This document shows positions 1 through 48,902 of a stretch of 48,902 bases of DNA, in pieces; the stretch's first letter is position 1; every line of letters begins with the position of its first letter. Both the position numbers and the translations under genes were made by a program. The stretch spans positions 1-48,902 of the forward strand of contig MQRK01212705.1 in NCBI GenBank assembly GCA_001938485.1, written 5' to 3'. The notes beneath the pieces are model-generated. The model worked only from the letters and a program-made list of their open reading frames with translations, made no database searches and was not told the DNA's origin. The DNA is from Girardia tigrina (taxonomy: Eukaryota).

Positions 1-559
1 AACGTGGTCCTCGTTGCACGCGCGTAGCCAAATCGACGTGCTCATCCACCAGATCGACATCGAGGACTGCGAGCCGGCGATTCTCGTCATCTTCGACAAC
101 CAATCGATTCTCCCCCGGCGAATGTCTCACGTGTGGACCGAGGAACGCCTCTCGTTCCTGTGTCGCTCCTCCAGAAGATCTTACCCGATGTTAGACGATC
201 CCGGCAGACGACGAAATATAGCAATTTTAAATTACAAAATTTTTTTTATTAGAATTAAGTAAAAAATTAAATAAAAATAGAAACTTGAATTTCCAAAAAG
301 TCCGGAGTAAAAACAGCGTCGCCAAAAAGTCATGATCTCGCAAAATTTTGTTTAATATTTTTTAAATTATAGGGTTTTTCGAGCTATTTCATAATTTTTG
401 CAAGCAATTTAATAACAAATTTAAACATTTAAAACATTGTGTAAAAAAGAAGCAACTACATTTTTAAATTTATATTTTACATATAAATAAACGTAATCGA
501 CCTAAGCACAGGGGATGGATCTTTAAGAGAGTTTCACTACGCTCTAAAAGATGTTACAT

Positions 560-1065
560 TGGTGCGTGAGCGAAGAAACTGAACTAAAACAATATGGCTC
601 AGAACAGTATAATCTGCAAACTTTCGAGCATTAGAAGCTATTAATGATGATAAAACTTTATATTTTGAACGAAGTTGCTTTGTTGTTACTCGTCTAAATC
701 GAGTTAGAAGTCGACGAGGAGAACCTGGCTTTTTGACTGTTCGGGCGGCCAGAAGTCAGTACTGGCGGCAATGAACAAATATGGCATAATTTATAATGTC
801 ATATTTGACAGCAGTAAATGGCGAAAACTTTCAACAATGCCTCAGATATTAAAGAGTACTGCATTAACAGAGGTATTGAAAACCCAAATAATTATAATTA
901 AAAATTCTGATTTTATAAAATGTACTATAACAAGTTTTGTAATTTACACATGAAATTTTGTTATGGAGAATAGCATCTTGGTTTACCTGAGAAAATCCAT
1001 AATTAATAGACGTATGTAGATTAAACTCAGATTCGTCAAGAAATAAAATGAGTCTCGTTCTTATA
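560..1065 (-). mobile_element. Decayed IS630/Tc1-like transposase fragment (inverted partner of 1114-1840; uninterrupted TTAA site)
   Basis: The reverse complement of ~911-1065 matches 1427-1472 joined to 1716-1835 and encodes ILFLDESEFNLHTSINYG, the first catalytic-D motif of IS630/Tc1 transposases. Left boundary approximate. Confidence 0.65.
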
Positions 1066-1113
1066 AAATAATGTCGAAGATCGAATTGATGGAAATTACA
1101 TCTTTAAGCAAAA

Positions 1114-1840
1114 ATGCAATTAATGAAGCTATTCGCAAAATTGAAAATAATGAAGATACGGATCAAACATTTGATAGCCTTTATAAAAAGGCTGGAAGGA
1201 AGAGGAAAAACAAAGATTCTTTACATTAGAAGCATAATTGACAATGATAATTCATTAACCCTGATCAGTTGTAAAGACAAACTCTCGTGTAATTTATCTC
1301 TTCCTCAAATCAGCAGAAAAGTAAAATCTGCAAGATTGACACGAAATAAATTACAGAAAAAGTCTAAAGTTACATTAACGATCCATAATATCGAACAGAG
1401 ACAAACACTTTGTGCACAGATATTAAGTATAAGAACTAGACCCATTTTATTTCTGGACGAATCTGGGTTTAACCCGAATGGGGTCACTGTCCTTTTAAAA
1501 GAACACTGCTCAAATATTTTTTACATCAATTTGACGACTCAGCAACAGGCGGCATTAGGTGCAATAGTCTTTGTATATAGGACACCCTATTACAAAAAGA
1601 CCGTATGAAACAAAAAATATTTTTTAATGTAGAACAAGTTATTTAGATATAATAAACCAGATTTAATATCAAAAATTTATTTTTTCTAAAGGAAATAGTT
1701 TCGGCCCCATTAGGGTTAATCTACATACGTCTATTAATTATGGATATTCTCAGGTAAACCAATATACTGTTCTCCATAACAAAATTTCATGTGTAAATTA
1801 CAAAACTTATTAAATTTCATTTTATAAAATCAGAACTTTT
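1114..1840 (+). mobile_element. IS630/Tc1-like transposase remnant interrupted by a TTAA-flanked MITE
   Basis: ORF 1114..1608 has an HTH-like region followed by ILFLDESGFN. After removing 1473-1715 and one TTAA, the frame continues LHTSINYGYSQVNQ. Confidence 0.7.
1473..1715. mobile_element. piggyBac-like MITE (243 bp)
   Basis: TTAA|CCCGAATGGGG ... CCCCATTAGGG|TTAA: terminal inverted repeats starting CCC, a TTAA target duplication, and an empty site in the inverted copy at 1021-1024. Confidence 0.8.
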
Positions 1841-2392
1841 ATTAATGAAAATAGCCTATAAAAATAAATTCGAAAATAAATTTCTTTAAAATATAGAATT
1901 TAAAAATATGATTCCGATAAAATAACACGTCATGTATATTTATGTATAAAATACTGACATTTAAACACAAAGCATTAATAAAATTATTAATTTAATTTTC
2001 ATAAGTAGCTCTAAATCTTGTGATTCTCGGTCTGCTTTTTGATCTTCTCGCTAGTGGGGGTACAATATCATCTTTTGAAAGATCCGTGGAGGAAAATAAA
2101 TTTATTTTTATATTTTAAATAAATGTTTATTTATTTATTTACTATATTTTAAATAAATTTATTTTCAAATTTATTTTTTAAATAAAAAAACTTATTTTTA
2201 AAAAATTCTATTTCGTCCCGACCAAAAATCCTATGTCAGTATTTTATAAATAAATATAGATGACGTATTATTTTATCGGAAGCATATTTTTAAATTCTAT
2301 ATTTTAAATAAAAAAAATTAAATAAATTTTAAATAAATTTATTTTAGAATCTATTTTTTAAATAAAAATCTTATTTTGAAAAAATAATATAT

Positions 2393-2493
2393 TTCGCCCG
2401 ACCAAAAATCCCTGACAAATTGTCACCTCGACCAATTTTCGCTTCGATCAATTGTTATCCGACAAATTTAACCCGACCAATTGACGTGTTCCC
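2393..2493. repeat. MULE-like terminal region made of ~15-bp CGACCAA/CGACAAA subrepeats
   Basis: Repeated cgaccaa/tgacaaa/cgatcaa units ending ttgacgtgttccc; a related end gaccaattggtcggctccc lies at ~3148-3166. Confidence 0.5.
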
Positions 2494-2754
2494 AAACTTA
2501 ACACAGAAATAATAAAAAAATAATAGTAATTTTTATAAATGTAATCTATTTATACATGAAGGTTTCGATTTCAGGGGGCTTAAGCCCCCGTAGCCCTCCC
2601 TAGCTTCGGCCTTGCTCTAAAATAATGGCTTTAGGTAAATTGGTTTAAAAACAAATTCGTTTACACAAATAAATTAACCTAACAAGAAATTTGTCTAAAA
2701 GTAAAGTCTTAAAAAAATCCGTTTAAAATAAATTTGTCTAAAATTACGATAAGG

Positions 2755-3166
2755 ATAACGGACTTTCACTTTCGAGATCAAGATATGGAACTGTTATGGA
2801 AAGGTTTTGGAAGGATTCCCTAAGACAAACAATTATATTGAGGTATGACATCGTGGCTTTCTTTACCAAGTATCCGGCAATCATCAAAATATATTGGAAG
2901 TTTATCACTGCAATAAAAATGAACAGTCACTAAACGAACTAATAAGTGAACTATTTCTTTGTGGACAAAAAATCAGCAAGGAAAAAAATATGTTGATTGT
3001 GCAGAAAGACTTGGGATGATGAAATTACTGACATACAAATTTTAGATTTTCTCCGTCGTGTAGCTGTGAAATATTAATACAGTCTATTCCTTGTCGGATT
3101 TTTACGATTTTAATTTCACTTATTGTTATGTTGATTGTTTTGTTTTAGACCAATTGGTCGGCTCCC
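2755..3166 (+). mobile_element. Mutator/MULE transposase C-terminal fragment (pseudogene)
   Basis: Reads KVLEGFPKTNNYIEV*HRGF...YPAI, resembling the RTNNxxEGWH motif of animal MULE transposases; contains stops. Confidence 0.5.
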
Positions 3167-3855
3167 AAAATAATATACTTTCTAATAACTAACAAAAAAC
3201 CTGTGATGAAAAAAAAACTTCAGTGATAGTTGATACCGATTATCAATGATCAAAATGTTTCCCTTATGTTTGTGCTTTACATAAGGATTTAAAGATTCAT
3301 TTTGTCAATCATTCTCAGAAAATTTTCATATTTATTAATGTAATCGACATTTATGTAAATATTAAGTTGATCAAAGATGAGGTTCCGAAAGTAAACCAAA
3401 ATTTGAGATTTTATTCAAATCAGATAAGGTCTTCTCCCGAACCAGGTTTATTTTCATTATGTTATGTAAGTGAGATAGGTGTGACAATCTCTGTCTGTAG
3501 GGGCAACTATTGACGAGATGCTTACCCGGTGGCGGGGGAAAGAACAGCTACTGGAGGAGCACCATGGCTACATCCAATGGTTAGTCTTGGTATTGTAGGG
3601 CTGTAGTTGACAGTAATTTATATAGGCTGTTCCCACTGCGGGTAGCTGGCCTCAACGTTGAGGTGCATCCACTACAGAAACATGAGGCTGAGGTGAGCTT
3701 GGTCACACTTCTCTTTTCTCTCTCTCTATTGTTTCACAATTATCTTTTTTTCGATTTATCTAATTCTTTATCTTTCAATTTGGTCTCAAATTAAATCATT
3801 ATTAAATCTGAGAAAAATAACATTAATGAAGTTCACGAATCATTTTATGAAAAAA

Positions 3856-4330
3856 TTATTGGGAGTCCATTAAAGTTAGATGAATTATAATTATATGATG
3901 AATTATAATCTGTCTATAGTCAACGAAATTATGTAAAACTGCAAAGATATCTTCTCCTCTTGTTCCTCCACGTAACGGTTCAATTTTTAAATCTTCTTTC
4001 TTGCTCGTATAATCTGAGAATTCCATAAATATAAATATTATCAACTGGGCAACTTCCGGGGAGTCATTTGTCCCAATCAGTTGCAATAATCAATGTCTGG
4101 TAATAATGGATTATTAATATCGGAACTTAAAGCTTCACCTCTCATAACTGTTGCTACAGATAGTAGCCGATCTTAATTGTTGGACAAAATTTCATTTTCA
4201 TTTTTAAAATCTTGTTTTATATTTTTAATGTATAACTATTTGCCTTTTTCCATTCTCTTTTTTAGCTTACTTTCCAACAATATGTATCCATGGAATTTGG
4301 AAATTTGTTTTTGAAGGCCTTTTACTCAAT
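3856..4330 (-). mobile_element. hAT (Charlie/SPIN-type) transposase fragment
   Basis: ORF 3856..4086 (QLIGTNDSPEVAQLIIFI...LRGGTRGEDIF) matches the hAT pattern LDESTD..AQLxIFIR...TxGEDIF. Confidence 0.65.
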
Positions 4331-4543
4331 CAATTTTCTCCCATCTTCGCTCACTCACTCATTCTCGATGACAATAAAGGATTGTGTGAAAATTTCATCC
4401 AAAAAACTTTTTAAGGTCTCAAAATTGAAACAAAATGGTCCCATTGGAGTTCCTGAATAATATTAATTGAAAAAGATCTACTTATTATTTATAAGTACTT
4501 TATGTTACGCTAAAAATAAATAAAGTCCACTAAATTTAAAGTC

Positions 4544-4728
4544 TAACTAGTAATTCAAAAATATATATTTTTATATCCATGCTTTATGCAGACAGAACTC
4601 TACTTTGTCAACAGAATTTTTTATTGTTTTTCTGAAAATATTTTTTAATTAAAATCGTCTTGGCAAAGTAGAGAGTTCTGTCTGCATAAAGAATGGATGT
4701 AAAAAATATTTTTTTGATTTACTAGTTA
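4544..4728. mobile_element. Foldback/MITE-like inverted repeat
   Basis: atccatgctttatgcagacagaactctactttg (~4575-4607) pairs with caaagtagagagttctgtctgcataaagaatggat (~4664-4698); the arms extend to actagtaa/ttactagt. Confidence 0.6.
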
Positions 4729-4756
4729 CGATTGGCTTTACGATTGAACTCTGTTA

Positions 4757-5701
4757 TTAGGTTGGAACGGAATTATTGTCAGTAACTTAACATTTTATTA
4801 AAAGCAAAATTTTGGCAATTCATTCATTAATATAATTGCCATTACTTTCGATTATTCATCACTAATGAGATTGCAACAAGAAAATTCTCTCTGGAGTTTT
4901 CAGATCGAAAAACGTTTAAATGGCTTGTTCCATGTGTTCATGTTCAATGAAGAGGTATCTGCAAAGGAAATGTACCAGTGACCGGAAAAGATGATTATCG
5001 GACGGGACAAAGTCTGGGCGATATAGTAAGTACTCAAGAACACCCCAACCCAATTCATTAAGTTTTTGGTGAGTCTGGCGTTGTCTTGATGAAATTAAAA
5101 CACGAGCCATGTTGATACCACGAATACAAAAGTGACCTGAACACGGTCTAATTGGGAGCAGTAAACTTCAGAGTTGATGGTTTGACCGCGCGGAAGAAGT
5201 TCCCAGGGAAGAGGTTCCGATGCCATTCAAGAAACACATCACTTTTTTATGGCATCATTCCGAGGCATCCGTTTTCCAAGTTGATCAAGACTCAGCCATT
5301 ACTTCTTGCGTTTCCAGTTACCGTAGACAACCGACTTATCATCCATATCCCGAAATCCGGCTGAATTTGTGAAATAGCCAAAAACAGTCGTTTATTCGCC
5401 GATTTATTTGTATTTGTTATGTTCGTGCGAGATCTCTTGACCAAGTCTATGTTTTTGTTAATTTTAGGAAGGTTTTGAATAAAGGTTGTATTGGAAATTC
5501 TGAATTCAGTGGTCAGTTCGCGTGTTGTTTTGAACTGATCCGCTTCAATGTAGCGGCGTAACGCTCGTTAATCTCCCAGATGGTAACTTCGTGCCACTGA
5601 CCTTTCGATCAAGCACATTTACCAGTGATCCGAATCTGTGGTTCCTCTCGTACTGAACAGAATTACTATTGTAATGACGGTTTATATAGTAGGATAAAAC
5701 T

Positions 5702-5734
<33 letters not shown>

Positions 5735-6042
5735 TCTCTTGTTAGGTTTCTAGAGAGCCTTTAGTTTCTACGATGCATATTGCCGAATAGGAATTTCACA
5801 TATCATAAGAAATATTTTCTTTCAGACGTTAAATCTCGGCCGTTTCTAGTTCCAAGTTTGAATTCGTAGAAAATTAAGTTGTGAATTTCTTCACGCTTTT
5901 TTGACATTTGACTTGTTTCTTAAATGATTAACTTTATTTAGAAAAGTGCGAATAATATATCGAAATTCACATAAAAATATATAATATATAAAAATTAGTT
6001 ACAGTTTTTTAAATAACTGACAAAACTTTAGTTCTGACCTAA
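4757..6042 (-). mobile_element. Decayed mariner element with degenerate TIRs
   Basis: TIRs ttaggttggaacggaattattgtcagt / actgacaaaactttagttctgacctaa. Peptides WELLPRGQTINSEVYCSQLDRV and LGWGVLEYLLYRPDFVPSDNHLFRSL (YSPDLAPSDYHLF-like). Confidence 0.8.
5570..5734 (-). pseudogene. Fragment of 28S (LSU) rRNA including the sarcin-ricin loop, embedded in the mariner
   Basis: Reverse complement reads GTGAGCTGGGTTTAAACCGTCGTGAGACAGGTTAGTTTTATCCTACT...CAGTACGAGAGGAACC...GCACGAAGTTACCATCTG, the conserved eukaryotic LSU 3' domain. Only ~165 nt are present. Confidence 0.9.
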
Positions 6043-6239
6043 GACTTATTCTAATTTTTTCAAGCACTCATTTTCTGTGATAGTAAATCACCTATCAGAA
6101 TCTTTGTTCCAATCATGATCCCAGGTCACTTTAGCACGTTTGAAATTTTTCGGATTTTATTTTTGGTCGTCAAGTATGAAATTTGTAGAACTAAAGTCAA
6201 AATTTAGTAATAACTTACCAATACAAATATTTATGTCAT

Positions 6240-7300
6240 TCGTCAAAGTATACAGCCATATTATCGACTCACTTTTGTCATTTGGGATTTAACTTTTTAA
6301 GGCCATTTGAATAAAATTTGGATGGGTGAGAGTCTATAAATTCCGGAAAGGCCATTTTTCAGCTTCTTCGGAATTAAATTTTTTTCCTTTCAAAAAGTTC
6401 TTGAAATTGAGGAAGAAATGATAATCAGTTAGGGCTAGATCTGATGAAGTTCCAGTATTTATGAAACAGCCTTCAGTGCAGTTTGTGGTGTTGCATTGTC
6501 GAGGAGCAAGATGTGAATCAACGTATTTACCAAACCCGGCTATTTTTCTTGGAGTTTCCGCATCATATCTTCCAATTGGTTGCAGTAGACATCTGCTGTA
6601 ATCGATGAACCATGTTTCATGAAGTCATATTGAATTATAACTGCGGCAGACCACCAAACACTCATCATCAGCTTATTTTAATGAATTTTGTGCTTTGGAC
6701 TGTGTTTTGGTGCTTTATTCGTTTCAACCCAACTTGTTGAACGTTTGTGATTATCATGTTCGATGTACTTTTCATCACAAATGACTGTTCGATTCTAAAA
6801 TTGATCACTTTCATAACGAGAAAGCATCATCAAGCAAGCATTCAAAAATTTTGTTTCAATTCATGTGGAATCATATTCCAACTTTTTTTAGTTTACCAAT
6901 TTGATCCAAATGACTCAATACTGTTTGCTTTGTAACAGTAAATTTTAGCGATAAATCATGAGCATTTTGTGTAGGATCTTACTCCATGGTTACCTTAAGT
7001 TCGTCATTATCTACCTGCCTTTCTGGGTTCATTATTGAGAGTCATTATGTAGGTTAAAATTACCTTTCACAAATTTCCTGAACAAATTTTCGACTGTACT
7101 GTGTTGTAGCATTGCATCCGAATACACTATTGATGTTTCCTACTTCATAATGGTTAGAATTTCTGCTTTTTTCATTTTTTATAATACTGATCATGAAAAC
7201 AAGTTTTCGATAATTTTTATTAATTTTATTGGTGCGTTCAATAGCCAAGATGTGTAGGAATGAAACGAAAAAACTGAGCAACTAAATGTTTAATCAGCGT
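6240..7300 (-). mobile_element. Decayed mariner transposase
   Basis: Minus-strand peptides VICDEKYIEHDN, LMMSVWWSAAVIIQYDFMKHGSSITADVYCNQLEDM and LLLDNATP. Boundaries approximate. Confidence 0.75.
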
Positions 7301-8091
7301 CAACGGAGTATTAGAATTTATTGTAATCATGTATATAGATTTCATACTTGACTAATTCAAATTTCAGAAAAGAATTTGAATATTGTCGCTTTCTCAAATG
7401 ACAATCTGAACACACTTAACAAATATGATTCATAATTTCTGACAAACATTTCACAAACTTTCTTTTCCTCTCTTTACTCTTTGTCTTTGTTTCCAGTACT
7501 CATATTCTATGGTGCTTATAAATACGAATAGGTTACAGATGTCACCTACCTCAAAGTCGTTGACTTTGCTAATGGTATGATGGGGCTATAAATAGACCAT
7601 CCAATATTCTATATTAAATGTAAAAATTGATATTAAATACAATTTTGTTGCAATTACCATTATGATGGCTCAGTGAGAAGGATTCCTGGGCGAATTCCTG
7701 AATCTCTATCTTTATAAACTCGTTAGATGACCACGCTTTCATAATCAATATTTGGACACACTTCTGACGGACCAATGCATTTTCATTCAACCTCTCGAGA
7801 CAAAATTTAAATCCTCATTTTACACGCTGTATTTAAAGCCTCTAAAGGCCCATTGAACTGTTTAAGCGATTCTGTAATCCGTCTAACCAGATTGATCATT
7901 GATCTGTTACACTTCTTTTAAATCGTCTTTTTTAATTTATTTATCACTAGTTTCTGTAATGATAATTAATTGGGGGAACAATGAGAACAGTTTGTGATTA
8001 CTGTACATAACAACGGTCATTCTTGATCAGAAGCCTTAAGGATTTTTTATCTTATTGTAACATCGGATTATTATTATTAATATTATCATGT

Positions 8092-9091
8092 CAAGGTTGA
8101 GTCAAAAGTTATCCATGTTTTCGGGACTATTATTTTTACACAAATTTTATGACACTGATTATATTATTCCTCGAAATGCAGTCCATCATTTTCAATGACT
8201 CGAAGCCATCTTTCTGCAAATGACGATACCATGCAGGTGTCTTGAAGGCAAAATAATCGGCGATTCCAGTTGTGACCCCTCTCTCTGAACCAAAGCGTCT
8301 CCCTTGTAAGAATTGTGAGAGAACAAAACATTATAATCAGAAGGGAAGAAGGTCCGTGGTATACGGTGGGTAGGAAATTACTTCGATGTCTTACAATTCT
8401 TGAATTTTCTGCTTCCCTAATCGTGATGTATGAGCTGGAGCATTGTCATGCTGTATGATTGCTCTACCGCGATTCAACAATCCTGGGTAACGATTGCTCA
8501 AAGCACCATGAACTCGCTGTAATTTTTCAGTATAAAGGTTACAATCGATGGTTCGACCATCAGGAAGAAGTTCCCAGTGCATAGGTACCACATAAATCCT
8601 CCAAACACACAACATCGCCTTCTTTTCGATGTGACCTTGACGAACAACTTTCTGAGTTGGCTGATCATACTGAAGCCAGTGCTTACCTGCACTAGAATTA
8701 CGTTAACCACTGATAGTCAACCTGAACGTTCCTGATCTTCAAAACTGGTATCTCTGATTAAAACGAGGAAAAAGCCGCTGAGCTGTATTTTCCTTGAACA
8801 CATCCTTGCCTTCCACGTTAAAGATTTCTTGAGTCGCAGCTGCTGCTGTTAGACATTTTTCCAATAATGTCGTAATAAGACACGAATTTCTGTTTTTTCT
8901 TCAATCATTCTAGAAGGTAAAAAATAAGGGAATGAAGTTTAAAGTTTTAACTTTTAAAGTGTAATTTGATTCACCGTTTTATGTGCTTCAAAATGATACC
9001 AAACGTTGCATATAAATGTTAGACTTAAATGATCTGGTAAAACAAAAACTTTACTTTACTAAAAAACAGGAATAACGTTTGACGCAATCTG
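8092..9091 (-). mobile_element. Decayed mariner element with TIRs
   Basis: TIRs caaggttgagtcaaaagttatccatgtttt / aaaacaggaataacgtttgacgcaatctg. ORF 8391..8615 contains WELLPDGRTIDCNLYTEKL...IIQHDNAPAHTS. Confidence 0.85.
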
Positions 9092-9107
9092 GTATATTTT
9101 AATTTTA

Positions 9108-9713
9108 TCTTATAAAAGCCCAAGTCACTCANNNNNNNNNNNNNNNNNNNNNNNNNNNNNNNNNNNNNNNNNNNNNNNNNNNNNNNNNNNNNNNNNNNNN
9201 NNNNNNNNNNNNNNNNNNNNNNNNNNNNNNNNNNNNNNNNNNNNNNNNNNNNNNNNNNNNNNNNNNNNNNNNNNNNNNNNNNNNNNNNNNNNNNNNNNNN
9301 NNNNNNNNNNNNNNNNNNNNNNNNNNNNNNNNNNNNNNNNNNNNNNNNNNNNNNNNNNNNNNNNNNNNNNNNNNNNNNNNNNNNNNNNNNNNNNNNNNNN
9401 NNNNNNNNNNNNNNNNNNNNNNNNNNNNNNNNNNNNATTTATTATGAAAAATTCTGTATTTAATGTGGAAAAATATCAATTTATTATGAAAAATTCTGTA
9501 TTTAATATGAAAAACATCAATTTATTATGAAAAAATCTGTATTTAATATGAAAAATATCAATTTATTATGAAAAATTATGTTATTATTTCAAAAATTTAC
9601 CTTACAGCATTAGTGAGGCAGTGAGGCAGGCAGTGAGTGACTTGGGCTTTTATAATATAAAAAAAATTGAACCCCCGGCAAGAGAGGGCCGCGAAGCGGG
9701 CCGAGCGCGCTAG
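9108..9713 (+). mobile_element. Non-autonomous Helitron-like element spanning an assembly gap
   Basis: 5' A|TC start (tcttataaaagcccaagtcactca). The 3' GC-rich hairpin ggccgcgaagcgggcc is followed by CTAG|T. Internal ~41-bp tandem repeats; the interior is partly N. Confidence 0.6.
9438..9580. repeat. ~41-bp tandem repeat, 3+ copies, abutting the N gap
   Basis: Unit atttattatgaaaaattctgtatttaatatgaaaaatatca. Confidence 0.9.
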
Positions 9714-10225
9714 TTTTAAATTAATAAATAAATATATTCATATATCGTAAAAATTAGAGTACTATTAGCATTACATTTCTTAACTATTTTACAAAATCCA
9801 AAGACACTGAAGTGGAAATTGTATTGTAGGATGAATCAAGAAGGTATCCGTGATAGAGGGAGTATCGTAGAGAATCGTATTGCTGTGTCATCTTAACAAA
9901 CCAGATGACATTAACATTATGTATAAATAGATTTAGTAATTTCTGCCGCCTTATCTGTTAAAAAAACCACGTATGTGTTTACCTATTTATCTGACTATAG
10001 TAAGAATAATAACTTTGGGAGTGAATACTGATATCTGTGCTATTAGTGCCGGATATGTTGGATAGGCGAATGAATCTTTTATATGCGACAACCATCGATA
10101 CTTAAGTGAGCGGATCCCTCCCGTTAAAGTGATCCTTAAAAAAGTTTGTTTGAGGTATAAATGTTAAAATAAAATAGCTGGGACATTTGTCATATCGACA
10201 TGCTAGGAGACATCCCCTTCCTATA

Positions 10226-11121
10226 CAGTGCGTTTCATATTATTAGAAACATTAGCATCAGAAGATATTATTTATTTAAAAAAACATCAGAAATATCAAT
10301 CACGACAGTCAGTCATCCAATTATTTCTCCTGGTTCAGGATCCCTTCACCAATGTGAAGTCTCCCTGCACCCAAAAAAAATCATTATTCCTCACAACAAA
10401 TACCTTTTGCGGAAATTGCAGTCTGAATAAGTGTCTGAGGGAAGTCACTCAAACTTTCTTAGCACGTCCATCACCAAATTCAAAGTAGGATTCGTCACTG
10501 AATGCAACTTTGTTCCAATCAGTAACTGACCACTTTCGGAATCGCTTGGCGAAGGCTAACCTCTTCTTCTTCATGACTAATGTCAACAGGGGCACGGGAC
10601 GGTGTTTTACTGTTTGCATCCTGTCTCTTTAACTCTTAAAACTGTTGTCTTGTTAACACTGGTTCTTAATGTTAGCAAATTTTGACGTAAGCTTGAAACT
10701 GTGAATGATGGGTTCCGTTTGATGTCATGAGTTAAGCTTCTGACATCAGGGGCATTTGTTTTTCGCTTTCGGTCACATTTCCCAATTCTCGGTGATGCCA
10801 TCTCGTCCACATTTTGTAATTTCCCTATTCTACTGATACTACCAATTGAAACATCACAATTAGCAGCAATTTGTCTCACTGAATATATTTTTTTATCGAC
10901 AAGGGTTTTAATCTGAGCAATTTTAGTTGACTGTAAAACACACTTTTTGTCCAAGAGTAAGGTAAACAAAATGTCGATTAAACAATAAAAGACTGAATTA
11001 TTCAAAAATATCGAATAAATAATTCAAGGATCTCTAAATATAACATTAATTAGCCTTTTGTGAATTAATGTGCAAGTACAACCATATTGGGTTACTGTTT
11101 CTAATAATACGAAACGCACGG
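10226..11121 (-). mobile_element. Internally deleted Tc1-like element with TA target duplication
   Basis: TA|CAGTGCGTTTCATATTATTAGAAACA ... TGTTTCTAATAATACGAAACGCACGG|TA. ORF 10607..11005 has an HTH and a GRKRK-like motif, followed by DWNKVAFSDESYFE. Confidence 0.9.
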
Positions 11122-11277
11122 TATGTGATTAACCACATCACCGATGTTTCTTCCAATGAATTTATACATTAGTCCAAGATTTTCATTCTGAGTGTTTTAA
11201 TTTGGTCCTCATTTAAATACACTTCCTTATTTATTTCTGTACGATTACAATTAAAGAGTAATCTTTCAATTGCCCAG

Positions 11278-11753
11278 GCGATAATGAATAATCGTATCAT
11301 GAAAATGCGAGTTGTGAGCGCGTACCGTCTGATGTTAGAATTCTTTGGGCTGAGCATGCCTGATCACGAGAATGGCAGAATCGAGAAATTGAATAATTTC
11401 AAAGAGAGATTGGTTCATGTGCTACAGTATGACTTGAATAGGCATTCATGGTATGTTTGACAACGATTCGTAGGCATCCGCACAATTTACTGAGAATTAC
11501 TCGCATCTTGCAGTCACTCGGAGAGCTTGGATGGACGCATCTGCAGTTTCCCTTTGTCGAGTTCTTCGTTGATCTGTTGCTTCAAAAGACCCAACTCATC
11601 AAACTGCTCGAGTCGTCATCGATCGCACGGAGTCAGATACCGAGGCGGATAAGACTACTGACGAATAGTTGTACGGAGTACTGGGTAAACAGTATCATCG
11701 ATGATGACCAGTGGCGAAAAATGCAGACTCGAGCCACACCACTGTTGGACTAG
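11278..11753 (+). CDS. Opioid growth factor receptor (OGFr) conserved-domain protein, last two exons (11278-11426, 11474-11753)
   Basis: Spliced over a 47-nt GT-AG intron it reads RVVSAYRLMLEFFGLSMPDHENGRIEKLNNFKERLVHVLQHPHNLLRITRILQSLGELGWTHLQFPFVEFF, matching OGFr AYELMLGFYG...HNNLRITRILKSLGELG. AATAAA at ~11883. 5' exons not found. Confidence 0.85.
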
Positions 11754-11999
11754 GATGTTTAACAACGAGCATAATGCTATGTGTTCTGTCTTAACCAGCA
11801 GTATTATAGAGAGAGCAATGTTCTTTCACCGATGGTCCTGGTACATGTGATATATGACTTTTGATTATATTTATATTTCTAGAATAAATAGATGATTTTG
11901 TTTTCTCTATATAAAATTAGATACGAACTCGATACCTTTTGATGACATTTGTTTCCTTCATTGACTCACACGCACTCGTTACACCCACGAAAACATCTT

Positions 12000-14400
12000 T
12001 CTGAAGTTCATCCCGTTGCAATCACCCTCGAATATCTTCAACTGATAAAGTTCTTAGTTCTCGCAGTTACTAAACATAAAATTCATTCTACTGGATTCTG
12101 TTGTTGTCCTCTGTCATTGTTGCATCACTTTCGAATGCGGAGAATCCAAGAAACTGTCGCCTTGTGAATTACTTCCTTGTCGATGTTCAGCCATGCAAGT
12201 AGTAAAGCTTTTTTAGTTTCGTCAATCGTGGTGATATCACTGCGTACTGCTTGCAAGTGTTAAAGAAAAATTCCCCAGGTGCTATAGTTCATAACATTCA
12301 GGTCGGGACTTTTTGATGACCACTCAGACGACTTGATGAACTGAGGTATGTTCTTCTCTAACGGGTGCACAGGAAAAATCTGGACAAATTTTAAACCACC
12401 ATTGTGAAAAGACGAAATAAAATTTCCAAAAAGGAAAAAAAATGTTTACAGAATAATTGAAAGTGGTCCGTTTCTATACACAGCACGAAGGCGTTTCTTA
12501 ATCCCTTTGAAGTCCTTCCGCAACGTGAACTGATCCATTGTTTTCAACATTTTCTTAATCCGTTGCTGTAGTTGAGGGATTGTTTGAGCTTCCCAGCCTC
12601 CCTCATACACTTTCGCCTTTAGAGCGCTCCAAAAGTTCTCAATGGGGCGGCAGTGTGGGACGTTGGGAGTATTACACTCCTTGTCAACAAAGGGGATATT
12701 GAGATGATGGAGAAGTTTGAGAGTGCTGTTGGCATAATGTGCAGAAGCCAGGTCCGTGCTCTTGATAGAAATCGGTATGTACACTGTTTGGCCGCTGTAA
12801 AAATATAGGATCACTGATGTGGTCTGCGGAGACACAAAGCCAAACCATCAGCTGAACAGGGAACTTTCTTTCTGTTCTAAATTTGACGTGTTCAGGAGCA
12901 GATTGAGGACTCGAAGTAAAGTAGTGATCATTTCCTGGTAGATAATCACATTTCAACTTGAAGAAGCTCTCATCGTCCATGATGATTTTTTTATCTCTCA
13001 AACTTCGGAGTAATTTCCCTGCTCTCAGTTTCACTCGCTTTACTTGCTCCTCTGTGTGCTGAGGAGCATTCTTTCTCTTTCGGCATTTTAGACCGCCTTC
13101 CTTGATTATATTCCTCATCGTCGTGGCACAGACACCATACTTGCTGGCTTCACGTTTGAGACATACACGACGCTTTGTTTCAATCCATCTCCGATTACTT
13201 GTGCGCTGTTGATTTGTTAAATTTTTTATTGTGGCCTCCACTTCCTGGCTTCCCGTGCACATTTGAACTCTTGGAGAGGTTTGAGAGAAGCGTATAGATG
13301 GTAGACCGTGCACAACCTTCATTCACACAGTGGTTTACAGTGAAGACTTTTCCTTTTAAAAAGTTCAGCTGCCAAAAGTTGCGAACTCTCTCACGGAGCT
13401 GTTGCTCTGTCATGTCTTTTCTGAGAAAATGAATGCCGAGAGGATGACGAAATATTATGCAAGAATGTGATTCATGCTGCAATTTGATTGGATGTTCCAT
13501 TTATTTTTAATTTACTGATAGTATGCATTTTTCATGTGTCCAGATTTTGCCTGCGCATCCCTAATCAGTTTACTGTAACCGAATGAGGTTTTATCCCGTT
13601 TTTGTTGCCAAATCCATTCTTCAGTGCCAATTACATCACTTATATTCCTAAACATCAAGGGATACATCTCATCACGATATACAGTCTGGTTGATGGATTT
13701 CTTTTTATAGGAACCACATTGTCTTGATCTTCAGCGAATCCTTCGAGGAAACGTAACTCAGTTTTCCCATGCCAAGATACACTGGTATATGCCATTATTG
13801 AGGGTTTTTGTTTATCAACTTCCACTACAAGCTCATGTACAGATATCTCACTTATCAATTCAACTGCTCCATATAAGCGCTCATTCTGTCTGTTCAAAGC
13901 AGGAATTATGTTGAAGGTAGCCTCATCAGACAACCCTACGGTTTTCCACTTTTCATCAACTCCATATCGATTAATAAGTTCTGTTGATTTTATGATATTT
14001 GATTCTGCGATAACATTTGAACGGATTTCCTTTAAAATATTGAACACTGATGCCTTTGAAATATGCAATGTAGATTTGATTTTTCTTTGACTGCTATGCC
14101 GACGGCAAGGACTGTTCTCATGAGTGACTGCAATTCTGAGCACGGTTTCTTTAACTAGATAGTGAAGTTTTCGTTTTCTACCTGTTCTTTTCTTACGAAT
14201 TTGGACAACAGCCACATCAATATTCTTCACTTTATTACATACATCATAAAACTGATTTTCAGTAATAACAGCGAAAACTGGGAAGAACTTCAGTGCATTT
14301 TTGTAAGCCCCTAGTAGGGTGTTCCTTCTTAACAGGAGAAATAACACTACGTTGGAAATCAGTCAATTGTGGAGCCATTTTCTAAAGACAAAATAAATAA
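12000..14400 (-). mobile_element. Decayed maT/DD37D-like Tc1-mariner element, split by a nested DD37E insertion
   Basis: ORF 13655..14347 (RTGRKRK, LSDEATF, NRQNER) is followed by WIWQQ.. and, past the insertion, by EKNIPQFIKSSEWSSKSPDLNVMNYSTWG. Outer boundaries approximate. Confidence 0.75.
12361..13561 (-). mobile_element. ITm DD37E transposon, near full-length, two frameshifts
   Basis: TIRs gggtgcacaggaaaaatctggaca / tgtccagattttgcctgcgcatccc with TA flanks. Three overlapping ORFs give MTEQQLRERV..., MDDESFF and DLASAHY...RPIENFW, with exactly 37 residues between D and E. Confidence 0.9.
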
Positions 14401-14501
14401 TGAAGTAAGTCATGTGCTATATAATTGTAGGGAAGAAATATCCACCAATCAGATTTAGTCAATCACACCTTTATCGTGTATTTAATATGTGCACCATTTA
14501 A

Positions 14502-16021
14502 TAGGGATGTACCAGTTTTCGGCTCCGGCAAAATTCTACCAGTTTTGATGCTGGTTTTTTGCTCAATGTTTAAAAGAATTAAATAATGTTCTCATAAAAA
14601 CAAGTGATTATAAAATAAGATTTAAAAAAATCATGCGTTTACAGATGCAGTTTTACAGATTTCATCATGGAAGCGACATCTTATAGTAATTTTGATTCCA
14701 CTTTGAATTGATTTTATGTTTTTAAAAATTCTTATTAAAGATATACACAAGTCCTCACTAATATTTTATAGCTTCGCGTTGTTCGAAGGATCCGCTTCAA
14801 CAGATTTTCTTTGCTTTAATGGTGCTACTTCTCAAATAAATTGCTCAAACAATTTATAGTCGGACCTCTATGTAACGAAGTGGAAGGGACCAAAAAATAC
14901 TTCGTTATAAAGAGATAAAATTAAAGCTAAAATTCTTCGTTGGTACAGGACAAATCCTTTGTTAAATAGATGTTTCATTAAAGAGAGATTCGATTGTATT
15001 ACTTTTGCACCATTTTTATTCCTCCGAATTCTGCATTAAGTCACCGGTGGGCTGTTTTGGTAAAATTATAATTTCGGGCATTTCTATTAAGCGTTTGTTT
15101 ATAAACGAACCAGTTATCGAGCGGAAACATCGCTCTTCACCGAGTACCATTTCGATTGAACATATCTAAATAAGTAGTCTCAAAGGAGTTAAGTATTAAA
15201 ACTAACTCGGGTAATAAATGATTGTTGATAGAGTGAAAACAGCAAAAGCGGAATTTTTCAGTCAATGAATCGCCGTTTGGTTTTTTAGAGAGTTAACTAC
15301 TGTTATTCATTGCAACTATTCTTAATTCCAGTTTCAAGTTCCGCTGTTTAACTGCAGAAGGTAGAAATACTAGTGATAAGACAAGTTCATTCTTTACATA
15401 AGAGCAATAGTTAACAAATAATTACAAAGAGCCATCAAACAAAAAAGCAAAGCCTCTCTTATAATACCCCATGGACCTTTTTAGATGAAAGCCTCCCCAT
15501 CACTCTAGCTGATAACGAACAGTCAACATCAATTAAGACAGAGCCATCGACTTATATAACTGAATGCATCCTGGTAAAGGAGATCCTTTCCTCTGGTGGC
15601 AATCAAACCAACACATACTTTATACTATGGCACATTTTGATCTTGCTCCTCCTTATACAAGCATTCTATTAGAAAGAGTATTTATCACAGATAAATACAT
15701 TATTACAGATCATCAATCTCGACTTCTAGAAAATACAGAAAAACTTATCTTTTTAAAATTTCATTTATATTTGCTTGATTGCTGGACTGATGACTTTAGA
15801 AAGGCGCTTCTTTTTGACTTATCGATTTATTTAGATGTAATGCGTTTCTTACCATTATTGTATTTAGTATGACGTAATGTATTTAATCTTTGTTTGGTTT
15901 CGTTTTGTTCAACTTTTTTCAATTTTCGCAAAACCGACACAGGCTCCAACTCCGGCTGAATTTAACCAAAATTCTATCCGTCACTGGCCGGATTTCAAAA
16001 AAGTAAACTATTTCATTCCTA
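14502..16021 (+). mobile_element. Decayed hAT (Ac/ZBED-like) element
   Basis: Ends TAGGGATG / CATTCCTA; 8-bp flanks ccatttaa/gtatttaa (imperfect). ORF 15564.. DPFLWWQSN...PYTSILLERVF...SRLLENTEKLIFLK is a hAT dimerisation domain. Confidence 0.75.
14857..14996. mobile_element. pogo/Tigger-like MITE nested in the hAT element
   Basis: TA|tagtcggacctctatgtaacgaa ... ttcattaaagagagattcgattg|TA; imperfect TIRs. Confidence 0.55.
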
Positions 16022-16376
16022 GTATTTAACTTTCAGTTTTCCAAGGTTGACAAACAATTCTACATTTAGTTACGCTCTCGGTGATTGCTTAATTGATCGA
16101 TCTCGACGATCGTCCTAAAACTATTGAACCGCTAGGTCGATGTCTGTCGGTTCGATCCTACTACACTTAGTGGACGTTGGAAAGCTTCTGCAAATGTAAA
16201 AACAAAGGTCGATTCAAACTTCACCTCATCAAACTCGGATAATTCATTTGATCATACGAAACATGAATTTTCGGACTTACGGGTTAATCCGCATTCAAAC
16301 ACATTGTCCACGCACGAATAAAAATAAAACTCTGGTAGTCAATTAAAAATTTTGCGAGCGCATATGAGAAGCTCGC

Positions 16377-16650
16377 TGTGGTAATGTATTCCTCACCACA
16401 TTCAGTAATATTGAACTTCAATGATGTCAAATCTCATGACATTACTAGAGTTCAAATTCCGGTGATTTCATATGTCATGACATCACTGGAATGGGCAATT
16501 ACAATGTCAATTTCAATTGCATCAACTGACCCAGGGGCATATTATATAATATTATATAATATTGCCTTAATATAAAAGGGGAAGATTTCAAAGTTTAATT
16601 GGTTATTGTACCCAATCAATATTTAATTTAAATATATTTTATTAGACGAA
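16377..16650 (+). repeat. 5' LTR (3'-truncated)
   Basis: Near-identical to 20494-20767; lacks the terminal tttgtgttctttaca. Confidence 0.92.
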
Positions 16651-16699
16651 GATTCAGCCAACTCAATCCTACCTCAACCTCGGGCATTTTTTGTTGATG

Positions 16700-17394
16700 A
16701 TGACGGTACGCCCCTTTCTTGGTTCACAATCTTCGAATTCTTGTTCAACAAAAATCACAATTCTTCGACAATGGCCAAGTATCTCCTCATCAATCTCCCT
16801 TCTGAACTCCTCCAGAAACTCGCATCCAGCGCTGTCAAATGTCTCGATTCTTCTCAGCCATATGAAGAGCTGAAAGATGTTATTTTCAGTCATTACAGTC
16901 CATCTCAATTAGAAATATTTAAAAAATATTTCCAACCTCAAACACTGGGCAATACCTCAGCATCAAAATTCCTCTCAAGAACCATCGCTGAATTCAATTC
17001 CCTTCAACCCGGCAGTCCTCCAAATCCAGAACTCGTCAAAGAATTATTCCTATCCGCGATGCCAGCCCACATCCGTCCAATGTTATTAAGCTCCCATAAA
17101 TCAGACCCTACTGATTTGGCCAAAATTGCTGATCGAGTTCTCCAGGGATCAACAAATTCAAGTTCCAGAAATATACAGAGTACCGACCTTTGTTCTACAG
17201 TCGAAGAGCTGTCTAAACAAGTATCTTTGTTAACGACCCTTTTAACTCAGAATTCAGCAGACAATTCTTATGTCAACCGGCCAGATTCACGTTCCCTTAT
17301 CAGAAGATCGTCCCAACGGAAAAATGTTTTACTTTGCTCGTACCATAACCAGTTTGCCAACAAAGCAAAAAAATGTTGTATCGGCTGTGGTTGA
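16700..17394 (+). pseudogene. gag: Gypsy gag-like ORF
   Basis: WFTIFEFLF...YEELKDVIF...ELVKELFLSAMP...LAKIADRV and the C-terminal LCSYHNQFANKAKKCCIGC (CxYHxxFGxxAxKC-type motif). Confidence 0.8.
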
Positions 17395-17471
17395 TCTAAA
17401 TCTGATTCCGATTCTATTCTCCGTGATCCAGTCTGCGTCTTCCATAATCGCTTCGGTTCAAAGGCCATCAG

Positions 17472-20400
17472 ATGTTTGCAAAGATGCACATTTTCAAAAA
17501 ACGAGTAGAGTCTCTAGGCTCTCAAACCCGTTTAGATGACCTTACATTAGGCTTATTCATGCTCAACGCTCAATTTCAATCCGATTCCGGTCTCCAAACC
17601 AACAGCATTGATTTCCTAATCGACTCCGGTTCGTGCATTTATATCATTCCCACGAGAATGGCACCAACACGCTCTCCGAAAACCACTCTCCGTGCCGCCA
17701 ACGGTTCACCAATCCAGACCTATGGAACCATCTCACTTCAATTCAAGCTCTCTGGATTTCAACAAGATTTTCAGTGGATCTTCACCGTTACCAACACAGT
17801 CCACCCACTTCTTGGAGCCGATTTCTTAAGCAGTTATGGTTTTTTGGTTGATTGTAGGTCTCCTAAAATTATTGAAGCTCATTCGTTTTCCAAAATTTCG
17901 ATCCCATCGACTTCTTTATCGTCAATATTATCGAGTTGTTCAAAGACGGCCGCTACACAATCATTCATCAAAGATTCTGCTCCCAACTGTTTGTCCCGCG
18001 ATCCGGCTTTCTTTCCAGTTCATCCAGTGGTCCATCGAATAATCACCAAGCCATGTCATTCAGTCAGGCACAAGCGACGAGAACTTCCAGTTAAATCCAG
18101 ATCGGCAGTTCAAGAAGAATTTCGACAATTAGAAAAAGATGGTATTATCCGTCGTTCTTCTTCCCCATGGGCCTCAGCTCTTCATGTTGTCGAAAAACCG
18201 GACAAATCATTTCGCCCATGTGGAGATTATCGAGCGTTAAATTCCATCACAGTGCATGATTCATATCCCATGCCCAATGATCACTGACATTGTTCATCGA
18301 CTCATCGGTTCAAAAGTATTTTCAAAAATTGATTTGAAAAAAGCTTTTCACCAGATCCCGGTCGCAGATGAGGACATAGAGAAAACTGCAATAATCACCC
18401 TATTTTGCTTATTTAAATTTCTTCGAATGTCTTTTGGTCTCAGAAATGCAGCTCAATCATTCCAGCGCTACATTGATACGGTTACAGCTGACCTCGATGG
18501 TGTTTTTGTTTATCTGGACGACATTCTCATTGCATCAAATAATGAAGATCAACATTTTCATACTTTGTGTTTGCTTTTCTCTAGATTGCATGAAAACAAT
18601 CTCCAAATTAATATTAAAAAATGTATTTTTTTTCAGTCTTCAGTGAAGTTTCTTGGATTCCAAATATATTCCGACTGCATTGCTCCTATTCCAGATCGGA
18701 TAAAAGCAATTTCGTAACTCACATTACCAGTCACAGTATCCCAGCTCAGATGTTTTATCGGCATGGTAAAATTCTATCATCGATTCTTACCACATGCTTC
18801 TGAAATTCTTGCACCGCTGGTTTCTTTTTCATCTCTCAAACTCAATTGGACTGAAGATTTAACTTCCCGATTTTCCGAAATTCAGAAAAAAATTTCCGAT
18901 TGTCCAACTCTTATGTTCTATGACCCATCATTACAGTTACAGTTAATCTGCGCGACGCATCCGATATTGCAATAGGATCTGCATTGCATCATAAGAGAGA
19001 CAGATCCTTGAACCTATTGAATTCTTCTCTCGAAAACTTTTAGACACTGAAACCCGATATTCAGCATTCCATCGAGAACTCCTAGCAAATCATGACGCTG
19101 TTTCACATTTTTTACATTTTCTTTCAGACCGCCAATTCGAGATATTAACCGATCACAAGCCGCTGGTGCACCTTATCCAAATGAAAAACCCGTCACCTCG
19201 ACAACATCGACAGATTTTATATTTATCACAATTTGATTTTGCAGTTTCACATCTTCCCGGCAAACAAAATGTTGTTGCTGATTTTTTTATCCAGAAATCT
19301 AGTTTCAGCAATATCACTTCTCCCAGATTAAGCTCTCGAGTTTCTTCAGTTTGGAAATCTTTCCAAAGAAGAGCTCGCTGATTTCCCAAATCATTATACC
19401 AACACTGATGGTATAACTTATGAATCTGTGGATCTCGGTGTCCGAAGAATCATCGTTCCTACCGGTGTATGCAGGCACATCTTCGAAACATTCTACAAAT
19501 TGCACCATCCGGGTCGAAACGCAACATTCGAGCTGATTCATACTCGTTTTGTCTGGTCAAACATCAGACGTGATATCAAAATATGGTGCCAAGATTGTAT
19601 GTACCGATTGCCAAAAGCAGAAAGTAACGCGGCATATTAAACCACCAGTTATCAGATTTCCAACAGGCAATCGTTTTGAGATTGTACATTTAGACATTGT
19701 CGGTCCACTACCACCTTCAAATGGATGCTCTTATATTTTAACAATGATCGATCGGAAAACAAGATGGCCTGAAGCAGTTCCAATCTCCTCAATTTCTGCT
19801 GAAAATGTTGCTAGACATTTTGTCAACACTTGGATTCCTCGGTATGGTGTACCTTCTCAAGTTATCACGGATCAAGGTCGGCAATTCGAAAGTAATTTAT
19901 TTCAGGCTCTTGCAAAACGTCTTGGATTCAAACACGTCCATACAACTTCGTATCACTCACAATCAAACGGNNNNNNNNNNNNTTTTCATCGAACCTTAAA
20001 GACTTCTCTACGTTGTTTAGGTACCTCTTCAAACAGGCATGATTCTCTTCCACTCGTGTTATTAGGTTGGTGAAATACTTTTCATTCATCTACAGGGACT
20101 TCTCCTAGTGTTATGTTATTCGGAGCTGGAACAGCTTTCCCTGATGAGCTTTTTAGAGAAACGATTAATACTGATCTCGAAGCTTTACATGCCGTCAGAA
20201 AACACTTCCTCTCCTCTGATACAAACCCATCTTTTGGCAACTCTGCCCAGAAATTAACTTATCTGCCAAGTTCAATGCTCTCAGCCAAGTATGTCTGGAT
20301 CCGTGAAAAAGATACTCATCATATGAAGCCTCGTTATACTGGACCATTTCCGGTTATTTCTATTAAAGGTAATGTTGCAAAAATTAAAATTCAGGATGCC

Positions 20401-20526
20401 GAACAAACCATCAATTTCGAGCGTCTGAAGCCAGCTTTTGGTTTTTCCCAAGATGAGAACCACCCCCAACTCCGTTCTTCTCCAAAGGAGCTATGTGGTG
20501 ATGTCATTCCTCACCACATTCAGTAA
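17472..20526 (+). pseudogene. pol: Gypsy pol (protease, RT, RNase H, integrase), frameshifted
   Basis: FLIDSGS protease; [21 protein letters not shown] and YLDDILI RT; TDHKPL RNase H; HHPG..CxxC, HLDIVGPLP and TDQGRQFES integrase; PRYTGPF (GPY/F). Confidence 0.93.
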
Positions 20527-20782
20527 TATTGAACTCCAATGATGTCAAATCTCCTGACATCACTAGAGTTCAAATTCTGGTGATTTCATATGTCATGACA
20601 TCACCGGAATGGGCAATTACAATGTCAATTTCAATTGCATCAACTGACCCAGGGGCATATTATATAATATTAGATAATATTGCCTTAATATAAAAGGGAA
20701 GATTTCAAAGTTTAATTTGTTATTGTACCCAATCAATATTTAATTTAAATATATTTTATTAGACGAATTTGTGTTCTTTACA
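20494..20782 (+). repeat. 3' LTR
   Basis: Starts TGTGG after the purine-rich aaaggag and ends TTTACA; contains a TATAAAA box. Confidence 0.92.
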
Positions 20783-21393
20783 CTCGTCATATTAGTTTTC
20801 ACAGCAAATTTTATCGGTCATTTTGAATTTGCCGGTTTTTATTCATTTATCTTTCAAAAGTAAAAAAACAACTTTTAAAAGAACTTTTTTTTGTAAACGA
20901 TGAAGAACTGATTTTTATTGCTGGATTGTTAACGCAGTTGTGGTGAGGTGACAAACGAAATTGCAGCGGTTGGTTGTTGACTTCTTCTTGATGCAGGTAG
21001 ACGTCAAAATAGAAAAATCTGTTGAATAATGTCAAACAACAGATTTATTATAAGTGATTTTTGTTCTCAATAAAGAAAATTTGAACAAAACTTTTAATAC
21101 ATCTCATTCTTTTTGCAATAAACATAATTTGTATTTCTTTGTTTAAATGTTTATATTTTGTAACTAAAGACATCGCAAATATTTGAAAGGTCGTAACCTT
21201 AGATTTTCTAGCATATTTTAATTATATATTTATTTTGTCGTAAGTTTTATGAAATTTTTATCTAATTTTATTATTTTCAGATATAATTTAAATAATAAAT
21301 TTTTTAATTAATCAAATAATTTCCATAAATTATATTTGTATTTAGAACGATTGTTTCATATTTGAGGAGTGAAAAAATATAAATAAAATCGAG

Positions 21394-24135
21394 ATGGGGT
21401 TATTTTAGGAAATGAAATATAAAATGCTTTAATAATAGTCGCAGTAATTTCGCGTCCTTCTCTAAGTACGTGACGAACGGCAGTACGAACAGAGTGAGAC
21501 TTTTTATGAGAAAGAAGTTCGTAGACGAAGTTATAGATCAAAATTTGAGTAAAAACATCGAAGTAAATAAATAAATGTTTTGATGTTTGGTTAGGGAAAA
21601 GAGCGATTCATTTTGCTTGTGAGTATGGATACTTTGATATTGTGCAATTATTGATTGAAAAGAAATGCGATATCGAATGCGAAGATCGAGATGTAAATAT
21701 TGATTTGATTGGTCCGCGATTAAAGATGCATGCAGGCACTCAGGCCAATCCATTATGCCTCGAGATACGGACATGCGGAGATCGTGAAATTATTGATTGA
21801 AAACAAGTGTAAAATGGAATGTGAAGAAAAATATGTAATGATTTGTTGGTGGTAAAGTCCCGATTAACGATTGCAGGGATTAAGGCCAATCCACTTTTCC
21901 TGCTTGAGTGGATTCGATGGAATTGTGAAATTGTTGATGGAGAATGAGTGCAGTCTCGAGTGTGAAGATAAAGATGTTGATTGTTTTTTATTATTAAAGA
22001 ATTAAATCGGCAGTTAGGGTTTACGACCGATTCATTATGCGTGCATGGAAGGATCTGCTGGCGTCACGAGGGCATTGATTGAGAACCACTGCGACATTGA
22101 GAGTCAAGACGGAGATGTTTGGAATTTATTTGTTTAGTGAGATGTGTAATATGTTATAGGGGTGGACGGCCATGCATTATCTTTCAATGCGAGGATTTGT
22201 GGAGGTTGTGCGATTACTAGTCGAGAACAATTGTAACATTGAATGTGAAGACAAAGATGTTAATTATATATTCCATTTGATTAAAACAAATTACCGATTT
22301 ATTTAGGGATTCAGACCGATTCATTTGGCTTGCTTAAGTGGTCACATCGATATCGTTACACTTCTTATCGAGAACAATTGCAATTTAGAATGTGAAATGA
22401 ATAATGTTTTATTTTGTTTAAATAATCAAATAAAATAACTTGAAACTAGGGATTAAGACCAATTCATTTTGCGGCAATGAGCGGTGATGAGAACATTGTG
22501 AGATTATTGATTGAAAAGAATTGTGATATCGAATGCGGCAATCGTTACGTAATGACGCATATTGTTTGATAATGTTAAAAATTCGTGATCCTAGGGCTGG
22601 AGGCCGGTTCTTTACGCCATCGATCTTGGATTCATCGATATTTTGAGTCTTCTTCTCGAACATAAATGTGATTTGGAATGTCAGGATGATGACGTAATGT
22701 GGCTTTTACTGAATATGTGATAAACGACCATTATTAGGGATTGAGACCGATCCATTTTGCTTGCATGTCTGGTTATTATGACATCGTTCAGTTGTTCATT
22801 GATAACCACTACAATATCGAATGCGAAGATCAAAATGTTTTTCGGTTTATTTCATTTTAGATTAACGTGCAATATGAGCAGGGGTGGAGACCGGTCCATT
22901 TCGCTGCTAGGGAGGGTCGTTTGAAGATAGTGGAATTACTGGCGGAGAAAGGCTGCAACATCGAATGCGAAATAAGAGAAGTAATTTTTGTTGCTAGATG
23001 ACAATAAAAGATGAATTATAAATTATTGAAAGGGATATCGACCGATTCACTTGGCACGTATCAATAGAAATACCAGTATTGTGAGGGTATTGATTGATAA
23101 AGGTGTCGATATTGAATGTGAAAATATATACGTAATTTAAGAAACGAATAAACTGGTTTTAGTGGCATAACTGAATCTTGTAGGGACAAAGACCAGTCCA
23201 TCTCGCCTGTGAACAAGGCTTTGTCGATATATTGGTATTGCTGATGGACAATAATTGCAGTATTGACTGCCGGGATAAAGAAGTTCGCTTTATTGTCCTA
23301 AGTTAATATAAGCGCTCGTTTTGTCAGGGCTTTCGACCGATTCATTACGCCGCTAAAAATGGACATTTCGATACGTTCAAATTATTGATGGAAAGAAACG
23401 TCGATATCGAATGTGAAGTTTTATGCGTAATTATTTATCGATAAATGTCTTAAATAACGGAGGTCTTTAGAAATGGAGACTGATTCATATTGTTTGCAGG
23501 GAGGGACACATGAATATGGTGCAGCTTATGGTCGAGAAGAACAGCAACGTCGAATGGATGGAGGAATCTGTGAGTAAAGGTTGATTATATCGTCCATGAT
23601 ATTCGATACAGGGATTGAGACCGATACATTTTGCTTGCAAATATGGATACTTTAACATTGTCAAGTTATTAATTTCCAGGAAGATCGACATAAATTGTAA
23701 AGATCGATACGTAGATATGTTTGAATACACTCCAGAATTTTGAAATGTCAAATGTTCAGGGACTGACGCCGCTCCATTTCGCTTGTGTTAATGGCCGCCT
23801 AAATGTCAGCAAACTGTTGATCGAGAGTAATGCAAATATCGAATGCGAAGACGCAAATGTAAATGACGCGATTTACATCGAATAGTAATCTATTTCTAAT
23901 ATTTGAGGGTTGGAGATCAATTCATTTTGCTTGTCACGATGGCTACCTGGATATCGCCAAACTGTTGATCGAGCATAACTGTGTGACCAATTGCCAGGCC
24001 AACAACGTCTTTTATATTTTATAATGACAATATTAAATCTTCAATGTTCAGGGACTGACTCCGGTCGATCTGGCCTTAGCTAACCACCATGACCATATAT
24101 CGAGATTGTTGGCAGCAAAAGATGACCCCCAATGA
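21394..24135 (+). CDS. Ankyrin-repeat protein, ~624 aa, 20 exons, one repeat per exon, predicted N-myristoylated
   Basis: Exons: 21394-21398, 21445-21548, 21595-21692, 21736-21834, 21877-21975, 22018-22116, 22160-22258, 22307-22405, 22450-22548, 22595-22693, 22738-22836, 22882-22980, 23033-23131, 23184-23282, 23328-23426, 23471-23569, 23612-23710, 23760-23858, 23908-24006, 24052-24135. All introns are GT-AG, 42-52 nt. The joined frame is open from MGNFASFSK to ...AAKDDPQ*. Repeat consensus GxRPIHFACxxGxxDIVxLLIExxCxIECEDxx. The first two exons are less certain. Confidence 0.92.
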
Positions 24136-24289
24136 GATGTTTGCCTCTCCCATGCCGATTGGAACATTTCATTGATATAAATATTTATCTTTGTTTTTCC
24201 TCTCGGATTTGATAATGTCACGGTATTGTGAACAACAGAGACAACTGAAAAGCTAAAGAAATCATTAGCGATGAACACGTACAATAATA

Positions 24290-25600
24290 CAGGAAGGTAA
24301 ATAAGGAGGTCCGAAGGTTACTGAGGAATGCAGAAGAGGATTGGACAGCAGAGCAAACAAAATTGACAGAAAGCTGTTTTAAAAGGAACAATTTTATAGA
24401 AGCGTGTAAGATAATTAAGAAAATTTCAGAGACCCGAAGAGAACCAGGTGTAATGGAGAATCAAGATGGTAATATATTAACATGGAGTACAGAAATCGTT
24501 GACAGATGGAACGAATATTGCAGCTAAATTACAACTTCAAAGCGGGGGTCGACAGGAGAGTTGTCTCTAGAGATTATGAGGATCAGCAATTCAAAATTTA
24601 AAGGCTGCCATAAAATATGTCAAGATGAACAAATGTGAAGAATAAGCGACTATGTAAGACATATTTAAAAAGTTATCACGAGCCTTTATGTAGACGCAAA
24701 GACTAAACTGTTGACAAGCGAGTAATTTTGCTACTAGTTTAAATCCTCAGTAGGATTAAGACGAAACAGCATTCTATTACAACACTGTTCAATCTTTTCC
24801 TTGAGAAACTTGTAATGGAAGCAATAGACAACCTAAAATATTTTGGGATAAGCTGTGGAGGAATGAAAGAAACAAACCTACAATTTACTTATGTCAGAGA
24901 CCTAATTGTAATAGACAATACCGAAATTCAGGAACTTACGGACAGACTGCACAAAGTATTCGAGAAAGTTGTTATGGAAAACGAAAGCAACAAAACAAAA
25001 ATAATGGTTTCAGCAAACCGCAGCAACAAAGTCAAATTGGAAATTGGCATTGAAGGGGAGAAGCTAGAACAACTTAAAGGTTTTTGATAACAACGCTCCA
25101 CCATGATTGAGAATGGAGGAAAGGAAGAATAAACCCGAAACGCGATTTACATTATAACAAGTGCAATTAGGCTTAGTTCAGTTGTTAACATGAAAGAAAT
25201 CAAACACATGAGCAGAATAAAGATCACTAAGGCTATTGTCTGGGAAGTACTTGAGTTTGATACTTACACAGAAGAGCATGGACATACTTAAAACGTTTGA
25301 AATGAGGTGCTACATTAGAATACTGAGGATCAGGTTAAAAGAAAACAAAACAAACGACTTTGTCTAGAAAAGGAGTTACTGAAAAACTAGTGAAAGATCG
25401 GAATTGATCGAAGATGCCATCAGGAGAAGGAAGCTGAAATACTATATGCATCAAATGAGGAGAAAAGCTTTATCAAATGTTATGATTGAAGGAAGAATGG
25501 AAGGAAAAACGCCAAAGAGACAATTATTTAAAAGAACGGAGCGCATGGAAAATGGGAGATTTGAGAAAAGCGGCTGTCATCGAGAGCAGAGACAAATACA
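24290..25600 (+). mobile_element. Decayed non-LTR retrotransposon (RTE-like) RT fragment
   Basis: Remnants IVDRWNEYC, VGLRRN..TLFNLFLE, LQFTYVRDLIV (YADD-like), NKTKIMV, FEMRCY.RILRI and IRRRKLKYYMH..IEGRMEGK; many stops. Confidence 0.8.
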
Positions 25601-26334
25601 TATTCATAATTGAGTGCATCTGCAACCAAAGGGTTAAATTTAAAAAAAGAATCTGCAAAGGATTCAATTCTAATGTATATGTTTTTCAAACAAATAAACT
25701 TGAACTTTCAAAGTAACAACCATTATTTTCTATTGCTTGAATCCATCATCATGCAAACTGTTTCATTTTACTAAGATATTTTTTTAACTTGTGGCATCAA
25801 ATTTCCACCTCAGCATTATTTTACTGACGTCTTTGTTGAAAGAAAGATATCAACTGAAAAAAGTTAGAGCTAGATGACCCGTTATTCACACTATATTGAG
25901 GACGATGGAGAACTTCAATGTTTGCAAGCTCCTGTATCTTCCATCCATTTATAATTACAGTGAGTTCAAAGCAAAGTCATGCACGAGTTGTTTTCTTTTC
26001 ATATTAATTAAAATGATATCTTAATATAACTCAAATTATCAAAACAAAACATAAACACTGTATGTGACAAATAGGGTACTCACTGGGATATGTGTGTGTG
26101 TGAGCAGATAATAATACATATATATATATATATATTATAAGGCAAATTTTTAAAATAATTAAAATAAAATTTTAAAATTAAGTAAAAAAAGAAAACAATT
26201 ATAAATCAGAGTTAAAAATCAGTAAATTTTTTCGAGCATGTTATTTGTTTCTTTGTTTAATTTTTATTGTTTTTGCTACCACCAATTAAAGTCGAGTGGG
26301 TGTGCCAGATATTGTATTGATTCAATGTGCCACT

Positions 26335-26960
26335 CAGGGGCGGATCTAGACTATGATTCCAGTGAGAGGGGCGATTCCCATTTAAAGAAAAAATAGATAT
26401 TGAGTAAAATGCATAATTATGATATCACTTGTTATTACGTTTACCAAACTCTTTCTTTAAATAAAAACACATTTTACAAAATTAATAGTATTATTCTATA
26501 TTTTATTTTAAATTTTAAAATATTTTATGAAAACAAAGATTTAATTTCTATTTTTAATTTATAAGAGATTATAAGAAAAGTAACAAATAATTTATAAAAG
26601 ACTATATTCGTCTTGGTGTGGGTATTATTTAAGTTGATATTATGATTCTAACAAATTATTTATTAAATAAAGATTTCTCAAAAGTATATACAAATGTAAA
26701 TAAATTTAAACAAAAAATCAATATGACAGTTTATTTAAAAATATAAGCAATGGAGTTCAATTACCTAATTAAATTTAATTTACTATTTCTCCCTTCACAA
26801 AACATTCAATAACATCTATATCTCGATGTATATGAATCAACTCTAATCATGTTAATCTTTGTTAATTCATTCTATTTACTAAATGTTTTTTGTCGACGCA
26901 AGGAAGAAAAGCTTCTTTCAATTGATGCAACACTAATGGGTAAAGCAGGACCTTTTTATT
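26335..26960 (-). mobile_element. hAT remnant (C-terminal dimerisation region plus terminus)
   Basis: End caggggcggatctag; minus-strand LPISVASIERSFSSLRRQK...LIHIHRDIDV. Confidence 0.65.
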
Positions 26961-28499
26961 ACATATTGACTGAGGGGCATTTACCCCCAGTGACCTAAAA
27001 TGCCCCCCAGTCCAAAGCAAAAGTGATAGACTGGGGAGCAATTTTTATAAAATCGATTTTAAAAACTATCTTTCTATTTTTTTGATCATACTATGATGCT
27101 TTTGCAATAACAGAATATTTAAACTTCACTGTTCTAGCAGAAGACTGAACCAAAAATACACATATTGGCCCCTTCGCAACAGAAGAATCCATTATCAGCA
27201 CTTCTCACAATACTTTGGAATGGTACAAGTAAAATGGTACGTAGAAAATAGTAGGGACTGCTTGGAGCATTTATGTTTCCACTTGCTGAAGGGAAGAGTA
27301 AAACATAATATGTGAAATGTAGAGTATTAGAGGTTCTAGGAACATCGTCGGAATTATAACTCTGAGTTGTTTCAGACATCAAAACTTTTATTATACAACA
27401 CAAAAAATGTTTAAATCTAATATTTAAACAAACTTATTATTTTGAGAAAAAAATTGTTTTATAAATCTTTAACCGGTTTAAATAAAAAATATTCATATTT
27501 GATTTGATTTTATTACTTTTATAAATCAATTTTAAAAATCATTCCACATATAAAAATTATACATTTTAATTTTTATATTATAATTAAAACTCAAAAANTT
27601 TTAATTATTAACAATTTAATTAAATCTTCATAATTTTAGTAATTTATTGTTTCAAACGTTACATATATAATTATAAATAAATTTTAATTTGTACATATAT
27701 AATTTAACCTTCGTTCAAAAATTTTCCTAGCATTTTTAATTCCTAACATAGAGCGTGTGAAAAGTTTGTGAATGTAGCTTGTAAGTTTGGTCATAATTAC
27801 ATTGTTTACTTGGCTTATGGCTGCCGTGCAGATACAATTGTAAAAGTGAAGGCTGTCATAGATCACCTTGACTCAATCTTCCATAAGGCAGCAGTGCGAC
27901 CATTGGCTGAAATGTTAGCAAAAAGTACAGTGCGGAAGTTGTGGAGTTTCTTACCTCACTCGCCGTTGACGTTTATAATGACAGTCTGATAAGTACTCCT
28001 TCTGCCAACAGCTTGCCCTCAAGATATTTAATTCAAGTAAACAGGTCCAAAATCATTAACAGTCTTCGCGAAAATGTAGTTATTGCGGGATGGATTGTTG
28101 TGTGTAACCGCGCCCGCAATACTGTTGATTTGATCGAGTTCGACGCGTTCGTTAGCGACCGGATGACCCACACCTAAATTGTAAAACTGCTTACACGATA
28201 AAAGTTGATGTTCAACCTGATTTGTCCAGGATGTAATTTTAATCGACGTAACAGTCTGTTTATTTGATTGCTCCGTCTTGACAGTCGTTTGTAAGTGGTA
28301 TTTAATGAGAACGAGAATTTTCGATAAACATTTTTTTATAAACGCTGTAGTATCAAATTTATCCTCCATATTACACCACTAAACAGATTGGTTTTGTAAT
28401 TTGAATTTGTGCGTTTTATTAATTTTTATTTTATTAATTGTTAAGGTAGTTTAAGATTTTTATTAATTTGTTAATTTCGTTCTTGAATTTGAAACAATT

Positions 28500-30080
28500 T
28501 TTTAAATGTTGTGGAGTTTTCGTATACAACAAAAATGAATTCTATTTTGGAGGAATTTCAACCTCCCTCATTGACATTACATTACAAAGACCCAAACTGC
28601 TATCGAGAAATGCTACTCATAGTTGCTGGAAAAGTTCAGAAGGAACTCACTTGTAAGCTACAGAATTGTTTTGCTTACGTAGTACAAGTTGATGTCAACG
28701 TCAATCGGCAAATGGTGGATTGCAAGTAAGTCTCTGTGAGAATAGTAACAAAAGAGAATGAGGTAACGAACGTCTTCAAACTCTTCAATGAACCGCAACA
28801 TATTGGAGGTCTTGGACTGCTGTAAGTCACTCAGCAGACCCTTAAGACCATGGTCACATCAACTTCTAAGCTGATTGGGGTTACAACCGATGGCGAAAGA
28901 GCTTAAACAGGATTAATACGATGGCTTTGTAAGCTTATGAAGAACTGGTTGCATCATAATCTACTGACGTTCTGGTGTTCTGTTTACAGAAGTGACCTCG
29001 CTTTTAAAAGCATTGAAGGAGGCGTTTCGGAGCTGTGTCTAGCTATCTTCTTCAGGACGTCTAAAAAGACAACGAAACTCCTGGATCAATTTCAACCAAT
29101 CGCGAATCATTTCTCTGCTCATTACGAAATTTGACTTGCGGAGTACATAATCAACCTTTCAACGGTTATTCTTCTAATCTTTATGGCTGTAAGGAAGTAT
29201 TAAAGTTTTTAAAGTGAAAGGCAAATTGGAAAAAGAGAGAGCAACAACATGTGGATATTTGAAGACATGGTCCTATGAATAGCATCAAGTTTGGCTTAAA
29301 GTTCTCATAGTTGATGTTTTGAAAATATTACGTGATTTGCAAAAGTTGCTACAGCGTTATGACCTGATTCTACTAGAGATAATAAGCAATAGAGCTTCGG
29401 CACTTCCTAAATTAGACCTTATATCCAGAGCCCCCTATCCTGGTGGAAAGGAAGAAAAACTACATCCCCAGGAAACAGAGACTCATTTTAAAAGCTGTTA
29501 ACACGAATATGCCAACTACAAGAAATCTGGATACGATGCCCTCGAAATTGTATAATCAGCACAGAATAATCTTGTAGAGCTGTTTGACGTGGAACAAGAA
29601 GTAGTCCAAGACATATTAACTCTTTTGTAAGCAGCAGAATTCGAAATATTTATTAATGCAGGAGTCAAAATAACATGACATTTGTTTTCAGAAGAAATTC
29701 AACGCTTTGCAGATAACTGGGCTGAGCAATGGCCTTTAAATGCTTTACCCTAATTGAAGTTGAAATACTTCTTACAGCGCTACAGCGACGTACCTTTGAA
29801 AGTAATATCGTCTTCCGTAACACTCACTCTTCACAGCATGCTTCCTGAGAGGCTTAATTCTTTATAGAACTTGAACGTTTCAGCTCATCGCACGAGCAAC
29901 TCAGCTGAGACAGCCAACTCTTGCATGATGATCGCAATGAATTGAAAGGGGACCTGCAAGTTTGATCCTCACAGTGCTGTGATACAATTCTTGTTGGTGA
30001 AAGAAAGACAAGAAAGAAACCCAACCTTGATATTTATTCAGAAAAGACTTTGTTGCCCATTCTTTTTTTAAAGTAACGTG
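28500..30080 (+). mobile_element. Heavily decayed hAT-like transposase
   Basis: YVVQVDVNVNRQ, LIGVTTDGERA*TG and TFWCSVYRSDLA (CxxHRxxLA) motifs across several frames. Confidence 0.55.
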
Positions 30081-30239
30081 TCGAAGTTTTATGTAATATA
30101 ACTCGTGCTTCACTGTTCGTAAAATGTTATGGGTCGGGTGAATTGTATATTTTATTCTTTTAAATCTGAGAGCACTTGATAAAAAAACTGTTTGGAATAG
30201 AAAAATCAATTTAAAAAAAAGAAAAATCACCATTCTAAG

Positions 30240-31200
30240 CTCAGCATACTTAAATCAAGATACAGCATCAATACATTCACACATTCAAACAATTTAAAAT
30301 ATTCCTCATAATATTAATAAGTTTCAATTGTGAGTCTAAGTTTTTCTTATGAAATAACCTTGTTAATGGTAAATTAAAGATATAAAATTGAAAACTGAAA
30401 ATCAAGATTTCTACATATTTTAATTCATTTATATGCATTTTTGCTTTTGAGGAAAATAGACTATCTGTCCCATCTGAAATATACTGAAGAGTTACTATAA
30501 AAAAAATCTTTTAGTTCAACCCAACGAGTGTTACATAACATTTTCAGTTCTCCTTTAATTACATTTTTCAAAAAATTATGTATTTTAGTAGATACATTAA
30601 CAAATGATATCACGTTTTCGATTACGTATTGTCTGGACGGATGACATTTTAGATATCGACAAATTTAATGTATGATTAAAACAAAATTAATGGTACTACT
30701 TTTTTAATTTCTGTAACAGTACCTGCTTGTTCAAAAACCATCATTGAACATCCATCTGTCTCAATTCAAGTGCATTTATGTATAGCTATACCCATATTGC
30801 CTAATTTTTCAAGTATTAGTTTCCCAAGGATTTTGCCTGTTACTCTGTATTCAAAAGATTTAGGTTCATCTTTAAAATATTTACGAACATCGAGAAACGA
30901 TATGAAATCTTCTTGCCTCTTGTTTCTATAAACATAACTTAGACAATTCCTTATTTGTGGAGTGTGAGTTAATTCTGTTGTTTCATCAAAGACTACGCAA
31001 TAAGATTGATTCACTCTCTCTAATATTATAAAGTAATTCATCGCCATAGCATTCAATTAATTGATATTGTATTGTTTTAATATTATTGTTTTACTACTTT
31101 TCAAATGTCCTTCAAAAATAGAGTTTCCACAATTAATTATAAAACGATGGATCTCTCTAAATTAATCATTTAATGATATTTAAATTTGTCTTCCTGTCCT
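30240..31200 (-). mobile_element. hAT transposase fragment (PRKRIR/Tip100-like)
   Basis: ORF 30766..31056 YCVVFDETTELTHTPQIRNCLSYV...EDFISF...TGKILGKLIL; LCNTRWVE further downstream. Confidence 0.7.
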
Positions 31201-31429
31201 ACAGTGATATATAATTTTGTAAACTATTTTGAATAGTTTAAGTACCAGATTGTCATTCTATATAATTTTCAATTACTGTTACACTACCTTTGACACTGTC
31301 AGGCTCTATGGTTTCCTCAACTTTTATCTTTTTAAGAAACATATTTATATAACCTTGGCCTCGTTTTATTTCCAAAAATATATAAAAATGCTCATTAAAA
31401 TTGTAAATCAATGGATTGTTTGAAAAGAA

Positions 31430-32632
31430 ATTTCGTTTTTTTGGTGAAAATAAAAGACGATCTTCGTATAATGAATAAATATTTTATTAATTAAAAACAC
31501 CTTTTGCCATCTTTCTGGTAGTAGTATGATTCCATGCTCTTAACATTTTTTTACAAAAAACTGATCCAGGTGATTTTTGACGTCTTCATTTGAGGTAAAG
31601 GTTTTACCGTCCAAAATATTTTGCAGTGACCGGAAGAAATAATAATCCAAAGGCACCAGATTTAAAGAATATAGTGGGTGTGGCAGTGTATCCCATTCAA
31701 GCTGTTTAAGCTCTTGGAGAGTGATCAAAATTGTATGAGGTCTCGCATTATCTTGGTGGAACACTACACCTTTTCTGTTGATAAATTCTGGCCTTTTGTG
31801 GTGAAATGCTTCATTTAGTTTGTCTAGCTGATGACAGTAGGCTTCCGAAATAATTATTTTGCTATTCGGTAAAGGCTAAAAGAGCGACTGCATCACCTTT
31901 TTTGATGGAAATTGGCTTTCGAAATTTTTTAACCTGGTTCATCTTTTCTGCTCCATAACGTTTGACATTGTTATATACAACCCATTTTTCGTCGTTAGCA
32001 ATGATGCGCTTCAAAAATGGATCATTTTCGTGACTTTTGAGGAACTAACCAAAGACGTCATAGCGACAACATAAATTTCCCTCCGTGAGGATTTAGGGAA
32101 CCCATATTTCGAGCTTCGAGGTTAAACCCAGGCCTTTCAGGTGGTCATAACAGTTGAATTTAATAAATTTAACCTCTCAGCGATCTCAAGTGTTATTATT
32201 CGCCGGTTTGCATCAACTAATGCTTTTATAGTGTCTTTATCAGCTTCAACCGGCCTTCCAAAATGTGGTGCATCTTCGACATCAAAATTTCCGGATCGAA
32301 ATTTTACAAACGAGTACTGGCACTGGCGTATTGCCAACACATCTTCTCCATGCACATCGATTAATTACTTTCTGACTTGAACAAAATTTTTACCTTTTCT
32401 ATAGCAAAAAATTAAAATATGATGAAAATGCTGCTTATTGCTCTACAAATTTAAAATGGCACCAACCAAAACTACTGCGTAAAATCAATTGAACTTTTCC
32501 ACACACAAGCCTCGCTATATCACCTCTGAAAAATATAATGGTTATGCGGCTGAAGTGTGAAGTTGGGATCAAAAAAAATATAATTAATTTCTCTGTCGGA
32601 AAAAAACGAAATTACTTTCCGATCAACCCAAT
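31430..32632 (-). mobile_element. Decayed mariner element
   Basis: FRSGNFDVEDAPHFGRP, IIANDEKWVVY and FHQDNARPHT...HPLYSLNLVPLDYYFFRSLQ; terminus ttactttccgatcaacccaat. Confidence 0.9.
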
Positions 32633-33715
32633 CGAAATTTAATTATTAAAATATTTATTTTATGAAAATTTTATTGAGAATTAAACAAATTAATATTAAT
32701 ATTTGATTAAAAGAATAAGCTTCAAATCGTCATTCATTCTGACACAATTTTGAAAAGATTATTCCTTAATAAATAAGAGTTCATATGATAAACATGATCT
32801 CCTCGAAAATCGAAACTTTAATATATTAATGGGCCCAGCATTTTAAATCCGAGTCTCCCCTCATCGGATCAACAAACCCACTTTTACCACCGTTTGGTCC
32901 TCGGGGTGACTCGAGGATCGACGGAAACATTAACTGTTAAAGTTTTATTCTACAATTACACTGTTAACAAGACTGACACAATTATTTTTGCAACAATTAT
33001 AACTACAACAATGTCTCTGTGACTCCTCTTCGAAGGTTATCCTCAAATATGCATTCAAGTTGGTGAAACTATATTTATATTTTCTGATTTCTTTAATTCT
33101 ATATAATGTGAATTGAAACAAATGAATAAAATCAATTTATCACACGCCCCTTTCCTCAAGACTCACAGACATAATCAACCCGAGCAAGGGAAAGTTTAGT
33201 CGTCATTAAGAATCCGAGAACTTGCGTAAACAAAGTCTTTGAGTCAAATTGGTCGATACAATGCTCGTTGAGACCACTTTTCAATCGTTTCATGTTTTTA
33301 ATCGTTTGTGTCGGTATTCTCTGTTCTCTTGTTATTCTTCTACTATATTCTCGTAGATCTAATCATGTTAGTCTAGTCACTTTCATAGTCATTTATTTCT
33401 GCTTGTTTAATAGTTTTATGGGTTCAAGATGATGTTATAGTTGTTCATGCTCCTTTGGTCATGCAATTGAACTGTGGGCCTGGCTTAGCAAATACTTCGT
33501 ATCTCACTTTAAGATTTATATCCATCAACCGCTGGTGCATTTTCGGCTATCATATTGTGTAATCTTTAATGTAATGTAAAAAGAATCGCATTTACAACTT
33601 AATTAAAAAAGAGCTTTCATCAAAGTTGGTTATACAAAAAACTTTAACTGGAGATTTATTTATTCATTAAAACCTTTATTTCATTATAAAAGCTTTGAAA
33701 TATTTCTATAAATAT

Positions 33716-34600
33716 TTATTGTGTAGATTTCTCGAATAGATGCATAATCGCTTTCATTAAAATAAGACGCTCTGCACGTTCTGGCAGAAAACGGGAACGA
33801 TGATCAGTGAGTACATCATCAGTAGTACTAAATAATAGTTCAGGAGGAACACTGGTTGGAAGTGAAGGAAGAAATCCTCTGGCAAAGCTTGGCAGAAATG
33901 GAACCATTGTTTGGTTATCGCGAGAAATAGGCGGTTCCGAGAGATAATTCCAAACTTCCTCATAGAACCCAGAACTGTTTTTTTTTGTTTTGGATATCAT
34001 AAATTCATCGATGATTTTCCATGGATTGCCCCCACTCTTTGATATTTTGACGTTCGTGAAGATAAGACTATTGTTGAAACTTTATTAAGTGCTCCGTCAC
34101 CGTATATCTAATATGACATCTCGAATAACCAATTGTAGAGTGTGTGCAAGGCAAGAAAAGTGTGGAAACTGGAAATCGTCAATGGTTTTAACAATATTGT
34201 GGCCATTATCATGAACGATATTGTGGACTCTACAAAATTCCATCGTGCTAGCACACCTTTAAAGATATGTCTCATTTAATTAGCAGTATGTGTTTCATCA
34301 TAAGCTTGACAATGCATAAATGCATATTTACATTCAAATTGAGACATTATCCAATGGACTTTTGTTGACTACTAGGCAGTTCAAATATCCACTGTGAAAG
34401 AAGCTTTGTCTACTTCTCTGAGACATTCCGATATATTTTCTTCCATTTCATTGTAAAGAGCTTCGATTATCTGTTCTTAGAAGTACCTTCGAGATGGAGG
34501 CTGGTATTGTGGAGCTTTAACTGATAATACAAGTCAAAAACCTTGATTTTCCACAACTTGAAAAAGTTGAAGGTCCATGGCTAAAAAAATACTGATATAT
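33716..34600 (-). mobile_element. Decayed hAT (ZBED-like) transposase
   Basis: ORF 33716..34000 YLSEP...PTSVPPELLFS...DHRSRFLPERAERLILMK. Upstream remnants read VVENQGF, PQYQPPSR and SFTVDI. Confidence 0.75.
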
Positions 34601-35562
34601 CTTTTATAATCCAGAAAAATAAGTGAAGTGTACCCGCGTCTCTAAATATTGAAGGAAAGGAGACATGGATAATTATAAATTTGACCTTTAACGGTGGCAT
34701 GCCACCGTGGGCTCGGTCTTTATAGAGATGGCCACTGCTTGTGTTGATTGGAGTGGGTGAAGCTCGACCGATATAACCAAAACAACGATTGATTTAGACG
34801 CCGATTGATGGGATGGAATCGAGTGATCGATTAATCCAATGTGGTCGTCAAGTGCAGAGATGCGGCCTCCGTATTCAGCCTATCGGAATGGTTGGAGCGC
34901 CACAATTAGGTAGGTGTTGTGTGCCACCACATTTCGTTGTTTTTTATTGTTTGTTGTACAGGAGAATTTGGAAATTTTGTAATTATGTTTGCGTTATATT
35001 TCTGTTCATTTTTTTATGTGTTTCGTTGTATGTGAATGCAGTTTCCTATTCTGTTTTTGTGGATCGAAATAATTACCAGGTGAAATTCAATTTAAAATTT
35101 TAGTCAAATGACGAAATTAGATTCCGACAATATTCTATTGAAATGTAATATTTATCCAACAAAAAAGTTTAATAATTTTAGTTTTCTCGAAATTACAAAA
35201 TCTCTATACTGAAGATATTACAATCATAATTTATTATTATCATCAATTAATAAATTTTTGTTTAACTCATTAAAAGTCAGTGTCAGAATATTATTTGAAA
35301 TAAAAATTTAAAATGGACTGAATCTTTTTCTTTTCGTCGTTTTATTTTAACTGATTCTCGAAAGGTGCGTTTTAAAACTTTTTATCAGTATCGTCAATTC
35401 TTTATTGATGATGATTGGAATCGTGCTTGCGGTTATCGGTGCTCTATTGCTCCGGCGAATGAATTTTTTTATGAAGAACATTTACGATATTGAAGCGCAA
35501 TTTAAAAATTTCATAACTAAAATTAGAATCTCATCAGCAAGTTCAGGTGAAATATTTTATTG

Positions 35563-35826
35563 ATGCAGCAGAACGAAAATTCAATTGGAGCCATCGCATT
35601 TGGGGTTGGAATCGCGTTGATTGCTCTGGCTATACTGGGCATCGTAGCGGTGCGTTGCTGTTCATTGAAGAAGATTCTGATTGTCTTAACTGAGAGACCA
35701 TTTTCTCGGTTCGATCTTGGCTTTGGAGTCGCGTGCCGGTTTCGCCGATGTTGTGGACCGCGAGTTCTCCGTCTTGAGGAGAACACAAGAGTAGGTATCG
35801 CTCGAGTGGCAGTAATCGATCGGTAA
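35563..35826 (+). CDS. Hypothetical small single-pass membrane protein
   Basis: Hydrophobic IGAIAFGVGIALIALAILGIVAV followed by RCC and basic residues; locally higher GC; no recognised family. Confidence 0.3.
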   Translation: MQQNENSIGAIAFGVGIALIALAILGIVAVRCCSLKKILIVLTERPFSRFDLGFGVACRFRRCCGPRVLRLEENTRVGIARVAVIDR

Positions 35827-37695
35827 CAAAGTGAAGATGGTCGGTGGTGGCTTGTTCTTGACAACGAGGAAATTATCAAGAGTCGTCGATTGAATTTAAA
35901 TACAGTAGCGATTTCAAAAGATATAAAATCGATTTACATTCACAATTTAAATCTCATAAATCAAAAATCATTTTTTTGAAATCAACATAAATATTTATTT
36001 ATTTAAATTTTTTTCAAACAGTACTTCGATTAAAGAAGCAGTTTTTGTTATCACAACTTATAATTAGTTTTTTTTAAATAATTTATGTAGTGATTTTAAA
36101 ATTTAAGTTAAATTCCATGTTTTATATATATATATATAAATAATTATATAGAAATTAATTTTTTAAATTTATCTTATAGTGACCACTACACTTTGTCTAA
36201 ACTTCTTTTTAAGTGTGAATCTGGGGACTATCCGATGATGAAAACGGTGGGACGTGTTGATACAATTGATTCAATGCACTATAAAATTGAAACATCCAAT
36301 ATAATCATCAAATTTTGTGTCTATCAATATTCATTATTCTCTATGGTTCTGAATTCGACTATGACGTTTCTTGCAATCGATTTTGCAAAAGATGGTGGTC
36401 CATGTTTTTGAATTAGGATAAAAATTTTGTTCATTTTGTGAGCTCATCTACCAAAAATATTAGGGACAGTTTCAGTGCAGATTGTCGAGCTGATGATGAG
36501 GAGTTACTTGAATCTAGTAAATCAGTGATGTGTCATTCTTGTGGGTGTATTATTGACAATGATATATTATCATTTTGTGTGGTTTTAAATTTACTTCATT
36601 TTATAATTTTGATATTGAATTAATTTTTGTCATTTTTTATTGCTTCTTTTATAAAATTTATACATAGTTTTCAGATTTAAGAATTTAGTTTTTTTTATTT
36701 GGCGAGATAAAATTTTAACTTACTCTTTATACTATTTATTCCCTTTTTGTAAATATTTATAATAAAGTGGTTGTCACTGGATCGTTAATTTTAGGGTTGT
36801 GTGACTTAATTAATAACGTTTCATACTCTGCTCTCCCAAGACTTACAAAATGGAAACAGAACTTTAATATTTTGGATTTAAAAATTTAGTTTGGTGCAAT
36901 ATCATAAATTGTGGAGAGCGCCTTCCTATCTGACCGAGTGTTTTTGCTTCTTATTCCTAACATCCGAAACGAACAGCCTATTCCAGAATGATGACATGAT
37001 TTTGAGTACTTATGTTATTCTTCAATTTTTACTTATCGAGCTTTTCGTGATTTTTAATTTATTTTATTTAGATCAGGAGTGTCAAACCAAATCGTTTAGT
37101 TTGCCACAAAAATTTTACTACGTTGAGGCTTGCTGCACATAAAATTAAAACAAAAAATATTTAAATTATTTTATTATCGTACGATTAATGTGACCCTTGT
37201 TTCTATGTCACTGAAGATTTTTTAATATCAACGGATAATGTAGTCAATGCTCGTTTTAGTTGATTGGTCAAGTTTTCATCTAGCAAACCTGGTGTGATAC
37301 TTTGTTTTTGTCATGTTTCATTCAGAAAAATATGATTTGCAGCGATAAATATATTTCCAAATAATGTATATTGTCAGTCGTTTAAAATTTGGAAATTTAT
37401 CTTCGAGAATATAAGTGAATATTATTTCGTGAATATTATTTCCGATAAAACTGAATCTTATTAAAATTCACACAATTAGAATATTTAAATAATGGTATGA
37501 AAAACTTTCTAAACACATTGGCCATCTCATCTAACCACTGCATTTATCAGACGTCAACTTTATTAAGCAAGAAATTGATTTCTGCGGTCAATATCTCTCA
37601 AAGAACTGGATGGTGTCTTAGCTGAATAATTGACTGAAATTCCTTTGGAAACAATTCACTATTTATAATAATCAATACCTGTGAGAATTTAAAGT

Positions 37696-37815
37696 GTTGT
37701 GAGGAATATTTGGAATGTTGATGTTTTATGTGTTGTTTGCATGTGTAAATGTTGTGTGTTGATTTGGGATTGTCTCTCCTAATCAGATGGATGATTAATA
37801 TTTTAATTCTTATTA
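37696..37815. repeat. Dispersed direct repeat, copy 1 (copy 2 at ~40392-40500)
   Basis: Shared ttgtgaggaatattt...tgttgatttgg...cagatggatgattaat.ttttaattcttattat. Confidence 0.75.
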
Positions 37816-40800
37816 TATGAAACTAATTTATTCAAATTTAGATTTAATATTCAAATTTTTAATTTATTATTGTAGAAGTCTTAATACTATATATATATAT
37901 ATATATTACAGGTATATCTAGAATGATTATTATTGATTAAAATCAATAAGAAAAATTAAACCAGTAGATAGTTGTGGAGATGCAGGAGAATTGATGGAAA
38001 GTTATCTTTGGTAGTCAAATATATTTTTTAATATTTGTACTGATTTTGAATCACATTTGTGCTTCGCAACATTCTCGTTGTCCATTTTGATCCGCGTGAT
38101 AATGGTAAGGACATTCTCCGTCAAATACCACCCTGTCATTGGACAACAACCATCAAATTTCTAACCTTTTCAACTCTAACGATTCGAGCATACAATTATT
38201 TAAAAGACAACTTCAACAATATTTCTTCATCATGCAACTTTGAAAGGAAATCAAATTTATAATTTACAACAGCAATGCATGATGTCACATCATATGTCGA
38301 AATAAAATATTTTTTTCCAATTCAATGTCTAAGTATTCTGGACAATTCAAAATCTGCTGATTTTTGTCGCTTTGGAACAATCTACAAGCTGATTTCCCAA
38401 TTGTTTTCCTGTGATGCATCCAACCGGATCACTATTCATTCTGTTCTGGTTTTCTGGTTTAGCCAGAACTGGAAATTCGTCTCACGTGGCACTCGCGCTG
38501 ACGAATTTCCACCAAACTACTTGGTGGCGCCTAAACCACAAGTTCACCCGACAAGTGTTTAGTAACAGACTAAACAAGGAAATCAGCATTTGTACAAAAA
38601 ATTCCATATGACAATTTCGGTTCATTTATTTAGACTTTGCTAGAAAGATACTTATTGTCGGCGAATGATTTGACAATTAATTATATTCATGACAATCTTG
38701 TGTATATTGGGTTAATAATAAATATTACTCATCTCTTAATCTAATTATTCTATAACGTTAATGGAGGATGAAATTACATGCAATTTCTCTTTCCATTACA
38801 ATTATTATTATAAATTTTAAATGATTTTATAAATTTAATTTTTTTTTAATTTGTAAAATATTAAATCAAATTAATATTTTTAAATGATTAATAGTAATTT
38901 TATTTTAAAAAATAACATTTAAAGTAAATATTTTAAATAAAATATATATGCTCAAATTAATTCAGATTTTTGGATGAGAAGTATGATTGATGAATAGGAG
39001 CGAAAGTACTACTAGTGATTATCATAAAGATGATCCAAATTGCGATTGCAATAAATGTTGTAGCAAATGTGTGAGTTCTCTTAACAACTGTAATGACCAC
39101 AAAATTTGTACCTACATCATATTAAAATATACTTTTTTTGGTTTTTGAAGGTCTTTCCATTATTTGGTCGAATCTCGACTTATAATATATACTACGAACA
39201 TATACGGTATTTATACATTTGGTTATACAATTCACAAAGTTTCTTTTCAAAATCTTTTATTAAAAAGTCATCTTCTAAGGGATATCTTTAAAGACAATAA
39301 TTATAAACGTCAAGACAATAATTCGGTTTCATGATGAGTGAATGTTGTTCAGTCAATTTCATTCTCATCGAAAAGCCGACATCCTTCAGAAGAACTCGAA
39401 GCAATCAAACAATTACTTATAAAAATGCCATGCGACAAACAAAACAGAAGCAAAAATTGCAAAAAACGTATTGAAAATTAAAAAATATTTTTTCAATCTC
39501 GAAAACTGATTTGGCTTGAGTTCGGCAGGCTGAAAATATAATCAATTAATATATTATGATTATTATTATGAAATTTAATGATTATTTATGTTTATTGTTT
39601 ACAAATTGGTTTTGAATTTTTTAAAATAAAAAATAATTAAATAATCGCCAGCTCGTCTGAGACTTGTTAGTTGATTGTCGTTTCGCTGATTGAGATTTAA
39701 ATAATTTAATTTAAAATGAGATTTAATATTAATTATTATAAATATTTTGAAGTAAAAAAATTAAAATTAAATACATTAAATATTAAATAAAATTTTTTAA
39801 ATTAAATATATAAAAAATTAAATATCGTATTCTATGTATAAAAATTAAACTTTCATGAACCTTTTTTGTGAATATTATTTGTCCAATGTTACCCTAATGT
39901 TGCTCTCTCTTTCTTGTGTTTGAAATGTTATTCCATAAGCTTCATTTAAGATTATTCAAACCAAGATCTGTGATTTCTAAATTAAAAGAAAATTTTCAAA
40001 CTCTCTGAAGTAGGACTTTCATAACCCCTCTCTACATTTTTCTTCAAAAAGGCTTTCTGGTGTTGTATAAAGGCATTTAACTGTGGTCTTTCTAAATAAC
40101 TCAGTTTTAAATACTCCATTTATTTGGGTGACAAGAATGCACAGATAAGGCATAGTGAGTACTCACGATTGAGACGATCGAGTTGTGTTGTAAGAGTAGA
40201 ATCTCATTCATTTCAAAAGATTGGGTTTCTGTTTCATAAGAGGATTGTGATTTACAATAAGAGCGTTATTTCTGTGATACTAAAATTCATTAACATTTAA
40301 AATAGGGAAAGTAAAGCCGTTTCATTATTGAAAAACATAAATTAAATTTAATAATTTATTTATTAATAAAAAATATTTAAATTTAATCCATATTGTGAGG
40401 AATATTTTAAATGTTTAATGTTTTGTGTTTGAATGTGTATGTTGATTTGGAAATGTGTCTCTACACCCAGATGGATGATTAATGTTTTAATTCTTATTAT
40501 CTAAAAATATGTAATGTTTAAATTTATTTCTAATTTAAAATAATTGTAAATTTTTTAATAAGTTTATTAATTTTATTTACAATTTTGAAATAAAAAAATT
40601 AAATTATTATTTTTTAAATAATTAATAATCATTTAATTTTTTACCAATAAAATTTTGAATAAATATTTTAACAATTTATTTAATTCTTCATTTGCTCAGA
40701 TAATAATTAATTAGTTAGAAAGCAATCTTACGAACGTTTTTACAAAGATTGTCTTGAGGACAATCAAACTTGTACCATTAATAAAAATAATAACAGCCAT

Positions 40801-41380
40801 ATTGGTTTTCTTAATACATATTAAATTACCATTTAACGAAATCGAAAATCACATTTTAGGATTGCAAATTGGTAAAGCTTTTGGAAGTACGTCTTATGTC
40901 CGCTGGGAGTTATAGGATTAACAATAAGTATTTTTTTAAATGACGATAAGATTTTTTAAAGGTATGTGTATGAATGATTGAAAATCAATTGATCGAAAAT
41001 TGAAAATGGAGAATGTCGTAGGAACATTAATTTTTCAATCACGAAATTTTGTAGGTATTTTTAAATATTTGCATGACAGAATCTGGAAGTATAAAAATGC
41101 ACAAATTACACTAACAAGCTTCCTTACGCGCAGATCAATGCCACTATAACCCCTCATCGACTGTGCTCTTGGATTCGTTTACAGAGATGACATGACGCAA
41201 TAAAATTGTACAAAAATAACAAAATCAATCGTCTTATTGTGACCGTAAAACCGCCGATATAAATCTTAATCATAAAATATTATGTTTTTTTAATTAACCT
41301 AATCATTTGCTTGTTTTTGAAACAAAAAAGATGTATTGTAAAATTGTGTTTATTGATATAAGAAAGCAACTCGCGCTTAC

Positions 41381-42038
41381 TAAAATCCATCCATTTTGAT
41401 CGACAATCCACCCGACCAATATTTGAGCCACGATTCTGTCAAACGTCTCAATTATCTTGGGAATGGTGTCCCATTTGCCATTCCTGGCGCAGTCAACAGC
41501 CAAACTTGAGGCCACACAAAGCACAGATATTATCTTTCCCCAATAGATGTTTTTATCAGTCGATCCGGAATTATAAATCAAAGCATTAGCGAACTGGAAA
41601 AAGGCTTCACTGATTTTATCATGTTCCCAACTGATGTTGATTCCCATCTGAGAGGAAACATTCTTATACAAGTCAGGATACATGAATTCCAGCTGAGCCC
41701 CAATGTCTTGGAATTCATTGCAGGAAATGCTAATTGCCTCCGGGGTCTGGGAACCAGAACTAGATCCCAACATGAAATTTGAAATCGCATTGACCCCATG
41801 AAACGCTAAAACGCTTCCAAAAGAATGTTTCTTTAAGTCGGAGTTCCTGGCAAGGAATGAATGTTATATCAAGCCGATCCATCCATCACATTTACCTGAC
41901 ATTGTCCATTTTGATTAAATTTAACCTTCTGAGTTTCTTTGAAATGAAATCCTTGCAAATCTGGTGTCCCTGAGTTATCACTTCATCTGGGGTAGGAGGA
42001 TCTTTCGGTTTCTGAATGAGAATTTGACGATACCACAT
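41381..42038 (-). CDS. BOK: Bcl-2 family protein, BOK/Debcl-like (exons 42038-41896, 41846-41381; terminal exon uncertain, possibly ~41265-41155)
   Basis: BH4-like PPTPDEVITQGHQICKDFISKKLRR, BH3 FQDIGAQLEFMYPDLYKNVSSQM, BH1 IYWGKIISVLCVASSLAVDC (BOK has ITWGKVVS...LAVDC), BH2 GWIVDQNGW; 49-nt GT-AG intron. Start codon uncertain. Confidence 0.85.
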
Positions 42039-45000
42039 GATGCAGATGAGACTGAATAGCGGCTTGTTCTTGTGCAGTTCACTTGATGATCATTCACCAG
42101 TCTCACAATCCATTGTGAAATTGTTATGTGTTTTCATTGACCGACGGTGTTGCTCAATATTGTGTTTTGTTTGTGCATCTCACACCACTCATTTGTCTGT
42201 GTTTTGTCGTTTAAGACTGTTTTATCAGAGATGATTAATTGCTCAATTGTACTGAAATTCCTTTTAAAATCGCTCAATAATGTGCAATTTAATGAGTAAT
42301 TGTTTTTTAATATTGATTATCTCTGATTGATCGTGAATGATCGATTATTTTACGTGTGTGTCGTTGTGTGAGACGTCACATAAATGATAATGATTGATTG
42401 ATAATCGGCGATGATCCCGGATCTTAGGATCAATATCCTCAACGACTTCCTGAATGGAAACTGGAGCAACATTCCCCCGATAAACCGCCGCCATTTCGTG
42501 CCAAATTTCGAGGACATTCTTTTCTCTTCTTCTCTCTTCATCATCTATTCTATTCTCAAACATAAAAATTAATGCTGCAATTTCCCTCAAAATTTTTCTT
42601 CAGAACTTAACACAATCTTTGCTCGTAACATTAAACCTACCGGAGTGATCGAATGACCGCTTTCTTGTTAGATTGAAGGTATATATGATAAATTTGTAAT
42701 ATATATGGCCATATACAAATAATAATTGTTTATTTGAGAAGCGGTCATTTGAGCACCTTCGGTAGACAAATCTCGTCTCTAAATGGATCAAAGAGCATAA
42801 TCGATTGGATAATGGAAGCAATATTACCAAACATAACTTAAAATGTGCAATCGATTTTAAACTATTGGAAGAGAGTGACGAGTGAGTCCTAATTGAGAAG
42901 ATCAATGATTTTATAAAATTACTGTTCACGCTCCAAACTCGCCTTCTGTATTAAACATTTTCAAATAGAACCTTAATTGATTATAAATTCACAATTTATC
43001 GTCTTTTATAAGTGTCAAAAAAATAATGTTAATTTAGTAGAAGGTGGAGAGTTATCCGCCGAAATTAATTACCAAAAATAAATGTTGAAAATGGCGTTCA
43101 AAGGTTTTTTATATAAAATTTATATAAAATAATTGAAATTTATTTTTATCTCTTGTTTTTAATATTATAAATTCACGTGTTCTTCATCCACAATCGTGTT
43201 GTAGACAGAACACCTTTGGAGGACGACCCTTTCTGTCTCTGGTCGACAGGGGGTCTCTGTTTAATAAGATAGTGGGGGGTAAAAAAATTCTAACTTTTGT
43301 AAATCGAGTTAATCAAAATTTTTTATATTTTAATAATTTTCCCCTGTCATATATTTTGCATAATTGTTTTACAATTGCTAAATTAATTAATTTCTACGTA
43401 CCGGAAATATGATGTAAATGGTGAATAGAACCCACAATCATGAGACCAATACCGACCCCTATCTATTTTAAATGATTTAACTTTTCTGTTCCTTCTTAAA
43501 TACCAACCAAGGACGCGCCTCTGAAAAAGTTCTACTTCATCTTCTTCTTTTTCTTCATTCGCAGTGTCTGGTTTGAATAATTATTTACAAACTTTCTGTA
43601 GGGTTCTGCTCTCGATCCTTTAGTGTTAATATTATACATTCTTGTAGAAGGTTAACCCTGAAACGTACCCTAAATTTATTTTATAATATAATCATATATT
43701 AATATTTTATTGATTTAATTTATGTAAATTAACATTATCAGTGTTAGGTTCGATTTCAAAAATCACAGCACCAAAATTTTGTTAATACCACACCGTAACA
43801 TATTTTTCGAGCAAATTTTCGAGGAACGATTTTTCTTTTACACAAACCATTTATACGTAAGGATAATGAAATATAAATATGAATACTTAACTTATTATTA
43901 CTTAGATATATCAAAATATTCGAATGGAATTTGATTCTTTCGGTAATCGAAATCTATGCAAATGTTTTTTATAATGTTATAAATAAATAAATAAATATTG
44001 TAAATCTTATTTGAAAACAAACTGAAATTAAATGGTGAACACTTTCACTTCTTAAAATTTATTTCTTCTTTTATGTGCTATATTATATATAATATAATAT
44101 ATTTAATAATTAATATAATATGAAGAGAGGACCTAGGCCATTTCCCAGCAATACCCTTCAACCTTTTCCCTTTTAGTTTCATAAATCAAAAACGCCGATA
44201 GTAAGTATCACAATAGCAGTAAATTAAACAATATTAAAGTATTTAAATTTTGGATATCACCCGACCCAAGAGAATGGAGCAGGACGCAAAATTAGGGAAA
44301 CCTATTGTTGAAGCATTTCAGGAATGTCTGAAAGAGAGTCAGTATAATTTGCGAACTAAAATCCGTACGTTAGACAAGTGAGACAAGGAGAAATATACTT
44401 TTTGTTTTCATTTTATCCTTTCCAGTCTGATTGTAGCAGTATTCCATTTTTGGTGAATAAAAGTTTCAGTGAAATGTAAATAGAATCGCAAATACTGTTG
44501 ACACAGATCTAAAATACGCAATTTAGTACCGATGTTCGAGGGTTGTTATTTTTAATATTATTACTGTTAATATGAAAAGTGAACCAGAAAATAGATACCC
44601 AAATGTCAAATACAATGTTTGTTGACCACCGCAAATAATTTATCCGTTTGTATTTGAATCAGTCGTTTTTGGGGACAGCGAATTCTGATGTACGAAGATG
44701 CAGTCGGTGACAATGGAAGTGGACAACAAGCAGCTGGACATCGACTATCGAGAATCAAAAAATGTTTGAGACAAATGAAAATTTGCGAAAATAAGCACAG
44801 CGTAGGAAGATCGACACAGACGAAATGTAGTTTTACTAAAGATTGAAACAATGCTAATAAAAGATTGTTAAAAAATTAAATTCTGCACTCTAGTTTTGGT
44901 ATTGGATTCGTTGCCTCAATTTTTACATATGAAAATTTCTTATTTGATATTTTTTAAAAAGGTGACGGAAGTGTCATTACATGAAATATTGAACATTTTC

Positions 45001-46399
45001 ACTACATGTTGTAACAGCTTTTGAGAAACAACTTCAGCCATTTCAGGTAGGTGCGCGTCTGAATTTTGAATAGAGTTACAAAAAACAATTTAAAAGACAA
45101 CAAATCACCATACCTCAATGTTAGGGCTTAAATTTGAAGCTAAAATTTTTGATGTAGTAAATTAATTTAAATAAATTGGTTCCTCCAATTTAATAATTGA
45201 ATCATATTAAAAAAAAGAAATTGTTTTAACATTCAGAGTTTAGAAAAAATTCAAAAAAGTGGAAAAATGTTTATTAAAATAAATTTTCACTAAATGTCGA
45301 TACTGATAACGAATACGCTATTATCTGTCTCAATCAATTCAAATGGAACATTTATAACAAAAATATGAACGAAATTGCCTTGAAAAAGGATCCGCTAACG
45401 ATAATGATGAGAACATTGGACGAGAGACGTTGGGGCTCAGCAGACGCCGGTGAGATAGTGAATTTTAGCCCCCCGCGTCCCGTACTTCTTACTTTGTATT
45501 ACGGAGTAGTCGGCCGTTCCGAAAGAAGATAACACTCAAAATCGATTTAGCTAATTTATTAACATTAATACTCTAAAACTTCTAATAATTCCCCAGTACA
45601 GCCATTTTTTCTGATCAAATTTTTTCTCCATAATAACCCAATACTTCTTATTATTCCACACGCTGAAACCTGGTAGAATAAAACGTGCGCCATGTGAGCT
45701 GATTGCAAAATCGGTTAATATTGCTTGGAATACTATTTTAAAAGAACTGATTATAAAATGTTTTTATTCATGTTTCTTATATGAAGGAATGAGCTGGCTC
45801 ATTGCCAAAGATGAACAATTTGGTATCAAATTTAGAACAAAATATTGTGCTAGTTTAAATCATTAAGTTCTTGATGGTGAGGACTATTCGGAATCTGGCT
45901 ATTCGGAAATTGATGAATAAATTTGATTTTATAAAAATATTTTTTTGATTTTTATAAATTTCTTATAATCTCCCATGTCCTTGTTTTTCCGACTTTTTGA
46001 AAAAAATAGAATAATCCCCAGGGGGATTATTGGCAGTTATAGAGTATCACTACTTTATTAAAATACGTACAAATTATTATTTAGAAATATGTAAAATCAA
46101 TTTTAATGATTTACATGTCGGATTTTTCGGTTTGTTTCATAATTTTTGCAGTCAACTTCAGAATTTTATTCAAAAAAACAAAAATTAAAAATTTTATAGT
46201 TATTTATTATATTTAATAACCGACTTCAAGTCAAGTAAGCTTGCATTATTCAAAACTGAATAAATTTCTAAAAATTAATATTTTTTAAAAAATAGTTATT
46301 AAATATATTCGAATAACATGAACAGAAATGTTGCTAAAGAAGAGGCAAGGGGAGAGTTATGAGAATGTTGAAGATACAAGTCCCAAATCTCATGTTTGA

Positions 46400-47000
46400 A
46401 ATCGACCACAAGCAATTTTGCGAAGATCACAGATTTCTCCTAATGACTGCGATCGTATAGTTGAGGAAACAATCGAAGGGCATTTTATTAGAGCAAGAGC
46501 AGAAGTGTATCGTCTCAGCTATAAGGCAGTATACTGTACCGTAAAACGATACGTAGATATATGTCTCAGTACGGTTCTACGAGGAGGTTATAGAATATCT
46601 TTGCTTTAAAAATAGATTAACCATCAATTCACTGCCAAAGTTTATGAACCGTGTACTGTGACTCTACTTCGAATGTCTTTGTAGCTTAATGATACATTTC
46701 AGGTTACGCTATCATTAAGTACAACAGACAGTGTGTTGAGGGAATTCCACTATACCCTCAAGAGAATTACCCTAATCCCTACGTGAAGAAATTGTCTTGA
46801 AACAATTGAGCTTAGACAATCTAATGCTTCAACATTTAGAATTTCGAAGTTGAAAATGATAATAAAAACATTATTTTCATGGACGAAGTTGGTTTTTGTG
46901 TGATCTCAAGACGCAGTAGAAGTAGAAACAGAGGTCTAGAATCTGCCTATCGGTCGGTTCCAGCAGCAAGAAGCAGGAAATTTTCAGTGGCAGAATAACA
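46400..47000 (+). mobile_element. Decayed IS630/Tc1-like transposase
   Basis: HTH-like ORF 46418..46609 ending RGG, then FHYTLKRI and IIFMDEVGF..SRR. Confidence 0.65.
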
Positions 47001-47958
47001 AATATGTCAATTCAATTTCACAAAGGTTGAGCAAATCTCAGCACATTTGTAAATGTTTTAGGATTATCGTGTCTCACTGAAACTTTTATAGCTTACGCTG
47101 GCCATTGAGATTCGCTTAAGTTTTAAGTTTCTGTTATGCAACTGTAAGCAATACGGATTTACACAGGGTGTGAAAATGTCAAGCAAGGGAGTAGGGTAGA
47201 AAGCTGAAAATATTCCAAGAAGCAAATTTCAATAATGTAACAATTAAATGTCATGATAATTATGCAAACTGTAATATAAAAAAAATGTCACTTGTGTACA
47301 TAAATGATGAATAAAATGTTGTTTGATATTCTTTCATAGCAAGAACTGCAACTCCTCGGGAAGACATCTATCGTGCCAAATCCGAAAATTGGACCAATCT
47401 CAATGTACCCATGCAATATTGTTATAAAATTGGTGACTAAATCATATTTGATATGACTCAATGTGCTTCGGGTGACCTGTTGAGCTAAATATTCTCTGAC
47501 TGCTAGCTTATCTACTCGAATCTTACCCACTAATCGATTTTGTTCTAAAACTATTCAAAGCCTTGTTTGAAATTGCAAAGTTGTTCGTCCAATCATATTA
47601 AAGTATTTTTATGTAAGATATTTTGGACAAAATGATCCTCTGGTTGTATTAATATTAACAGTTTTACCAAATAAAAATGTTAATATTTTATCTCGTCAGG
47701 TATAAAAATAGGAGGAATAACGTCGCAAAGTGTAGGATAAAGTGGTTTCTACAAGTTTTAATAAAAAAAATTAAAACATTTAAAATTTTTGGTAAGCTAG
47801 GTGACGTACAACAAATATTTTCATATGAAACACGTTTATTTATTAAATTGAAGAGATACATGATGCACTTTTTGTGCCCAGCAGGTTGTATCATTCATCA
47901 CGGTATATCACTACTCATTTTTGAAGTAATTCATAAAGTGATCGGAGGTATATGATTT

Positions 47959-48851
47959 TCATGCTTCGGACTTGTGAAGTCCTGCAATCCTTTTTCTTAG
48001 GTGGGTCGGTAACTTCTGAAGACATGGCTTACATATTGGTTTACGGTCGATTTTATAAATTTTGGACCTATGTATCAAAAATATAAAATTGCGCTAAATC
48101 AATCGTGACGTACGTATCATCGAGCAACATGTCACATGCAGAACATCGGAAGTGATCTACACAATAGACTTTCTTGAGGAATTCGACAGACTGTTTACCA
48201 ACGTCTTTGTTACAGTATTCACAGAGCTTGGTTGACATCATTTGGAAATGAAGTTCACAATAAACTTCTTTGTTGAGTACGAAATAGCGAGTTCCAAGGA
48301 ATGGCTTGCTGCAAAAGCTGCATACAAAGTGTTCCACATGATAGGCTTTGCCGAGGGCGTAGATAACTCTTTCTTCGACTGGTCGTCTAAATAACCGATA
48401 AGACAAGTATCAAAATAAATGTACGCTACTTGCATGCTGCGCAAATGGGAATACCCATTTTATCGAAACAACGTAAGCAATAGAAGTTGCCGTCTTTTTC
48501 TCTAAAATTTTTGTCAAGTTCATTCTGGCAATTTGTACATTTGAAATGATAAGGATGATAAAATTCTCCATCGCATTTCAGATATTCCTGTCCTCTTATT
48601 CCTGCCTTGCATTTGTGACAAATGTACACCGCAGGCACTTGATTCTTTAAGAGTGCATGGCACTTTTGACAGTATGGACTACAAAACACTCAATATACTT
48701 TTACGTTGATGTAAAAGTTTTAACTTGTTTTCATATTTCTTGAATGTCGAACTCCCGGCCAATGACTCCCTACAATTGGTACAGTTGAAGCATTCGGCGT
48801 GCCAGGTGTGGTCGATGGCCTTAATAATCTTTCCTCTTAAGATAAACTGGT
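47959..48851 (-). CDS. LIMS1: PINCH / LIM and senescent cell antigen-like protein, LIM2-LIM5 (exons 48851-48725, 48678-48430, 48386-48114, 48067-47959; 5' part outside the window)
   Basis: Spliced product contains [68 protein letters not shown]..KPFLG and KPICKPCLQKLPTHLRKRI, collinear with PINCH; introns of 46, 43 and 46 nt. Confidence 0.93.
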
Positions 48852-48902
48852 CTAAATTCAAAATATAATAAAAATATAATAAATCGGTAAATTTATAAAA
48901 AA

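What the first reader, a model, noticed from the sequence alone, without database searches (positions are those of the whole stretch)
21394..24135. Hidden ankyrin 'cassette array': 17 repeat exons with phase-0 junctions, a candidate natural DARPin-like diversifiable receptor
Seen: a ~145-nt periodicity invisible in the ORF track. Sixteen exons are exactly 99 nt (plus a 98-nt first one), each encodes one 33-aa ankyrin repeat, and each is followed by a 42-52-nt intron at the same phase-0 position; N-cap-like and C-cap-like exons flank the array and no exon contains a stop. Known: repeat-aligned introns occur in vertebrate ankyrins and some LRR genes, so the layout alone is not unprecedented. Inference: any subset of the sixteen 99-nt exons can be skipped, duplicated or exchanged without a frameshift, which would allow combinatorial binding surfaces (immune-receptor or parasite-effector-like diversification) from a 2.7-kb locus surrounded by transposons.
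Basis: partly seen in the sequence, partly recalled or inferred. Interest (0 to 1): 0.85.

Follow-up and report, generated by a model that had tools for sequence, protein, structure and literature searches.

The report
Planarian one-exon-per-repeat ankyrin gene family
This is a real, expressed flatworm gene for a protein made only of 17 ankyrin repeats, one per small exon; it is spliced in one fixed form, but it belongs to a large, apparently undescribed family whose younger members reshuffle their repeats in the DNA and change fastest at the binding surface, as pathogen-recognition proteins do.

Summary
Observation confirmed. This is a 20-exon gene (21394-24135) for a 624-aa ankyrin-only protein: sixteen 99-nt exons, one 98-nt exon, and phase-0 introns of 42-52 nt after each repeat exon. 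The host is a triclad planarian. RNA contigs from two studies span all exons in order, and a third run covers part; no splice-site skip was seen. Repeat number and order match in other isolates (pN/pS about 0.3), so this copy is an old, stable member and not shown to be a splice-cassette array. The family is the real finding: 885 strict-motif repeats genome-wide (control 0), roughly 100-200 contigs, arrays of 4 to about 40 repeats. Young paralogues have near-identical 145-nt units. At the codons randomised in DARPin libraries they show 0.97 amino-acid changes per site, against 0.41 synonymous, 0.22 intron and 0.28 framework; recombination signals fall inside exons. Relatives from other organisms share the architecture; two carry a TIR domain. 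Best reading: intracellular recognition proteins diversified at DNA level, like brown-algal ROCO/NB-ARC-TPR and fungal NLR repeats. Immune function is inferred, not shown. The scan noted this family before on another contig (s1-703968).

The parts
21394..21398 (+). Coding part of exon 1 (start codon plus two bases of Gly2). The 5' UTR extends upstream; there is an in-frame stop shortly before the ATG.
   Evidence: RNA joint 21397/8 to 21444/5 in X6 and X7
21445..21548 (+). Exon 2, N-cap (degenerate half-repeat). The protein begins MGNFAS, which fits the MGxxxS N-myristoylation consensus (inferred).
   Evidence: N-cap aligns to the N-terminus of outside relative P0153; no other match in the genome
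21595..21692 (+). Exon 3, 98 nt, ankyrin repeat 1 (phase-1 start, phase-0 end)
21736..24006 (+). Exons 4-19: sixteen 99-nt phase-0/0 exons, one ankyrin repeat each, starting at 21736, 21877, 22018, 22160, 22307, 22450, 22595, 22738, 22882, 23033, 23184, 23328, 23471, 23612, 23760 and 23908; introns 42-52 nt
24052..24135 (+). Exon 20 coding part: C-cap repeat and stop codon; no effector domain follows
   Evidence: aligns to the last ankyrin cap of P0140
24136..24699 (+). 3' UTR (at least this far in RNA contig X7 record 10), running into a decayed dispersed repeat
   Evidence: table 8
16741..20526 (+). Upstream broken LTR-retrotransposon (weak gag and protease hits, RT, integrase); neighbour, not part of the gene
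24240..25600 (+). Decayed high-copy dispersed repeat, 70-75% identical to many genomic copies, LINE-like by eye; neighbour

Best explanation
The gene encodes a cytoplasmic, possibly N-myristoylated and so membrane-tethered, 624-aa ankyrin solenoid (N-cap, 17 repeats, C-cap, no catalytic or signalling domain), spliced as one dominant isoform (shown at contig level). It is an old, fixed member of a large planarian family. The exon-plus-intron unit (about 145 nt) expands by unequal crossing-over because the intron is phase 0 (inferred from repeat-number range and identical duplicated units). Young members are homogenised by conversion while the residues of the concave binding face diversify and are recombined inside and between units (shown statistically, with assembly caveats). 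The most likely role of the family is intracellular recognition of fast-changing foreign proteins. Some relatives signal through an attached TIR domain; ankyrin-only members such as this one would act as sensors, adaptors or decoys (inferred). This copy left homogenisation long ago and now keeps one fixed binding surface under purifying selection.
For: One isoform: X6 record 9 and X7 record 10 each have 1682 nt between exon 2 and exon 20, exactly 98+16x99. Family: 885 strict-motif hits versus 0 for the reversed control; 303 of 325 examined repeats are intact AG|99|GT/GC exons; arrays of 4 to about 40. Homogenisation: 145-nt unit with 46-nt intron, within-locus unit distance 0.076 versus between-locus 0.079 in five paralogues with 88-97% identical flanks; identical exons within arrays. 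Selection: at the six DARPin-randomised codons (register checked), minimum amino-acid changes per site 0.97 versus synonymous 0.41, intron 0.22, framework 0.28; position-permutation p below 0.02 in 10 of 11 single-array tests. Recombination: linkage decays with distance inside the unit in all five young arrays, p 0.012 or lower. Outside relatives P0140 and P0153 are ANK-TIR proteins, with per-repeat profile scores 81-83 versus at most 67 for other proteins fetched up to then, and start MGxxxS. L034 is genomic DNA from another sample with the same phase-0 introns. Precedent: PMC3341825, PMC11378527, PMC13449251.
Against: No functional or infection-expression data. Omega above 1 against synonymous sites alone is significant in only 4 of 11 single-array tests (values 1.0-2.0 in the weaker ones), so part of the signal could be relaxed constraint. 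The five young loci exchange units and are not independent, so the pooled p-value is overstated. A short-read draft can make chimeric units and allelic duplicates. No TIR or RING domain was found next to any fetched array. The source organism of the ANK-TIR transcripts is unknown. The window gene itself shows no diversification. The MG start is not predicted in the paralogues examined.
Confidence: 0.6

Rival explanations
1. One reading: this locus makes many binding surfaces by alternative skipping of its symmetric exons.
For: All 16 exons are phase 0/0 with standard splice sites. Alternative splicing of one-repeat exons is reported for brown-algal ROCO genes (PMC11378527).
Against: Two independent RNA contigs carry all exons in order and no listed joint skips an exon at splice sites; the one non-adjacent listed joint has CA..AG ends and a 35-nt side, consistent with a paralogue. 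Introns of 42-52 nt leave little room for regulation (inference). The repeats are highly diverged, so new neighbours may not stack well (inference). Caveat: contigs drop rare variants and 11 weaker joints were not printed.
Confidence: 0.07
2. The family diversifies in an internal conflict or self/non-self system (anti-transposon or anti-selfish-element proteins, allorecognition, gamete recognition) and not against microbes.
For: The same selection and concerted-evolution signature. Fungal repeats with high internal conservation act in allorecognition (PMC13449251). The genome is very rich in transposons.
Against: TIR-bearing relatives point to innate-immune signalling. No signal peptide or membrane helix, so no surface role.
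Confidence: 0.15
3. Largely neutral repeat turnover: the arrays behave like coding minisatellites, the framework is kept by folding, surface codons are simply unconstrained, and this gene is an ordinary scaffold with one endogenous partner.
For: Omega near 1 in several arrays (L020, L021, L023). Some broken units and truncated arrays occur. The window gene is under purifying selection.
Against: Amino-acid change at binding-face codons exceeds both the synonymous and the intron rate in the youngest arrays (L011, L014, L015). About 93% of units are intact.
Confidence: 0.15
4. The young-array signals are assembly artefacts.
For: Fragmented assembly (255,254 contigs), N-gaps inside arrays, duplicate contigs.
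Against: Amino-acid variety at single codons cannot arise from mis-joining. RNA contigs of paralogues are present. The same architecture occurs in an unrelated sample (L034).
Confidence: 0.03

Closest known systems
Ectocarpus / brown-algal ROCO (LRR) and NB-ARC-TPR candidate immune receptors (PMC3341825, PMC11378527)
   Same: One repeat per exon, repeat shuffling, gene birth and death, diversifying selection on the repeats
   Different: Ankyrin instead of LRR or TPR; an animal; no ROC-COR or NB-ARC domain; no alternative splicing seen for this gene; recombination signals also inside exons
Fungal NLR sensor domains with high internal conservation (Podospora NWD/HET WD40 repeats; PMC13449251)
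   Same: Near-identical repeats with a few hypervariable binding residues, unequal crossing-over, exchange between paralogues
   Different: No NACHT or NB-ARC domain; an intron between every repeat; the window gene itself is no longer internally conserved
DARPins (engineered; PMC8683736; PDB 5LE2 and others)
   Same: N-cap, 33-aa modules and C-cap; the variable codons in young paralogues match the randomised library positions
   Different: Natural; 17 repeats; an extra variable position 7; Cys-rich RPIH..C..IECE signature
Canonical ankyrins (ANK1-3), TRPA1/NOMPC, latrotoxin ankyrin regions
   Same: Long ankyrin solenoid. Repeat-aligned introns in vertebrate ankyrins are recalled, not tested here.
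   Different: No ZU5 or death domain, channel or toxin domain; only generic repeat similarity; no orthology
Schistosome micro-exon genes (own knowledge)
   Same: Flatworm genes with symmetric small exons
   Different: Those are secreted, use exons under about 36 nt and are alternatively spliced; this gene is cytoplasmic, has 99-nt exons and one isoform seen

Membership tests
Ankyrin-repeat proteins (Pfam PF00023 clan) | 33-aa repeats matching the Ank HMM | tested here: met
   six of six repeat exons tested above the cut-off
Canonical ankyrin adaptors (ANK1-3/unc-44) | 24 repeats followed by ZU5-UPA and death domains | tested here: not met
   624-aa ORF ends after the C-cap, confirmed by RNA contigs
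NLR / ROCO repeat receptors | Central NACHT, NB-ARC or ROC-COR domain | tested here: not met
   the whole CDS is accounted for by caps and repeats
Exon-per-repeat shuffling receptors (ROCO/NB-ARC-TPR-like mode of evolution) | Each repeat on one symmetric exon | tested here: met
Exon-per-repeat shuffling receptors (ROCO/NB-ARC-TPR-like mode of evolution) | Recent repeat duplication or exchange and diversifying selection | tested here: inconclusive
   met in young paralogues with assembly and independence caveats; not met in the window gene
Exon-per-repeat shuffling receptors (ROCO/NB-ARC-TPR-like mode of evolution) | Alternative splicing of repeat exons | tested here: inconclusive
   only the full-length form seen, but contigs drop rare isoforms
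ANK-TIR proteins (P0140/P0153 type) | C-terminal TIR domain | tested here: not met
   stop codon at 24135; TIR hits in this genome are about 30% identical and on other contigs than the arrays seen
N-myristoylated proteins | Met-Gly start with a small residue at position 6, and the modification itself | tested here: inconclusive
   motif present and shared with P0140 and P0153; the modification is not testable here
Immune receptors (functional) | Binds a pathogen-derived ligand or is needed for defence | not testable with these tools
   no functional data

The most novel reading that the evidence does not exclude
Planarians, for which no TLR orthologues are described (PMC7958881), carry a germline-diversified repertoire of hundreds of natural DARPin-like intracellular receptors, continually rebuilt by recombination of one-repeat exon units and coupled to TIR or other effector modules. 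This would be a new animal innate-recognition family convergent with plant and fungal NLRs, and this gene would be one of its fixed, membrane-tethered members.
Probability: 0.3. Interest if true: 0.85.

Novelty: new variant of a known kind. Interest (0 to 1): 0.55.

Why it matters
How planarians recognise pathogens is open: a review lists about 20 TIR proteins but no TLR-type sensors and never mentions ankyrins (PMC7958881). A large family with an arms-race signature gives a candidate that can be tested directly by RNAi in an easily handled animal. It would extend the one-repeat-per-exon diversifying receptor design from algae and fungi to ankyrins in animals, and it shows natural variation concentrating on the same positions that protein engineers randomise in DARPins. 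The window gene itself is the quiet member.

Tried and rejected
Alternative-splicing cassette model: no support in RNA contigs. Recent internal duplication in this gene: none, minimum exon distance 0.32. Extra domains: none in the gene; a RING regex over all fetched loci found none; RING and TIR hits in the genome were not on array contigs I had seen (compared by eye only). Toxin or secreted effector: no signal peptide or hydrophobic stretch; latrotoxin hits are generic repeat similarity. Named orthologue: three protein searches, the representative search and the Atlas gave only generic ankyrins plus two unnamed ANK-TIR proteins; these databases hold few planarian proteins and are limited by query length. 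Literature: no paper on this family in the searchable library. A first script timed out.

Full report
Observation. The array is real. Sixteen stop-free AG|99|GT exons follow each other from 21736 to 24006; elsewhere in the window such hits are scattered (21 on +, 25 on -) and never arrayed. Every repeat exon tested is a Pfam ankyrin repeat; mean column identity is 58% and the consensus is GxRPIHxACxxGxxxIVxLLIExNCxIECEDxx. The complete model has 20 exons, a 1875-nt CDS and 624 aa with no internal stop. Intron 1 is phase 2, intron 2 phase 1, and introns 3-19 are phase 0 and 42-52 nt. An in-frame stop lies shortly upstream of the ATG. The protein begins MGNFAS, an MGxxxS myristoylation consensus (own knowledge of the motif), and has no signal peptide or membrane helix.

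Organism. A Bcl-2-family ORF in the window is 66% identical to Schmidtea mediterranea Bok-2. The genome is 1.43 Gb in 255,254 contigs. It is a triclad planarian. Girardia is suggested by my recollection of that assembly size and by an earlier scan note, and was not tested here.

Expression and splicing. Contigs of three runs are spliced at the predicted sites and the DNA run is not. X6 record 9 and X7 record 10, from different studies, each span exon 2 to exon 20 with exactly 98+16x99 nt between, so all repeats are present in order. The only non-adjacent listed joint has CA..AG ends and a 35-nt side; the other odd joints lie inside exons with inserted letters and fit paralogous transcripts. 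Contigs drop rare forms and 11 weaker joints were not printed, so rare skipping is not excluded. DNA contigs of another sample cover the gene without gaps apart from two short unbridged stretches. The listed coding differences in other isolates are 8 non-synonymous and 7 synonymous, pN/pS about 0.3 (p about 0.02; the list was truncated to the best supported), and only one non-synonymous change is at a DARPin-type position. The 16 exons differ from each other by 32-56%. The N-cap exon finds no second copy in the genome. This gene is therefore old, single-copy and stable.

The family. DNA and profile searches hit many other contigs. A strict codon pattern gives 885 matches against 0 for the reversed control. 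About two thirds of examined repeats fit that pattern, so the total is probably above 1000 repeats. The first 100 matches lie on 26 contigs, suggesting roughly 100-200 contigs, some of them allelic (estimate). In 20 fetched loci plus the window, 303 of 325 repeats are intact 99-nt exons with the intron at the same position. Arrays hold 4 to about 40 repeats; where the ends are visible they have a similar N-cap and a short end, with no extra domain detected.

Diversification in young paralogues. L011 and L013-L016 consist of 145-nt units with a 46-nt intron. Units are as alike between loci as within (0.079 versus 0.076) although the flanks are 88-97% identical, which points to exchange between paralogues. 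Variation concentrates at codons 2, 7, 9-11 and 31-33. I fixed the test set in advance as the six DARPin-randomised positions (2, 10, 11, 30, 32, 33; from own knowledge, register checked against PDB DARPins). Pairwise pN there is 0.20-0.33, against pS 0.05-0.12 and intron divergence 0.02-0.06. A count of minimum distinct changes per codon, which does not depend on a tree, gives 0.97 per site at those codons, 0.41 synonymous, 0.22 intron and 0.28 framework. Against synonymous sites alone this is significant in L011, L014, L015 and L025/26 but not in seven other arrays, and the loci are not independent. Linkage decays with distance inside the unit and minimum-recombination intervals fall within exons, so binding-face blocks are recombined at DNA level below the exon scale. 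Chimeric assembly across the constant middle of the exon could inflate the long-range part of that signal.

Outside relatives. Among the proteins fetched up, P0140 and P0153 stand apart by per-repeat score and share the N-cap, C-cap and MGxxxS start. Both end in a TIR domain and come from poly(A)-ending contigs of one JGI sample of unknown organism. L034, from another JGI sample, is AT-rich genomic DNA with the same phase-0 introns, near-identical units and, by my reading, an MG mini-exon with a phase-2 intron. The architecture is thus older than this species. TIR domains in this genome were not found on the array contigs I saw.

Mechanism. Shown: gene structure, one dominant isoform, family size, homogenisation, excess change at binding-face codons. 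Inferred: unequal crossing-over and conversion as the engine, helped by phase-0 introns that keep any unit gain or loss in frame; membrane tethering; recognition of foreign proteins as the selective cause. Confidence in the evolutionary description is about 0.85; in the defence function about 0.6.

Comparison. [quoted passage not shown] No description of the planarian family was found in the searchable literature. The scan reached a similar family-level reading on another contig (s1-703968) and noted a RING-bearing member (s1-694824). My reading was recorded before I saw those notes, and they are not independent evidence.

Limits.

Verdict. Observation confirmed; interpretation partly supported; new variant of a known kind; interest 0.55.

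Noticed in passing
window 41303-41773 (-): Bcl-2-family ORF, 66% identical to Schmidtea mediterranea Bok-2; used to place the organism
   Followed up: partly
window 48068-48406 (-): ORF with two LIM domains (Pfam PF00412), probably an exon of a LIM protein gene
   Followed up: no
window 16741-20526 (+): Broken LTR retrotransposon (weak gag and protease hits, RT, integrase); very high-copy repeat at about 20600-20800 next to it
   Followed up: partly
window 15564-15872 (+): hAT transposase dimerisation-domain fragment (just under the Pfam cut-off)
   Followed up: no
window 24136-24700 (+): The gene's long 3' UTR in run X7 runs into a decayed high-copy repeat; the X6 contig ends near 24195, so there may be two polyadenylation sites
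   Followed up: no
G000:C199710 near 4657 (+): A family repeat lying in a 541-aa open frame: possible intronless (retro)copy; could not be fetched
   Followed up: no
L031, L032 (P0140, P0153): Unnamed ANK-TIR proteins from a JGI sample with this family's repeat signature, caps and MGxxxS start; source organism unknown
   Followed up: partly
L034 1062-1710: Genomic fragment from another JGI sample with the same exon-per-repeat layout and near-identical units
   Followed up: partly
G000 contigs (for example C241716, C176777, C235860): At least a dozen TIR-domain matches lying in open frames of about 530-660 aa: a possible expanded single-exon TIR family in this planarian
   Followed up: no
L018 / L019: Probable alleles of one gene, both with an intron of about 1.06 kb in mid-array; four exons identical
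   Followed up: partly
window 9132-9436: N gap flanked by an AT-rich 41-nt tandem repeat (9437-9597); left as is
   Followed up: no
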